A DNA stretch of 53,993 bases from Candidatus Azambacteria bacterium. Its GTDB lineage: Bacteria > Patescibacteriota > Minisyncoccia > GWC2-36-17 > WO2-46-25. Both the position numbers and the translations under genes were made by a program. The DNA is taken from positions 1 through 53,993 of the forward strand of contig JACQDT010000013.1 in the NCBI GenBank assembly GCA_016200965.1. The letters run 5' to 3'. This document shows positions 1 through 53,993 of the stretch, one piece after another. The first letter of the stretch is position 1; each line of letters starts with the position of its first letter. The notes below the pieces were generated by a model that was given only the letters and a program-made list of their open reading frames with translations, was not told where the DNA came from and made no database searches.

Positions 1-65
1 TTCATCATCACAAGTAGAGAACTTGTGTCTATCGTATATTTTGGTTGTGAGAATAAATTACGCAT
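1..65 (-). CDS. PIN-domain protein (DUF4411-like), N-terminus only; runs off the window
   Basis: Own translation MRNLFSQPKYTIDTSSLLVMM; YTIDTSSLL matches the first PIN motif. Start overlaps the stop of the upstream ImmA/IrrE gene, a common pairing. Confidence 0.65.
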   Translation of the reverse strand, partial: MRNLFSQPKYTIDTSSLLVMM

Positions 66-1278
66 GTGAACGAGGCTTTACCGATAGCCTTTCAACTTCC
101 GGGAACGACCTAAGACTGACCCCCAAATAATCGGCAGCACTATCAATGGTTATTTTGCCTTCGCCTCGTGCATGGAGAACTAACTCGACAAACTTCCTAC
201 CATTATTACTGATTACCCTACGACCCGGAGTTATGATTGGAATAAATTGTTTTTCTCCTCTCTCTTCCTTCCGTTTTTTCTCCTTTTGATATTCATCCCT
301 CCATTCCTGAATTTTTGTATTATAAAAGCTATCGTCAATTAGTTTGAGAGTAAGACACTTCCGCAGAAGCACTTCACCGCTCACTTTGAATGCAGTTTTG
401 AGAGTGTTAAGGTAATCCTCAAGATTCGCCATATCAAATTCTTTTCGCGTAATTTCTAACACCCCCCAAAAGTATTCATCTGGAACTAAGAAAGAACCCG
501 CAAAGCTATTGCAGAATTTTTCGATCTTCTGGTGTGAGTAGTTAAAATCATTACAGATAGCACTTTCCCGTAAGAGAATATGTGCGAATTCGTGTAGAAG
601 CGAAAAAGTCTTTGGTGGGTAACCAAAATAACCTCCATCCTTATTGTTTATGAGAATAAGATAAGGCACTTGATCGACAAGCGAAAACGCCCTCGCATCT
701 TCTAGTGGGAAAGACGACTTTATAGTGAACACGTTTACACCTTCCAGCTTGACTCGAATTGTATCAAACAATCCTCTCGCATCTCGAACTCTCCTTTGTG
801 CATCAAGAGAAAAATCTAAAATCTCTCTGAATTTCATTCCCATCTGGGCAGGATTATCTGAAAGCGTGAATTTCTTGAATGGGAATTTGAGACTAATATC
901 TAACTCACTTGATAGGTCACGGAAGACTTCTTGTACATAACGAGCGCGACGTATTGCCAATACAGCGGCCGGAGAAATAATCTCATGAATATCAGAATCT
1001 ATCGTGCGTCTATCGTGAGGCAATACTGGTTCAATCGGTGGCTTATTCAGAAAAAATACCGCAAGTGGACGCTTATAGAAATTCGAAAGCTCTTGAAGTA
1101 AAGTAAAAGGAATTTCCTCACCACTCCTATTTTCAATTTTTGCTAGAAGTGAGCCATTGAATTTGAATTTCTGCTTTGACTTCTGATTGAAATGCATCAA
1201 AACAGCTTCTTCCGGCAAATGAAGAGACTCTCTAGCCCATTTCAATACCTCTGGTGAAATTTTTACTTTGTTAACCAT
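58..1278 (-). CDS. XRE-HTH / ImmA-IrrE family zinc metallopeptidase
   Basis: N-terminal LKWARES...LSNFYKRPLAVFF HTH region, HEXXH motif (LLHEFAHIL) and E-x-FCNSFA motif. Confidence 0.9.
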   Translation of the reverse strand: MVNKVKISPEVLKWARESLHLPEEAVLMHFNQKSKQKFKFNGSLLAKIENRSGEEIPFTLLQELSNFYKRPLAVFFLNKPPIEPVLPHDRRTIDSDIHEIISPAAVLAIRRARYVQEVFRDLSSELDISLKFPFKKFTLSDNPAQMGMKFREILDFSLDAQRRVRDARGLFDTIRVKLEGVNVFTIKSSFPLEDARAFSLVDQVPYLILINNKDGGYFGYPPKTFSLLHEFAHILLRESAICNDFNYSHQKIEKFCNSFAGSFLVPDEYFWGVLEITRKEFDMANLEDYLNTLKTAFKVSGEVLLRKCLTLKLIDDSFYNTKIQEWRDEYQKEKKRKEERGEKQFIPIITPGRRVISNNGRKFVELVLHARGEGKITIDSAADYLGVSLRSFPEVERLSVKPRSHA

Positions 1279-1402
1279 GGTTAGGGAAATCGGGACAGGG
1301 ACAATACCTTTCGCCGAAATCCCAAATTACCTCCATTCTAAAACTAAAACAAACTCCCTACAAGATGGGGCTCGTTTTGCATTGCGCTGGTGATTATTGT
1401 CT

Positions 1403-1873
1403 CTATCCTGATTTTCGATTTTTCTCATCTTCCTGATACGCTTCCAGCATGACCGGAACGATGGATGACTGGGGTGCTGGAAATTCGTTGGGTAAAAACC
1501 ATTGCGTCTCGGCGATTTCCGCTTTGGCAATCCGGAAGTCTGTGCTCAACGGCCACGCCGCGAAACAGTATACCGTGTCGCGCTTATACTCCTTCGTCGT
1601 GTAGTGCTTGCATAGCAATCGAATGTCCGCAAGCTCAACGCCAAGTTCCTCTTTTATTTCCCTCCGTGCCGCATCCTCCGGCGACTCCCCTTTTTCTATC
1701 CTCCCGCCGGGAAATGTCCACTTCCTTTTTCCGTATGCGTGCCGCACGCCGAGAATCTTGCCGCTAGCTTCAAGTACACACTTCACCCCTGCGGTTTTCG
1801 GACGAAAAAGAAACCAATATAGTTTTCTGAACGGATGAGCAACGAGATAGCTGTATCGTTCCAGCACGCTCAT
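1403..1873 (-). CDS. NUDIX hydrolase
   Basis: Nudix box GGRIEKGESPEDAARREIKEELG. Confidence 0.92.
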   Translation of the reverse strand: MSVLERYSYLVAHPFRKLYWFLFRPKTAGVKCVLEASGKILGVRHAYGKRKWTFPGGRIEKGESPEDAARREIKEELGVELADIRLLCKHYTTKEYKRDTVYCFAAWPLSTDFRIAKAEIAETQWFLPNEFPAPQSSIVPVMLEAYQEDEKNRKSG

Positions 1874-2169
1874 TTCTTAATCTTTACTATCTTTTTTATG
1901 ACTGAATCGACAAAAAGCCGGAATGCGGGCCTGTTTTCTTTTTCGTAGAGCATCTTAATTCCCACCAGATGACCTTTCGGACACGTTAGGTCTTTTCTGG
2001 TGAGGGAGATTTTCGGCTCGATAATTCGATCTCTATACATTCTGCGCAAATTCCCCGAACCGTCTTTCTGATAGAAACAAATCGGAGCATTGCACTTTTG
2101 GCAGGAAATACTCAACAGCCGGGAATATCCTCCCCGCGCTTTTTTGTATTTATCATGTTTGAGTTTCAT
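1870..2169 (-). CDS. Hypothetical basic zinc-ribbon-like protein
   Basis: CQKC...CPKGH motifs; ATG at 2169 preferred; stop overlaps the NUDIX start (ATGA). Confidence 0.7.
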   Translation of the reverse strand: MKLKHDKYKKARGGYSRLLSISCQKCNAPICFYQKDGSGNLRRMYRDRIIEPKISLTRKDLTCPKGHLVGIKMLYEKENRPAFRLFVDSVIKKIVKIKK

Positions 2170-2316
2170 TGGCTTATGTACCCGCCGCCTGCTGGCGCTG
2201 GGCACTGCGCTCCCCTTCGAGAAATGGGAATGGAAATGTGGAAATGGGGTCAGCCACCATTCTTTAAAATGTAGCCCCTCGTTAAAATGTTCGTCGAAAG
2301 CGTGCTCGTTTCGACG

Positions 2317-2633
2317 CGATTTTTACGCTTGAAAATCGGCTGTGTCTCCTGAACAAAATCCGAACTTTTTACCAAACGAACCCTGACTAAGGAAGCCAGC
2401 CCGCCGCCGCTCGCTACCACTCGCCACCCAGCAAAAAAGTTTTCTCTGCATTTCTGATTTTGCGCGCGCCCGATTTCTTCTAAAAGGAAAACAAAACTTT
2501 TCTTTGGTGTTCTGCTCTGAACGAGCAGGGCGGCGGGCTTGGCCTCTATTTTTTGCAAGAACACGGCGGAATCCCCCCCACACCCTTCCGCCGTGTTCTT
2601 GCGGGGACGGACGGGATTTTTGGCGGCGGCTAA
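2317..2633 (+). repeat. Left copy of a ~320-bp inverted repeat bounding an AT-rich island
   Basis: Reverse complement aligns with 7268-7598, near-identical at both ends and diverged in the middle. Contains the 17-bp hairpin GCAAGAACACGGCGGAA/TTCCGCCGTGTTCTTGC. Confidence 0.9.
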
Positions 2634-3355
2634 CTAATTCTCACTATCTCTGCCAACAAAACATCAAGGTCGTTTGAGAAATTCACCTGTGTTTTGTTTG
2701 GCAGAGATTCCTTACTCCTAATTCTTGTATGTAAATAAGAGTCGGCGATTTTTCGAGACGAATTTTCCAAATGAAGCACAGAGTCTTTAAAACTCTTCGT
2801 GCCATGATTATTCGCTACTTCTGCAAATGTATTCAGGTTAAAAACTGGTGGGACATGATCAAGAATTGCACGTACCAACAAAATGACAGAAATATAGTTT
2901 CCAATCGAGAAAGCATGGTCGAGCTCGGTCAGCATTTGAAGGAGTCTCGAAAAATCAAGTTTGCCACTTTTCTTTTTGAGGGCTTGGAAACGCTTTTTAT
3001 CTATGTAACCACCGTCTACCGCAATCAATTTCAGCTGACCTTCTTTAAAACATTGGCTAAGTTGCAATTCTTTTTCAACCTCAGCAATTTTGTCACTTTT
3101 CAGACGCCATTCATCTGTTGTGATTTTCGCTGTACGCCGATCTTTTATTATCGCTGTCCGTAATTTTGTAATATTCGGACTACCAAGTCCGGCAGTCTTA
3201 AAATCGGAAATAAGCTGCTTTAATGTTCCACCACTATCCTTTTTTACAGCGTAAAAATATAAAAATGCAACAGCCCTGTCCGATATTTTTCTAACTCGCT
3301 GGCTCATACAACGAGCGAACGATTCAATGGTGGAATTACTTTTTTTCATCTGCAT
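2630..3355 (-). CDS. Hypothetical protein: N-terminal wHTH-like region plus C-terminal HEPN/DUF4145-like helical domain
   Basis: ELDHAFSIGNYISVILLVRAILD...RKIADSYLH resembles the HEPN/DUF4145 architecture. Confidence 0.55.
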   Translation of the reverse strand: MQMKKSNSTIESFARCMSQRVRKISDRAVAFLYFYAVKKDSGGTLKQLISDFKTAGLGSPNITKLRTAIIKDRRTAKITTDEWRLKSDKIAEVEKELQLSQCFKEGQLKLIAVDGGYIDKKRFQALKKKSGKLDFSRLLQMLTELDHAFSIGNYISVILLVRAILDHVPPVFNLNTFAEVANNHGTKSFKDSVLHLENSSRKIADSYLHTRIRSKESLPNKTQVNFSNDLDVLLAEIVRIS

Positions 3356-3827
3356 TCAAGAGTGATTCAAAATACTTTGCTCCTTTCCGATTTAACTTAT
3401 AGATTACGGCCTTACCCCTCATTCGGGTTGAATCTCCTTCAAGATACTTCTGTAAAGAATCTGTGATTGCCTTAGATACATTCGGGGTTTTTATCCCCAC
3501 CCGTAATTCAGAGGTTATCTTTGACACGTCACCAGTCGTGAGACCTTGTTGCGGAAAGTATTTGTAACAAATGTAAAATGGCAAGAGGACTCGACCTGGG
3601 ATCGAGATTTTATCAAGAATCTCTTTTTCGATTTTCTCATTCTCCCCACAATTCTTAATCTTGTTTACGGTTGACAGCACATAATTATCTGAGTCAGTGT
3701 CCTTTTTAACCGTCTTCTTTGTGCCAGACAATTTCGGTTTTGATGAATGACTAGATAAGGCGGCAAGACACTCATCCGCCAATACCTTTATTTCATTCAG
3801 TTTTGAAATCAATTTGTCGTTGCTCAT
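3336..3827 (-). CDS. Hypothetical winged-helix protein
   Basis: GLTTGDVSKIT...PNVSKAI...YKLNRKG wHTH-like pattern; overlaps both neighbours. Confidence 0.55.
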   Translation of the reverse strand: MSNDKLISKLNEIKVLADECLAALSSHSSKPKLSGTKKTVKKDTDSDNYVLSTVNKIKNCGENEKIEKEILDKISIPGRVLLPFYICYKYFPQQGLTTGDVSKITSELRVGIKTPNVSKAITDSLQKYLEGDSTRMRGKAVIYKLNRKGAKYFESLLNADEKK

Positions 3828-4357
3828 ATTTGTTCAGAAGTCCTAGATTTTTTACGACGACTTCCACCTTTATATTTGCTTTTCTTCACTAAGTCATCGG
3901 GGAAGCCACCTTGCAATACTTTCATACCAGTGTTGGTGATGTAAAAACTTCCTTTTTTAGCGGGATCCGGAGCAATCCAGCCACTACTTACAACCCACTT
4001 AAAATCACGGGTAAGATTGGCGGGCAATAATTCTCCAGCATCTCGGAAAAGACTTTTAATTTCACCTTGCTGGAACAAATCCTTGTTGTGTGATTCTTTT
4101 AAAAAACCGGCAATGGTGAGAATTTTATCAGGATTACGCTTTGGAGCGTGCCGATTAAGATATTCTGCCGCGGATTCTCTTTGAGAACCCTGCCGGCGAT
4201 TAGGTAATCCAACCCCAGACTTTACGGTATCGAAGCCACCATCTTGAGAAGAAAGACACAATGCCATAACTTGGCCAGCCGTATTTTCATCTATCTCTTT
4301 CTCATAAGATAGACCCGCACCTTTAATGCTTATCTTTATTTTGTTGTGTTTATCCAT
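3824..4357 (-). CDS. Hypothetical winged-helix protein
   Basis: PANLTRDFKWVVSSGWI...FYITNTG wHTH-like pattern; first gene of a 3-gene operon. Confidence 0.55.
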   Translation of the reverse strand: MDKHNKIKISIKGAGLSYEKEIDENTAGQVMALCLSSQDGGFDTVKSGVGLPNRRQGSQRESAAEYLNRHAPKRNPDKILTIAGFLKESHNKDLFQQGEIKSLFRDAGELLPANLTRDFKWVVSSGWIAPDPAKKGSFYITNTGMKVLQGGFPDDLVKKSKYKGGSRRKKSRTSEQI

Positions 4358-4473
4358 ATGATTATATGTTAGTCTGTTTGTAATCGTTTGTCAACTTGTC
4401 TACATATTAGCAAATTGGTAATCAAAGTCAATGGCTAGTCGGCACCTAATTTTAGCCCCTGTGGATAACTACC

Positions 4474-4504
4474 ACTTTCACACTTTCGATTTACTTTCTA
4501 TAAT
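4474..4504 (+). promoter_or_regulatory. Promoter of the lexA fusion with overlapping ACTTTC direct repeats (candidate operator)
   Basis: TATAAT at 4499-4504, 6 nt before the ATG (leaderless). ACTTTC at 4474, 4482 and 4493. Confidence 0.5.
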
Positions 4505-4510
4505 ATCAGT

Positions 4511-5953
4511 ATGGTAACAAAAAGGCAAAAACAAGTCCTTGATTTTATAACCGATTATCAAGGGAGCAAAGGATATGCCCCTTCTCTTGACGAGATACGC
4601 AAGAAATTAAAACTCTCGTCAGTTTCAACGGCCCATTTTCACGTTTCTAAACTTCGCGACTTGGGACTTTTATCCAAAGAAGAAAACAAGCCGCGCTCTA
4701 TTGAAGCGTTTGGTCGCGAGACAATGGTAAAAATTCCTCTTTTGGGAACTATTGCTGCCGGTCAGCCGATAGAGGCAATACAAACCAAAGAAATGATCGC
4801 TGTTCCTAAAAGTAAAATCCCTTCTTCGTCCGAGGTGTACGCTCTCCGTGTGGTCGGAAGCAGTATGATTGATGAAAATATAAACGATGGCGATGTGGTT
4901 TTAGTGCGCCAACAAGAAACTGCCGAAAACGGACAAAAAGTGGTGGCCCTCATAGATAATCACGAGGCAACCTTAAAAAAATTCTATAGAGAAAGGGGGC
5001 ATATCCGCCTACAACCGGCAAACAAAAATATGGAACCGCTTATTTTCAGAAATGGACGGGATGTTTCAATACAAGGAATTGTACTCGATGTTATTCGCGA
5101 AGAAGTAAGATCGCCGATACAATTTCCCGAATATAAAGAAATTCAAAAATATAGCGAGTTGCCGTTAAATAAAATTCTTTGCGGCGATGCGGTTGAGGTT
5201 TTGAAGAAAATCCCGTCAAATTCTATAGATTTAGTTGTAACATCTCCGCCCTACGATGACATCAGAACTTACAACGGCTTTTCGCTCAATTTGCCTGCTA
5301 TCGGAAAGGAGCTTAGCCGTATTCTAAAAGACGGGGGCATCGCTGCCATGGTTATTCAAGACTCAACTCGTAATTTCGGGAAAACTCTAACATCGTTCAA
5401 AACAATTATAGATTGGTGTGATAATGCTGGCTTTAAACTTTTTGAAACAGTAATTTACAGAAAATATGGAACGGAGGGGGCGTGGTGGACAAAACGCTTC
5501 CGTGTTGACCACGAATATATGCCAATTTTTCTAAAAGGAGAGCGTCCCGCTTATTTCAATAAAGAACCGCTAAAAGTACCTTCAAAACATGGAGGAAAAA
5601 CAATGACCGGAAGTGGTAATCGCCGAACGGACGGAACGACAACCAAAACTATCACCAGAGAAATAAACGGAATGAAATGCCGCGGCACCGTATGGGATTA
5701 TCTAAATGCAGGAGACAAAAACCCACTTAAACGAAAACACCCAGCAACATTCCCCGATAAAATCCCAACCGATTTCATTCAATGTTTCTGTCCGCCTAAG
5801 GGGGTTGTTCTTGACCCGTTTATTGGATGTGGATCAACTGCAGTCGCCGCCAAACAACTTGGCCGAAATTATATCGGCATTGATATTTCAAAAGAATATT
5901 GCAAGCTGGCAGAAGAACGTATTAAAACCGTACCGAGTTCGCTTTTTAGCTAA
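4511..5953 (+). CDS. lexA: LexA repressor fused to a beta-class N4-C/N6-A DNA methyltransferase
   Basis: LexA HTH (YAPSLDEI), Ala-Gly cleavage site IAAGQP, catalytic Ser (GSSM) and Lys (TLKK); then MTase motifs TSPPY, HPATFP and DPFIGCGST. Confidence 0.92.
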   Translation: MVTKRQKQVLDFITDYQGSKGYAPSLDEIRKKLKLSSVSTAHFHVSKLRDLGLLSKEENKPRSIEAFGRETMVKIPLLGTIAAGQPIEAIQTKEMIAVPKSKIPSSSEVYALRVVGSSMIDENINDGDVVLVRQQETAENGQKVVALIDNHEATLKKFYRERGHIRLQPANKNMEPLIFRNGRDVSIQGIVLDVIREEVRSPIQFPEYKEIQKYSELPLNKILCGDAVEVLKKIPSNSIDLVVTSPPYDDIRTYNGFSLNLPAIGKELSRILKDGGIAAMVIQDSTRNFGKTLTSFKTIIDWCDNAGFKLFETVIYRKYGTEGAWWTKRFRVDHEYMPIFLKGERPAYFNKEPLKVPSKHGGKTMTGSGNRRTDGTTTKTITREINGMKCRGTVWDYLNAGDKNPLKRKHPATFPDKIPTDFIQCFCPPKGVVLDPFIGCGSTAVAAKQLGRNYIGIDISKEYCKLAEERIKTVPSSLFS

Positions 5954-6978
5954 AGCATTTTATCGGGTCCCTCAAGAGTATATTCGATGTTTTGAGTACT
6001 TGTCATAGCAAACGAAAGCGGATTTTTTGCGATAAACTCGTCAAAGGTTCTATTGCTCAAACGAATTTTTGCCCCGACAAAATCTCCTTTTGTAAATTGA
6101 GATAATTGCCACCTATTCCACGACCAACTCTTTTCTTCATATTTCCATCCAGTCAATCTTGATAACAGTCTCAAAAATCTTTCGGCTCGCTTTTTTGCAT
6201 CTTCATTTAAGAGGTAAAAATTCTCTTCCTCGATGACAAGGTTGTGCGGCGTGCCTTCTCCTCCTCTGAGAGTAATAGTAACCCTGTCGCCGCGTTCGCG
6301 AGGGATACTAATCGCATCTCGTTCACGCAAAAAATCGTTCATAGTCAGCATCAGCTCGTGCAAGGAGTAATGCTTGTTGAGAAAAACTTCATTGAGTGGA
6401 GTACCTTCTTCATCAGCTCGCAAATATTTCAGCCAACTCAATGAGTTTTCAGTATAGCCGAGCAAATTCATCCATGTGCCATCGGTGAACAGAAGTGGAG
6501 CTATTGCGCTCTTTGGAATATCAATTTTTTGTTTGGTTCCGAGTACGCCAATTAAAAAATGAATTGTGCCGAATGGGTATTTTAAGCGAAAGTCATGGTA
6601 TCCATCGTGTCCGCGAATATTATTGATGGAAACGCAATCATCGAAATTTTTCCAGTTCGTGGGAAGCCGGTCTTTATTAAACATGACCATATGCTGTCCA
6701 ACACTCCGAACCCCTTTTCTAAAAACTTCCATATCTAGGAAAATACAATCTTTGGGATTAAATCCTTTTTCTAAAACCATAATTTTCCCGTCGTAAAAAC
6801 CGCGTATTTTCCAATTTAGATAGTGAGATACAAACAATCCACAAAGAAGCCCATCACTATCGGGACTTAATACGCAGTTTTGATCTTTTTGCACTAGCCA
6901 AAGATATTTCTTAATTACGGCAGGGTAATCTATAACATCATCTCTACCGGCTAGCATTTCTTGTATTCGTGAAGTCAT
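5950..6978 (-). CDS. DHH-superfamily-like phosphoesterase/nuclease (putative)
   Basis: SPDSDG (DxDG), IFLDM, GQH and LLFTDG motifs occur in DHH order; convergent with the MTase. Confidence 0.5.
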   Translation of the reverse strand: MTSRIQEMLAGRDDVIDYPAVIKKYLWLVQKDQNCVLSPDSDGLLCGLFVSHYLNWKIRGFYDGKIMVLEKGFNPKDCIFLDMEVFRKGVRSVGQHMVMFNKDRLPTNWKNFDDCVSINNIRGHDGYHDFRLKYPFGTIHFLIGVLGTKQKIDIPKSAIAPLLFTDGTWMNLLGYTENSLSWLKYLRADEEGTPLNEVFLNKHYSLHELMLTMNDFLRERDAISIPRERGDRVTITLRGGEGTPHNLVIEEENFYLLNEDAKKRAERFLRLLSRLTGWKYEEKSWSWNRWQLSQFTKGDFVGAKIRLSNRTFDEFIAKNPLSFAMTSTQNIEYTLEGPDKML

Positions 6979-6979
6979 A

Positions 6980-7201
6980 TTATTTCAAAAAGTAATCAGC
7001 TGACTTATTATAAATCGTTGCGAATTTCTTCATTTCAGCAACGTCAAGCCGTCTTTCGCCGGACTCGATTTTTGAGATATAGGATTGCGGTTTTCCAAGT
7101 TTATCGGCCACCGCTTGTTGGGATAAATTGGCCTCAATACGGGCTTTTTTCAAGCGTTCTATAATCTCTTTATAGTCTTTTGAGTAAATTGATCTGCTCA
7201 T
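6980..7201 (-). CDS. XRE-family HTH regulator (R-M controller-like)
   Basis: LKKARIEANLSQQAVADKLGKPQSYISKIESGERRLD. Confidence 0.9.
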   Translation of the reverse strand: MSRSIYSKDYKEIIERLKKARIEANLSQQAVADKLGKPQSYISKIESGERRLDVAEMKKFATIYNKSADYFLK

Positions 7202-7218
7202 AATGTATTTCTATGATA

Positions 7219-7251
7219 TATCCTATTGTGGTATAATCCCAAAATGGGATA
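7219..7251. promoter_or_regulatory. Tandem palindromic operator upstream of the XRE gene (C-box-like)
   Basis: ATCCC-N5-GGGAT at 7236-7250, with a degenerate ATCCT-N5-GGTAT immediately adjacent. Confidence 0.45.
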
Positions 7252-7267
7252 TACTATATTTATGAAT

Positions 7268-7598
7268 TTAGCCGCCGCCAAAAATCCCGTCCGTCCCCGT
7301 AAGAACACGGCGGAAGGGGGGTGTGTGGGGGGGGGGGAAATTCCGCCGTGTTCTTGCAAAAAATAGAGGCCAGCCCCGCCGCCTTGCAAGTCATTGCAAA
7401 GCACCACAGAAAAATACTCTTTTCATTAGGAGAAAAAGAAATCCGGCGCGCGCAAAATGAAAAGAGCAAAGAGTATTTTTCTGTGGTGCGGCGAGTGTTA
7501 GCGAGCGGCGGCGGGCTGGCTTCCTTAGTCGGGATTCGTTTGGTAAAAAGTTCGGATTTTGTTCAGGAGGGACAGCCGATTTTTAAGCGTAAAAATCG
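7268..7598 (-). repeat. Right copy of the ~320-bp inverted repeat, abutting the tRNA-Gln 3' end
   Basis: Inverted match to 2317-2633. Confidence 0.9.
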
Positions 7599-7599
7599 G

Positions 7600-7670
7600 C
7601 TGCGGGACTTGGATTCGAACCAAGGTGACAGCTTTCAGAGAGCTGCATCCTACCGCTAGATGATCCCGCA
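7600..7670 (-). tRNA. tRNA-Gln(CTG)
   Basis: Acceptor stem TGCGGGA/TCCCGCA, anticodon arm CAGCT-CTCTGAA-AGCTG, GGTTCGAATCC T arm; no encoded CCA. Confidence 0.95.
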
Positions 7671-7689
7671 AAATGTGGCTATATATACC

Positions 7690-8592
7690 CTACACCCTCA
7701 AATATTTCCTGATGGCGAACATGCTGCCGAACACGCCGATGACCGTACCGGCCACAAGAAGAATAAGCCACAATAGTACAAAATTTGAGACGAAGTAGTC
7801 AAGCAGGTTCACGCCCGGGAAAAAGCGCGCGAGCGAAGGAGAAAGCGCGAACACGAGAGGGTAAAAAAGTACCATGGTGACAAGCGACGATACGATGCCA
7901 TACGCGAACCCTTCCACCAAAAACGGCCCGCGCACGAACCAGTTGGTGCCGCCCACGAGCTTCATGATGTTCACTTCGTCGCGGAGCGTGTAGATCGCCA
8001 TGCGGATGGTGTTGAAGCAGATGAGCACGGCGACCGCCGACAGCATGATGCTTACCCCGAACCCCACCACGCGAATGCCCGTGATGACCGCCGACAAGCG
8101 GTCTATCACATCTCTGTTTTCCTGGACCTTGCTTTCAAGCGGTACGAAACGCGGATCTTTGATGAAATCCACGATGGGCTGGAAATCCTCCGGATTGCGC
8201 GCGCCGATATTCAAACTCGCTTCAAAGATCTTCCCGTCCAGCTCGTCAAGCGACGCGAGGATGGTCTGGTCTTCTTTATAACGGTCTTTGAAGCGCGCAA
8301 GCGCGTCGTCGGACGACACGTACTCCACGCGCTTCACCTCCGGCCGCGCGAGCACGTCATTCTTCATTTTCAGAATTTCCTCCTCGGGCGTGTCCAGCCG
8401 GAAATACACCGACACGTCCAGCTTGCTTTTAAGATTGTCCAGCAAGGCGCCCATAAGGACGGACACCAACAGCACGCCCAAGATCATGGCGAGCGCGAGC
8501 GCCATGACGGAAATGGTCGCCGTGGAAAGCCAGCCATTGCGCCAGAAATGCCTCATCCCCGTTTTGAACACCCTTCCCAATGCGTTTACCAT
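7690..8592 (-). CDS. ftsX: Cell division permease FtsX
   Basis: NTIRMAIY...EVNIMKLVGGTNWFVRGPF motif; follows ftsE; ATG at 8592 preferred. Confidence 0.93.
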   Translation of the reverse strand: MVNALGRVFKTGMRHFWRNGWLSTATISVMALALAMILGVLLVSVLMGALLDNLKSKLDVSVYFRLDTPEEEILKMKNDVLARPEVKRVEYVSSDDALARFKDRYKEDQTILASLDELDGKIFEASLNIGARNPEDFQPIVDFIKDPRFVPLESKVQENRDVIDRLSAVITGIRVVGFGVSIMLSAVAVLICFNTIRMAIYTLRDEVNIMKLVGGTNWFVRGPFLVEGFAYGIVSSLVTMVLFYPLVFALSPSLARFFPGVNLLDYFVSNFVLLWLILLVAGTVIGVFGSMFAIRKYLRV

Positions 8593-8600
8593 GGAAAAAA

Positions 8601-9278
8601 TTAAAGTATGTACCTTCCCCCTTCCTCGTCCCTGACCACGCGCCCCTTGTCGAAGCTGATGACGCGCTTGTTGATGGTGTTGATGATTTCGCGGTCGTGG
8701 GTGGCTAAAATGATGGTCGTGCCCAGCTCGTGGATCTTCATGAGAAGCCGTATGACGTCCCATGTGTTGAGCGGATCCAGATTTCCGGTCGGCTCGTCGG
8801 CGATGATGATGTCCGGCTGGTGCACGAGCGCCCGCGCGATCGCCACCCGCTGCTGTTCCCCGCCCGAAAGCTCTCTGGGAAACTGCCCCGCTTTTTGCTC
8901 AAGGCCGACCAGCTGCAATATCTGCGGCACATCCTGCGCGATTTCCTTGCGCGGACTCCCCGCAACCTCCATGGCGAACGCCACGTTTTCAAACGCCGTG
9001 CGGTTGGCAAGAAGCTTGAAATCCTGAAACACCGTTCCTATCCTTCTGCGCAAATACGGCAGTTCTGTGCGGCTTATGCTCGTGATCTCTTTGTCGTCCA
9101 GATAAATCCTTCCCTGCGTGGGCGCTTCTTCCGCGATGAGCAGTTTCAACAGCGTGGACTTCCCCGCGCCCGACTGCCCGACGATGGACACGAATTCCCC
9201 CTGCGATATTTTTAAATTTATTCCTTCAAGCGCGGGGTGGGAATTATAATACTTGGACACGTTGCTGAAAAGGATCAT
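8601..9278 (-). CDS. ftsE: Cell division ATP-binding protein FtsE
   Basis: GQSGAGKST, LRRRIGTVFQDFKLL, LSGGEQQR, ADEPTGNLD. Confidence 0.95.
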   Translation of the reverse strand: MILFSNVSKYYNSHPALEGINLKISQGEFVSIVGQSGAGKSTLLKLLIAEEAPTQGRIYLDDKEITSISRTELPYLRRRIGTVFQDFKLLANRTAFENVAFAMEVAGSPRKEIAQDVPQILQLVGLEQKAGQFPRELSGGEQQRVAIARALVHQPDIIIADEPTGNLDPLNTWDVIRLLMKIHELGTTIILATHDREIINTINKRVISFDKGRVVRDEEGGRYIL

Positions 9279-9283
9279 GTCTT

Positions 9284-10394
9284 CTATTGTAACTCAGCTT
9301 CGATGAATAAATCCAGCTCTCCGTCCAGAACCGCCTGCGCGCCTGACGTTTCGGCGCCCCTGCGGTGGTCCTTCACCATCTGATACGGATGGAGCACATA
9401 GGAGCGGATCTGGCTTCCCCATTCGATATTGACCCGTTCGCCTTTGAGCTGGGACAGTTCTTTCGTCTTTTGCTTTTCAAGTTCCGCGACCAGCCGCGCC
9501 GCCAGCAACTTCATCGCTTCGTCTTTATTGGCCTGCTGGTTGCGCTGGGACTGGCAGGCGACCACGATGCCGGTCGGCTTGTGCCTGATCCGCACCGCCG
9601 TTTCGCGCTTGTTGACGTTCTGGCCGCCCGGACCGGACGAACGGAACGTATCTATTTCCAGATCCTCGCGCGGAATTTCGGCGATTTCCTGTTCTTTGGT
9701 TTCGGGAAGCGTTTCCACGTGCGCGAACGACGTGTGGCGGAGTTTTTGCCCCGAGAAAGGAGAAACCCGCACCAGCCGGTGCACGCCCATCTCTTTTTTC
9801 AGATACCCGTACGCGTATTTGCCTTCTATTTTAATCGTGGCGTTTTTGGTCACCGGCCCTTCCGTTCCCGCGCCTTCGCCGAAGTGCTGATGTAAAACGG
9901 TCGCCTGCCATCCGCGCAGGGCGGCATAGCGCAGATACATGCGCAAAAGCATGGACACCCAGTCCTGCGCGTCTTGCCCCCCTGCGCCCGCGACAATGGA
10001 AAGTATCGCGCCGTTTTTGTCGTATTTCCCGCCAAGAAGCGCCTCCCGCTTCGCCCGTTCAAAATGCCGTTCCCATCCGCCTATGCGCGAGAGAAGTTCC
10101 TGCTCAAAATGCTCCCGTTCTTTTTCGTCGGCAAGCGACACCACGAATTCGGCGTCTTTTTCCATCGCCAAAAGGGCCGTCTCTATCTCCTCCCAGCGCT
10201 TCAGCTCCTCTTTTTTCGCGGAGAGTTCCGAGCCGACCGCCGCGGCTTTTTCGCGGTCATTCCAGAATCCTTCTTTCTGGGTCTCCCTTTCCAGCTCCAT
10301 GATTTTGACCAGCGTTGCGCCCAAGTCAAAGACCGTCCTTCATCGTCTGAAGGCCCTCCTTGAGTTTACTGATTTTTTCTCCGATGTTGACCAT
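9284..10394 (-). CDS. prfB: Peptide chain release factor 2 with programmed +1 frameshift
   Basis: SPF and GGQ motifs. The first frame [22 protein letters not shown] ends at CTT TGA C (10325-10331), preceded by the purine-rich GAAGGACGG. Confidence 0.96.
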
Positions 10395-10400
10395 GTTTTC

Positions 10401-10476
10401 TGGAGCCGAAGGTGGGAGTCGAACCCACGACCTTCTCGTTACGAGTGAGATGCTCTGCCAACTGAGCTACTTCGGC
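10401..10476 (-). tRNA. tRNA-Thr(CGT)
   Basis: Acceptor stem GCCGAAG/CTTCGGC, loop CTCGTAA, GGTTCGACTCC, CCA encoded. Confidence 0.95.
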
Positions 10477-11132
10477 CTATGCAATTTTCTTTCTGCCTGG
10501 GCGATCACAAAAAAAAGCCACGTGCCCCCGATCACATAACTTGCCGCGATATCCGACGGCCAGTGCACTCCCAGATACAGCCGCGAGAAACCGATGAGCG
10601 CCACCACACACGGCGCGACGAACGCAAGCAGACCCTTGGTCCACAGCGAAGACGCGCGATGTATCAAAAAATAAACCACAATGCCCCAAAACGCAAGAGC
10701 AAGCGCGCCGTGCCCCGACGGGAAACTGTATCCGTTCTCCGGCATCAGCTGGGCCACGTGCGGACGCGCGCGCTCAAAAAGATATTTCAGGAACATGACG
10801 ATTGCGGACGCGCCCGCCATGGAAAGCAGAAGCGCGGAAAAATACACCGCACGCCGTTTTATCCAGAACAACGCAAGAAGCGCGATCGTGCCCGCCCAGA
10901 GCACTTTCGCGTCCCCGAACTCGGTGACCGCTCGCATGAGAACGGTGAGCGATTCCGTCCGTATCGCAATGACATTGCGCAGTATGAGCTCGTCAAATCC
11001 TTCGTACACGCTCGCTTCTTTCATGGCCACGGTGACACCTATCGCCGTCAAAAAAAATATCCCGTACGCAAGAAGCCCCGAAAAAAACCTCCTGTCGAAA
11101 AACGCCGAAATTTCTTTCAAAAATGGCCGCAT
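10467..11132 (-). CDS. PAP2-family phosphatase
   Basis: K...RARP, SFPSGH and SRLYLGVHWPSD motifs. Confidence 0.93.
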   Translation of the reverse strand: MRPFLKEISAFFDRRFFSGLLAYGIFFLTAIGVTVAMKEASVYEGFDELILRNVIAIRTESLTVLMRAVTEFGDAKVLWAGTIALLALFWIKRRAVYFSALLLSMAGASAIVMFLKYLFERARPHVAQLMPENGYSFPSGHGALALAFWGIVVYFLIHRASSLWTKGLLAFVAPCVVALIGFSRLYLGVHWPSDIAASYVIGGTWLFFVIAQAERKLHRPK

Positions 11133-11135
11133 AGG

Positions 11136-11483
11136 TCAGGCGAAAAGCACCCACGCAAATACCACCACCCACGCGATCGACGCCACCAGCGCGGCCCCCG
11201 CCGTCATGTCTTTGATCTTGCGTATTTCTTCCAATGAATCGGGCGAAAGCGCGTCCATCGCTCGTTCCGCCGCCGTATTAAGAAGCTCTACGGCAAGCAA
11301 AAGCCCGCCCGCAAGCACGATTGCCGCGCGATACGAAAGCGGCATGGGCTTCAGAACAATCACCACCAAGGAAACCGCAACGGCAAACGCCATAAGCTTA
11401 AAATTCTGCTCTTCGACAAACGCGGTCTTTAGCCCTTCAAAAGCGTGACGGAAACTTTTAATCAATCTCTTTGTGCTTATCAT
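11136..11483 (-). CDS. dgkA: Prokaryotic diacylglycerol/undecaprenol kinase (DgkA family)
   Basis: SFRHAFEGL...EQNF, ELLNTAAE, KIKDMTAGA. Confidence 0.88.
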   Translation of the reverse strand: MISTKRLIKSFRHAFEGLKTAFVEEQNFKLMAFAVAVSLVVIVLKPMPLSYRAAIVLAGGLLLAVELLNTAAERAMDALSPDSLEEIRKIKDMTAGAALVASIAWVVVFAWVLFA

Positions 11484-11493
11484 ATGGTTATAA

Positions 11494-12336
11494 TTATGCC
11501 GTATCGGCGCGCCAGGCGTCCACAAAATAACAAAACGCATTCATTAAACGCTTGGTACGCTCCCCCACCTTGCCGCCGCCTATTTTTTTACCATTCACCG
11601 AAACTACCGGCACGATGTCTTTGTTGGTCGCGGTAAGAAACGCTTCTGTGCCGGCAAAAAGCTCGCGTACGGACACATCCCTTTCTTTCAGCTTGAATTC
11701 TTTCTTGGCGAGCTTGATGACAAGATTTCTCGTTGTGCCGATAAGCACATCGCGCGCGGGGGTAACGAGCGTATCGCCTGAAAACATGAAAAAATTGCTG
11801 GTGGCCGCCTCAAGCACCCTTCCCTGCCACGTGTACAGGATTTCAAACGGCGCCTTCCCTTTCAAAGGATTATTTGCTTTCACCGCGGTAAGATAATTCA
11901 GCGATTTCACTTCAGGGAATTCGCGCTTGTGTTCACGGGTTTCAAGCGCCGCACCTTTTGCGTGCGCCGACGCAGGCAACTCATAAAACGGGGAAATCAA
12001 AATAAAAAAGGTCGGGGTGGCGCGATTGAAATGCACGCTGTCGGCCGCTTTCCCTCCCGTGAGCACGAAACGCACGGTGGATTCGGGAAGCTTGTTCTTC
12101 AAAAGCAGTTTTTTCACGATAGTGAACGCCTGCTGACGCGAAACCGGCACTTCCAGCCCCAGCGCGGCGGCGGAGCGCACAAGCCGCCCAAAATGCTCGT
12201 CAAACAAAAAAGGCCTCCCGCCATATGTCCGCAGTAGATCAAACACGCCGTATCCCCTCAGCACGCCCACGTCGCGGATTGAAACCCCCGCTTCGCTTTC
12301 CGGCATGATCTTCCCGTTGAAATAACAATAGGCCAT
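11494..12336 (-). CDS. Class IV aminotransferase (D-amino-acid / branched-chain type)
   Basis: GYGVFD, KSLNY (PLP lysine), EAATSNFF, GTTR, EAFLTAT. Confidence 0.92.
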   Translation of the reverse strand: MAYCYFNGKIMPESEAGVSIRDVGVLRGYGVFDLLRTYGGRPFLFDEHFGRLVRSAAALGLEVPVSRQQAFTIVKKLLLKNKLPESTVRFVLTGGKAADSVHFNRATPTFFILISPFYELPASAHAKGAALETREHKREFPEVKSLNYLTAVKANNPLKGKAPFEILYTWQGRVLEAATSNFFMFSGDTLVTPARDVLIGTTRNLVIKLAKKEFKLKERDVSVRELFAGTEAFLTATNKDIVPVVSVNGKKIGGGKVGERTKRLMNAFCYFVDAWRADTA

Positions 12337-12385
12337 TTTTATATTCTACCTTTAAAAGGAAACAACGGCAATTCCGTGAAAGCTC

Positions 12386-12459
12386 TGGAGCGAGTAGCGG
12401 GAATCAAACCCGCGTCTTATCCTTGGGAAGGATACATAATGCCATTATACTATACTCGC
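12386..12459 (-). tRNA. tRNA-Gly(CCC)
   Basis: Acceptor stem GCGAGTA/TACTCGC, anticodon arm TATCC-TTCCCAA-GGATA, CCA encoded; T-loop TTTGATT is non-canonical. Confidence 0.9.
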
Positions 12460-12476
12460 AAAATTTAACGGGATTG

Positions 12477-12577
12477 TTCCCGTTTTGTCTCCGAAATGTG
12501 CCGGAGCTACAAAACGCAATCCCGAGTATTCCCGAGGGACGTTTTATAACTTCGCTGCGCTTCAGACAAAACGGGAA
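12477..12577. repeat. 101-bp hairpin element with 14-bp terminal inverted repeats
   Basis: TTCCCGTTTTGTCT ... AGACAAAACGGGAA, with an inner TACAAAACG/CGTTTTATA stem. Confidence 0.75.
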
Positions 12578-12610
12578 GAAGGTCGCGTTCTACCACTGAA
12601 CCATACTCGC
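12578..12610 (-). pseudogene. 5' half of a tRNA-Gly-like gene
   Basis: GCGAGTATGGTTCAGTGGTAGAACGCGACCTTC gives the acceptor 5' strand, D arm and 5' anticodon stem; no matching 3' half follows. Confidence 0.75.
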
Positions 12611-12618
12611 AAAAAAAA

Positions 12619-13026
12619 TTAATTCCCAAACAACACGTCAAACCATTTCTTGGAATTGGAAATCCAATTCGGGGAAGCGATGTTCCTCGCGGGGATCGCC
12701 GCTCCGTTTTTTGTCTGCGGCGCGCCCGAGGTGATGATCACGGCTTTCTCCCCTTCCTTTACGAAATTCAGCTTTTTACGCGCTTCTTTTTCTATCACGT
12801 CTTTATCCTGCAAGCGGGTCACTAGTGTTTTAAGACCCTCGCTTTTTTGAGCCAACGCCCGCAGTTGGTCGTCAAGATTTGAAATTTGTTTGTTTATCTG
12901 GTATTTTTGGTAGGAGACGGCGTATACTTTATATGCCAAAAATCCGACCGCAACAATAAGCAGAGCGGCGGCCGTCTTTGAGAAAAAAGAGTAAAATCCC
13001 CTCCCGCGCTTGCGTGAACGTATCAT
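12619..13026 (-). CDS. Septum formation initiator (FtsB/DivIC family)
   Basis: Single TM segment, coiled coil, IEKEARKKLNFVKEGE motif. Confidence 0.88.
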   Translation of the reverse strand: MIRSRKRGRGFYSFFSKTAAALLIVAVGFLAYKVYAVSYQKYQINKQISNLDDQLRALAQKSEGLKTLVTRLQDKDVIEKEARKKLNFVKEGEKAVIITSGAPQTKNGAAIPARNIASPNWISNSKKWFDVLFGN

Positions 13027-13061
13027 TTGTATATTCTAACAACTTTTGTGTTATGTTCAAG

Positions 13062-13154
13062 ATGAAAAAAATAGCAAAGATGTTCTGGATCGTTTCGGTC
13101 GTTCTCGTCATCCTCGGCATGATCGCCTTCACCATCTTTCCGCTTCTTCTTTAA
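13062..13154 (+). CDS. 30-aa single-TM microprotein (DUF4044/Prli42-like), missing from the ORF track
   Basis: MKKIAKMFWIVSVVLVILGMIAFTIFPLLL fills the gap between the ftsB-like gene and lepA. Confidence 0.6.
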   Translation: MKKIAKMFWIVSVVLVILGMIAFTIFPLLL

Positions 13155-13179
13155 AGCCCGCAGCCCTTTGGCCGGAATA

Positions 13180-14970
13180 CTATTTCTGCAGTATTTTGAA
13201 ATACACTTCCGGAGGGATATGCACTTTCCCCGAGGCCTTCATGCGTTCCTTGCCCTTCTTCTGCTTTTCAAGCAGTTTTTTCTTACGCGTGTAGTCGCCG
13301 CCGTAGAGATACCCTGTCACGTCCTTGCGCATAGCGGCCATGGTCTCGCGCGCGATCACCTTGCCGCCAATGGCCGCCTGCAAAGATACGGCAAACAGCT
13401 GGCGCGGGAGCACCTCCTTTAATTTTTCCACGAGCGTGCGCCCTCTTTTTTCCGCCTGCGCGCGGGGCACTATCTGCGCGAACGGTTCCACCAGATCGCC
13501 GGCAACCAAAATATCCATCCGCACCAGATCGCCGGGCACAAAACCGGTAACTTCATAGCTGAGCGACGCATAGCCGGACGTCACCGACTTGAGCCGGTCG
13601 TAGAAATCAACGATGATCTCGGCAAGCGGCGCATCGTATGTCAGCAATACCTTTTCTGCCGTCACATATTGGGTTTCACAATACGTGCCGCGCGACTCGT
13701 CAAGCAGTTTCATGACCGGGCCAAGATAGGACGCATCGGTTACAATCTCAAGCCGCACGAACGGTTCCGCGATTTCGGCCACTTGCCCCGCGTCCTGTAT
13801 CTGGCTCGGCGCATACACCACCATTTCTTTGTTGTTGCGCATTTTTATTTTATACGACACCGAAGGAATCGTAATGAGCGGCGCGATGTCGTATTCGCGC
13901 AGAAGCCGCTCTCTAATGATGTCCATGTGGAGCACGCCCAGAAATCCGCACCGGAATCCTCTGCCCAATGCGTCGGACTGCTCCGGCTCGAAATGAAACG
14001 ACGCATCGTTGAGCTTTAATTTCGAAAGCGCGTCGCGCAATACGTCAAAATCGTCGGCGTCCTGCGGAAAGAAACTCGCGAACACCACGCGCTGGGGCTC
14101 TTTGTATCCGGTAAGCGCCGCTGAACCGCCTCCCTCCCGCGCTATAGTATCTCCCACCCGCACACGCTGAATTTCCTTCAAGCCGGTGGCGATATACCCT
14201 ATTTCTCCCGCCAACAGTATTCCGGAACTTTCAAAGTGCGGCTTGAACACTCCCGTCTCAAGCACCTCCGCTTTCGCATCCCCCGCCATGAAACGCACCG
14301 TTTCGTGCGTCTTGACCGATCCGTCGATCACGCGAATGTTCGCCACGACTCCTTTATACGCGTCGTACGAAGAATCAAAAATGAGCGCCGTAAGCGACCC
14401 TGCGGGATTGCCGCGGGGAGCCGGGACCAATGCCACCACTTTTTCCAAAAGCTCGAGCGTACCTTCGCCCGTTTTTCCGGAAATGGAAAGGATCTCATCT
14501 TCTGAAATCTCAAGGAGCTTCGCGATTTCTTCTTTCGTTTCCGGAACCCGCGCGTTTTGCAGATCGATTTTATTGACCGCCGGAATGATGCGAAGATGCT
14601 GTTTCTGCGCCTGCTCCAAGTTGGCGAGCGTCTGCGCCTGCACGCCTTTGGTCGCGTCCACAAGCAGAATCGCCCCTTCCACCGCCGCAAGCGAGCGCGA
14701 CACTTCGTAGCCGAAATCCACATGCCCGGGCGTATCAATGAGGTTCAATATATACTGCTGCCCGTCGCGCGCCGTGTACTCCATCCGCACGGGCTGCATT
14801 TTGATGGTGATTCCCCGCTCGCGCTCGATGGACATGGTATCCAGCATCTGCTCTTGCATCTTGCGTTTCTGGACCGTGCCGGTCAATTCCAAAAAACGGT
14901 CCGCGAGCGTGGACTTGCCGTGATCGATATGCGCGATAATCACAAAATTGCGGATGTGCTTCTGATCCAT
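13180..14970 (-). CDS. lepA: Elongation factor 4
   Basis: AHIDHGKST, ERERGITIK, DTPGHVDF, GFRCGFLG, LYGGDYTRKKKLLEKQK. Confidence 0.98.
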   Translation of the reverse strand: MDQKHIRNFVIIAHIDHGKSTLADRFLELTGTVQKRKMQEQMLDTMSIERERGITIKMQPVRMEYTARDGQQYILNLIDTPGHVDFGYEVSRSLAAVEGAILLVDATKGVQAQTLANLEQAQKQHLRIIPAVNKIDLQNARVPETKEEIAKLLEISEDEILSISGKTGEGTLELLEKVVALVPAPRGNPAGSLTALIFDSSYDAYKGVVANIRVIDGSVKTHETVRFMAGDAKAEVLETGVFKPHFESSGILLAGEIGYIATGLKEIQRVRVGDTIAREGGGSAALTGYKEPQRVVFASFFPQDADDFDVLRDALSKLKLNDASFHFEPEQSDALGRGFRCGFLGVLHMDIIRERLLREYDIAPLITIPSVSYKIKMRNNKEMVVYAPSQIQDAGQVAEIAEPFVRLEIVTDASYLGPVMKLLDESRGTYCETQYVTAEKVLLTYDAPLAEIIVDFYDRLKSVTSGYASLSYEVTGFVPGDLVRMDILVAGDLVEPFAQIVPRAQAEKRGRTLVEKLKEVLPRQLFAVSLQAAIGGKVIARETMAAMRKDVTGYLYGGDYTRKKKLLEKQKKGKERMKASGKVHIPPEVYFKILQK

Positions 14971-15190
14971 CCCAGTATATCAACCTCGACTAATGAAACG
15001 TTAGGGTGCGCCGTTGGATTGTCGTGGTCTGCGATATTTGGTCTCTATTGGGATAATCAATGCAAACGAGACGTTTCATCAAACGGCATGCCCAGATAGA
15101 GGACTTCGGCTGACTTCGTCATCATGCCGCTTCGCGGCTGCCGAAGTGCTTCTACTGGGCGTGCCCAGTCGAGGTTGTATTACTGGGCAT
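14971..15190. repeat. Structured repeated element in the lepA leader (copy 1)
   Basis: ~21-bp imperfect terminal inverted repeats; homologous to 53871-53993. Confidence 0.8.
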
Positions 15191-15258
15191 CCTACAAACG
15201 TATCATACGAAAGACGAAAAGTGAAGCGCTCCGAAAGCGGAGCGCGAAACCCCGTACC

Positions 15259-15309
15259 GTCCCGCCCTTTTGGTAAAGAAAGTTCTTTTCCTAACCAAAA
15301 GGGCGGGAC
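15259..15309. mobile_element. ~50-bp hairpin/MITE-like element of the CCCGCCCTTTTG family
   Basis: GTCCCGCCCTTTTGG...CCAAAAGGGCGGGAC; same termini and internal AAAGAA..TTCC as the copies inside rnpB. Confidence 0.75.
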
Positions 15310-15322
15310 TGGTGCGCGGGAT

Positions 15323-15967
15323 CTATTCGTTCTTGTGCGATGAGGTGACAACAAACAAGGCAGTGAAAACGAATGTGATCAAAAGCAGGGAGTAACCAAA
15401 AAACAGGAAACCGAACGTATTGAAATTGTGAATAACCACTCCACTTGAACCTCCGATGAGAAAAGCAAGGCCTAAAAATAACATCGGTTTTTTATGTTTC
15501 TGAATGTTTCTGATGTTAGAAAGAAGGGTAAAGGCAGCTGCAAGCGTGGAACAAAAGAGTATCGCGCCGAATGTCGCGCTGTTCTGAAGCGGATAATGCC
15601 AGTAAATAAGCCAATTATCCATCACGGGCTTCCCTGGAAAATATAGCGCTAAAGTGAAAAACATGCCTGATATGACATTCACCACGGTAGTGACGACGGA
15701 GGGAGACAGCGGAAGGTCTTGAAACCTCACGAACGCCCTTAAGACAAATGCAAACGCGAATAAAACCAAGGAATCACCTAAAACACCGGCAAAGTCGGAA
15801 ATAATCAAAAAGGTTGGATAAATCAGAAAAGCTATCCCAAGTATGGAAAAGAACATGCTGAACTCCCAGTACGGATCGTACTGATTTTTCTTCCATATCG
15901 TGAAAAAATACCTGCCTGTCCAAAGTGCTATCACTGCGGAAAACAAATACACAAAAATAGAAAACAT
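15323..15967 (-). CDS. Multi-TM (~7 TM) membrane protein, paralog 4 of a tandem array
   Basis: Shared motifs WKK..Y.EF, FVLRAFVRFQ, LIYWHYP, TLLSN. Confidence 0.8.
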   Translation of the reverse strand: MFSIFVYLFSAVIALWTGRYFFTIWKKNQYDPYWEFSMFFSILGIAFLIYPTFLIISDFAGVLGDSLVLFAFAFVLRAFVRFQDLPLSPSVVTTVVNVISGMFFTLALYFPGKPVMDNWLIYWHYPLQNSATFGAILFCSTLAAAFTLLSNIRNIQKHKKPMLFLGLAFLIGGSSGVVIHNFNTFGFLFFGYSLLLITFVFTALFVVTSSHKNE

Positions 15968-16626
15968 TATTCTTTTTTATTGGATGAAGTAATAAGAAAC
16001 AGCGTAGCAAGGACAAAAGTAAGCAGAAGGAGGACATAGGACGTCAGAAGCAATCCGAAGGTGTTGCAACTCACCAGCAATACCCCGCCCACTCCTCCTG
16101 TAATAAATCCCGTACCCAAAAAGAGGATCTGCCTCTGATGTTTCTGTATATTTTTCAGATTAGAAAGAAGGGTGATCGCCATGATAATCGTAAAGAGAAA
16201 AATGAGCACACTGTAGACGATATAGTTGGCGGGCGGGTAATGCCAATAGATGAGGTTGTCCGCAAGCACCGGCGCGGTGGGAAACAAAAATGCCACAAAC
16301 GCCTCCGTGGCTGAAGCAAGCGTCACGAGCGCGGTGATCACATTAGGAGAGAATGAAAGCCCCTGAAATCGCACAAACGAACGCAGGACGAACGCAAACG
16401 CGAACAAAGTAAAGAAGTTTCCCACTTGCGCCCATATCCCCGAAACAGGAGACAACCCGAATATGAATGGGGTGATATATATGATAAAGGATGTTGCAAG
16501 CAGAAAAAAGAATATGGAGAACTCGCCGTATGAGGAAAGGGCGTTTTTCTTCCACAGCGCGAAGAAATATCTGCTCGCCCACAACGCTATCACCGCGCAA
16601 AAAAGATAGACGAGAACGGAGAACAT
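15967..16626 (-). CDS. Multi-TM membrane protein, paralog 3
   Basis: Start MFSVLVYLF (ATG at 16626) chosen by homology to the paralogs. Confidence 0.8.
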   Translation of the reverse strand: MFSVLVYLFCAVIALWASRYFFALWKKNALSSYGEFSIFFFLLATSFIIYITPFIFGLSPVSGIWAQVGNFFTLFAFAFVLRSFVRFQGLSFSPNVITALVTLASATEAFVAFLFPTAPVLADNLIYWHYPPANYIVYSVLIFLFTIIMAITLLSNLKNIQKHQRQILFLGTGFITGGVGGVLLVSCNTFGLLLTSYVLLLLTFVLATLFLITSSNKKE

Positions 16627-16628
16627 AT

Positions 16629-17297
16629 TTATGGTTGTTCTTCTTTCTTTAAAAGCGAACTTAGTACGAATAACGCAACGAGAACGAAGGTAATAAGGAG
16701 GAGCACAGAACCCCACAACATCGGCCAAAACGAGTTAAAACCGATGATGAGAATTCCGGCAGCGCCGCTCAGTAAAAACGCGGTACCAAGATATAAGATC
16801 AGCTTCCTATTTTTTTGAATGTTCCTCAAATTAGAAAGTAGAGTCACGCCCATGGCGGCGGTATAGAATGTGAGCAATGCGAGATATATCGCTATGTTGG
16901 GCGGTGGGTAATGCCAATAAATAAGGCCCTCCTTTATTTGCGGCGCACACGAATAATACATCCCCATGCCGAGCTTTGCCAGAGAAGCAAGCATGGCAAG
17001 CACCATGATGGTGTCGGGAGATATCGCACTCATTTGCTGGAAACGCACAAACGCCCGGAGCACAAACGCAAAAGAAAAAAGAATGAAAAAGCTGATCAAT
17101 TCGCCCGCTACGGAAGAGAGCGCGGGGTTTCCAAACAACAAAAGCGCGGGAATGACAAACCCCAGACCCAGAAAAAGAAAGAATGCCCCGAATTCCCGAT
17201 ACGGATCGTACTGATTTTTCTTCCATGCCGCAAAGAAAAACCTGCTTGCCAAAAATGTTATCACTGCGGAAAAAAGATAAACGAAGGTGGAGAACAT
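16629..17297 (-). CDS. Multi-TM membrane protein, paralog 2
   Basis: MFSTFVYLFSAV...FVLRAFVRFQ...LIYWHYP. Confidence 0.8.
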   Translation of the reverse strand: MFSTFVYLFSAVITFLASRFFFAAWKKNQYDPYREFGAFFLFLGLGFVIPALLLFGNPALSSVAGELISFFILFSFAFVLRAFVRFQQMSAISPDTIMVLAMLASLAKLGMGMYYSCAPQIKEGLIYWHYPPPNIAIYLALLTFYTAAMGVTLLSNLRNIQKNRKLILYLGTAFLLSGAAGILIIGFNSFWPMLWGSVLLLITFVLVALFVLSSLLKKEEQP

Positions 17298-17368
17298 GGG
17301 ATTACCTATATGATATCAGATATCACCCCCTGCCATAATTTCAAAAAAGCAACCGTTTCATATACATA

Positions 17369-18025
17369 CTACGGATTGCGCGAAACGTTCATCACGAATA
17401 GAGACACCAAAAGAAATGCCGCAAAGAGAAGCGTGTTTCCCGCCCACAAAAGCTCCATATTCATCGCGGTCGGCAGTAAAACCCCGCTCATGCCGCCCAC
17501 AAAAAACGCGAAACCCAAAAACAACAGCGGGCGCCTATGTTTGCTGACGCCGACCGAATGAGTAATAAGCGTAAAGGCAATGGAAAACGAGAAAATGAAC
17601 ACGAGCGCGCCGAACACGAGCGAGTCAATGACAGGATAATCCCACCGCACCAGCGCATTGTTCAGCGCCGGCCACAGAAACCACGGCACGCTCCACACCA
17701 TAAGTTTCAACCCAATCAGCGCGACGACCGCGATGCTTAACATATTGGGGGAAAAAGGAAGACGCGCAAAATGAGCGAACGCCCGTAGCACAAACGCAAA
17801 CGAAAACAGAACGACGAGCAACCCGACTTCCGCGACCACGCCCGCAAGCGGCACAAAAAACACTGGCGCCAAAAGGTATATCACAAATCCGAGTCCCAGT
17901 ACAAAGAAAAACAGCGCAAATTCCAGATGGTCGGCATTACGGCTTTTTTTCCATACCGCATAAAAATATCTTCCCGTCCACAACGAGACCACGCTACAAA
18001 ATGTATATAACACAATGGAAAACAT
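17369..18025 (-). CDS. Multi-TM membrane protein, paralog 1 (most diverged)
   Basis: MFSIVLY...FVLRAFAHF...LVRWDYP. Confidence 0.8.
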   Translation of the reverse strand: MFSIVLYTFCSVVSLWTGRYFYAVWKKSRNADHLEFALFFFVLGLGFVIYLLAPVFFVPLAGVVAEVGLLVVLFSFAFVLRAFAHFARLPFSPNMLSIAVVALIGLKLMVWSVPWFLWPALNNALVRWDYPVIDSLVFGALVFIFSFSIAFTLITHSVGVSKHRRPLLFLGFAFFVGGMSGVLLPTAMNMELLWAGNTLLFAAFLLVSLFVMNVSRNP

Positions 18026-18059
18026 ATGGCATATTCAGCATACCATATCCGCTCTTGGC

Positions 18060-19748
18060 TCACAATTTATCCTCCCAGTTTATTTGAATAAATGGAATAC
18101 GGGAAATGAGACGCCGCGCCGGAAGTGGAACCGCCTCCCGCAACGCAAAAAACTCGGGTATTTTCAAGAAATAGGACGCCGCAGAGTACGCCAGAAAACC
18201 GGCAAAAAACGCCACCATTCCCTGACTGAAAATGCCTGTAAATTTTTGCATATTCACATGCGGAGCGATGCTATAGAGCGCACCATACACCGCAAGGGCC
18301 ATGACACACGCCGCGAGATTTATCTTAAGCAAAGAAGAAACGATACGCGATCCGTCAAATTGCTCCACACGGCGCGAAAATGCGATATATAACCACGCAA
18401 AATTCACGATTGCGGAAAGTGAAAATGCGATAGGGAGCGCAAGCACTTCGGCTCCCCGAACGTCGGACACCCGAAACGCCGCGCCAACCGCAGAAGCGAA
18501 CACTCCTCCCTCCCGCATGAGACCGAGAAAGAAAAAACTCAACACGACGTTAAGCATCGCCGAACTGACGTTGATGAACACCGGCGTTTTCGTATTTTCA
18601 AGGGCGAAAAAAGCGCGGGAAAATAAAGGAACGAGGGATTGCGCAAACACGGAGATCGCGAACGCACCAAGGGCCGCCGCGGTCAGGCGGGTGTCTTCCC
18701 AGGAGAACTGCCCGTATCCCAAAATCACGCGCACAATCTGCGCGCGCTCAAGAATGAAAAATATGGAAACAGGAATCACAAAAAACAAAATCTGGTTTAC
18801 TGCGCCGTATAAGCGCCCGAGAAATGCCTTTATGTCTCCGGCGGCGGCGTGCACGGCAAGAAACGGGAATACCGCGCTTGCAAACGAGAATGCGACAATA
18901 CCGATGGGCACGAATTGCAGATCGTTCGCAAAATTGAAAATCGCCACGCTTCCCGGCGTGACCGTGGACGCAATCGCCGTAATCACCACGAAATTGATTT
19001 GGGTCGCGGCAAGGCCGACGATGCGCGGCAGAGAAAGCCACGCGATTTTCCGGACCCCCTTATGCGCAGTATCAAATGCAGGCCTGAACGAAAAACCGAT
19101 CTTAAAAAGCGGGGGGAGTTGAATGGCAAGATGCAAAAGCGCGCCCAGCACCACTCCCATCGCAAGCCCGATGACTCCAAAATATTTTACAAAAAAAACC
19201 GCGCCGATGATGATACCCGTATTGTACATAATGGGCGCAAGCGCGAAGCTGAAAAACATTTTATGGGCCTGTAAAATACTCCCCACCACATGAGATATTC
19301 CCAACAATACAGGACTTAAAAACATGACGCGCATCAGCGCCACGGCGCTTTTTTGTTTTTCCGGACTAAATCCCGGAGCAACCAGCGAGATAAGCTCCGG
19401 CGCAAACGCCATCGCGACAAGCGCGGCGCATGCCACTGCGGTCACAAATACCGTCAGCACGATGTGCGTAAGATGCCACGCCTCCTGCAAAGATTGCCTG
19501 CGATAGTGCGCGAACACGGGAATGAACACGGAACTCAACATGCCGACAATGAACAGATTGTACACAAAATCCGGAATAAGAAATGCCGCGAAGTAGGTGT
19601 CCATCACGTCCCCCGCCCCAAATTCTCCGGCAAAAATCCTATTGCGAACAACTCCGAGTAATTTGGATAAAAAAGAAAAAAAGCCGATGGTAAAAGCGGC
19701 TGAGGCGACGATAGTGAACTCTGTATTCAAAAAATACTTCAGCTTCAT
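18060..19748 (-). CDS. murJ: Lipid II flippase MurJ (MviN)
   Basis: SKLLGVVR, DTYFAAFLIPD, SRAFFALENTKTP motifs. Confidence 0.95.
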   Translation of the reverse strand: MKLKYFLNTEFTIVASAAFTIGFFSFLSKLLGVVRNRIFAGEFGAGDVMDTYFAAFLIPDFVYNLFIVGMLSSVFIPVFAHYRRQSLQEAWHLTHIVLTVFVTAVACAALVAMAFAPELISLVAPGFSPEKQKSAVALMRVMFLSPVLLGISHVVGSILQAHKMFFSFALAPIMYNTGIIIGAVFFVKYFGVIGLAMGVVLGALLHLAIQLPPLFKIGFSFRPAFDTAHKGVRKIAWLSLPRIVGLAATQINFVVITAIASTVTPGSVAIFNFANDLQFVPIGIVAFSFASAVFPFLAVHAAAGDIKAFLGRLYGAVNQILFFVIPVSIFFILERAQIVRVILGYGQFSWEDTRLTAAALGAFAISVFAQSLVPLFSRAFFALENTKTPVFINVSSAMLNVVLSFFFLGLMREGGVFASAVGAAFRVSDVRGAEVLALPIAFSLSAIVNFAWLYIAFSRRVEQFDGSRIVSSLLKINLAACVMALAVYGALYSIAPHVNMQKFTGIFSQGMVAFFAGFLAYSAASYFLKIPEFFALREAVPLPARRLISRIPFIQINWEDKL

Positions 19749-21895
19749 TTGATACTCACGATAAATGATTTGTCGGCGGCGAGGTCGCCTGAAAATTCAG
19801 TGGACACACTACCTTGTACATCAGAAATAACTTCTTTTCCCTCCGGCGGGACCAGCGTGAAATGAAGAAACGCGTTTACTCCCGGCTGTTTTTGGAACAC
19901 AAACGAAAGATCGCGCTCGGCCCGGAACGGGAGTGTGTACGTGTAAATGATCCTTGCGTCTTTTTCCGGGATCCATCCCCCAAACACCGTTTTCCCGGAT
20001 TCCTTGAATATGTCCGTGTGCGACGCTTCGTCCGCGCGTAGAGTCGCCCGCGCGAGCGCAAGATCATCGTCAACCCTGAACCCTTCTTTTGCATAATCAA
20101 TCTGCCCAACCACGCCTCCGGAAATGTTTCCTGACGCCTCAAGCAGTTTTGATCCTTCAGGCACATACACGCGCACGTAACGCGACGGACCGCCGTCTTC
20201 TTTCGCTTCTCTGTTTTTAAATTCAATAACCACAGTATTTACGATTTCATCTTCTTTGGTTATGTGCGTTTCCTTCAAAATGCGGGGGGCATCCGCGCCG
20301 CTTTCCCCGCGCACGGCGCCAATATCGCTTAACGTCACGGCTAAATAATCCGCACCTTCGTCTTTCGCGATTCTCCCGTCCCATCCGTTTTGCTCGACCA
20401 TGCTCTGACGCGCCTGATCCTTCGTCCACAGCATAATGTTTTTCTCTTTAAAGCTTGTCGCCATAACAGAAAGCGCCGCCGCCACGCGTTCCTGCGGCAT
20501 GTGTTCGAGCTCGCCCGCAAGCGCGAACACGACATCTTCAAGTGCCTTGGAAGGATCGCCCGATGTCTTTGGGGAAAAATCGATTTCCGTCCGCGCCGCC
20601 ATCAACTCCCCCACATTGAAGGAACTGACGATCACTCCCTCGTTGCGCGGCACCGAGATCGGACCGGTAATATCCAAAAGACGCTTGAACATTTTTTCAT
20701 CCACAGCAATAACTCCGTCTATGTCTTTTCCTCCCGCCTGCGCATAAAAATAGGCGATCTTTTGCGCAGAAAGCGGAAAATCCAAAAACCAATTCGCGTT
20801 GCGAAACGCCCATACGGTAGTCACTTTCTGCAACGGTTCCGGAGGAACCGTGTTGACCAAAAGCTCCCCGTCCAAATTATAGACGTCATCAAACGCCACC
20901 TTAACGATAGCTCCTCCCGCGGTCTCTATAACCCCATATGATCCGATGAGTCCGCCGGTGGCCCGCGGCACGGAAACGTCCTGGACCGCCACGAGAAACC
21001 GGCGCGGCCGGTCAACACCAAGCGCCCAGGAAGCAAGCTCAAAACGCGAAATGAGAAAATCCGTGTTTGCGGCAACGAGCGAAAGCCGCGGCCCGATGAT
21101 AGAGAGACGATCGCGTTCTTCCTGCGTCATATCCCCTTGGGAAACGCGCTCAAGCGCATCCCGCGCGGATGCAAGTTTTTCCTTTGCCTCTTTCATGCGC
21201 GCCAATGATTCCGCTAAGAGCGCGCCTACGGCCGGCACCCGCTTATCTGTTCCCACATGTGCCAAAAGCGACGCCTGGGAAAGCTTAAAAAGCGGGTCTG
21301 CCGCGTCAATCGCCGACTGAGCCGCCTCGGAAAAAATACGGTCAAATTTTGATGCGTTGTTTTCTTCTCCTAATTCCAGAAACGGAATAAAAGAAAGGAG
21401 AGAGGGCACCGCATGCGAAAACGAACTGGAGCGCCGTGCGTCCCCCGCGGCGCGATATGCGTCGTGAAAAGAAAATACCGCTTCGGAAAAATGAAGTCCG
21501 AGAAACGCGTTTTGCGCGGCGATAATGCGGTCGTACGTTTCCGCGGTCGTCGCAAACGGTGCGCCGGAGCGCGGAAACATCCCCCACGCATACGCAAACA
21601 ACAGCGCGATCACCGCGCACGAAAACACGGCCGTACCGATGTTTCCCATGTTCCTAAAAGAAAATCCGCCGCGCACCGAATGACCCGGAAGCACCTGATA
21701 ATACACCGTCATACGACGACTGCTCCGCTCTCTGCGTTCGCGGGTTGCCGTCACCCCTTCTTGCGTCTTCGCCGCGCGATCGTCGGAAGCGAAATACACG
21801 TTGCTCCCCTTGTTTTCATGCTCAAGATAAAACTGAACGAATTCTTCTTCGTCCATATGTTCCGCACGATGAGATTTGTTTTTATCAGTTGGCAT
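19745..21895 (-). CDS. DUF4012-domain protein
   Basis: RATGGLIGSYG, RNANWFLDFPLSA, DGVIAVD, YVRVYVPEGS, QKQPG. Confidence 0.85.
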   Translation of the reverse strand: MPTDKNKSHRAEHMDEEEFVQFYLEHENKGSNVYFASDDRAAKTQEGVTATRERRERSSRRMTVYYQVLPGHSVRGGFSFRNMGNIGTAVFSCAVIALLFAYAWGMFPRSGAPFATTAETYDRIIAAQNAFLGLHFSEAVFSFHDAYRAAGDARRSSSFSHAVPSLLSFIPFLELGEENNASKFDRIFSEAAQSAIDAADPLFKLSQASLLAHVGTDKRVPAVGALLAESLARMKEAKEKLASARDALERVSQGDMTQEERDRLSIIGPRLSLVAANTDFLISRFELASWALGVDRPRRFLVAVQDVSVPRATGGLIGSYGVIETAGGAIVKVAFDDVYNLDGELLVNTVPPEPLQKVTTVWAFRNANWFLDFPLSAQKIAYFYAQAGGKDIDGVIAVDEKMFKRLLDITGPISVPRNEGVIVSSFNVGELMAARTEIDFSPKTSGDPSKALEDVVFALAGELEHMPQERVAAALSVMATSFKEKNIMLWTKDQARQSMVEQNGWDGRIAKDEGADYLAVTLSDIGAVRGESGADAPRILKETHITKEDEIVNTVVIEFKNREAKEDGGPSRYVRVYVPEGSKLLEASGNISGGVVGQIDYAKEGFRVDDDLALARATLRADEASHTDIFKESGKTVFGGWIPEKDARIIYTYTLPFRAERDLSFVFQKQPGVNAFLHFTLVPPEGKEVISDVQGSVSTEFSGDLAADKSFIVSIK

Positions 21896-21932
21896 AAGAT
21901 ATCCTGATATTGCATGGAATTTTTATCATTTC

Positions 21933-22206
21933 CATTCCGCATGATTCGTTGAAAAAACCGTTCGCAGGATGAGCGGGCATGGTGTCCGCCGTACATCGGT
22001 CCGTTAATCCGCCGACCGCTCCAGCGGCGGCCTTGCTTATCCCCGCTACGGTGAGGTTTTGGTGTCGGATTGTACCAAAACCACCGAGCTCGCCTGCTCC
22101 GAAGATTTCCTGACCGATGTACGGCGGACGAGCGAAGCCGAGAGCCGAGCGGCGCGCTCTCGCCGGGAGCGCGAACGCGTGTTTTTTCAGCGAATCATGC
22201 GGAATG
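21933..22206. repeat. 274-bp rod-like hairpin element (MITE or ncRNA)
   Basis: 26-bp terminal stem CATTCCGCATGATTCGTTGAAAAAAC / GTTTTTTCAGCGAATCATGCGGAATG; inner 18-bp GTCCGCCGTACATCGGTC stem; innermost GGTTTTGGT/ACCAAAACC. Confidence 0.75.
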
Positions 22207-22238
22207 AAAAACATAATGTAATGTTAAAATTTTATCCT

Positions 22239-23627
22239 TTAACATGCGGAGCGGTCGCGGAACAACACCACACACGTCCGAAATAAAATTTTTATATCCA
22301 GCAACAACGACCAATTTTCTATGTAATACGTGTCCAATTTTACCTCTTCCTCGAAAGGAAGATCGGACGAGCCGGAGGTCTGCGCCATGCCGGTCATCCC
22401 GGCTTTTATCACCAGCAGCTTCTTATGATGCGCTTCGTACCGCGCGACCTCTTCCGGCTCATGCGGCCGCGGCCCCACCAAACTCATTTCTCCCTTCAAT
22501 ACATTCCATAATTGCGGCAACTCATCAATGCGCGTTTTGCGCAAAAACCTCCCCGCGCGCGTCACGCGCGGGTCATTGTGGATTTTAAACAATGGACCGC
22601 CGTCTTTGCGTTCGTTGTATCGCATAAGCTCCGGCTTAAGCTCGTGCGCGTTATCTACCATAGAACGGAATTTGTACATGGTGAACCGGCGGCCCAGCGT
22701 CACGCGGTCAAGCGCCACCATGACCGGCCCCTTGGAATCCAGCTTGATCCACACCGCCACCACGCCGAAAAACGGCGCGCACAGCGCAAGCCCGAGCGCG
22801 GAACCGAAAAGATCCGCCACGCGCTTAGCCACCCTCCCCCACCCGTCAAGCGCGGTATGCTTGACTTCAATGAGCGGAACGCCGCCGATCACATTCATTT
22901 CCACATGCGTCGTCAGCGTCTGAAACAGCGTCGGGGCGAAACGGAAATTCAAATGCATATCTCTGCAAAACTCCGCAAGCTCGGCAATGGCTTCTTTCGC
23001 GTAATCGGCGTCCCCTACCAACACCGTATCAATGTTCTGACCGGCCATCGCTCTTTTAATTTCGTCTATATCCGTCGCCGCGATGCGCCCCGCCACCGTA
23101 TATCCCAGCGATCGATCGCGCTCCATCTCGCGCGCAAGAATATGAGTGGCCTCGTTGTCGCCCACAAGCAATACGCGCTCCGTTCCCATCCGTCGGGTCG
23201 CAATGAGATACCGTTGAAAGCCCCGAAACACCCATCGCCCCACAAGCACATACACAATGGAAAACGCCCACGAGGCAATGATAATAAAACGGGAATCAAA
23301 CCATTCCCGCGTCGCAAAGATGTACACGATCACGGCCATCACGGCGAACGAACAGGAAGCGATCACATGAAAAAATTCCTGCAAAACATCACTGCGCTGA
23401 GTGCGGTATAAACCGGTCAGCGCGAATACCAACAGCCAGAACGGAATAATGGCGGCGAGCATGAGCGCGTATCGTTCAAACGGTAAATTGAGATAAAAAA
23501 GCACCGGCCGCCATTCGGCAATAAAGGAACTCGTGCGCAAAAAATACGCCGACAATCCCGCGCAAAAAAGCATGAGCGCATCAAGCGGAACCAGCGCGAA
23601 CACAAAAAAAAGAGACGGCTTTCTCAT
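22239..23627 (-). CDS. Polyprenyl-phosphate sugar phosphotransferase (WcaJ/WbaP-like)
   Basis: KRVAD, YKFRSM, DPRVTRAG, DELPQLWNVLKGEMSLVGPRP; start uncertain (could extend to 23663). Confidence 0.93.
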   Translation of the reverse strand: MRKPSLFFVFALVPLDALMLFCAGLSAYFLRTSSFIAEWRPVLFYLNLPFERYALMLAAIIPFWLLVFALTGLYRTQRSDVLQEFFHVIASCSFAVMAVIVYIFATREWFDSRFIIIASWAFSIVYVLVGRWVFRGFQRYLIATRRMGTERVLLVGDNEATHILAREMERDRSLGYTVAGRIAATDIDEIKRAMAGQNIDTVLVGDADYAKEAIAELAEFCRDMHLNFRFAPTLFQTLTTHVEMNVIGGVPLIEVKHTALDGWGRVAKRVADLFGSALGLALCAPFFGVVAVWIKLDSKGPVMVALDRVTLGRRFTMYKFRSMVDNAHELKPELMRYNERKDGGPLFKIHNDPRVTRAGRFLRKTRIDELPQLWNVLKGEMSLVGPRPHEPEEVARYEAHHKKLLVIKAGMTGMAQTSGSSDLPFEEEVKLDTYYIENWSLLLDIKILFRTCVVLFRDRSAC

Positions 23628-23756
23628 GCCATCCATCATACAGAACACACGGTATTTTTTCAATTGGGCAAACTAAAACCTCAACTGGATAGCTAAGGTC
23701 GAAACATGCGAACATTCAGAGCAAACGCGCAAGATAACTATAAGCCGGATTCTGTA

Positions 23757-23806
23757 TCCCGCCCTTTTGGAAAAGAATGTTTTTATTCCATGCCAAAAGG
23801 GCGGGA
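23757..23806. mobile_element. CCCGCCCTTTTG-family hairpin occupying the P19 position of RNase P RNA
   Basis: TCCCGCCCTTTTGG...CCAAAAGGGCGGGA between the P2 3' strand and ACAGAATCCGGC. Confidence 0.75.
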
Positions 23807-24046
23807 CGGCAATCATTTCTCTTGGCGCGCCGTTACCGGCGCGCTCGTGCGACTACCTTGCCCCTCGACGTCGCCTAGGGGCAATTTTGTCTTGCACCTC
23901 GTAAGGATTTGGCCGTTTCACCCCCTCACTTGCAAGCAAGTGAGGGGCTACGCCCCGAATAATCAGGGCGCCCGAATATCGTTTCCAATATCGGCGTCTC
24001 TGTTCGCACCTCTGGGGTCGCCCCCGACGGCCGTTAGCCGCTACGT

Positions 24047-24100
24047 TGCCCAGCCCTTTTGGCAAAGAATAATTCTATTCCATACCAAAAGAGCTGGGCA
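24047..24100. mobile_element. CCCGCCCTTTTG-family hairpin at the P5.1-equivalent position of RNase P RNA
   Basis: TGCCCAGCCCTTTTGG...CCAAAAGAGCTGGGCA just 3' of the GAAAGTCCGGACTC segment. Confidence 0.7.
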
Positions 24101-24117
24101 GGAGTCCGGACTTTCCT

Positions 24118-24436
24118 CCCCGCCCTTTTGATGTTATAGGTTTTGTTGATATTATGATAAGCATGTACTATGTATATCTTATCAAAAGTACAAAGGCGGA
24201 TTTTCTCTATGTTGGAGTAACTGATGATCTCCGCAGGAGATTTTCCCAACATAACTCCAAAAAAGAAATATCAACAAAACCCTACGCACCTTTCAAACTG
24301 ATTTACTACGAGGCCTATTGTAGTAAAAAAGATGCTCTCATCCGCGAAATCAAGTTGAAACATCACGGGAGTGTGATAGGACACCTGAAAAAGCGCGTAC
24401 AGCATGGTTTGAAGGAATAGCATCAAAAGGGCGGGG
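24118..24436. mobile_element. 319-bp GIY-YIG-encoding insert forming P3 of RNase P RNA
   Basis: Perfect 16-bp inverted repeats CCCCGCCCTTTTGATG / CATCAAAAGGGCGGGG between GCAATCG and AGGAAAGTCC. Confidence 0.85.
24163..24420 (+). CDS. Small GIY-YIG nuclease, antisense inside rnpB
   Basis: YYVYLI...LYVGVT...RRRFSQHN...YYEAY...ALIREIKLK; TAG abuts the right inverted repeat. Confidence 0.93.
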   Translation: MYYVYLIKSTKADFLYVGVTDDLRRRFSQHNSKKEISTKPYAPFKLIYYEAYCSKKDALIREIKLKHHGSVIGHLKKRVQHGLKE

Positions 24437-24527
24437 CGATTGCCCGTTATCTTATATCGTTTGCTCTGAATATTCACATTTCAAAGAATACATACACAAT
24501 ACAGAGAATACGCTATATTGTCAACAT

Positions 24528-24947
24528 CTAATTGTCCAACGCTTCATTTACCATTTTATCGGCAAGCGTGTTCTGCTCGCGCCGGACGTGCATGAACGCC
24601 ACGCCCGCGAAATCCGTTTTGAGATTCCATACCTCTATGAACAGCTGTTGGATGTGCGGCGTGGAAAGCTTGTACTGCCCGTTTAACTGGCGCACGGCGA
24701 GCTCGGAGTCCATGCGCATATCTATAATCATTTTTTTTGCTTTTTCTTTGCCGTACAGTTGCTTGGCTTTTTTGAGCGAGAAAATAATCGCTTTGTATTC
24801 GGCTTCGTTGTTGGTGCCGTCCTGGACGCGCTCGCCGTACGTATGAAGCGGCTGTCCCGTGCGCGCGTCCACGAACGCCACCCCGATTGCCGAAGGCCCC
24901 GGATTCCCCCGCGACCCCCCGTCGGTATAGATGATGAGTGTATCCAT
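24528..24947 (-). CDS. rnhA: Ribonuclease HI family protein
   Basis: YTDGGSRGNPG, TNNEAEY, DSELAV, REQNTLADKMVN. Confidence 0.93.
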   Translation of the reverse strand: MDTLIIYTDGGSRGNPGPSAIGVAFVDARTGQPLHTYGERVQDGTNNEAEYKAIIFSLKKAKQLYGKEKAKKMIIDMRMDSELAVRQLNGQYKLSTPHIQQLFIEVWNLKTDFAGVAFMHVRREQNTLADKMVNEALDN

Positions 24948-24979
24948 GCAGATATGGTATCACACCATTTCGGAGAAAC

Positions 24980-25014
24980 AAAAAGAGGCCGGATTTTATC
25001 CGGGCCTCTTTTTT
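24980..25014. terminator. Intrinsic terminator-like hairpin
   Basis: AAAAAGAGGCC-GGATTTTATCCG-GGCCTCTTTTT. Confidence 0.65.
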
Positions 25015-25036
25015 AAAAGCGAATCTCGTACACATC

Positions 25037-25432
25037 CTAACGCTTCAGAGCGATAAGTGCGACGCCAATCACTGTAAGAACGATACCAATAAAGTGATAG
25101 GTGTCGAAGCGAATGTGATCGAACCACTTCGGCAATATAGTCGCGCATACCATAATCGCAAGAAAGGCGAGTGCGCTTGAGGCGTTGATGATCGCCACTG
25201 GGAGCGCTGGGTTTGGCGCGGTCGCAATGGCTTGGAAAGCAAGAATATTGTCCGATTTTATATCAACAAAGTCGCGAAAACAAAAACCCGGAGAGTGAGT
25301 AGTGGAAGGTGTGATGCTCCCATGTGCTCCGGCCGGGATGAGGATCCTTGTAAGGCTCCTTGGAAGGCGCCGCTTTGGAAGAGGCGCGCGTATGAAAACC
25401 GCGTATTTAATTTGAGAGAAGTCTTGATTCAC
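25037..25432 (-). pseudogene. Degenerate EamA/DMT-like membrane protein fragment
   Basis: Only the C-terminal ~70 aa look genuine (FQAIATAPNPALPVAIIN...GIVLTVIGVALI); upstream hydrophobic sequence lies in another frame. Confidence 0.35.
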
Positions 25433-25599
25433 CGCTTGTCAGCGCCGAAAATAGAGAACTTTTATCCCCCCAAGCGGCATAATCGGCATTCTCCGAACTT
25501 TTTCAAGTCCAGTATTATTAATGAACACCCCTGTTCAAGGTCAGCTCGACCGCGCCGCCTTCTGCACTAGAATATAACAACTAATGGAGAAGAAAGGTG

Positions 25600-26217
25600 T
25601 CACCTTTCGCGTACGCGCGCAATAAACCGAAACGACTGCTGACGCACCGCACGAAACGTGCCGATAGTGTAATGCATGTGGCGTAACGCGGGATGCGCGG
25701 CGAGTTTTTTACGGCCCCGCGATAAACCAAGCTTTATCGCATTTTCAGTTTTATGCAGGGCGTGCGCGATCTCCTTTACGCTTTGCCCTTCCTGATATTT
25801 CAGAGACAATATATGCCTGTGGACCGGCGCGATATCCGAAGCCGCGCTCCATACTTGTTGCGTATCAAATCGTATAGTACGCGCTTGAGCTTCTTTTTCG
25901 CCTTTCTCGTCGGGAATCTGATCTGCCCCCTCAAAGGCTGATTCCTTTTTTTTCCTGTAATAATTTACACAAATGTTATGGGCAATCGTGAAAAGATAGT
26001 TGAGATAGGATCCGCCGTGATGCCTATAGTGAGACAAGTGTGCAAACGCGTGCAAAAACGTGTCCTGCGTAAAGTCCTCTGCCGTTTCTTTCCTACCGAC
26101 ACGCCGGAGCATATATCCTTTCACCCTTTGGACATACTTTTGGTATAGCAGGCCGTAGACCTCTTTGTCATTTTGCGATCTCTCGATTAAGAGAAGATCG
26201 TCGTCATATCGCTCCAT
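25600..26217 (-). CDS. ECF-type RNA polymerase sigma-70 factor
   Basis: AEDFTQDTF, YLFTIAHNICVNYYR (region 2); SVKEIAHALH...IKLGLSRGRKKL (region 4). Confidence 0.92.
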   Translation of the reverse strand: MERYDDDLLLIERSQNDKEVYGLLYQKYVQRVKGYMLRRVGRKETAEDFTQDTFLHAFAHLSHYRHHGGSYLNYLFTIAHNICVNYYRKKKESAFEGADQIPDEKGEKEAQARTIRFDTQQVWSAASDIAPVHRHILSLKYQEGQSVKEIAHALHKTENAIKLGLSRGRKKLAAHPALRHMHYTIGTFRAVRQQSFRFIARVRER

Positions 26218-26363
26218 ATGCTTTTGTCATTTCAAGTGTATGACAAAAGCCAATGTGCGATCTGATACTTTATATTATCCCGCAAATACCATTTGCCTGT
26301 CCATGTTTTTCATCACAATTTATCAACTGCTTGTACACCTGTTTATGCACATAGTTATCAACA

Positions 26364-26394
26364 AAGAAGCAGTCGCTTAAGGCGACTGCTTCTT
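26364..26394 (-). terminator. Intrinsic terminator after the surface-protein gene
   Basis: AAGAAGCAGTCGC-TTAAG-GCGACTGCTTCTT. Confidence 0.7.
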
Positions 26395-26418
26395 GGTAAG
26401 ACAAATAACGTCTTTCTG

Positions 26419-27744
26419 CTACTGGAGATTGCCTCCGTCCTGATAGTTGTCTCTTTCGGTCTCGTCAACGGTCACAATGTCTTCCCATTTGAATCCACGG
26501 CGGTTAAACACGCTTTCAGAGGGAATCCATTGCCGCTTGCCGCCGGAGATAAAGTATACCTTTGCATCTCCCGAGGCGCGCAAAAGTGTTACGTTTGATA
26601 CCGTGGAATAATAAGCGAGTTCGCGCGGGCTTATCACGGTAACATCGGACCAATCCAACCCCTGCGCTTCAAACGCGGACGGATCGGCAACATGGCGTTT
26701 CTTGCCACCCGAGACAATATATACGGCGGGATTGTCACTGCTTCTGATGAGCGAACTATCCGCGTAAGCATCCACAACGGCTTGCGACATAATATTAATG
26801 TTGTCCCATTTTAAACCCATGTCCTCAAACGCCCTCGCGCTTGGGATGTGTCGCCTCTTGCCATCTTTGATAATGTAGACCTCCTGACCGTCTGATGATC
26901 TTAGAATCGTTCCGTCGGGAAGATCCGTCGCCTGCCTGAACCGAACCATTGTTGAACCGCCAAACGTCTGTCCGCTGATGACACCCGAGATAATAATTTG
27001 TTTGGGCGTGAATATGGGATTGGTTGAGGTGGCGGCCTGCGGTGAGCTTGTCGAACCCGTAGAAGTGGTTGTCGTTCCCTGCGCGAGCAGATCAATCACC
27101 GCGCGGCGCGAGAATTTCAGATGCAAGCGGCTTTCGCGGTCGCGATCTTCATCGTCATGCTTTTTGTCTTTCTTCGCTTTCACTTTCACGCGTTCCGGCG
27201 AGAGCGTGCCGTTGAGTTTCACCGATGACATGTCCGCATCACGCGCGTCGTATCCTTCCGGAAACATCACGCGAACCTCAACCCATCTGCCCTTGCTTCT
27301 TCCATTTATGGTTTTTGGTTCAACTTTAACACCCACAGTGATAATCCCCACCACTGACGGCGTGGTGGTCGCGGGAGCTGAAAACGTGGTAAATGACTGA
27401 TCGGTGAATGTGGCAAGATTGCCCGCCTCATCCCGTGACTTCACGATGAAATGGTAGGTGGTGGACGCGGTGAGTCCGGACAAGTTCACCGTGTGCGCGG
27501 TGGTCGTCGCCGTCTGCAATGCGCTTGAAAAACCGTACGCGGTGGTGGTGCCGTAATCCGCCTGCGTGTCTGAGGGCTCGTCGGTCGTCCATGAAATAGT
27601 GGACGTGGCATGCGTAACGTCCGAAACCCCTACGCCGCTGATAACAGGCGGGGTCATGTCTGCCGCATGAGCAAACATCGCAAGAGTTCCCACAAACGCA
27701 AACACCAAAAGAGCGTTTGCCGCAATCAATATACGTTTTGACAT
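26419..27744 (-). CDS. Secreted/surface protein with FN3-like domain and three CPR-type repeats
   Basis: Signal peptide, ISWTTDEPS..YGTT (FN3/PAP-N-like), three copies of LxRxx..VYxxxxGKxxxI..FxxxGxxW. Confidence 0.85.
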   Translation of the reverse strand: MSKRILIAANALLVFAFVGTLAMFAHAADMTPPVISGVGVSDVTHATSTISWTTDEPSDTQADYGTTTAYGFSSALQTATTTAHTVNLSGLTASTTYHFIVKSRDEAGNLATFTDQSFTTFSAPATTTPSVVGIITVGVKVEPKTINGRSKGRWVEVRVMFPEGYDARDADMSSVKLNGTLSPERVKVKAKKDKKHDDEDRDRESRLHLKFSRRAVIDLLAQGTTTTSTGSTSSPQAATSTNPIFTPKQIIISGVISGQTFGGSTMVRFRQATDLPDGTILRSSDGQEVYIIKDGKRRHIPSARAFEDMGLKWDNINIMSQAVVDAYADSSLIRSSDNPAVYIVSGGKKRHVADPSAFEAQGLDWSDVTVISPRELAYYSTVSNVTLLRASGDAKVYFISGGKRQWIPSESVFNRRGFKWEDIVTVDETERDNYQDGGNLQ

Positions 27745-27791
27745 ACGAATAAATTTAATAATGAGCCCTTTTAAAGGCTCTCGCTACATGA

Positions 27792-27817
27792 GACGATATG
27801 ATTCCTTTTGTGTTACA
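27792..27817 (-). promoter_or_regulatory. Candidate ECF-sigma promoter TGTAAC-N16-CGTC
   Basis: Motif lies 48 nt upstream of the 27744 start and matches the SigX-type consensus tGtAAC-N16-CGwC. Confidence 0.55.
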
Positions 27818-27825
27818 TGTTACAT

Positions 27826-29244
27826 CTAATACGAAAACCGCGCCACCAAAAGGCCGTCTTTGTCGCGCAATATGATCGCGTCGCTGTCGTTGGGCCATAT
27901 TTCCTTTGACTGGTTCATATACACCCTCCATTCGTCCAGCAAAAAATCATAATACGTATGATTTCTCTCCACGCACTGGGAATAGCTGAACCGCTCTTTC
28001 ACATAATCATGGCACTCCGTATCCAAAAGCGGATCGCCCGCGTTCGCTTCCTTGCAGGACGAAAGCCCCGCAATCACCTTTTGGCAGTATGTGCTTAACC
28101 GCTTTACTTCATCCTGATTCGTCTGCGGACACATATTGGGAAGCGCTGGGGTGAATTTATAATATGTATTGAGATACCCGACGCATTTATTCAGACGAAA
28201 ATTAACGCCCGACGGGCTGACGCCGCTATATAAAATTATCTTGCTTTTTGAAGTGAGCATAAGCGGAACTTTGTATTCATACAATGGCTGATTGGATATT
28301 TCGTACGCCTCGGACGGGATCGCAAACCCCGTATTGCGCCTTTCGCTCCCCAGCATCCACCCGCCGATGGCGATAGGGTCGTTTGCGCCTATGGACGCAA
28401 GCGTTATCTGTTCCTGCAAAGGATCCGTCGCGCGCGGAGAACCGGAAAGAGAAATTTTTCCGAAATACGGTGATATTTTCAGCTCAAATGAATACCATTT
28501 GGGAATTTTATCCACGTTGCCGTCGGGATCTTTCGCGCGCGCGAAAAAACGGTATACGCCGTTCTTTTTAGGAAGCGTGATCCGCCGCTCCTGCCCAGAG
28601 GTAACCCATCCCGAATCCACGCCTTCAAGGAACGTTTCAAAGGTAAGCGCGCGGTTGTCCTGGCGCGCCACCACGCCGGTAATTTTAAATTTCACGGAAA
28701 CATCTTCCGCCATCGCCGGCGGGGTTTCCTGTATCACGGTCAGTGGCCGCGCCGTGAACTGCGGGGCGCTTATCAGCTTCCCTTCAGATATGCTCTTGAG
28801 TTTCTTGGGGGACACATCATGAATGGAATACCACTCAAGTCCGAGACGGCCGAAATCCTGTTCTGTTTGAATCCAGCGCCGCGCGCCCCTCTCAACGAGA
28901 TACACCTTCACTCCGTCGCCTCCTTCTGCCTTGTTTGCGCGCACAAGCGCTCCGTCGGGGTATCTGCTTTTTGAGTCAAGATTTTTTCCCGTCGGATATC
29001 CGAGCAGATCCTCATCGGAAACGGTCTGGATCGCGTCCCAGTTGAATTCAAATGAGTTGAATGCGGCCGCATCGGGCACCCATCGCTTCATGCCGTTTTC
29101 AAGAAAATATACCCGCTCGCCGCTTCCTTTCATCAGGGTTCCTTCGTTCTGTGCAAAAAACGCATATCCTTGAAAAGGAAACACAAAAAAACCAACGGAG
29201 AGGAAAGCAGTTACATAAAGGGTTCTAAATGCAGGGGTCTTCAT
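27826..29244 (-). CDS. Secreted protein with CPR-type repeats, Ig-like domain and Cys-rich lamin-tail-like domain
   Basis: Two VYxxExGxxRW..F..W repeats, YRFFARAKDPDGNVD, IWPNDSDAIILRDKDG. Confidence 0.75.
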   Translation of the reverse strand: MKTPAFRTLYVTAFLSVGFFVFPFQGYAFFAQNEGTLMKGSGERVYFLENGMKRWVPDAAAFNSFEFNWDAIQTVSDEDLLGYPTGKNLDSKSRYPDGALVRANKAEGGDGVKVYLVERGARRWIQTEQDFGRLGLEWYSIHDVSPKKLKSISEGKLISAPQFTARPLTVIQETPPAMAEDVSVKFKITGVVARQDNRALTFETFLEGVDSGWVTSGQERRITLPKKNGVYRFFARAKDPDGNVDKIPKWYSFELKISPYFGKISLSGSPRATDPLQEQITLASIGANDPIAIGGWMLGSERRNTGFAIPSEAYEISNQPLYEYKVPLMLTSKSKIILYSGVSPSGVNFRLNKCVGYLNTYYKFTPALPNMCPQTNQDEVKRLSTYCQKVIAGLSSCKEANAGDPLLDTECHDYVKERFSYSQCVERNHTYYDFLLDEWRVYMNQSKEIWPNDSDAIILRDKDGLLVARFSY

Positions 29245-29369
29245 AGCCCTCAATGATACAATGCGTGGGGAATAAGTCAAGATGAAACGCATCGCTTTTT
29301 GTGGTAGAATAGGAATTCCAAGAGAAACCAAAGGTCGAAGAAACTCAATTATAGTGTAACATATTTTAT

Positions 29370-29663
29370 ATGGCTATCGTAAAAACAAAAAAGAGCGCAA
29401 CGGCCGCCAAAGCCCCCAAACCAATCGGCGCAGTCACCCACTATTACGGCGGCGTCGGCGTCGCGATTGTGAAGTTCAATCGCGCCGTGAAAGTCGGGGA
29501 AACGGTGCACTTCAAAGGAGCGAACACCGACTTCACGCAACCCATCTCTTCCATGCAATTTGACCACAAGGACATACAAAGCGCGAAAAAGGGGCAGGAG
29601 GTCGGCATAAAAGTTGACGACAAAGTCCGGGAAGGCGACAACGTATACGAAGCGGAAAAATAA
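29370..29663 (+). CDS. Translation-factor-like beta-barrel protein (U32 C-terminal-like)
   Basis: IGAVTHYY..VGVA...VGETVHFKG...AKKGQEVGIKV..KVREGDNVY. Confidence 0.75.
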   Translation: MAIVKTKKSATAAKAPKPIGAVTHYYGGVGVAIVKFNRAVKVGETVHFKGANTDFTQPISSMQFDHKDIQSAKKGQEVGIKVDDKVREGDNVYEAEK

Positions 29664-29681
29664 TAATTAAATAAGGAAGAT

Positions 29682-30191
29682 ATGAAAAGGGGAAGAAACG
29701 CTTACACTCCCGGGCAAAGGCCGTTGCGCGGGCATACGAATGAATTCCCCAAAGGAAAAGGGGGCGTGGTGTTTTGCAAGGTATGCAACATCGTATACTT
29801 TAAAAAATCGTGGCATCACAATCTCCGCCGCCACAAAAACCTCCACGAAGACCTGGCGGTGGCGTTCGTCGTCTGCCCCGCCTGCGCGATGATACAAAAC
29901 GGGAAGTATGAAGGGAGGGTCGTCCTTACCAATATGCCTCCGCTTGTCCGGGAAAATCTTGAAAATCTCATCCATGCGTTTACCCATCGCGCATATCAAA
30001 GAGACCCGCTGGACCGTTTGATAGCGATCAAAAAGCAGAACGCCACATTTGAAATCACGACCACCGAAAACCAGCTCGCGGCGAAACTTGCCAAAAAAAT
30101 CAAAGACGTGTACAAAAAAGTACGCGTGAACGTCTCATACGGCCACGCGAAAGACAAAGCGTCTGAAATCACCATCGCGTTTCTCTCGTGA
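29682..30191 (+). CDS. NMD3-related / BCAM0308-family zinc-binding protein
   Basis: CKVC, VCPAC, DPLDRLI, ITTTENQLA. Confidence 0.7.
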   Translation: MKRGRNAYTPGQRPLRGHTNEFPKGKGGVVFCKVCNIVYFKKSWHHNLRRHKNLHEDLAVAFVVCPACAMIQNGKYEGRVVLTNMPPLVRENLENLIHAFTHRAYQRDPLDRLIAIKKQNATFEITTTENQLAAKLAKKIKDVYKKVRVNVSYGHAKDKASEITIAFLS

Positions 30192-30194
30192 AGC

Positions 30195-30267
30195 GTCCCT
30201 ATAGCTCAACTGGATAGAGCGCAGCCCTCCGAAGGCTGAGATTGAGGTTCGAGCCCTCATAGGGACA
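30195..30267 (+). tRNA. tRNA-Arg(CCG)
   Basis: Acceptor stem GTCCCTA/TAGGGAC, anticodon arm CAGCC-CTCCGAA-GGCTG, GGTTCGAGCC; no encoded CCA. Confidence 0.95.
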
Positions 30268-30284
30268 CTAAGGTTCAATTTTTA

Positions 30285-30313
30285 CCCCGCACCGAACTTG
30301 TTCTGGTGCGGGG
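30285..30313. repeat. REP-like palindrome CCCCGCACC...GGTGCGGGG
   Basis: Hairpin downstream of the tRNA; a degenerate copy brackets the element at 15259. Confidence 0.55.
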
Positions 30314-30354
30314 CCTGTCGAGAGCACAATTCATAACTTGGTCGGAAAATTTAT

Positions 30355-31125
30355 ATGAGATTAGCTCTTAATGCGACATTAGCAAAAAACTATACAAGCC
30401 AATCACAAAAGGTTCGTGTTTTAACTGAAGCATGGGTTGATAATGCTGTCTTTTGTCCAAACTGTGGGCACCCCGATATTGATAAATCTCCGAATAATCA
30501 GCCCGTTGCCGATTTTTACTGCTTAAATTGCCGAGAAGAATATGAATTGAAAAGCAAGCAAAATACAATCGGTACGAAAATTGTGGATGGCGCGCATCGC
30601 ACGATGCTCGAACGGCTTACAAGTAGCAACAATCCGAATTTTTTTCTGCTAAACTATGACCCATCGAATCTCGAAGTAATAAATTTTCTTGTTATTCCAA
30701 AACACTTTTTCGTACCAGAAATTATCGAGAAAAGGAAACCTCTTTCGACGATGGCTCAGCGTGCTGGTTGGATTGGTTGCAATATTCTTCTACGAAGTAT
30801 CCCACAAACCGGCAAAATATTTTTCATAAAAAATAAACAGGTTGAGCCAAAAAAGAAAGTGCTTGCTGAATGGCAAAAAACACTTTTCTTGCGCGAGGAA
30901 AAGGAAATTTCGGCGAGGGGTTGGCTACTTGATGTAATGCGCTGCGTAGACAAGCTCGAGAGAAAAGAATTTAAACTCGATGACATATATACGTTTGAAA
31001 AAGAGTTGAACCAGTTACATCCCGACAATAAACACATTAAAGATAAAGTTCGCCAACAGCTACAAGTCTTGCGCGATAAAGGATACCTTGATTTTGTAGA
31101 GAGAGGAACTTATCAACTGCGATAG
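30355..31125 (+). CDS. DpnI-like (Dam-replacing family) modification-dependent restriction endonuclease
   Basis: FCPNCG...NNQPVADFYC..C.EEYELKSK, RAGWIGCNI, C-terminal wHTH NKHIKDKVRQQLQVLRD. Confidence 0.92.
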   Translation: MRLALNATLAKNYTSQSQKVRVLTEAWVDNAVFCPNCGHPDIDKSPNNQPVADFYCLNCREEYELKSKQNTIGTKIVDGAHRTMLERLTSSNNPNFFLLNYDPSNLEVINFLVIPKHFFVPEIIEKRKPLSTMAQRAGWIGCNILLRSIPQTGKIFFIKNKQVEPKKKVLAEWQKTLFLREEKEISARGWLLDVMRCVDKLERKEFKLDDIYTFEKELNQLHPDNKHIKDKVRQQLQVLRDKGYLDFVERGTYQLR

Positions 31126-31183
31126 TTGACTTTTATTCATATTCGATCAAAGATCAGATCATTAATAATTAGATGATTTTTTT

Positions 31184-31657
31184 ATGAAAATCTCTAGAGA
31201 ACTTGCAATACAAATTTTAAAATATTGTCACGAACACAAAGACTTTTATTTTCCATTTTTAGTGGTGTGCAAAGAATATACTCCGGAAGATGATGATTTT
31301 GTAGAAATTGAATCTGAAGAATGGGAGACCATATTGGGAGATAAAACGTATGAAACTTTTGAACTTTGGGAAAATCTGCAAGATTTAAGAGAAGGAACCG
31401 TAGAACATCTTACAAATGGTTTCATCCAAATCATTATTGGGCAGTCGCTTGAAAAACATATTTATACTCTTGCAAAAAATTACCGAAGACAATGGCAAAA
31501 TGGTTTGTGTGAAAGTGAAAAAATTGAGAAATATGGACTGAATGAATTTATTGGGGGGAAGGCGGACGCATATGAGGATTGCTTGTATTTAATCAAAAAA
31601 TATCAGGGCATCTCTAGTAATCAGAATTCAATTTTCATAAAATACGAAGATGAATAA
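31184..31657 (+). CDS. Hypothetical acidic protein
   Basis: 157-aa ORF in an AT-rich island; no recognised motif. Confidence 0.65.
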   Translation: MKISRELAIQILKYCHEHKDFYFPFLVVCKEYTPEDDDFVEIESEEWETILGDKTYETFELWENLQDLREGTVEHLTNGFIQIIIGQSLEKHIYTLAKNYRRQWQNGLCESEKIEKYGLNEFIGGKADAYEDCLYLIKKYQGISSNQNSIFIKYEDE

Positions 31658-31706
31658 ACAATTAAAAGTGAGTTAATTAAGTGTGTATAACTTCTTTACA
31701 TTGCAA

Positions 31707-31735
31707 TTGACAAAAAATCCTTCATTATCTACACT
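31707..31735 (+). promoter_or_regulatory. Sigma70 promoter TTGACA-N17-TACACT
   Basis: 6 nt upstream of the 31742 ATG. Confidence 0.7.
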
Positions 31736-31741
31736 GGCTGT

Positions 31742-32533
31742 ATGCTTGCTAAATTCATTCGCGAACAACGCAAAAAGCGGAGTCTGACACAAGAATTTTT
31801 GGCGTCCGCGCTCGGCGTTTCCCGCCCCACCTATCTCCAAATAGAGCAAGGCGGGCGCGATTTGACTGTTACCGAAGCAAGAAAGCTAGCGGAAGTTTTT
31901 GATATTTCGTTTGAGAGTTTTTTGCGTGAAAAAGAAGGATTTAAAACAATCGTGAAAATAGGGGTTGGAAAGAAACGGGTACGTGAAGCTGAAAATGAGA
32001 TTCGTATCAGCATACCGCAAGAGAAAACGGATAAGTTCCGACAAGTACTTCTTTACATTTTGAAAAAAGTTGGCGGCAAACCGAATGTCGGTATGACAGT
32101 GCTGTATAAATTGCTCTACTTTATTGATTTTGATTACTACGAGAAATACGAAGACCAGTTGATGGGTTTGGTATATCTCAAGAATCATCGGGGACCAACA
32201 CCGCTTTTATTTGAAAACCTTATCGATAATATGGTGAAAAATGGAGAAGTGGAGATTATTAAGAGTAAGTTTTATCAATACCCTCAGACGAAGTACTTGG
32301 TGAACCCAAAAGTTGAGCCTGATTTAAGCATCCTGAACGGAAAAGAGCAGGAACATATTGATTGGGAATTGCAACGGCTTTCCGACATGACGGCGAGCCA
32401 GCTTTCCGATTTATCACATAAAGATGTGCCTTGGGTAAGCGCAGAGAGCAGTAAACCGCTTGATTACGAATCGGTTTTCTACCGTACGCCTGAGACGTCA
32501 GTACGCGAATATGGCAACACCGACGAAGATTGA
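31742..32533 (+). CDS. XRE-HTH plus DUF4065 (Panacea/SocA) antitoxin
   Basis: HTH LTQEFLA..LGVSRPTY; KLLYFIDF, GPTP, LSDLSHKDVPW. Confidence 0.88.
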   Translation: MLAKFIREQRKKRSLTQEFLASALGVSRPTYLQIEQGGRDLTVTEARKLAEVFDISFESFLREKEGFKTIVKIGVGKKRVREAENEIRISIPQEKTDKFRQVLLYILKKVGGKPNVGMTVLYKLLYFIDFDYYEKYEDQLMGLVYLKNHRGPTPLLFENLIDNMVKNGEVEIIKSKFYQYPQTKYLVNPKVEPDLSILNGKEQEHIDWELQRLSDMTASQLSDLSHKDVPWVSAESSKPLDYESVFYRTPETSVREYGNTDED

Positions 32534-32816
32534 GTACGACGCGACTGATGTCTTTCAAAAAGATCTCAAACAACTCCTCAAGAAATTCCAAACGCTTGAA
32601 GAAGATTTGGAAACCGCCAAACGCAACGCGATAGAACTTTACCACCTCAAAAATATAAACAATCGGGGTGTCTTTCCTATCCCTAATTTTTGCAACGAAA
32701 CGATACTGGTTTGCAAAATCAAGAAGTTTGCCTGCAAGGCCCTCAAAGGACGAGGAGTGATGAGCGGCATCCGTATTATTTATGCATATCACAAAGAGTA
32801 TTTGAAAAATTTCTAA
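32511..32816 (+). CDS. RelE/ParE-like toxin, apparently C-terminally truncated
   Basis: FQKDLKQLLKKF...KGRGVMSGIRIIYAY, then an early stop. Confidence 0.65.
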   Translation: MATPTKIEYDATDVFQKDLKQLLKKFQTLEEDLETAKRNAIELYHLKNINNRGVFPIPNFCNETILVCKIKKFACKALKGRGVMSGIRIIYAYHKEYLKNF

Positions 32817-32919
32817 CTTTTCGTATTTTTTGTCGATCGATTCTAAGGATTCCCCTTGCGTCAACGATACTATAATGTATAGTACAGAAACATGCTCTTA
32901 ACACGAAAGGAGGCGCGAC

Positions 32920-33108
32920 ATGACTTCTGTGAGTCGGATAGAAAAACGGAAAACGTTCTGCCAGTACTGCGGTGCCACGGTGACAGGCGAAAGCGATTTG
33001 TTTGAATGCCCCGGATGCGGACAGCTGTATTGCAAAGACCACATCGTCGTCGTGAAAAGCGAAATCGGCGACATCCTCTGTACCTTTTGCGCAGGAGACC
33101 AAATATAA
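32920..33108 (+). CDS. Small zinc-finger protein (AN1/B-box-like)
   Basis: CQYC, CPGC, CKDH, CTFC; strong SD AAGGAGG. Confidence 0.7.
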   Translation: MTSVSRIEKRKTFCQYCGATVTGESDLFECPGCGQLYCKDHIVVVKSEIGDILCTFCAGDQI

Positions 33109-33145
33109 ACCGCTTTGATTTCAAACCTCGAGCGGTTTTTGTTTT

Positions 33146-34384
33146 CTATTCGTATCGCAACGCTTCAATAGGATCCTTTCTTGCGGCTTGCCTTGCAGGA
33201 TACAAACCAAATACAAGGCCGACCGCGGCGGACACGCCAAGCCCGAGCAAAGCCGCCGACACGGGGAATGAGAACGCCCACCCCACCGCAAGCACCCTGC
33301 TTAATATGAATGAAACGGCAAACGAAAGCCCCGCCCCAAACGAAATGCCGATGACGCCGCCGATTCCGGTGAGTATGATGGATTCCAAAAGAAACTGGCT
33401 CAGCACGTCATTCTCTGTCGCGCCGAGCGCCTTGCGGAGACCGATTTCGCGCGTGCGCTCCGTGACGGAGACCAGCATGATATTCATGATGCCGATGCCG
33501 CCCACCACCAAAGAAATCGCCGCAACCGACGCCAAAAAGAGAGTAAGATTGTCGGTGATGCTCCCCAGGCGTTTCGCGAGATCGGCCTGGGTTTCCACGA
33601 AGAAATCGTCCTTGCTCGGATTGTCTATGTGATGTGCTTCCCGCAAAGTCGCCTGAATATCCCTGACCGTTTGCGGGATCTCTGCCGTTGATTTCGCCTC
33701 AACGATAAAACGATGAAAATACTTGATGCCGAATACATACTGCTGGGCGGTGCTGTAAGGAATGAGCGCCGCTTCATCAAAATTGAAAAAGGACACCTGC
33801 CCCTTTTTCGCAAGGATCCCGATGACGCGCAAACTTCTGTTTTTTATCTTGATCTTCTGCCCGAGCGCGTTTGAAGACCCGAATAATTGATCCTTCACTT
33901 TGGAACCGATCACCACCACGTCGGCGCGGCCTTTCACGTCGTCTTCGGTGAAAAACGCTCCTTCGGACAAAGATATGTCGAAAATCTTCGCGATCAGATC
34001 GGACGCGCCGAAGATCGTGAGCCGGTATGTTTCCGAACCGTACGCCCCCGTGTCGCCACCGAACACGATTGGCATGATTTCAGAAAGGGCGGGCACGTTT
34101 GATTTTCTCTTGAGCGCCTCCAGGTCGCGCTCTTTGAGCGAGTCGGAAAACACCTGCGGCGCATCGCTTGGCCCCTTAGGCTCTCTGCCCGGGATGACAA
34201 CGATGGTATTGGAGCCGAGCCCCTGCACCTGCCCCAAAATCAGATCCTGCGCGCCCGCCCCCAAAGCCATCACCACGATAATGGAGGTAATGCCGATGAC
34301 AATGCCAAGCACGGTGAGCGCCGAGCGCGATTTGTTCACCCTAAGCCCCCGAAGCGCGGTTTTGAATGTGTGTGCGAGCGTCAT
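33146..34384 (-). CDS. MacB-like ABC transporter permease
   Basis: RSALTVLGIVIG, GGIGIMNIMLVSVTERTREIG, DPIEALRYE. Confidence 0.95.
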   Translation of the reverse strand: MTLAHTFKTALRGLRVNKSRSALTVLGIVIGITSIIVVMALGAGAQDLILGQVQGLGSNTIVVIPGREPKGPSDAPQVFSDSLKERDLEALKRKSNVPALSEIMPIVFGGDTGAYGSETYRLTIFGASDLIAKIFDISLSEGAFFTEDDVKGRADVVVIGSKVKDQLFGSSNALGQKIKIKNRSLRVIGILAKKGQVSFFNFDEAALIPYSTAQQYVFGIKYFHRFIVEAKSTAEIPQTVRDIQATLREAHHIDNPSKDDFFVETQADLAKRLGSITDNLTLFLASVAAISLVVGGIGIMNIMLVSVTERTREIGLRKALGATENDVLSQFLLESIILTGIGGVIGISFGAGLSFAVSFILSRVLAVGWAFSFPVSAALLGLGVSAAVGLVFGLYPARQAARKDPIEALRYE

Positions 34385-35100
34385 TTTTTGAAATGATCCT
34401 TTGCTTCGCGGCGATGATTGACCGCGGTGTCGCTTTCCACCTTCCCGTCGCGCATGCGCACGATGCGGCGCGCGAGTTCGGCGGTGTAGGTCTCGTGCGT
34501 CACTAAAATCACGGTGTGGCCGCGCTCTTCGTTGAGCCGTTGGATGATTTCCATGACGAGCTGTCCCGATTTGGAATCAAGGTTTCCCGTCGGCTCGTCG
34601 GCAAAAATAACTTCGGGTTTGTTTACCAGCGCGCGGGCGATCGCCACGCGCTGTTTTTCTCCGCCCGAAAGCTGCGAGGGTTCATGGAACATGCGGTGCG
34701 CAAGCCCCACCGACTCAACCGCTTCGCGCGCGAACTTGTCCCACAGCGATTCTTTCACGTCCGAATACAAAAGCGGGAGCTTCACATTCTCAAACACGCT
34801 GGTCCGGGGCAACAGATTGAACGCCTGAAACACGAAACCCGCCTTTTTATTGCGCAGGTGGGCGATTTCCTCTTTTGAATACTCCGCTATCTTTTTCCCT
34901 TCAAAACGATATTCACCCGCGGTGGGAACATCCAAAAATCCAAGCATGTGGAGCAATGTTGACTTACCCGAACCCGAGGGCCCCATAATGGCAAGGAACT
35001 CCCCCTTCTCAATGTGCAAAGACAGGTCATCCAAAGCGACCGTATCGACTCCCTCCATGGAATATATTTTTTTGAGATGAGAGATTTCTATGAGGGCCAC
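34381..35100 (-). CDS. ABC transporter ATP-binding protein (MacB/LolD-type)
   Basis: GPSGSGKST, LSGGEKQR, ADEPTGNLD. Confidence 0.95.
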   Translation of the reverse strand: MALIEISHLKKIYSMEGVDTVALDDLSLHIEKGEFLAIMGPSGSGKSTLLHMLGFLDVPTAGEYRFEGKKIAEYSKEEIAHLRNKKAGFVFQAFNLLPRTSVFENVKLPLLYSDVKESLWDKFAREAVESVGLAHRMFHEPSQLSGGEKQRVAIARALVNKPEVIFADEPTGNLDSKSGQLVMEIIQRLNEERGHTVILVTHETYTAELARRIVRMRDGKVESDTAVNHRREAKDHFKK

Positions 35101-35123
35101 GGCTTTTAGAACTCATTATTTTT

Positions 35124-36782
35124 TTATTCTTTCACAAACGTGATGACCCTGTCCCCTTCCTGTATGCCTTTGAGGATTTCAATATTGCCGTCGTTTCCCC
35201 GCAGGCCCGTTTCCATTTCTCTTTCGCTCATGCTGTTGTTCGCGCCGGGAATTCGTACTATTTTCTTTCCTTCCTTGGTAATCACCGCGCGCTGAGGGAT
35301 GACGATCGCTCCCGTCCGCTTGCCGGTGACGATATCGATATTGGCAGTCATTCCCGACTTGATGCGTTCGTCTTTCTTTGTGAATTGCAGGGTCACTTTA
35401 TAGGTAGGGACTCCTTCCACAATCGTCTCCGCCGGATCAATCGCGCTTGTGACGGCGTCAAAGAACGTATCATTTCCATACGCATCAAGCGTGACTTGCG
35501 CTTCGTTGCCGATTCTCACTTTAGCAACGTCCGCCTCAGGCACATACGCTTCCATTTCAAACTGCGCCTCGGAAATAAGGGAAACAACCGATACCCCCGC
35601 GGAAACGATCTCTCCTTCCTTCGCGTCCTGGCGCGTGACTACGCCCGCAATGGGAGCCGAAAGGACGGATTTGGCGAGCTGGGCCTTGATGGTTTCTGCG
35701 TGCGCCTCCGCCTGCAAAGCGCTTGCTTCCTGCGCCGAAATTTGCTCTTTGGTATATCCCGCATATTTGAGCGCAAGCTCCGCTTCGGCGGCCGCGCGCG
35801 CATTTGCCGCATCGTTTACGCCCGCCTCCGCGGCGGAAATACTTGATTGGTTTGCCGCTTTCTGCACGGCGATCGCCTGCTGTTTGCCCGCGATCGTAAT
35901 GGCCTCCGCGCTCACGTTATTTTTTTCCGTATTCAAATTGCCCGCGTCCGCTGAAGTAAACTTGGAAAGCACCGGCACCCCGTCCAGCGCCGCCTTTACC
36001 AAAGAAAGCGCCCCCTTCATATCGCCGAGCGCTTTGTCTATGTTCTCAAACGCAGGATTGGCCTGCGCCGCGACGACGCTTCCCTTCGCTCCACCGGAAA
36101 ACTGGCTTAAATAGTCCTTGCCCGCCCGGCCCGCCCCCTGGACTCCGAGCAACGCCAGGACCGCGGCGGCTTTTCCGTCCGACACCTGTATGCCCTGCTG
36201 ATCAAGTCCAGAAAAATAAGCGTTTTGCAGATCGGTGAGCACGAACAAGGAATTAAGCGCGATGCTCGCCGATTTGACCGCGGCGGAAAGCGCGCTGTCA
36301 TAATCGTCTTTTATATCCGCATCCGCTTTGCTTTTCGCATTTTCAAGATTCACCTGCGCATCGGCAAATGATTTTTTCGCGCTTGCCGCTTTCGTTTCGG
36401 CAAGCGCTATTTCTTCAGGTCTGGTCCCGAGGCGCATCTCGTCCAATTTTGCTTCCTGGACCTCCCGCGCGGCGGATGCCTCGGCAAGCTGGGAACGCAG
36501 CTCGCTTGCGTCAAGTTCAACAAGCATTGCGCCCTGCGCAACGCGATCGCCCACAGCCGCGCGCGCGCGGACCACTCTTCCTCCTTTTTCAAATGCGAGT
36601 TGCACGCTGTGTGCCGCCTTCACCTTCCCTGTCACGCTCACTTCTTCAACAAGGTCGGCGCGCGCAGCGACCGCAAATTCATACGGCACCGTCTTGGGTG
36701 CGGCAAAATACCGCCACGCAAAAACGGCGATAAAAACCACTGCAATCGCTATTACCGCATATTTTAGGGTGAACATTTTCAT
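35124..36782 (-). CDS. Efflux membrane-fusion/adaptor subunit (MacA/HlyD-like)
   Basis: N-terminal TM, lipoyl half-motifs (VGDRVAQG, APIAGVV), long coiled coil, GMTAN. Confidence 0.92.
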   Translation of the reverse strand: MKMFTLKYAVIAIAVVFIAVFAWRYFAAPKTVPYEFAVAARADLVEEVSVTGKVKAAHSVQLAFEKGGRVVRARAAVGDRVAQGAMLVELDASELRSQLAEASAAREVQEAKLDEMRLGTRPEEIALAETKAASAKKSFADAQVNLENAKSKADADIKDDYDSALSAAVKSASIALNSLFVLTDLQNAYFSGLDQQGIQVSDGKAAAVLALLGVQGAGRAGKDYLSQFSGGAKGSVVAAQANPAFENIDKALGDMKGALSLVKAALDGVPVLSKFTSADAGNLNTEKNNVSAEAITIAGKQQAIAVQKAANQSSISAAEAGVNDAANARAAAEAELALKYAGYTKEQISAQEASALQAEAHAETIKAQLAKSVLSAPIAGVVTRQDAKEGEIVSAGVSVVSLISEAQFEMEAYVPEADVAKVRIGNEAQVTLDAYGNDTFFDAVTSAIDPAETIVEGVPTYKVTLQFTKKDERIKSGMTANIDIVTGKRTGAIVIPQRAVITKEGKKIVRIPGANNSMSEREMETGLRGNDGNIEILKGIQEGDRVITFVKE

Positions 36783-36829
36783 GTGCTATCCTTGCATCAT
36801 AAACGCGTTATGCAATTCTGTAAACCGCA

Positions 36830-37288
36830 TTATTTCAACGACAACGACTTGATGGGCACCATGACTGCGCGCGGATCTTTTTTCCACGCGTCGGACACGT
36901 CCGCGTATAGCTCAAGCTCGTTGCCGTCCGGATCAAGCACGTACAAACTATGCGTCACGCCGTGATCGCTCGCGCCGACAATGTGCACGTCTTTTTTGCG
37001 GAGCTCGCGCCATACCGCGCGAAGCGCTTCCGGCCCGTCGCCGATTTTAAAACCAATGTGATAGAGACCGGGCTTCGGCGCCCGATGTGGCTCCGGCTCT
37101 CCGCCTATTTCAATAAGTAAAAGCTCGTGATGCGTCCTGCCCGAAGAAAAAAGCGCGATTCCCGCTTGGCCAAGCGCGTGCTCGTCCCGCGCGATCTCAT
37201 GAAACCCCAGCGTGTCGCGATAAAAGTCGGCGGAACGCTTCAGATCGCTTACATACAGCACCACATGCCCCAACTCTTTGATAGTCAT
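36830..37288 (-). CDS. VOC/glyoxalase-family protein
   Basis: LGHVVLYVSDL, GLYHIGF, SLYVLDPDGNELEL. Confidence 0.92.
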   Translation of the reverse strand: MTIKELGHVVLYVSDLKRSADFYRDTLGFHEIARDEHALGQAGIALFSSGRTHHELLLIEIGGEPEPHRAPKPGLYHIGFKIGDGPEALRAVWRELRKKDVHIVGASDHGVTHSLYVLDPDGNELELYADVSDAWKKDPRAVMVPIKSLSLK

Positions 37289-37365
37289 GTAATCAGCATA
37301 CACTGGTTTTTAAAAAAGAAAAATCTTTGTCAAAACTTTTATTCTATACTACAATAAGCGTCATT

Positions 37366-38370
37366 ATGTCATTTTCCATCGGCATCGTCGGGCTTCCGAA
37401 CGTGGGTAAATCAACGTTGTTTAAAGCGCTCACGAAAAAACAGGTGGACATCCAGAATTATCCGTTCTGCACCATAGACCCAAACGTGGGCGTGGTGACG
37501 GTTCCCGATGAGCGGCTGGACAAGCTCGCGGCGTTCTCGCATTCAAAAAAAACAGTGCCGACGGTGATAGAATTTTTCGATATCGCGGGTCTCGTGAAGG
37601 GCGCGCACGAGGGTGAGGGGCTTGGCAACCAGTTTTTGTCGCACATCAAAGAAACCAAAGCCATCGCGCACGTGGTGAACCTTGAGCTGATATTTGCCGA
37701 CCTTGCCGCAACAACGAGGCGGCTCGAAAAAAACGCGCGCGACGCACGGGCCGGCGTTAAAGAAGCCGTTGCCCAAAAAGCGACGCTCGAAAAAATAAAA
37801 ACCGCCCTTGAAACCGGGGCGCTCGCCCATACACTATCGTTTACCGACCAAGAAATACCATTCGTAAAAGAGCTTAATCTTCTTACCTCAAAACCCATCC
37901 TCTACGTGTTAAACAAAAAAACAGGCGCCAAAAACGTTGAGGGGGTAACCGCGTATCTTTCCAAAAACAATCTCGCGTGGGTAATGCTTGATGCCAACAC
38001 CGAGCTGATGCTCGGCGAGCTTCAAGAAAATGACCGAAAAGAATATCAAAAAGAATTCGGGCTTTCGGAACAATCGGGGCTGGATGATCTTATCAAAAAA
38101 AGCTACGAGCTTTTGGGGCTTATCACGTACCTCACCACCGGCGAAGACGAAACGCGGGCATGGACGATACGGCGCGGCACTAAAGCGCCGCAGGCGGCTG
38201 CCGAAATCCACACCGATTTTGAAAAGAAATTCATCCGCGCCGAAGTTATCAACTGGCAAATACTGCTAGATGCCGGCTCCTACGCCGCCGCACGCGAAAA
38301 AGGCCTGCTCCGCACCGAAGGGAAAGAGTACGTCGTGAAAGACGGCGACGTGATGGAGTTTAAGATTTAA
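37366..38370 (+). CDS. ychF: Redox-regulated ATPase YchF, with an internal in-frame deletion
   Basis: GLPNVGKST, NYPFCTIDPN, GEGLGNQFL, TGS domain; AHVV is joined directly to NLELI. Confidence 0.95.
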   Translation: MSFSIGIVGLPNVGKSTLFKALTKKQVDIQNYPFCTIDPNVGVVTVPDERLDKLAAFSHSKKTVPTVIEFFDIAGLVKGAHEGEGLGNQFLSHIKETKAIAHVVNLELIFADLAATTRRLEKNARDARAGVKEAVAQKATLEKIKTALETGALAHTLSFTDQEIPFVKELNLLTSKPILYVLNKKTGAKNVEGVTAYLSKNNLAWVMLDANTELMLGELQENDRKEYQKEFGLSEQSGLDDLIKKSYELLGLITYLTTGEDETRAWTIRRGTKAPQAAAEIHTDFEKKFIRAEVINWQILLDAGSYAAAREKGLLRTEGKEYVVKDGDVMEFKI

Positions 38371-38413
38371 GCATGCGTATGTTGATAGACATGCGCTAAC
38401 CTTACAATTTCCA

Positions 38414-38453
38414 TCATGTCGTTATTCCCGCTATCGCTGGAATAACGACATGA
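38414..38453. repeat. Palindrome of the CATGTCGTTAT family, copy A
   Basis: TCATGTCGTTATTCC-CGCTATCGCT-GGAATAACGACATGA. Confidence 0.9.
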
Positions 38454-38465
38454 CTGCTACAATCA

Positions 38466-39038
38466 TCACACATGGAAACGACGCTTCAAATCAAGCTCAT
38501 TATCCACTTCTTTCGCCGTCACAAATCGAACATACGGCTTCACTTCAAATAGCTCCGCAAGAAAATCTATTTCATCCCTGCAGGGATACGGATGCACAAA
38601 AACGCTTTTCTGCATCTGGAGAAAACCGGCGCGCTTCAGCTTCCCCGCAAGCGCGTCCCTTCCCTTTTTATGCCGCTCGGGGATATCAAACATCACCAGC
38701 CGCCACAAACCATCCCAGCGCGCGGGTTTTTTAACACATACCGCCTCCGGATGATACTGAAGCGCGCGGCGCTTCCCTTGCTCGTTCAAAACAAGCGTGA
38801 GGGTGCCGTCTTCGTGTTCTTGGTAATCAATAAGCTTTGATTGATAAAGTCGCCGTATGGAGTCCCGCAAGCTCCGCTGATTGATCTTTTGCCACTCCTT
38901 CACCGCAGATTTGATAAGGAAAATAGTCCTGTCCGGACGGCGAGAAAATGAAAGCGCGAAACCGGCGTACAGCAACAACAGTGTTTTCTGCGCCACCTGC
39001 CCCATCTTTTCCCTCTGTTTCGTCTTGGTGATCATCAT
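38466..39038 (-). CDS. PaaX/Cas2-like protein (wHTH plus Cas2-like ferredoxin fold)
   Basis: IRRLYQSKLI...LNEQG wHTH; WDGLWRLVMFDIPE...RDAL..KL...GF.QMQKSVF. Confidence 0.88.
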   Translation of the reverse strand: MMITKTKQREKMGQVAQKTLLLLYAGFALSFSRRPDRTIFLIKSAVKEWQKINQRSLRDSIRRLYQSKLIDYQEHEDGTLTLVLNEQGKRRALQYHPEAVCVKKPARWDGLWRLVMFDIPERHKKGRDALAGKLKRAGFLQMQKSVFVHPYPCRDEIDFLAELFEVKPYVRFVTAKEVDNELDLKRRFHV

Positions 39039-39070
39039 AGAAAATCATGTAAAATCGTTGATTGAAACCC

Positions 39071-39108
39071 CATGTCGTTATTCCCGCTATCGCGCGAATA
39101 ACGACATG
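39071..39108. repeat. Palindrome of the CATGTCGTTAT family, copy B
   Basis: CATGTCGTTATTCCCGCTATCGCGCGAATAACGACATG. Confidence 0.9.
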
Positions 39109-39154
39109 AATGTAGATATAGAGTAATATAAATTTCCGGGTAAAACAAAAAATC

Positions 39155-39217
39155 CTCCGCACCGAGGGAAAGGGATACGTCGTAAAAGACGGGGATGTTA
39201 TGGAATTCAAAATCTAA
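39155..39217 (+). repeat. Diverged duplicate of the ychF 3' end
   Basis: Encodes LRTEGKGYVVKDGDVMEFKI*, with mostly synonymous differences from the gene. Confidence 0.9.
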
Positions 39218-39231
39218 AGCGACTCTTATAT

Positions 39232-39269
39232 TCCACCCATTTTCCCGCATATGCGGGAAAATGGGTGGA
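39232..39269. repeat. Perfect 38-bp palindrome
   Basis: TCCACCCATTTTCCCGCAT|ATGCGGGAAAATGGGTGGA. Confidence 0.9.
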
Positions 39270-39355
39270 CATGGATACTTGTCACGCGCAAGAGAAAATA
39301 CTGTTTCAGAAGTCCGACTTCTGAATATCTAATCGAGCTTAGCCACTATCAAAAC

Positions 39356-39679
39356 TTAATCTTCAACCAGCTCTATTGATTCGATACCTCTTACAGGAAC
39401 ATAATTATGACGACCACTATCACTTTCAGTAATGCTCACAGTAGCACCAGTACTTCGGTGTCCTCCAATGGTTATTTCCATCTTCGGAATCCCTCCTTTT
39501 TTAGAATAGGAACCGAGCGAATCCACTATACCTTCAAGCGACCTTGTTTCACCATCTTTGATTTTTAGAGTAATCCTGATCTTCTTTTTTGATTCTTTGG
39601 CGTCCTGCAACACATCACACATTTCAAAAATACGTCTAGGTTCAATAGGGCTGGGTTCTTCGTAGTGCTCTTTTGGCAT
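39356..39679 (-). CDS. Hypothetical small beta-barrel protein
   Basis: 107-aa AT-rich ORF; LEGIVDSL...VPVRGIESIE is Sm/SH3-like. Confidence 0.6.
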   Translation of the reverse strand: MPKEHYEEPSPIEPRRIFEMCDVLQDAKESKKKIRITLKIKDGETRSLEGIVDSLGSYSKKGGIPKMEITIGGHRSTGATVSITESDSGRHNYVPVRGIESIELVED

Positions 39680-39801
39680 ACTTATTCAAGCTTAATGATA
39701 TGCCTCTAGTGTATCCCCCCCCTTTCACAAAGGAGTCAACATGGGCTTTTGCACAGTACAAAAACAAAAAAACGGCCATCTTGGCCGTTTTTTTGATCTG
39801 G

Positions 39802-40029
39802 CTATTTCGCGACCTGCAATTTTTCAAATTCCTCCACCGAGAGTTCGGCGTCACGGAGTATTTTTCTGATAAGAGATTTGTCTATTGCTTTATAGTCGGG
39901 AACAGTTACTGATTTTCTTCCGAAGCATTCCAAGCGAACATGGCTACCGCGCTGTCGTGTCGCGCGATAGCCCAATTTTCCTAAAATCTTGATTAAACTT
40001 TTTCCAGAGATGCTTCGCGGCTTTGGCAT
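39802..40029 (-). CDS. hicA: HicA-family toxin
   Basis: LIKILGKLGY..RQRGSH...VTVP...IRKILRDAEL. Confidence 0.9.
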   Translation of the reverse strand: MPKPRSISGKSLIKILGKLGYRATRQRGSHVRLECFGRKSVTVPDYKAIDKSLIRKILRDAELSVEEFEKLQVAK

Positions 40030-40030
40030 A

Positions 40031-40282
40031 TTATACCGCAATAGTATGCAAGCTGATTTCTCGCGGATGATATTCTTTCAAAATTTGCCGCGATTTCTTT
40101 TCTTCAAGAATCAGCTCAATAACCTCTCTGATATTACGCAATGCTTCGTCAATCGTCTTCCCTTGCGTATAACATCCCTCAAAAAGCGGACATTCCACCA
40201 CATAAAAACCGTCCTCTCCCTTCTCCATTAAAAGAGGAAGCCGTGGATCGGTAGATAATATCTTTGATTTCTCCTTTTTCAT
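40031..40282 (-). CDS. hicB: HicB-family antitoxin
   Basis: EDGFYVVECPLFEGCYTQGKTIDEALRNIREVIEL. Confidence 0.92.
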   Translation of the reverse strand: MKKEKSKILSTDPRLPLLMEKGEDGFYVVECPLFEGCYTQGKTIDEALRNIREVIELILEEKKSRQILKEYHPREISLHTIAV

Positions 40283-40329
40283 ACTCACATTTTATCAAGC
40301 CGAAAAGACATTGTCAATTTAAACAAAAT

Positions 40330-40397
40330 GCCTGCTCCGCACCGAAGGGAAAGAGTACGTCGTGAAAGACGGCGACGTGGCGGAGTTTAAGATTTGA
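40330..40397 (+). repeat. Near-identical duplicate of the ychF 3' end (65/68 nt vs 38303-38370)
   Basis: Direct alignment; encodes LLRTEGKEYVVKDGDVAEFKI*. Confidence 0.93.
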
Positions 40398-40602
40398 CAG
40401 CCGCCTTGAAACCGGCTTCTTCGATTACTTTAATGACGTCCGCGTCTTTTATTTTCGTCTCGTCGTATTCCACTTCTCCCTTTTTTGTCTCATAGTTCAC
40501 TTTCGCGGAAGCGACGCCTTCCGTATTGGACAAAAACAATTCAATGCCCGTTGAGCACGCCCCGCAATGCATTCCCTCAATGTTGTATGTTTTCTTTACC
40601 AT
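40387..40602 (-). CDS. CopZ-like heavy-metal chaperone (HMA)
   Basis: GMHCGAC. Confidence 0.92.
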   Translation of the reverse strand: MVKKTYNIEGMHCGACSTGIELFLSNTEGVASAKVNYETKKGEVEYDETKIKDADVIKVIEEAGFKAAVKS

Positions 40603-40606
40603 ATTA

Positions 40607-43036
<2,430 letters not shown>

Positions 43037-43059
43037 GTATTTATCTTATTATATCTGAT

Positions 43060-43458
43060 ATGAATAAATTTGTCACAATGACCTTATTCGCCGTCTTTCT
43101 CGTCGTAAGCGGCATCGTCTATCAAAACTTTTACCGGCCCGCATCGATTGCTCCGGTAAAAGCATCGGGAAACATAAAGGAAGTAAAGGTGCGCGTACTT
43201 GAAAACAAATGGAAGTGGTCGCCCGATATCATTGAGGCAAAAATCGGCGACACGGTGATACTTAAAATCTTCAACGAAGATCCGTTTGATCACGGCTTCG
43301 CGCTTGAACAATTCGGCATCAACAAACGACTGTTCCCCAAACGCGAAACCACGATAGAATTCGTCGCTTCCAAGATAGGCGCCTTCAGTTTCTATTGCTC
43401 CGTCCCCTGCGGTGAAGGGCACTACGTGCAAACCGGGACTTTTATTGTGACGGAGTAG
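43060..43458 (+). CDS. Cupredoxin-domain protein
   Basis: DHGF...FYCSVPCGEGH. Confidence 0.88.
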   Translation: MNKFVTMTLFAVFLVVSGIVYQNFYRPASIAPVKASGNIKEVKVRVLENKWKWSPDIIEAKIGDTVILKIFNEDPFDHGFALEQFGINKRLFPKRETTIEFVASKIGAFSFYCSVPCGEGHYVQTGTFIVTE

Positions 43459-44159
43459 CGGCGTCCTTTTTTCTGTTGTCAATACTCCACTTGCCCGCGC
43501 CAAGCGCCCACAAGGCAAACGCGGCGGCAATCACTCCGATGTCCCGCGAAAGCGTCGGGTCTCATATTCCATATCATCAGCGCCACGAACAAGGGCGTCA
43601 CGTATCTCGTGAGCAGTCCCAGCAACAAAAAAACCGCCAATACAAACTCAACGGAACCGACTAACACGGCGCCGCCCGTCATCTGCTGATATCCGGACAA
43701 CAAAAGCGCAACGGTTAAGCCGGCACGCAAAATTACCGGCGCGTACGTACTCCATTTTTCTGACACAAGCGCCCACAGTCCAAGCGCTGAACCGATAAGC
43801 CCCGCGTCAAGCAGGAGCGTTTTGTCGCTGGTGTTCAAGCCGTACTTAAACGTAATGGAACCGAAAATGGCAACCACCAAAAACGCGGCCATCGGCGCGG
43901 CGTATCTGGTCATCCATCCCGCAAAAAGAGAAATCCCCAACATCCCCTCGCACAGCCCTATATAATAATTCATCGCCGACGCCATGCCCAAGCTCATCGT
44001 CCACTGCCATGATTCCAGCGTGAAAATCAACTGAATTTCGGACGTTCCCTGCTTAGGAAACATGAGCTTCTGCGCGCCAAAAAGCAAAAATACCACACCA
44101 AGTCCACACCGTAAAAGCACAGGAGAGTAGCGTTTTAATTTTTCCGCGAATTCCGTCAT
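43442..44159 (-). pseudogene. Duplicated DoxX-family membrane protein, frameshifted near 43563
   Basis: LLRCGLGVVFLLFGAQK. The expected C-terminus DPTLSRDIGVIAAAFALWALGAGKWSID lies in another frame, ending at 43442. Confidence 0.7.
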
Positions 44160-44164
44160 ATGGT

Positions 44165-44428
44165 TTACGCCGACATTGCTTTTAGCTTTGCTATCAATGA
44201 ATTCTTATCAAACCCGCCCGTCGTGAAAAGCTCGCCATTTAAAATGATGCCCGGCGAAGCGAAAATCATGTATTTTTGCGCAAGTTCCTGCCCGCGATCG
44301 GTCGTCACATCCACGCGGTCAAACCGCACGTTCGGAAAGTCGCCTTTGATCGTTTCCCACAGCGCCTCCAATTCTTTGCAGGTGTGGCATCCGGGCGAAA
44401 ATACTTCTTCTAATAGTACTTGTTGCAT
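44165..44428 (-). CDS. Thioredoxin-family protein
   Basis: SPGCHTC, ELAQKYMIFASPGIILNG; ATG at 44428. Confidence 0.88.
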   Translation of the reverse strand: MQQVLLEEVFSPGCHTCKELEALWETIKGDFPNVRFDRVDVTTDRGQELAQKYMIFASPGIILNGELFTTGGFDKNSLIAKLKAMSA

Positions 44429-44470
44429 TTTTTCCAGTATACCACGAAACGAAGGGTGCGCACAAAACAA

Positions 44471-45028
44471 TTAATGGTCTCCCCCGCATCCGTCGGACAA
44501 ATTCCACACCTCGGTTATTTGCTCCCCGGTAAATCCGTGATGTTGAATGAGAAACTTTGCCAAACCGCCGTACACATACCACCGCCAGCACTTACAGCAA
44601 CACGGCCCTTTTTCATTTGCATTCGCCATGGCATAGTCATATGCTTCCTGCTCTTTCGGCGTTAATGACGTGTCATAATAGCCTAGAAGTTTTTTTGCGA
44701 GCGCCGCGTCAATATCGTACGGATCAGACGGGATTTCGGAAATGGCGCTGTATTTTTTAAGTCCTTGCACCTGCTCGCTGTAACGATGAAAGCTCATCGG
44801 ACTGCAACAGGAGCCCTGCAAGCGTGCGCCGTCCGGCATGGAAAGGATGGAATCCTTGAAAAGCGCCGAACAGGACGAGTTGCCGTTTTTACTCAACACC
44901 TCAAACTTCGCGGCAAGCGCCTGACTGACTAATCCGCCTGATTCTCTTTTTGAGGAAGAAACGAAATAAAACGCTCCGCCCACAAGCACGCCGGCAATAA
45001 GAAGTGAGATAATAATCCGTATATTCAT
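44471..45028 (-). CDS. Membrane-anchored Cys-rich hypothetical protein
   Basis: N-terminal TM from ATG 45028; GSCCSP, GPCCCKC, DGCGG. Confidence 0.75.
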   Translation of the reverse strand: MNIRIIISLLIAGVLVGGAFYFVSSSKRESGGLVSQALAAKFEVLSKNGNSSCSALFKDSILSMPDGARLQGSCCSPMSFHRYSEQVQGLKKYSAISEIPSDPYDIDAALAKKLLGYYDTSLTPKEQEAYDYAMANANEKGPCCCKCWRWYVYGGLAKFLIQHHGFTGEQITEVWNLSDGCGGDH

Positions 45029-45034
45029 ATTGTT

Positions 45035-45218
45035 ATACTCTGCATTCCAAAACGATATTTTTTGTGCGCCTCCCTCTTGAGTGCGCGAGCAAAAAAGCAT
45101 TTTTGTTGGCTTCCCCGTTTTGGGTCCGGCAAGGCAAAAATGCTTTTCTGTCGCGCACAGCCGCAAGGTTCCCACTGCCAGCCCGATACAAAAAATATCG
45201 TTTTAGAATGCAGAGTAT
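45035..45218. mobile_element. 184-bp MITE-like hairpin element
   Basis: 31-bp terminal inverted repeats ATACTCTGCATTCCAAAACGATATTTTTTGT / ACAAAAAATATCGTTTTAGAATGCAGAGTAT (1 mismatch) plus an inner stem. Confidence 0.75.
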
Positions 45219-45227
45219 TTATATTAT

Positions 45228-45797
45228 TTAACATGTCGGGGCGGCCGCGATGTCGCGCGAAACAAGCGCAAGCGAAACCACAAGCAAGAGCGCGCCCAGC
45301 GCTCCGAACTCCGCGCCTCCTAAAGGAAAAAGTGCGAGCACGCCCGCGCCGCCCCAAAACGCAAGAAAGGAGTTCAGCAAAAGCGATCCACACGCCGCGC
45401 ATCCTATCCCCAAGGCGCCGCCAGCAAGTCCCCCTAAACCAGCTATCGCTTCTTTTGGTTTCACCATCGTTTTTTTTCTCCTTAAACGATACACCATCAT
45501 GGCACTGTTAATGCCGAACAACGCTGAAATAGCAATGGTGGAAAAAGCGGAAAGCGCGGTGAAATTCATCCCGATGCTGCCAAGAAGCGCTCCGACAAAT
45601 TTTACTTTTGCGGCGAATGAAACCGCAGGACTTCCGAATATGTCCGCGATCAACGAGGCATTGGGAAGCAACACTGCGAGCATAAACACCGCAACGCCGC
45701 TTGCAACCGCAAGCGTCATGTACGAAGGGCGGCGAAATACTTGCATCGCCGCTTTCATTATTACTGCCTTGTGATAACGCAATCGCGCGATGATCAT
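45228..45797 (-). CDS. Membrane protein with GCAACG motif
   Basis: About 4 hydrophobic segments, intramembrane CxxC. Confidence 0.75.
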   Translation of the reverse strand: MIIARLRYHKAVIMKAAMQVFRRPSYMTLAVASGVAVFMLAVLLPNASLIADIFGSPAVSFAAKVKFVGALLGSIGMNFTALSAFSTIAISALFGINSAMMVYRLRRKKTMVKPKEAIAGLGGLAGGALGIGCAACGSLLLNSFLAFWGGAGVLALFPLGGAEFGALGALLLVVSLALVSRDIAAAPTC

Positions 45798-45808
45798 GTT
45801 GTGTCCTG

Positions 45809-46636
45809 TTATTTCTCCAGAAGCGCAACGTCAATAACCGATTTTACCGCCGCGTACGGCTGGGCGCCGGAAATCACGAACTTCTTCCCGTTTTGCGCGA
45901 TTACTACGGTGTAGGGCGTTCCCTGTCCGCCCGCGCCGGTCGCATCCGCGAGATTGTCAGCCACATGCTGGGCGTATTTTCCGGAGGACAAACACTGCTC
46001 AAACTTCGCCGCATCCAAACCGACATATTGGGCGATTTTTGGAAGTTCGGCGGGGTCAAGGCCGTTGTTTGACGGCGTTACCTCAAACACGCGGTCAAGA
46101 TACGCCCAGAATGTGTCGTTGCCGCCAAGCTCGTTGGCGCATTCGGACGCCTCCGCTTCCTTGCGCGCTTTGGAATGCAGGGAATCAAGCGGAAAATGAC
46201 GGTACACCCACGCCACCTGATTTGGGTAATCCTTCACTGCCTGTTGCATGGTAGGGTGGAACCGCTTGCAGAACGGGCACTCGGCGTCCGAGAACTCCAC
46301 CACTTTCACCGGCGCGTTCAGGGAACCGCGGATGTGATCTTTGTTTGTCACCGGCGCGATATTATCCACTGAACCGGAACTTGATTTTATCTGCTGCTGT
46401 GAGGGCGGCGGCGCAGTCGGCGCGGTTTTTGACGCCCCATTTTGTGTTAGAGAAGAATTCCCGCGGGAATACATCACGGCGCCCGCAATCAGAAGGCCGG
46501 CGATAAAAATGGCCGCAGGAACAGCCCAGGGATTTTCTTGGTTGCCCTTTGCCTGCTGTTTCAACGCGTACAATCGTTCTTCAAGTTCTTTGATCTCTCC
46601 TTCGGTATTTTTTTGATCTGCGTTGTCTGTTGTCAT
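45809..46636 (-). CDS. DsbA-family thiol-disulfide oxidoreductase
   Basis: EFSDAECPFCK, YRHFPL, GTP, GAQPY. Confidence 0.93.
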   Translation of the reverse strand: MTTDNADQKNTEGEIKELEERLYALKQQAKGNQENPWAVPAAIFIAGLLIAGAVMYSRGNSSLTQNGASKTAPTAPPPSQQQIKSSSGSVDNIAPVTNKDHIRGSLNAPVKVVEFSDAECPFCKRFHPTMQQAVKDYPNQVAWVYRHFPLDSLHSKARKEAEASECANELGGNDTFWAYLDRVFEVTPSNNGLDPAELPKIAQYVGLDAAKFEQCLSSGKYAQHVADNLADATGAGGQGTPYTVVIAQNGKKFVISGAQPYAAVKSVIDVALLEK

Positions 46637-46774
46637 AGAAGTAAAAATTTGAATTGTACACATAAGTTGCTATAGCAATTTATACGTACAATTAAATTGT
46701 TCAAAAAAAATAACATGTGATAAACATAAATCCCGCGGCGCATACGCACGGCCCTTGGCGCTTGGGCGATCCGG

Positions 46775-47095
46775 CTAAAACGCCCGCGAGTGCAAAATCC
46801 CGCGGCGGAACATGAGTAACAACGGGTCAGCAAGCGCAGTATAAAACTGGTTGCGCCGCGCCATATGCCATACTGTCATCTTTTGCCTTGGCGATACCCG
46901 CGGGGAAAACATAAAAACAAGCATCACGAAAAGCGCAAGCGAAACCCCTCTGGAATTTTGATCTCCCATATATGCGGCGGGCATGACAATACTGCACGCC
47001 GTGTTCTCCATGTCTGGCATACCCGTTGCAAATTGGAAAAATCCGCACGATACAAGTATCACACCGAGGATAATTGTTGCACTTTTTATTCCCAT
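46775..47095 (-). CDS. Hypothetical membrane protein
   Basis: Two hydrophobic segments, C-terminal FRRGILHSRAF. Confidence 0.6.
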   Translation of the reverse strand: MGIKSATIILGVILVSCGFFQFATGMPDMENTACSIVMPAAYMGDQNSRGVSLALFVMLVFMFSPRVSPRQKMTVWHMARRNQFYTALADPLLLMFRRGILHSRAF

Positions 47096-47121
47096 AAAAA
47101 ATAGTAATAACTGCTCATCAC

Positions 47122-49368
47122 TTACTGAGAAAGCGGCGTATATCCTTCATAGATCACCGGTACTATCATGCCGGCGCCCGCGTGGTGCAATTCATGGCAA
47201 TGAAACACCCACACGCCGGGATTTTCCGCCGTAAATTCAATGTCATATGTCTCGCCCGGATTGAGCGCTATCGTATTTTTCGTCAACTGCGCCGCTTGAG
47301 GCACCGCATTGCCGTCAGTGGCAACTATCTTAAATTGATGTCCGTGCAAATGCATCGGATGAATCGTGGACGTGCCGGCATTGATAAGCCGCAGGCGGAC
47401 GCGCTCGCCTTTGTTCACCATAATCGGCTCACTGTCGGGAAACGAGCGCCCGTTTATCGTAAATACATTGTAGTCCATCATCGCGTGCCCGCCGCCCATG
47501 CTGTCGTGCGCAGCCATCGCAGCCATATTCATTCCGCCCGCTCCCACCGCCCACTCGTCCAGCACAAGCGTCACCTCTTTGTCAGGACGCATAAAATTTT
47601 TGGGTTCTATTATAAACGCCCCCGAAAGCCCCATATCCAACTGCATCGCCTCGGTCCCGTGCGATGAGCCATGCGTATGGTAAAAATGCGTGCCCGCGGG
47701 CCTTGCCTCAAATTCGTACACGCGCGTTTCTCCCGGCTGTGTTGCGGTCTGACTGAAACCAGGAACGCCGTCTTGCGCATAGGGAACATCGATGCCGTGC
47801 CAATGCATCGCGGTCGCGTCGGGCAGACGATTCTCCAAAATCACCCGCACTCTGTCCCCTTCCGTCACGCGGATTTCCGGCCCGGGAATCTGCCCGTTGT
47901 ATCCCCATGCGTGCACATACTTCCCCTTCGCGTACTCCCAGCGAAATTCTTCCGCCACCAGCCGAAATTCTTTTACCCCTTCTTTTATTTCAAACGGTAG
48001 CTTGGCAATGCGGTCGGCAGGCGTGCGCAAGGGCAATTTCGCAAGCGCGCTTGCGTCGGACATAGCGTGATCCATTCCCATCATGACGCTCATGCCGCTG
48101 GCCGCATCGTGCGTATGCGCCGCATCCGTACCTGCGCCTGCCTGTTGCTTCTGCATATGCCCGGCCTCATGTTCCGCCGCCTGTTTCAGGAAACGTTCGG
48201 GCAATACATAGACAAACACGAGTGCTAAAAGACCCGACAGCAACAATACGGACCACTTCTTTGAACTGAACTTTGCAAGCGGCAGGGCGCGCTCCGCCTC
48301 GGGCAAGGCGCGGATGCGATTTTGCTCACCCCCCAAATACCACCACAGCGGGATGATCATTAACAGCACGAACACCCAGTTGCCGAGCCACAAAGGCGCT
48401 CCGAAAAATCCGGTACCAGCCATAACACCATGCTCATGCGTCGTTGAAGTTCCCAGTTGCTGATTGAGCGCGCCGAGAAAAGTTTGTTCCTGCGTGATGC
48501 TTTCAAGCAGAGTGTGCTGGCCCGAATTGACCCACCAGTCATGCGAGAAAAATCCGAGCGTGAAAAGGAACGCGCCCACAAACACCATGCCCCATGCCGT
48601 CGCGCGCGCAATGGAATCCTTGTGCTTTAACAGCGTCTTGGTCGCGTTCACGCCCAAAATGCCCAGCACCGCCAAAAGCAAGAGCGGAATGATACGCCCG
48701 ATGGCGTGCACGAAGAACAAAAGCCATCCGTAAAATACGTCGCCGGTCACGCCGATCTGGCCTAAAATAATGGGCGTGGCGGGATGCGGGCACCCGATGC
48801 CGATATTGCCCAGAAAAAGCCCGAGCATGAACGCTTTGGCGACATCTTTGCGCTTTTGTATGAAACCGGGCGCCGCGCCCATGTAGCTTGGCATACGCGC
48901 CTTCACAAGGCCGAGTTCGCCCAGCGCAAACACCATCGCGAATACGCCGGCAATGGTGTAAAACACATTTTTGATTATCTCTCCGCTCCCGCCCGTCCCT
49001 GCAAAACTGTAGATCGCCTTTCCCAAAATCGCCGCGAATACGCCATATAAGGAAAGCGTGATGGAAACGCCCAATCCAAACGCAAGCGCGATGGAAAGCC
49101 CCTTCACATACCCTTTGCCCATGGAAAGCGGGACGATAACAAATGCCAAAGGCAGGGTGCAGGGAAGCACGATCATGGAAAGCCCCGCGGCGAAACTGAA
49201 CAAAAACCAGCCCGGCCCGATGGGCGAACCGGAGCTTGAAGTGAAGATCCAATACAAGCCCGAAAGAAACACGCCAAGCAAAAAGAGCGCGAACATGACG
49301 AACAAAAGCCGCCAGTGCTTGTCCTGCGCGCCGCCTTCCGCGGGAACTTGTGTTGTTTGAGATTCCAT
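47122..49368 (-). CDS. CcdA/DsbD-like membrane domain fused to a two-domain multicopper oxidase
   Basis: LPCTLP and GCPHP in the TM region; HWHG, HTH, HPMHLHG, HCHELHHAGAGM. Confidence 0.88.
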   Translation of the reverse strand: MESQTTQVPAEGGAQDKHWRLLFVMFALFLLGVFLSGLYWIFTSSSGSPIGPGWFLFSFAAGLSMIVLPCTLPLAFVIVPLSMGKGYVKGLSIALAFGLGVSITLSLYGVFAAILGKAIYSFAGTGGSGEIIKNVFYTIAGVFAMVFALGELGLVKARMPSYMGAAPGFIQKRKDVAKAFMLGLFLGNIGIGCPHPATPIILGQIGVTGDVFYGWLLFFVHAIGRIIPLLLLAVLGILGVNATKTLLKHKDSIARATAWGMVFVGAFLFTLGFFSHDWWVNSGQHTLLESITQEQTFLGALNQQLGTSTTHEHGVMAGTGFFGAPLWLGNWVFVLLMIIPLWWYLGGEQNRIRALPEAERALPLAKFSSKKWSVLLLSGLLALVFVYVLPERFLKQAAEHEAGHMQKQQAGAGTDAAHTHDAASGMSVMMGMDHAMSDASALAKLPLRTPADRIAKLPFEIKEGVKEFRLVAEEFRWEYAKGKYVHAWGYNGQIPGPEIRVTEGDRVRVILENRLPDATAMHWHGIDVPYAQDGVPGFSQTATQPGETRVYEFEARPAGTHFYHTHGSSHGTEAMQLDMGLSGAFIIEPKNFMRPDKEVTLVLDEWAVGAGGMNMAAMAAHDSMGGGHAMMDYNVFTINGRSFPDSEPIMVNKGERVRLRLINAGTSTIHPMHLHGHQFKIVATDGNAVPQAAQLTKNTIALNPGETYDIEFTAENPGVWVFHCHELHHAGAGMIVPVIYEGYTPLSQ

Positions 49369-49421
49369 GTTGCTTTTTAGTATACCACGCGCCGCCTTCG
49401 CGCGCAAAGAAATGTTTTAAT

Positions 49422-49449
49422 TTGACATCCCTCCACGCTACGCTATAAT
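49422..49449 (+). promoter_or_regulatory. Sigma70 promoter TTGACA-N16-TATAAT
   Basis: Consensus hexamers upstream of the TA pair. Confidence 0.75.
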
Positions 49450-49458
49450 AACTGACAT

Positions 49459-49695
49459 ATGAACACCGCGACAGTACAAGTAAAGCTCACGCGAAAAGAA
49501 AAAGAACAGTTGAGCCACCTCGCGCTCCGCTACGGCTTTTCGCTTCCCGAATTTTCTCGCCGCATCCTCACTGAAATTGCATCCGAAATTCCGGAAGAAT
49601 CGCTCTCGGAATACGTGCATCCCAAGAAAATCAAAGCGTCGCTTGACCGGGCTCTGCGCGATTGGCGCCACGGGCGCGTCCGCGCGCAACTATAA
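49459..49695 (+). CDS. Putative RHH-type antitoxin
   Basis: VQVKLTRKEKEQL..LA..YG.SL; lies upstream of a RelE-like gene. Confidence 0.7.
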   Translation: MNTATVQVKLTRKEKEQLSHLALRYGFSLPEFSRRILTEIASEIPEESLSEYVHPKKIKASLDRALRDWRHGRVRAQL

Positions 49696-49949
49696 ACATC
49701 CTCTTTGCGGACGAGTTTCAAAAGAAATTCAAGAAACTTCCTCCGGAAATACAGCGTCTCTACTACACACAGGAAAAACTCTTTCGGCAGAATTGGCGCG
49801 ACCCACGATTGCACACAAAAAAACTTATTGACTACCCGCTTCCTTTCTCGTTTCGCATCACGCGGCGTTACCGCGTGTTCTTTATTTTCGTAGATGGCGC
49901 CACCGCGCTTTTTGCGACTGTCGGCCACAGAAAAGATTCATATAAATAA
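49692..49949 (+). CDS. RelE/ParE-family toxin (ATA at the expected start)
   Basis: FQKKFKKLP, DPRLHTKKL, SFRITRRYR, VGHRKDSY. Confidence 0.8.
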   Translation: MNILFADEFQKKFKKLPPEIQRLYYTQEKLFRQNWRDPRLHTKKLIDYPLPFSFRITRRYRVFFIFVDGATALFATVGHRKDSYK

Positions 49950-50135
49950 TTTTCTCAAAGAACTCCTTGATTACCCGCGCACATAAATGAAAACACAAAG
50001 CCGCCGCATCAAATGCGACGGCTTTGTTCTTTTCCCCCTTCCTAAAAGCTCACCATTCGCAAGGCGCGAATCACGAGTTTAGTGGGAAGGGAGAGGTGCT
50101 TTTGATTTTTTTTCAAAAACAGAGCTCTCCTTTCT

Positions 50136-50294
50136 TCAACTCTTCCGCATGGTCTGCGGTGGTCTTTGAGTAAGGAGCTGGACCAACTTTCCGCTTGCGA
50201 GCATAAAGATCGCCTCGCAACCGGGACACGTGTATGTCGTCACATCAAAGCTTTCCCGGCATTGCGTTGGGACATAACAGTTCGGACATCGCAT
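50136..50294 (-). CDS. 52-aa zinc-ribbon microprotein, missing from the ORF track
   Basis: MRCPNC...YTCPGC; SD GAGGAGG. Confidence 0.6.
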   Translation of the reverse strand: MRCPNCYVPTQCRESFDVTTYTCPGCEAIFMLASGKLVQLLTQRPPQTMRKS

Positions 50295-50409
50295 GCGTCC
50301 TCCTCGTGTTGATTGGTTAAGAGCGTCTCCTTAGAGCCGACGATTCTGTGAATCGCAAGCTCGGTTGGAGGGAGATTTTTTTAGAGAATCTCCCGAAAAC
50401 TCTTGGTGG

Positions 50410-50583
50410 CTATTTAAGCCGCCTAAAGATGTGTTCCATGAGCTGAGCCACCCCAAAAACTAGATATCCTGACAAGGCCCAGAACAGTCCCGACGATACC
50501 ACCGGGAGGTTGTATACCACCCCGTAGATCACGCCTATGACCAAACCACACCCCATCGTGAATATGCAGTAATTTTTTCCCAT
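50410..50583 (-). CDS. 57-aa two-TM microprotein, missing from the ORF track
   Basis: MGKNYCIFTMGCGLVIGVIYGVV...FWALSGYLVFGVAQLM; SD AAGGAGG. Confidence 0.55.
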   Translation of the reverse strand: MGKNYCIFTMGCGLVIGVIYGVVYNLPVVSSGLFWALSGYLVFGVAQLMEHIFRRLK

Positions 50584-50886
50584 TTTTTCCTCCTTTGTTT
50601 TTCAGCATTCCTTACGCAAGACAATCCCGCAAAATTGCCGATGACTTTCAATGAACATTCTCTTCGTTCTTGAAGAGATCTATAGAGAAGACGTGCGAGG
50701 GGTTTATAAGAATAAGTCCTCGCGACAGATTCTCTTCCATGGATCTCGACAAGAAGCGAAAAAGGGGGAATCAATATTATGGAGAGATTGTAGCACATAT
50801 AAAATATCTTGTCAAGCCATTTTGGAAAAAACAGCTTATGTAAGCGGTTTTTTGATGTCTGTATTCATCAATTGTTTGCCACAACA

Positions 50887-51204
50887 CTATTTTCCTGTAT
50901 ACGTAAATGCGCGGAACGGCCGGTTTGCCACAAGGACAAAGACCGTTATGCGCCGATATGGTCCATGAGGGATTTCCTCATACGCATCCAACGCTTTCAT
51001 GTCTGCTTTTGACAAACCAAGAAGCAGAACTCCCCTGATGGTTGCCTTGCTCTCTTTGCGGGCAACCGGATACGCGTATCCTCGTATCCGCGCACGCCGA
51101 AATCCGGGAAGGACTGCCCGCATCCGCCCGACACGCCTCTCCAGCAACTTTCTACAGAGAGCCGAATCGCGCAAAGATCCGTAAACAAACAAAGCGTACT
51201 GCAT
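50887..51204 (-). CDS. Gamma-glutamylcyclotransferase (AIG2-like)
   Basis: LFVYGSL, LDAYEE..YRR. Confidence 0.88.
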   Translation of the reverse strand: MQYALFVYGSLRDSALCRKLLERRVGRMRAVLPGFRRARIRGYAYPVARKESKATIRGVLLLGLSKADMKALDAYEEIPHGPYRRITVFVLVANRPFRAFTYTGK

Positions 51205-51209
51205 CGCGT

Positions 51210-51872
51210 CTACTTTACAACGCGTTGCTTGAAACGTAGCGCTTCTTCTTTGAAAAACCGCCGCCAAACCGAAGGAGCTATTTTTTCAATCATCCGCGGC
51301 AAATCTTTTGCTGTTTCGGCCTTCACAAACTGGGTGCCGAGCTGAAGCGGGTCAATATGCCAATCAAACTTTGCTTTCGCTTTTTTGAGAAGCTCGTCCG
51401 TGCTCCATCCGTAGCGCTGTATGATGCAGTACAAATCAATATAATCTCGCGCCGCAGTGCGCTGATAGATGGTAAACAGTTTATTCACCGCGATATCAAT
51501 GGCGCTGTCCACCTTTATTCCCTCTCTGCGTTTTGGCTTTTCAATCTGCGGAAACGGGAAAAAGGTGAATTCTGTTTTTAACACCTCGTCCGAAAAATGG
51601 AGAAAGAAGAGATTCCGGTTGTAGCTTTGCTGAAAATCCACGCCGGTAATGCCCAGGGGTTTTTTGTGCTTCTGAAAAAAAACGGAAACTGCGGATATAT
51701 CAAATTCATGCTCGAAGAAAAAATCCAAATCTTCGGAAAACCGGTGGTGCAAATAGAACCCGGCAAGCGCGGTGCCGCCGGTAAGATAACCGTGGGTCGC
51801 AAGCGCCTTATCGCTTGCGACCGCCGCGAGCACGGCGCGCTGGCGCCGCGTGAGAATGTCCGTTTGTTCCAT
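51210..51872 (-). CDS. AbiEii/AbiGii-family nucleotidyltransferase
   Basis: LTGGTALA..YLHHRFSEDLDFF, NKL, RDYIDLY. Confidence 0.92.
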   Translation of the reverse strand: MEQTDILTRRQRAVLAAVASDKALATHGYLTGGTALAGFYLHHRFSEDLDFFFEHEFDISAVSVFFQKHKKPLGITGVDFQQSYNRNLFFLHFSDEVLKTEFTFFPFPQIEKPKRREGIKVDSAIDIAVNKLFTIYQRTAARDYIDLYCIIQRYGWSTDELLKKAKAKFDWHIDPLQLGTQFVKAETAKDLPRMIEKIAPSVWRRFFKEEALRFKQRVVK

Positions 51873-52062
51873 ACAATAAAAGCGCGAGAAACTTTCTTCG
51901 TGACGGATCGATGGCGATGACGTTCCAGTACTTTTTCAAAAGCCACGCGTCGATTTTTTTGCCGCCCAAACCGAAATTCACCATCTGTTCAAGTTTCCAG
52001 ACGGCGTATCGTTTCTTGTCTTTCCTCAATAATTCCCGTTCATCCACCGACCAGTTATACAT
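51808..52062 (-). CDS. Small partner of the AbiEii-like gene (putative antitoxin)
   Basis: MYNWSVD...WKLEQMVNFGL; overlaps the NTase start. Confidence 0.65.
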   Translation of the reverse strand: MYNWSVDERELLRKDKKRYAVWKLEQMVNFGLGGKKIDAWLLKKYWNVIAIDPSRRKFLALLLYGTNGHSHAAPARRARGGRKR

Positions 52063-52147
52063 AAATCAATAATAACACATTTTTTATGAAGTATCCAGTG
52101 GTTTTCACGTACTGCATCGTTTTCATTTTTTATGCTACCATAGTACC

Positions 52148-53170
52148 ATGACCGTCAAAAAAATATATATCGGCGGGTGGTTTCAACGAACGACACTGCA
52201 TCTCACGGAAATGTGGGATTTTTTGAAATACGGGATGTCGCGGCTTGATTTCCCTCCTGCGGAACTTGCAAAAGCGCGCGCCTTGCTTGCCATCGCCAAC
52301 GTCACGCGCGAAAGCGGGCCGCTTGAATATCTTTTGGTGGAGACATCAGTGGGAATCAGCTACCGCATCTACGAAGACGGGCTCATCATTCTTGAAAAAG
52401 ATTTTCGTTCGCTCAAAGAGGACTTTGCCGATATCAAAGATTACTACGACAACAAGCTGTCCAAAGCGCTTTCGCTCATTTTCAGCAAGGGCGCGCCGGT
52501 GCCCAAAGAACTGGCAAGCATCCAAACCAACCTGCGCGACGAAACGCTCGCGCGGCACATCATCGAATCGCAGATATTTTTCCGCGAATTCAAATCACAG
52601 CTCGCCCGCTATCTCGCCATCCATCGGCTCGTGTGGGAAAAAATAGAACGCATCAAAGAGCGCGAAAAAATAAAGGGGAACGAGATCGACGGCCTGCGCA
52701 ACGAGCTTTCGGATTATCAAAAGACCATTCATCTCATCGGCGCGCGCATCGACCAGATGGACGCTTACCTTAAAACGCGCCAGAAACTCACTGACCTCAA
52801 AACGATGGACGAATACCTCCAGCCGCTGTTTCAATTCAAATTTGAGACGCTTGCCGATACGCACGCCTACATCAAACACCTCTAGAAGATGACGGAGGAA
52901 TATCTGAATTCCGCCATCCAGATGTTTTCCGACCTCCAGCAAAAAAGCACCAAAAACACCATTTCGTCTCTGCAACTGGTCACCACCATCGGCGTGGTGG
53001 CGGCAATCCTCGGCTACCTGGGCAAAGACACGCTCCCGAAATTCACGTCCGTGGGCATGGTGTACTTTGGCCTGCTCATGGCAATGACCTGGGCGATCAA
53101 CACCGTCATCGCGAAATTTTTCCGCAACAAAAAATACCCCGTCAAAAGCCGGGAGTTGAAGAAACTCTGA
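52148..53170 (+). pseudogene. CorA-like coiled-coil/2-TM protein interrupted by an in-frame TAG
   Basis: ORFs 52148-52885 and 52889-53170 are in frame (HL*KMT); helical region followed by two C-terminal TM segments. Confidence 0.7.
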
Positions 53171-53178
53171 AAATCAAG

Positions 53179-53220
53179 AACATGTCGTTATATTTGCTAT
53201 AGCAAATATAACGACATGTT
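53179..53220. repeat. Palindrome of the CATGTCGTTAT family, solo copy C (perfect, 42 bp)
   Basis: AACATGTCGTTATATTTGCTA|TAGCAAATATAACGACATGTT. Confidence 0.92.
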
Positions 53221-53246
53221 GCAGTACACGAGAAAATTTCTTCTTG

Positions 53247-53663
53247 TTATTCTTTTTCTGTCTCGACTGCTTCTTGCTCTGTCCCTTCTTCCTTTTCCTG
53301 ATGCATACCGAGCTTCTCGCGTTCAAAAGTTTTCAGATTTTTCGAAGCTTCGGCAACGCGTGTTAAAATTTTCTTACATTCTTCTTCAATTGTACGGGCT
53401 TCTTCCTCAGTAAGATTTATCAACCCGATCTTTTTCTCCCCCGCTAAATTTCCCTGGTTTATAATTTCATTGTATAGATTCTTCCATGCATCCTCTATAG
53501 AACCTTTATGTCCTGTTGTGGGGTAATTTGTATAATCATACAACTTACACAAACGCTCTCCCAACTCATATACCTCCGAACCAAGTTCTTCAGAAGCTTT
53601 CTCTCTTTCGTCTGCTTTCTCAAACGCCTCACGAGAATATTCTTCTTTTATTTTTTCTCCCAT
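53247..53663 (-). CDS. Hypothetical acidic helical protein
   Basis: 138-aa AT-rich ORF. Confidence 0.6.
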   Translation of the reverse strand: MGEKIKEEYSREAFEKADEREKASEELGSEVYELGERLCKLYDYTNYPTTGHKGSIEDAWKNLYNEIINQGNLAGEKKIGLINLTEEEARTIEEECKKILTRVAEASKNLKTFEREKLGMHQEKEEGTEQEAVETEKE

Positions 53664-53870
53664 AGTTATATGTCGTTAATTGTGAGTTATGCCTCCAGCA
53701 TACCCCCGATGAGGTTTGTAAACCCCCACTGTCAACAGCTTCCACTTGGACGTGGAACATCAAGGCGGGAGAAAAAACACAAGCATCACTAAAGAAGAAC
53801 TGAGGAAGTACCTTTAAGCCACTCGCCGTTTATTGACAAAAGAAAATGGCTTATGCTACCATGCTTTTGT

Positions 53871-53993
53871 ATGCCCAGTAATACAACCTCGACTGGGCAC
53901 GCCGTTCGATGAAACGTTTCACTTGCGATTGTTGTCCGCACCAAAGACGAACCAACGCAGACCATGTTTATCCAACGGCGCACCCGAACGTTT
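53871..53993 (+). repeat. Copy 2 of the lepA-leader structured element (truncated by the window end)
   Basis: ATGCCCAGTAATACAACCTCGACTGGGCACGCC...TCCAACGGCGCACCC.AACGTTT matches the reverse complement of 14971-15190; lies just downstream of a TTGACA...TACCAT promoter. Confidence 0.85.

Follow-up and report, generated by a model that had tools for sequence, protein, structure and literature searches.

Helices of the RNase P RNA of a Candidatus Azambacteria bacterium as probable copies of a mobile palindromic element with a GIY-YIG nuclease gene

How did a nuclease gene, and a set of hairpins that share its termini, come to lie within the gene of a ribozyme? The question is raised by a stretch of 53,993 nucleotides (here, the window; contig JACQDT010000013.1) from a Candidatus Azambacteria bacterium, a very small groundwater bacterium with a compact, CPR-type genome of 866 kb. 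The minus strand of the window carries a type A RNase P RNA gene (rnpB; about 23715..24470, ~756 nt with its inserts counted) and, antisense to this, the plus strand encodes a GIY-YIG nuclease (24163..24420; 85 aa from the ATG at 24163, or 88 aa from 24154). We consider it probable that a single mobile palindromic element, a 'gene in a hairpin', recurs as three helices of this RNA, as a helix of the 16S rRNA and as an intergenic hairpin.

The RNase P RNA family RF00010 matches 23734-24101 (minus strand) with 78.5 bits (E 8.5e-24), which lies under the Rfam gathering score of 100 because of the inserts in the gene; the cut-off was passed by 30 of the 41 genomes searched. Both conserved P4 strands and the P1 and P2 pairings of type A RNase P RNA are present and, in an alignment with three relatives of the same family, 261 of 379 aligned columns are identical between this gene and that of G003. 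As a check on the assembly, the study includes two further samples whose contigs show the same arrangement, one contig covering 23600-24353 with 1 difference. Weak joints in one metagenome run, with a side shorter than 30 letters, were set aside.

Three helices of this rnpB, namely P3, a hairpin between P5 and P7, and P19, belong to one hairpin family (family A, the CCCGCCCTTTTGG hairpin), with the arms CCCGCCCTTTTG/CAAAAGGGCGGG. P3 is the ORF-bearing element, a 319-bp insert (24118..24436) with perfect terminal inverted repeats (16/16 bp, 24118-24133 and 24421-24436), which is flanked by a P2 strand and the GGAAAGTCCGG P4 strand and which folds, as RNA, at -108 kcal/mol (z -7.49). ORF-less copies occupy the P5.1-like position between P5 and P7 (24047..24100, minus strand, -37.6 kcal/mol), the P19 position (23757..23806, minus strand, -30.4 kcal/mol) and an intergenic site immediately 3' of the minus-strand ORF 15323-15967 (15259..15309, -36.0 kcal/mol), and a fifth copy lies within the 16S rRNA gene on another contig. 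The identification of the true P3 and the placement of 24047-24100 come from the alignment with the three relatives, and the RF00010 alignment shows the 23757-23806 hairpin as inserted between the 3' strands of P2 and P4. Both placements agree with those proposed in an earlier, sequence-only reading of the window, which had also described the recurrence of the insert termini in three hairpins of ~50 bp. The inverted pairs are there, as is the loop core AAAGAA...TTCC, common to all three short copies in the window, and the compensated A/T insertion that was noted in 24047-24100 is a real pairing, of CCC[A]GCCC with GGGC[T]GGG, accompanied by one U-G pair on the RNA strand.

Exact 12-mer inverted pairs are found at 15261-15272/15296-15307, 23758-23769/23794-23805 and 24119-24130/24424-24435, and a variant pair at 24050-24061 (1 mismatch)/24086-24097 (2 mismatches). 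With as many as 2 mismatches allowed, the window contains 17 matches to the 12-mer or its reverse complement. Shuffled sequence averages 7.73 matches, with 16 as the highest count, such that 0 of 100 shuffles reach 17. The four short family-A copies form almost perfect hairpins of -30.4 to -37.6 kcal/mol, with z from -7.2 to -8.4, and 0 of 200 shuffles are equally stable.

The rnpB genes of same-family relatives are colinear with this one and carry short, unrelated hairpins at P3, P5/P7 and P19. The relatives have a native hairpin of 18-20 nt at the P5/P7 site, G003 has one of 17 nt at P19 and, on a related rnpB contig from another study, 18 other letters replace 23756-23809 and form a different short hairpin at P19. 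Likewise, for the 16S gene, an alignment of 6 relatives shows that 5 of them are short at any one of the 3 filled sites, where one relative has a different long hairpin. Because the hairpins native to these rnpB and 16S sites are short and unrelated, we conclude from these alignments that pre-existing stem-loops were replaced by the element hairpins, as the earlier reading had supposed.

Another explanation is that the helices are native, alike through GC-rich convergence or intragenic gene conversion, with the GIY-YIG gene in P3 by chance. In the Rfam consensus, one strand of P3 passes from C-rich to U-rich and its partner from A-rich to G-rich, and the native P3 stems of some relatives start with CCCCG; we nevertheless judge this explanation highly improbable, given that the exact 12-14-nt arms and the loop core recur in unrelated RNAs and at an intergenic site, and that the closest nuclease homologues, from another phylum, are bounded by the same arms. 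Furthermore, seeds taken from the inverted repeats find 11 hairpin-configured matches in 6 of 31 rnpB genes, where reversed seeds find 0 and shuffled seeds a mean of 0.09 (maximum 3).

The nuclease ORF (24154-24420, plus strand) matches the Pfam GIY-YIG family PF01541 over residues 4-70 with E 4.9e-17. No other Pfam family exceeds its curated cut-off (T5orf172, at E 0.0052, falls below), and a PDB match is to 1ZG2, a UPF0213 protein (E 1.3e-5). Residues Y16, G18, R26, H30, E50 and E62 are invariant across 6 aligned paralogues. Four of the 6 other GIY-YIG paralogues in the genome are bracketed by an exact repeat of at least 12 bp, one by a repeat of 10 bp and one by none, and three of the paralogues' repeat families also have ORF-less copies. 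As a query for homologue loci, the alignment of the 6 paralogues offered no conserved stretch, and a single protein served instead. In 25 of 77 homologue loci (80 were collected and 3 dropped for short flanks) the ORF is enclosed by an exact inverted repeat of 10 bp or more, against 5 of 73 in a shifted control. Among the examples seen, the full-length element measures 256-319 bp and its perfect inverted repeat, of 12-20 bp, is drawn tightly around the ORF.

Among loci with intact flanks, the window protein is best matched by two Omnitrophota genes, at 57% and 55% identity. Both are bounded by ACCCCGCCCTTTTGGCG, and ORF-less hairpins with the same arms number 2 and 6 in the two genomes; Rfam, applied to 4 of these 8 short copies, found no host RNA. 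ORF-bearing and ORF-less copies share their terminal inverted repeats in G000, G401 and G402, as they do for families C, D and E in G000. Across 22 elements the terminus type is mostly common to the nearest protein neighbours (3 of 3 for the window gene, 1 of 3 for a paralogue on contig C37). By these comparisons, terminus and protein are coupled across phyla, which provides sequence evidence for transfer of the gene-in-the-loop form between them, and the link between the hairpins and the nuclease unit, which the sequence-only reading had drawn from the window, extends to other genomes. Hairpins and nuclease occur together in the two Omnitrophota genomes; in the draft genomes G013, G034 and G091 short hairpins are present and no GIY-YIG gene with matching termini was found.

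Those three genomes count in favour of a different explanation, in which the hairpin repeats are primary and are spread or kept by other means (for instance template switching during replication, recombination in the host or a stem-requiring host protein), the GIY-YIG gene being a secondary, homing-type parasite of their loops and the short copies its targets. We regard this as rather unlikely, though it accounts for several observations. Each family has a single ORF-bearing copy per genome, including this one. Among at least 84 family-A hairpins on metagenome contigs, which together with the 16S copy answer the earlier suggestion that further copies be sought, the stems are conserved and the loops hypervariable, and 40 of 82 are nested within a further imperfect palindrome. 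The family-A and family-B ORF units of the Omnitrophota genome G402 share one outer palindrome, and one distant rnpB has as its P3 an ORF-less family-A hairpin whose boundaries coincide with those of the ORF-bearing P3 described here. Template switching is, moreover, a published source of perfect RNA stems (PMC8794818). Beyond the arms the short and long forms are weakly similar (4-10 of 12-18 subterminal positions match) and this, with the loop hypervariability, is as compatible with conserved protein-binding stems, or with an ORF that entered a hairpin already present, as with deletion derivatives. What weighs against the hairpins as the primary entity is, firstly, that the inverted repeat lies 11-38 bases from the ORF in close homologues, so that ORF and arms travel together across phyla as one unit and, secondly, that homing requires flanking homology, which is absent at unrelated sites. 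Lastly, contig C37 carries a family-B ORF element that is flanked by a target duplication and of which this genome has no short copies.

This sister element is flanked by TGAA/TGAA, a 4-bp target duplication; the corresponding loci of relatives are without the element in 11 of 11 cases, and the gene there begins ATGAA in 10. Judged by its duplication and the empty sites, it is a true insertion. The flanks of the family-A copies inspected show no target duplication, and direct repeats of 4 bp or more flank only 6 of 35 ORF elements bounded by inverted repeats. The family-A copies resemble MITEs in sharing inverted repeats with an ORF-bearing element of the same genome but lack the target-site duplication.

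Alternatively, the hairpins might be kept for the use of the host, as stems for RNase III processing, like those of rRNA intervening sequences, or as binding sites with an influence on DNA uptake or recombination, a role proposed for the NTS/Ssn pair in Neisseria, their presence in rnpB and rRNA then reflecting function and not parasitism. The genome does encode RNase III, the stems are long and perfect, and Ssn with the NTS modulates transformation in Neisseria (PMC11893778). Two copies also share a change, read as U-G in the transcribed strand and as an A-C mismatch in the opposite one, although this was probably a single event, since the two carriers are each other's closest relatives. Against a host function, relatives of the same family manage with short unrelated hairpins at those sites, and the arm-hairpin pattern is patchy, occurring in just 4 of 401 genomes of the window's class. 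One and the same site is occupied by different hairpin families in different genomes, and the ORF may be sense or antisense to the host RNA: the ORF-bearing copy in P3 of a Peribacteria rnpB is in the sense orientation, and ORF-bearing copies also lie in helix 6 (Moranbacteria) and helix 40 (a metagenome sequence) of 16S rRNA. On balance, host use seems to us improbable.

A census of the genome places the mobile-element reading in context. Family-A arms form 5 inverted pairs (3 in rnpB, 1 in 16S and 1 intergenic), and a second family, C, has 6 copies (two in 16S, one each in 23S and rnpB, one intergenic and one ORF-bearing, on contig C8). The family-C copy in rnpB is a minimal hairpin with the arms CCCCTCACTTG (23922..23947, minus strand, -20.7 kcal/mol, z -4.4), and the gene is, on its sequence, that of a catalytic RNA with four helices matching hairpins of putative mobile elements. 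Rfam found no host RNA for the copies on contigs C38 and C19 and, on the remaining paralogue loci of the genome, one tRNA and nothing else. An enrichment in structured RNAs, for which the earlier reading had suggested a test, is evident in this genome, in that 8 of the 11 A and C copies lie within 7.4 kb of RNA genes (rough binomial probabilities of 5e-15 against the genome and 2e-7 against the ~11% of its 866 kb, roughly 96 kb, without ORF cover). In the metagenome contigs, however, the rRNA operon or rnpB is the location of 5 of the 84 family-A hairpins (three in 16S, one in P3 of rnpB and one in a 23S-5S spacer), in a screen by Rfam for 20 of 80 loci and by BLAST against the genome's 16S and 23S and the L261 16S for the other 60, which may miss non-rRNA hosts. 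Since so few lie in such genes, the RNA bias may reflect survivorship in compact genomes instead of targeting.

How such an element might move can be sketched as follows. When the DNA becomes single-stranded, during replication or uptake, the arms would fold, and the cognate nuclease would bind the hairpin and nick alongside it; copying or repair could then establish the element at new sites, preferably the apex of an existing palindrome, with short forms that retain the arms and a small loop. In a compact genome of the CPR type, the palindromes that are tolerated would mainly be peripheral helices of stable RNAs where, owing to the self-complementary ends, the RNA would read an insert in either orientation as an extension of the host helix; P3, P19 and the P5/P7 hairpin would now be made of element sequence for this reason. 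Both the mobilisation of the hairpins by the nuclease and the way in which they insert are what we infer; a GIY-YIG nuclease alone is unable to join DNA, which counts against mobility. A bolder proposal, which we advance tentatively and think somewhat more apt to fail than to hold, is that these units are a new class of autonomous prokaryotic transposon, whose sole protein is an 85-aa, Ssn-type GIY-YIG single-strand nuclease recognising its own folded termini. With their ORF-less derivatives they would move via a single-stranded intermediate into palindrome apices and gene junctions, cross phyla (CPR, Omnitrophota) and be a main source of unusual helix extensions in CPR rRNA and RNase P RNA.

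Several known systems invite comparison. A group I or II intron with a homing endonuclease was considered and rejected, as an Rfam search of 23500-24700 (E up to 1) returned RNase P and chance miRNA and snoRNA matches only, the protein consists of a single 85-aa domain with nothing added, and the ORF runs antisense to the host RNA. Intervening sequences (IVSs) of 23S rRNA are cut out by RNase III. They too are sporadic stem-loops at the helix tips of a stable RNA, with complementary ends and sometimes a small ORF, and an RNase III gene is present here; membership was rejected, and IVSs are not known to be linked with a nuclease gene or with copies dispersed between genes. REP/RAYT systems pair a Y1 (HUH) transposase with REPs that have GTAG/CGTC heads. 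The elements described here are similar in that a small nuclease gene is flanked by a palindromic repeat, on which the enzyme presumably acts, and in that the repeat is dispersed without the gene, so that the analogy drawn in the sequence-only reading holds for function. It does not extend to membership, the protein being GIY-YIG and not Y1/HUH and the arms beginning (A/T)CCC with no GTAG/CGTC head; moreover, the copies are few and lie in stable RNA genes. Rickettsia palindromic elements are small, palindromic, selfish DNAs tolerated inside essential genes. We know of no nuclease gene associated with these or with the palindromic elements of sponge mitochondria, and the hosts and sequences here are different. 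The sponge mitochondrial elements are repetitive and hairpin-forming and invade genes (PMC2800124).

Closer to the present case are the non-intron insertions in CPR rRNA described by Tsurumaki et al. (2024), which contain GIY-YIG ORFs, belong to neither group I nor group II introns and lie mostly at the top or base of stem-loops, many being short, ORF-less and of unexplained nature (PMC11270868). The same source places IVSs in helices 25 and 45 of 23S rRNA (PMC11270868). The elements here share with these insertions a GIY-YIG ORF in a non-intron insertion at a stem-loop, and short ORF-less forms; in that paper 'inverted repeat' and 'hairpin' have 0 occurrences, and short derivatives and RNase P RNA are not described (PMC11270868). 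If our reading is correct, the odd helix extensions seen in the RNase P RNA and rRNA of the CPR acquire a concrete origin. Such extensions push these RNA genes under standard detection thresholds, as here, and the reading would imply that mobile DNA can remodel essential RNAs, the helix tips of the RNase P ribozyme and of 16S rRNA having been replaced.

Ssn nucleases are small GIY-YIG enzymes which, in Neisseria and others, bind a cognate ssDNA hairpin and cut a few bases upstream (PMC11893778). They belong to CDD cd10448, cleave ssDNA only, site-specifically and upstream of the hairpin, and are encoded in an NTS-ssnA-NTS layout (Chenal et al. 2025, Nat Commun 16:2388; PMC11893778), which their authors liken to IS elements and REP/RAYT, so that the functional likeness noted above was already in print (PMC11893778). 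That paper mentions Patescibacteria and rRNA 0 times each (PMC11893778). As with Ssn proteins (~85-94 aa), the protein here (85-88 aa) has a single GIY-YIG domain without an added DNA-binding domain; its gene lies between inverted, hairpin-forming repeats that are also found without the gene, here in 4 ORF-less copies, and protein and repeat co-vary. Unlike the Ssn flanks, each of which is its own 28-nt hairpin, the arms here pair across the gene and leave it in the loop; the copies are few and lie mostly within RNase P RNA and rRNA helices, one clade has target duplications, and the ssDNA activity is predicted. The canonical NTS motif has 0 matches in this genome at up to 5 substitutions. The published motif does adjoin the gene in 6 of the 80 homologue loci (reversed-motif control, 0), and at L073 and L096, whose proteins are 36-44% identical to the window protein, it stands on both sides. 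On the strength of this relationship to genes with the NTS-ssnA-NTS layout, we read the element as a gene-in-a-hairpin variant of the Ssn, or hairpin-repeat, kind that colonises helix tips of stable RNAs. Such a reading would extend the Ssn hairpin/nuclease pairs to a compact gene-in-the-loop form with sequence evidence of real insertion, and the many natural nuclease-hairpin pairs of differing specificity would be the resource that, according to the Ssn authors, ssDNA tools require (PMC11893778). As a separate observation, a scan of viral contigs gave 4 loci, where the match is limited to residues 1-40 at 50% identity.

The RNase P RNA gene (rnpB), placed by Rfam, a reading of the strand and alignment with relatives, occupies about 24470-23715 on the minus strand of the window, which is contig C24 in a genome of 866 kb, 42 contigs and 50% G+C. 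The RF00010 match of Rfam is restricted to 23734-24101 (E 8.5e-24), its score of 78.5 bits is below the gathering score of 100, and the 5' part is misplaced in the Rfam alignment. We took the order of the helices from the minus-strand reading and an alignment to the rnpB genes of three same-family relatives (identity to that of G003 in 261 of 379 aligned columns). It runs P1, P2, P3, P4 and P5, then a hairpin and P7 onward, and at the 3' end the P2 3' strand is followed by P19 and then by the P4 and P1 3' strands. P3 is an insert of 319 bp (24118-24436) whose ends form a perfect inverted repeat of 16 bp; its ORF of 85-88 aa lies on the strand opposite to rnpB and encodes a bare GIY-YIG domain (PF01541, E 4.9e-17). 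Among solved structures the closest is that of a UPF0213 protein, 1ZG2 (E 1.3e-5), which PMC1564403 groups with the bacterial Slx1-like minimal nucleases. Through a 15-bp inverted repeat within the element (24139-24153 / 24267-24281), the GIY-YIG gene has its leader paired with the stretch that codes for the conserved STKP motif, a pairing that may control translation. Directly upstream of rnpB is an RNase H-like ORF (24528-24947, minus strand; RVT_3 E 1.8e-17, RNase_H E 9e-9).

The sequence-only reading held that the termini of this insert recur in hairpins of one family, found both in rnpB and between genes, and we confirm that observation. The arms of these hairpins (family A), CCCGCCCTTTTG/CAAAAGGGCGGG, form exact inverted pairs at 15261/15296, 23758/23794 and 24119/24424, and a variant pair at 24050/24086 carries an extra A in one arm and a matching extra T in the other, the compensated insertion that had been claimed. 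At two or fewer mismatches there are 17 arm matches in the window, a number reached by 0 of 100 shuffles. The short copies, which consist of the arms and a small loop, are mutually 86-91% alike, loop core included, and fold at -30 to -38 kcal/mol, with equal stability in 0 of 200 shuffles. Mis-assembly is excluded, since contigs from two further samples of the same study show the same rnpB arrangement. A scan of the whole genome for further copies found one additional pair (C7:2691-2739), within the 16S rRNA gene at C7:1298-2925, which brings family A to five copies: three in rnpB, one in 16S and one intergenic.

These hairpins had also been proposed to target pre-existing stem-loops, and comparison with relatives shows that native hairpins were replaced. 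An rnpB match was obtained in 38 of 41 genomes (40 relatives and that of the window), the matches spanning about 300-500 nt, and at P3, P5/P7 and P19 the hairpins of the same-family relatives are short and unrelated in sequence. Alignment of 16S from six relatives places the three sites filled in the window's genome near position 200, at helix 17 and at helix 40; each is short in five of the six, the remaining relative having a different long hairpin (G008 at helix 40; G012 near position 200 and at helix 17). At the position of the P19 copy, a related rnpB contig of a different study shows 18 letters of other sequence, and a contig of yet another study carries the 48-nt hairpin (three differences) between foreign flanks. 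Inverted-repeat seeds drawn from the ORF-bearing elements gave 11 hairpin-configured matches in 6 of 31 rnpB genes, against 0 for reversed seeds and a mean of 0.09 for shuffled ones. P19 is occupied by family A in the window's genome, by family C in G007 and by a CCGAGCA(C/T)ATAA type in G004, and therefore different families fill the same helix; a P19 copy of the latter type in G029, overlooked by the seed scan, was recognised by eye only. P3 may be a favoured target of the family-A hairpins, or even the origin of their arms, because a distant, full-scoring rnpB (L215, 292 bits) has as its P3 an ORF-less family-A hairpin (664-713) with boundaries as in the window, and because the P3 consensus of Rfam pairs a C-rich/U-rich strand with an A-rich/G-rich strand. 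One other host site (...AAACCTT / element / GCTC...) holds GIY-YIG elements of three terminus types in four genomes (L056, L060, L164, L240); Rfam named no RNA there.

The tie of the hairpins to the nuclease was examined in 86 homologues found in one genome per species, of which 80 loci were kept and 77, after removal of three with short flanks, were testable. In 25 of the 77 the ORF lies between the arms of an exact inverted repeat 10 bp or more in length, against 5 of 73 with the right flank shifted, and the bracketed loci cluster among the closest homologues; 17 of the 77 have direct repeats of 10 bp or more, chiefly around tRNA genes. The top two matches with intact flanks, both from Omnitrophota (57% and 55% identity), share the terminus ACCCCGCCCTTTTGGCG with the window, and their genomes contain 2 and 6 ORF-less hairpins with family-A arms. 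Within the class to which the window belongs, only 4 of 401 genomes have the arm pattern, and none of 10 same-family relatives has it. Among 22 elements compared, nearest protein neighbours are mostly of like terminus type: all three top matches of the window's gene have its terminus; of the three top matches of the family-B paralogue on contig C37, one has the C37 terminus, and this paralogue in turn ranks next, after each other's copy, for the two Omnitrophota genes with the C37 terminus. ORF-bearing units elsewhere lie in P3 of a Peribacteria rnpB (sense), in 16S helix 6 of one Moranbacteria genome and in 16S helix 40 of a metagenome. The orientation of the ORF relative to the host RNA differs from unit to unit, which argues for insertion at the DNA level, the RNA presumably tolerating the insert because its ends pair.

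Evidence of true insertion comes from the C37 element, which lies between two genes and has TGAA on either side, and the downstream gene now begins at a GTG made with the last base of the element. The element is absent from all 11 equivalent loci examined in relatives, 10 of which have the gene start ATGAA, and three related elements in relatives have ATGAA or TGAG at both flanks. Of 35 bounded ORF elements only 6 have such flanking repeats, and none of the family-A copies examined does.

According to Chenal et al. 2025 (PMC11893778), which makes no mention of Patescibacteria or rRNA, the Ssn enzymes are single-domain GIY-YIG nucleases that bind their cognate NTS/SRM hairpin repeat exclusively in ssDNA, with cleavage a few bases upstream of the repeat. 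The ssn genes are flanked by NTS/SRM repeats, a layout that those authors compare to IS elements and REP/RAYT, whereas the arms in the window pair across the gene. The published NTS motif lies at 6 of the 80 homologue loci, two of them with inverted copies on both sides of the gene (reversed motif, 0 of 80), and occurs 0 times in the window's genome; thus, judged from sequence, the window's protein is probably related to the Ssn family, its hairpin "dialect" and layout being different. For CPR rRNA genes, Tsurumaki et al. 2024 (PMC11270868) describe GIY-YIG ORFs in non-intron insertions and many short unexplained insertions at stem-loop tips; inverted-repeat ends and RNase P, both present in the window, are not reported in the accessible part of that paper. 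That CPR RNase P RNAs have extended helices and score below threshold is noted by Lui et al. 2021 (PMC8172020). In our search of the published literature, neither a prokaryotic GIY-YIG transposon nor the presence of GIY-YIG hairpin elements within RNase P RNA was described. The sequence-only reading was right on its main points, namely one family, tied to a nuclease, replacing pre-existing stem-loops; the short copies may derive from the long one, and the nuclease may move them. Notably, a putative Ssn-type hairpin system makes up helices in both a ribozyme and rRNA, and the sequences bear traces of transposition and of passage from one phylum to another.

The genome encodes six further GIY-YIG paralogues, four within an exact inverted repeat of at least 12 bp, one with a 10-bp repeat only and one without. 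Family C (arms CCCCTCACTTG) is represented by one copy with an ORF, on contig C8, and by ORF-less copies of which two are in 16S and one each in 23S, in rnpB (23922-23947) and between genes; a single short copy is present for family D, and family B has the ORF copy alone. Family E comprises about 20 ORF-less copies of 120-235 bp, including a 217-bp element at 14971-15187, directly past the lepA start, with imperfect inverted ends CCCAGTATATCAAC / GTTGTATTACTGGG; its single GIY-YIG-bearing copy (C9:1404-1697) is itself struck by a nested copy. The stable-RNA genes (7.4 kb) hold 8 of the 11 copies of families A and C, by a binomial test (a rough estimate) far over expectation even against the ~96 kb outside ORFs. 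The 23S rRNA gene (L002, C29:16670-21729) is 5060 nt long against a model of 2925 positions, with two LAGLIDADG ORFs (E 2e-24 and 3.6e-20) and several long hairpins, among them a family-C hairpin and another whose arms are CCCAGCACATAAC. On contig C8 (L003, 5020-5915) a tRNA-Ala is preceded by two GIY-YIG genes; between them are the partial 5' half of a tRNA-like sequence and TCCCGAT...ATCGAGGA hairpins in repeated copies. A GIY-YIG gene is found between or beside tRNA genes in four other genomes, with long direct repeats at three such loci.

An exact-arm pattern search of metagenomes gave at least 120 stretches, of which 80 loci with 84 hairpins were examined, 20 by Rfam and the others by BLAST only. 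Among the matches listed, the stems of the 84 hairpins are constant and the loops widely variable, and five lie at stable-RNA loci: three in 16S, one in rnpB P3, with boundaries as in the window and no ORF, and one in a 23S-5S spacer; therefore most copies outside compact genomes appear to be intergenic. Also among the matches listed, an additional imperfect palindrome encloses 40 of 82 hairpins. In Omnitrophota-like contigs (L190-L269; L046, L151) a larger imperfect palindrome, about GTCCGAATTT...AATTCGGAC, surrounds the family-A hairpin as well as a family-B ORF unit and resembles a separate repeat family.

Follow-up and report, generated by a model that had tools for sequence, protein, structure and literature searches.

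A GIY-YIG hairpin cassette as the probable origin of helix P3 in an RNase P RNA gene of Candidatus Azambacteria

Helix P3 of the only RNase P RNA gene (rnpB) that we found in a Candidatus Azambacteria bacterium is probably made of the inverted repeat that bounds a portable hairpin cassette with a GIY-YIG nuclease gene. The organism is a tiny groundwater bacterium represented by a genome bin (G000) of 866 kb that is 94% complete, and the gene lies on contig JACQDT010000013.1 of assembly GCA_016200965.1, whose 53,993 nucleotides were analysed in full and are called the window below. RNase P RNA, a ribozyme, is essential and encoded in single copy, and two independent cases of a gene within one of its helices are described here.

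The rnpB gene, of bacterial type A, occupies positions 23731 to 24453 on the minus strand, P3 cassette included, and was recognised by a match to Rfam family RF00010 (78.5 bits, E 6e-24), by its motifs and fold and by alignment to rnpB genes of the same family. All four conserved motifs that a preliminary description of this DNA had placed on the minus strand are at the positions claimed there. P1 (8 bp) is formed by 24446-24453 with 23731-23738 and P2 (7 bp) by 24438-24444 with 23808-23814; the 5' strand of P4 is AGGAAAGTCCGG (24106-24117), directly after the 3' arm of P3, and its 3' strand is ACAGAATCCGGCTTA (23741-23755). Both P4 strands and the core motifs are intact and align with those of nine same-family rnpB genes. 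P1, P2 and P3 are all predicted when the 723-nt RNA is folded at minimum free energy, and the stability of this fold (z -9.6) was reached by none of 20 shuffled sequences. Inverted-repeat search also revealed a 22-nt stem (91%) that encloses the whole gene and represents an extended P1 or a processing stem, its 5' arm at 24458-24479 on the minus strand pairing with 23706-23727; the flanks GGAGCAAAC...GTTTGCTCC are found likewise around the rnpB genes of relatives. A promoter-like site for rnpB, TTGACA-17-TATTGT, is present at 24496-24524 on the same strand, as a consensus match only (10 of 12 positions).

At 78.5 bits the gene is invisible at the Rfam gathering cut-off for RF00010 (100 bits), where no rnpB match is obtained, and covariance-model annotation thus misses or misaligns such genes. 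The RF00010 alignment wrongly takes a hairpin at 24047-24100 as P3 and loses the 5' strand of P4; we therefore attribute the low score to the insert, which makes the model misalign. A score under the cut-off, in a bin that is 94% complete, might also be expected of a dead rnpB copy, with the 5' processing of tRNA left to another gene or to a second, unassembled rnpB. Such a decayed gene is most improbable, given that the core motifs, P1, P2 and the P4 strands are intact, that the misaligned insert explains the score and that RF00010 has one match in the genome, with no second rnpB found in the bin. Moreover, rnpA is encoded in G000 (PF00825, 90.2 bits, contig C37), no match was obtained there to PIN_5 (PF08745), which we take to be the family of the protein-only HARP enzymes, and a Peribacteria genome described below likewise has only a cassette-bearing rnpB. 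SRP RNA (RF00169) was not found in G000 by Rfam search.

The 319-bp insert (24118-24436) announced in the preliminary description can be read directly in the sequence, between ...CAATCG and AGGAAAGTCC. It ends in an inverted repeat that is perfect over 16 nt and 95% identical over 20 nt (24118-24137 and 24417-24436), with a score of 17, where 30 shuffles gave 12 at most. One arm (24421-24436, minus strand) comes directly after the ...CAATCG of P2, extends to 24417 with one mismatch and makes up the 5' strand of P3; the other (24118-24133, minus strand, extending to 24137) makes up the 3' strand and is followed by AGGAAAGTCCGG. The arms adjoin P2 and P4 exactly, so the earlier proposal that the perfect 16-bp repeats form P3 is upheld, and the cassette takes the place of the entire P3 hairpin, with a loop of 287 nt that consists of an ORF and a short upstream stretch. 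P3 is a peripheral, length-variable helix of RNase P RNA. Rfam gives 16 matches at E<=10, none of them to an intron family, and the absence of an intron signature among these matches, together with repeats that make up a peripheral helix, agrees with the element having been called non-splicing. The best reading of the P3 insert is a tolerated, non-splicing, insertion-like element, because there is no intron signature, P3 is peripheral, this is the sole rnpB found, rnpA is encoded in the genome and P3 is short in relatives of the same family.

Since the arms have further copies in the genome and short-read assemblies are broken by repeats, the rnpB of a relative (G011) that stops at a contig end being an example, a cassette joined artificially into rnpB through its hairpin arms had to be considered. 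We give this chimera almost no weight, as contigs from three samples of one study (X1, X3 and X4) bridge both junctions with 0-1 differences, the arms pair exactly where P3 must be and the independent Peribacteria genome has the same architecture. In X1, possibly the source of the assembly, a single contig spans 23500-24630 with zero differences, while in X3 and in X4 two overlapping contigs bridge both junctions of the insert. No joint skipping the insert was seen in the contigs of these samples, which come from one study and drop rare variants, and no insertion polymorphism, in the sense of empty and occupied alleles of one species, was seen in the contigs examined.

Within the loop, a single-domain GIY-YIG nuclease gene of 85 aa (24163-24420, plus strand, PF01541 E 4.9e-17) runs antisense to rnpB, its reading frame being complete as first reported. 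With a start at the ATG further upstream, at 24154, the product would have 88 aa (24154-24420), a form of which PF01541 covers residues 4-70, but homologues start at ATG 24163. The stop codon, TAG at 24418-24420, does abut the 16-nt arm. Alignment of the window protein with 11 homologues (12 in all) shows invariant catalytic-type residues at Y5, Y16, G18, R26, H30, E50, R61 and E62, and the 85-aa protein contains no DNA-binding domain. Its best PDB relative is an UPF0213 protein (E 1.3e-5), and NCBIfam gives sub-threshold matches only, such as TIGR01453 (group I intron endonuclease, 21.6 bits against a cut-off of 56). A promoter-like site, TTGATG-16-TATTAT with TG (24128-24155, plus strand, consensus match only), lies partly in the repeat arm, and its putative -10 box ends 7 nt before ATG 24163; the mRNA may be leaderless. 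Transcription of rnpB on the other strand is presumably strong, which should hamper expression of the ORF.

RF00010 matches of 306-500 nt were obtained in 38 of 41 genomes, G000 included. In the nine same-family rnpB genes that were read, P3 measures about 12-125 nt and contains no ORF, and the syntenic locus of the same family (L169) also has a short ORF-less P3. No rnpB was found in a same-genus genome (G001) with RF00010 or with the rnpB DNA of the window, a result that is uninformative either way as this bin is 90% complete and in about 120 contigs. A metagenome pattern scan returned two loci only, neither of the same genus, and in an RNA run (X9, 5% of sampled words) the contigs represent relatives' rnpB with a short P3.

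The closest cassettes to that of the window belong to another phylum. Two Omnitrophota cassettes encode proteins 55-58% identical to the window protein and share a 13-nt repeat core that is identical on both arms, and DNA similarity with the window ends at the repeat, the flanks being different. Because this homology begins and ends at the 13-nt core, the cassette can be regarded as a discrete unit. Flanking repeats are a feature of many GIY-YIG genes, a point on which the earlier interpretation depended: 22 of 33 genes in G000 and its relatives have a flanking repeat scoring above all 30 shuffles, and in a wider set 48 of 101 are above all shuffles. The second rnpB case is in Peribacteria (L092, 118 bits), where the only rnpB of the genome carries an ORF in P3 on the sense strand; the P3 boundaries are the same as in the window, whereas the repeats and the P3 flanks are different. 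Homologues of the window protein are also encoded by insertions in rRNA genes, in helix 6 of a 16S gene of Moranbacteria (L095) and at a helix-25-like site, assigned by reading the flanks, of a 23S gene of Rickettsiales (L136). Independent cassettes of the window protein's clade replace terminal hairpins in rnpB, 16S and 23S genes. In a quick tree of 101 homologues (85 columns, midpoint root), the three intact RNA-gene cassettes fall in three subclades, and cassettes of one subclade have arms in common.

The repeat also occurs alone. The 12-mer of the arm is found 8 times in the window, where 0.52 occurrences would be expected, and ORF-less hairpins with the arms of the cassette are present at two other rnpB helices, both overlooked in the preliminary description, and in the 16S rRNA of the same genome. 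Repeat search placed one hairpin of this family (F1) at the P18 position (23757-23806, minus strand), directly before ACAGAATCCGGCTTA and with an arm identical to that of P3 at 12 of 12 positions, and another at 24047-24100 (minus strand), where it constitutes the helix after P5 and is 79% identical to the copy at P18. The fifth F1 copy of the genome, revealed by the same search, is intergenic (15259-15309, no strand assigned) and matches no Rfam family. Four of the five paired F1 copies and four of the six copies of a second family (F2) lie in four RNA genes that represent 0.9% of the G000 genome, and ORF-less copies exist for 4 of the 5 repeat-flanked GIY-YIG genes of G000. Short GC-rich hairpins could be alike by convergence, and only the 48-57-nt copies, with 79-91% identity, are safe in this respect. 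Between genera, the hairpin families at the same rnpB positions differ, while within one genome they are alike.

The nearest characterised nucleases are the Ssn proteins (clade cd10448), which according to the main text of Chenal 2025 (Nat Commun, PMC11893778) cleave DNA in single-stranded form only, at the hairpin repeat of their own unit, and leave double-stranded DNA intact. That text already describes a repeat-nuclease-repeat unit, discusses the domestication of NTS-ssnA-NTS and draws a parallel with IS200/IS605-REP (Chenal 2025, PMC11893778). The likeness to our cassette is clear: Ssn, as presented in that text, has about 90 aa and GIY-YIG as its single domain, to be compared with 85 aa and catalytic-type residues in the window, and its gene lies between inverted hairpin-forming repeats that recur ORF-less in the genome, as the window repeat does with its 5 paired copies. 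There are also differences. One long stem encloses the gene here, whereas two self-contained hairpins of about 28 nt do so in the Ssn units of the main text; the copies here are inside stable RNA genes, and the main text of Chenal 2025 does not mention rRNA, tRNA or RNase P; and the window protein is in a sister clade of the motif-flanked homologues. The published degenerate Ssn motif (SRM) has no match in the whole G000 genome, and the same regular expression does match beside homologues at four loci (L073, L115, L132 and L138), among which the canonical-motif-flanked homologues of a same-order relative (G012, L073) are 34-43% identical to the window protein. In the tree, the window protein is in a clade of 72 rows and the three SRM-flanked rows are in the other clade, of 29 rows, the dividing branch having an SH-aLRT value of 97; because of this sister position, the biochemistry of Ssn may not transfer.

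GIY-YIG is a known homing-endonuclease fold, and homing had been advanced as a possible role for the nuclease: an insert-free, double-stranded rnpB would be cut and repair would copy the cassette into it, perhaps with splicing of the RNA. Besides the fold, the weak match to TIGR01453 and the identical P3 boundaries of two unrelated rnpB genes point in this direction. We nevertheless consider classical homing very unlikely and do not retain the proposed role, as the 85-aa protein is without a DNA-binding domain, intron families are lacking among the Rfam matches, the repeats and P3 flanks differ between the two rnpB cases, the characterised Ssn relatives leave double-stranded DNA uncut (main text of Chenal 2025) and the GIY-YIG insertions of CPR rRNA genes have been argued, in the main text of Tsurumaki 2024 (J Bacteriol, PMC11270868), to lie outside homing.

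These CPR rRNA insertions are, in the main text of that report, very similar to the cassette at P3: they too contain a small GIY-YIG ORF, have no group I or group II intron features, are located either at the tip of a stem-loop or at its base and lie in a stable RNA gene that is essential to its CPR host and present there in single copy (Tsurumaki 2024, PMC11270868). The host differs, being here the RNase P RNA gene rather than 16S or 23S rRNA, and the main text of Tsurumaki 2024 (PMC11270868), in which the terms "RNase P", "inverted repeat" and "hairpin" do not occur, includes no repeat architecture, ORF-less cognate hairpins or antisense orientation, all features of the window. For CPR RNase P RNAs, Lui 2021 (PLoS Comput Biol, PMC8172020) reported extended helices that, according to the main text, bring the genes below the Rfam threshold and call for manual refolding, as in the present case, but no ORF-bearing helix or GIY-YIG appears in that main text.

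Two further systems may be compared with the cassette. Intervening sequences (IVS) excised by RNase III are known from helices 25 and 45 of 23S rRNA in Salmonella, Leptospira and Coxiella, and their known ORFs belong to the 23S_rRNA_IVP family and not to GIY-YIG. Like the cassette, an IVS puts an extended stem-loop in place of a terminal helix, sometimes contains an ORF and is tolerated in single-copy genes; the 20-nt stem (95%) of the cassette, about two helical turns, is also in keeping with this comparison, and RNase III is encoded in G000 (PF14622, 127 bits, contig C7). The difference is that the host is rnpB and that excision or fragmentation is here only a predicted possibility. With RAYT/REPIN and IS/MITE pairs, the cassette has in common a protein gene between inverted repeat copies, plus short palindromic copies without an ORF; the enzyme is, however, a hydrolytic GIY-YIG nuclease and not a Y1/HUH transposase, and we know of no transposition chemistry for a GIY-YIG nuclease.

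The explanation that we favour, that P3 is the repeat of a portable cassette, would operate as follows. The cassette would consist, in order, of a repeat, a short untranslated stretch, the 85-aa nuclease gene and a repeat, and in the transcript the arms would pair to restore the P3 stem, allowing the catalytic core (P1, P2 and P4) to fold normally. Two fates of the 287-nt loop, to which we assign roughly equal odds, can be envisaged: it may be retained as a giant extension of P3, or RNase III may trim it at the 16-20-bp stem without religation, as in the IVS of 23S rRNA, which would leave a two-piece ribozyme joined by P1, P2 and the remainder of P3. The prediction is thus either a fragmented RNase P RNA or a P3 of 320 nt. 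The nuclease would be expressed from its own opposite-strand promoter and, by analogy with Ssn, could recognise the hairpin repeat in single-stranded DNA; either directly or via repair, it would then spread or maintain the repeat family. Cassette and ORF-less hairpins would then form an autonomous-plus-miniature pair, like RAYT/REPIN or IS/MITE, and cassettes would survive in the terminal hairpins of stable RNA genes and in the tRNA leaders of gene-dense genomes. On this view the cassette would be mobile.

A broader proposal is more tentative, and we hold it to be a serious possibility rather than a probable one: GIY-YIG cassettes and their miniature copies may be mobile "helix modules" that specifically take over the terminal hairpins of stable RNAs (P3, the helix after P5 and P18 of rnpB, helix 6 and others of 16S rRNA, helix 25 of 23S rRNA) and tRNA leaders, the nuclease recognising the hairpin where strong transcription of RNA genes exposes single-stranded DNA. 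Conversely, the element might be a domesticated, immobile nested gene with a host function, such as the control of incoming single-stranded DNA proposed for Neisseria SsnA, its hairpins being protein-binding or structural modules and not transposition copies. That would accord with the retention of 7 GIY-YIG paralogues in an 866-kb genome, with the absence of insertion polymorphism in the contigs examined, with the domestication discussed for NTS-ssnA-NTS in the main text of Chenal 2025 (PMC11893778) and with the orientation of tRNA genes neighbouring GIY-YIG ORFs, all 24 of which lie on the strand of the ORF, which suggests integration in host transcription units. The closest cassettes nonetheless belong to a different phylum and share the repeat core but not the flanks, the hairpin families vary between genera at the same rnpB positions while being alike within a genome, and the three RNA-gene insertions are in three subclades; together these observations indicate turnover and transfer, and we consider domestication unlikely.

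In the literature that we searched, including the main texts of Chenal 2025, Tsurumaki 2024 and Lui 2021, we found no report of a protein-coding gene or a GIY-YIG insertion inside an rnpB helix. The preliminary statement that no characterised system like this exists accordingly stands for rnpB as far as this literature goes, but is too wide otherwise, the main texts of these reports already describing cassettes of this kind in rRNA genes of CPR bacteria, and the repeat-nuclease-repeat unit in Ssn. The finding links three bodies of literature between which there is no cross-citation on this subject, namely those on the Ssn nucleases and their repeats, on the unexplained non-intron GIY-YIG insertions of CPR rRNA genes and on the unusually large helices of RNase P RNA in CPR bacteria, and a concrete, testable origin is offered for the expansion helices that stable RNAs have in reduced genomes. 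If the proposal of mobile helix modules were true, they would be a main source of helix expansions and intervening sequences in CPR rRNA and RNase P RNA, and a two-piece or giant-P3 RNase P would be normal in some lineages.

The cassette of the window also contains a perfect 15-nt inverted repeat, the copy at 24139-24153 (no strand assigned), upstream of the start codon, pairing with 24267-24281, which corresponds to nucleotides 105-119 of the ORF. It was reached by none of 100 shuffles and forms a predicted helix in the rnpB transcript. No repeat is present at the equivalent position in any of the 11 other cassettes tested, and we therefore attach no mechanism to it. In L049 and L053 a repeat is found elsewhere, at the start codon; it is significant in the former (0 of 100 shuffles) and borderline in the latter (3 of 100).

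The bacterial type-A RNase P RNA gene (rnpB) lies at 24453-23731 on the minus strand, where reading of the sequence gives helices P1 (AAGATAAC ... GTTATCTT), P2 (GGCAATC ... GATTGCC) and P3, which follows P2 as CCCCGCCCTTTTGATG, 287 nt and CATCAAAAGGGCGGGG; the 5' strand of P4 (AGGAAAGTCCGG) comes directly after P3 and its 3' strand (ACAGAATCCGGCTTA) after the remaining core. The preliminary description had placed a GIY-YIG gene inside helix P3, and this was borne out, with the arms abutting P2 and P4 and the ORF in the loop. By repeat search, the arms (24118-24137 and 24417-24436) are 20 nt long with 95% complementarity, 16 nt being exact, and the loop holds a single ORF, on the plus strand at 24154-24420, that matches Pfam GIY-YIG (E 4.9e-17) and encodes a nuclease of 85 aa from the second ATG, at 24163, where homologues begin. 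This cassette in rnpB is a real and unusual feature, and we consider that it is probably a hairpin tolerated within a functional ribozyme gene.

Rfam at gathering thresholds gives no match over rnpB; using E-value thresholds, RF00010 reaches 78.5 bits (cut-off 100), because the insert misleads the alignment, in which the hairpin at 24047-24100 is mistaken for P3 and the 5' strand of P4 is deleted. The predicted minimum-free-energy fold of the 723-nt RNA retains P1, P2 and the P3 stem (z-score -9.6). The arms would pair in the RNA and restore P3, the loop of which would be either kept or trimmed by RNase III, retention and excision standing at about even odds, and the nuclease would be expressed from a promoter-like site at 24128-24155. 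A perfect 15-nt inverted repeat (24139-24153 / 24267-24281), reached in 0 of 100 shuffles, joins the region upstream of the start codon to codons 35-40 of the ORF and could serve loop compaction or translation control; none of 11 other cassettes has a repeat at this position, and one of them, L049, has a significant inverted repeat at the start codon. Outside P1, a 22-nt inverted repeat (91%; 23706-23727 / 24458-24479) brackets the entire rnpB, and since the same flanks (GGAGCAAAC...GTTTGCTCC) surround rnpB of same-family relatives, it suggests a conserved precursor-processing stem like that of rRNA operons. The product of the gene upstream of rnpB (24528-24947) is RNase H-like (139 aa; Pfam RVT_3, E 1.8e-17).

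Mis-assembly at the junctions had been named as a possible objection, and Logan contigs from three sequencing runs, all of one study, were compared with positions 23500-24700. Run X1, possibly the source sample, gives one contig across 23500-24630 with zero differences, X3 gives contigs over 23985-24408 and 24381-24700, and X4 over 23500-24353 and 24344-24700; both cassette junctions are therefore bridged in three samples of one study. No joint skipping the insert occurs among these contigs, and an assembly artefact is scarcely credible. Another objection, a second intact rnpB elsewhere, finds no counterpart in the genome (866 kb, 94% complete), in which RF00010 has a single match. The genome encodes both rnpA and RNase III, and a search of it for PIN_5 (PF08745), which we take to be the family holding the protein-only HARP enzymes, gave no match; that this rnpB is dead seems very improbable. 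The only RNA run with shared words, X9, contains rnpB of relatives, with short P3 helices.

RF00010 matched in 38 of the 41 genomes searched, the window's own included, with matches spanning 306-500 nt. P3 measures ~12-25 nt in six same-family genes (G002, G003, G005, G007, G008 and G010), ~12 nt in G006, ~105 nt in G004 and ~125 nt in G009, and none of these nine carries an ORF in it. P3 is also short and free of an ORF in L169, a metagenome contig with the window's gene order (RNase H-like gene, rnpB, sugar transferase), so that the comparison with related Patescibacteria proposed earlier sets the occupied helix of the window against ORF-less ones. In all cases P3 fills exactly the gap between ...ATCG and AGGAAAGTCC, and in the window and G009 the entire P3 is element repeat, with no remnant of an older stem. 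The hairpins of relatives (at P3, after P5 and at P18) are unlike between genera and alike within one genome, and those of G009 and G011 resemble the arms around the GIY-YIG gene of the same genome. Hairpin insertions of 140-150 nt were also seen in rnpB of L044 (from G011) and L168, where they lie either in the specificity domain or in P15-P16; the G011 gene runs off the end of its contig, which would fit assemblies that break at repeats.

The cassette is a discrete unit. The window's genome contains seven GIY-YIG paralogues, and a flanking inverted repeat above all 30 shuffles was found for 22 of 33 GIY-YIG ORFs in this genome and its relatives, the first arm lying ~20-45 nt upstream of the start codon and the second overlapping or adjoining the stop codon; in a wider set, such a repeat was found for 48 of 101. 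Among species-representative genomes, the nearest proteins to the window nuclease are 55-58% identical and come from other phyla. As for whether its homologues carry these repeats, two Omnitrophota cassettes (L087 and L088) share the repeat core (CCCCGCCCTTTTG / CAAAAGGGCGGGG); their DNA aligns with the window from core to partner core only, the flanks being unrelated, and no RNase P or rRNA gene was found beside them. In a quick tree, the window protein is sister to the proteins of these two loci (SH-aLRT 95), and arm sequences are common to the cassettes of one subclade. The nuclease looks intact, as Y5, Y16, G18, R26, H30, T38, Y48, E50, R61, E62 and K66 are kept in all 12 aligned sequences (the window protein and 11 homologues). 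A domesticated, immobile gene is a possible but unlikely reading of the cassette.

Hairpins cognate to the cassette also occur without an ORF. Allowing one mismatch, the window contains the 12-mer of the arm 8 times against 0.52 expected, a number reached by 0 of 100 shuffles. Besides P3, paired copies of this family lie at the P18 position of rnpB (23757-23806), in the helix after P5 (24047-24100; 79% identical over 57 nt to the P18 copy), within the 16S rRNA gene (contig C7, 2691-2739) and in an intergenic region (15259-15309). A second family (CCCCTCACTTG) brackets a GIY-YIG gene on contig C8 (5021-5325) and is found again at two places in 16S, at one in 23S (one mismatch), in a short rnpB helix (23922-23947) and at 115-191 of contig C38. 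Of the first family 4 of 5 copies, and of the second 4 of 6, lie inside four RNA genes that together account for 0.9% of the genome. Of the 5 GIY-YIG genes of this genome with flanking repeats, 4 have counterpart copies without an ORF, one such family consisting of elements of ~200-230 nt with at least six copies outside contig C9. We infer that the nuclease targets the hairpin in single-stranded DNA and that the hairpin families spread by, or along with, it.

The intergenic stretch 14971-15322, where no Rfam family matched, includes a long inverted-repeat hairpin (14981-15177, stem CAACCTCGACT), followed by the hairpin at 15259-15309. The same stem occurs on six other contigs, and its arms resemble those of the GIY-YIG gene on C9, which suggests a relation to the ~200-230-nt elements. 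The 16S gene (C7, 1298-2925) is 1,628 nt long with at least three hairpin insertions, one of the first family and two of the second, and the 23S gene (C29, 16670-21729), which has large insertions, measures 5,060 nt against a model of 2,925 positions. Bacterial small SRP RNA (RF00169) was not detected across the genome; since rnpB escapes its model through such insertions, this RNA may be similarly disguised.

This kind of cassette has precedents in rRNA genes and in Ssn modules. According to Chenal 2025 (PMC11893778), Ssn proteins are single-domain GIY-YIG proteins (cd10448) with genes between NTS/SRM hairpin repeats, and they cleave only single-stranded DNA, adjacent to the repeat; rRNA, tRNA, RNase P and Patescibacteria have zero occurrences in the paper. 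The window cassette is like the Ssn module in architecture and is a candidate, not an established, member of that family. The published degenerate motif has 0 matches across the window's genome, although it does detect canonical repeats next to homologues in L073 (a same-order relative), L115, L132 and L138, and motif-flanked homologues make up the other main clade of the quick tree. In CPR rRNA genes, GIY-YIG ORFs occur in non-intron insertions at stem-loop tops or bases, which Tsurumaki 2024 (PMC11270868) considers outside homing, with no mention in its text of RNase P, inverted repeats or hairpins. For the rnpB cassette, classical homing is highly unlikely. Large helix extensions and scores under Rfam thresholds are described for CPR RNase P RNAs in the consulted sections of Lui 2021 (PMC8172020), where ORFs are not reported. 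Open-access main texts, searched from the GIY-YIG, CPR and intervening-sequence/RNase III angles, yielded no rnpB helix described as carrying an ORF. What is new is RNase P RNA as host gene, and the link between the rRNA-insertion and Ssn literatures.

Cassettes recur in other stable RNA genes. A Peribacteria bin (L092) has an rnpB, the sole match in a 1.9-Mb assembly (RF00010, 118 bits), in which ...CCGATCG is followed by TCCCACCCATTCA, an ORF (1501-1758) on the rnpB strand, TGAATGGGTGGGA and AGGAAAGTCCGGGC, the sequence ending at ACAGAACCCGGCTTA. In a Moranbacteria bin (L095), the cassette lies between 16S positions ~63 and 257 (numbering of the window genome's gene) and, by reading of the flanks, appears to replace helix 6. 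These intact RNA-gene cases, three with the window's, fall into three subclades of the quick tree. A further copy, in a Rickettsiales bin (L136), lies within a 23S gene (RF02541 over 870-1986) and is decaying, since its GIY-YIG ORF (1380-1760; repeat CCCAGCCTCCAAAT.../...ATTTGGTGGCTGGG) is split by a frameshift; its flanks read like 23S helix 25, presumably the classical intervening-sequence site.

A tRNA gene lies within 120 nt of 22 of 112 ORF matches (loci L049-L165), and ORF and tRNA share a strand in 24 of 24 pairs, the tRNA being downstream in 14; since the loci are interrelated, the count does not amount to a test. The tRNA often begins 12-50 nt past the GIY-YIG stop codon, and RNase P cleavage would then set the 3' terminus of the nuclease mRNA. 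On contig C8 (4990-5915), a tandem GIY-YIG gene pair lies upstream of tRNA-Ala on the same strand. The space between the two genes contains pieces resembling parts of tRNA-Ala (5' half, anticodon arm) and further short hairpins (TCCCGAT...ATCGAGGA), and a 16-bp stem brackets the tRNA-Ala gene.
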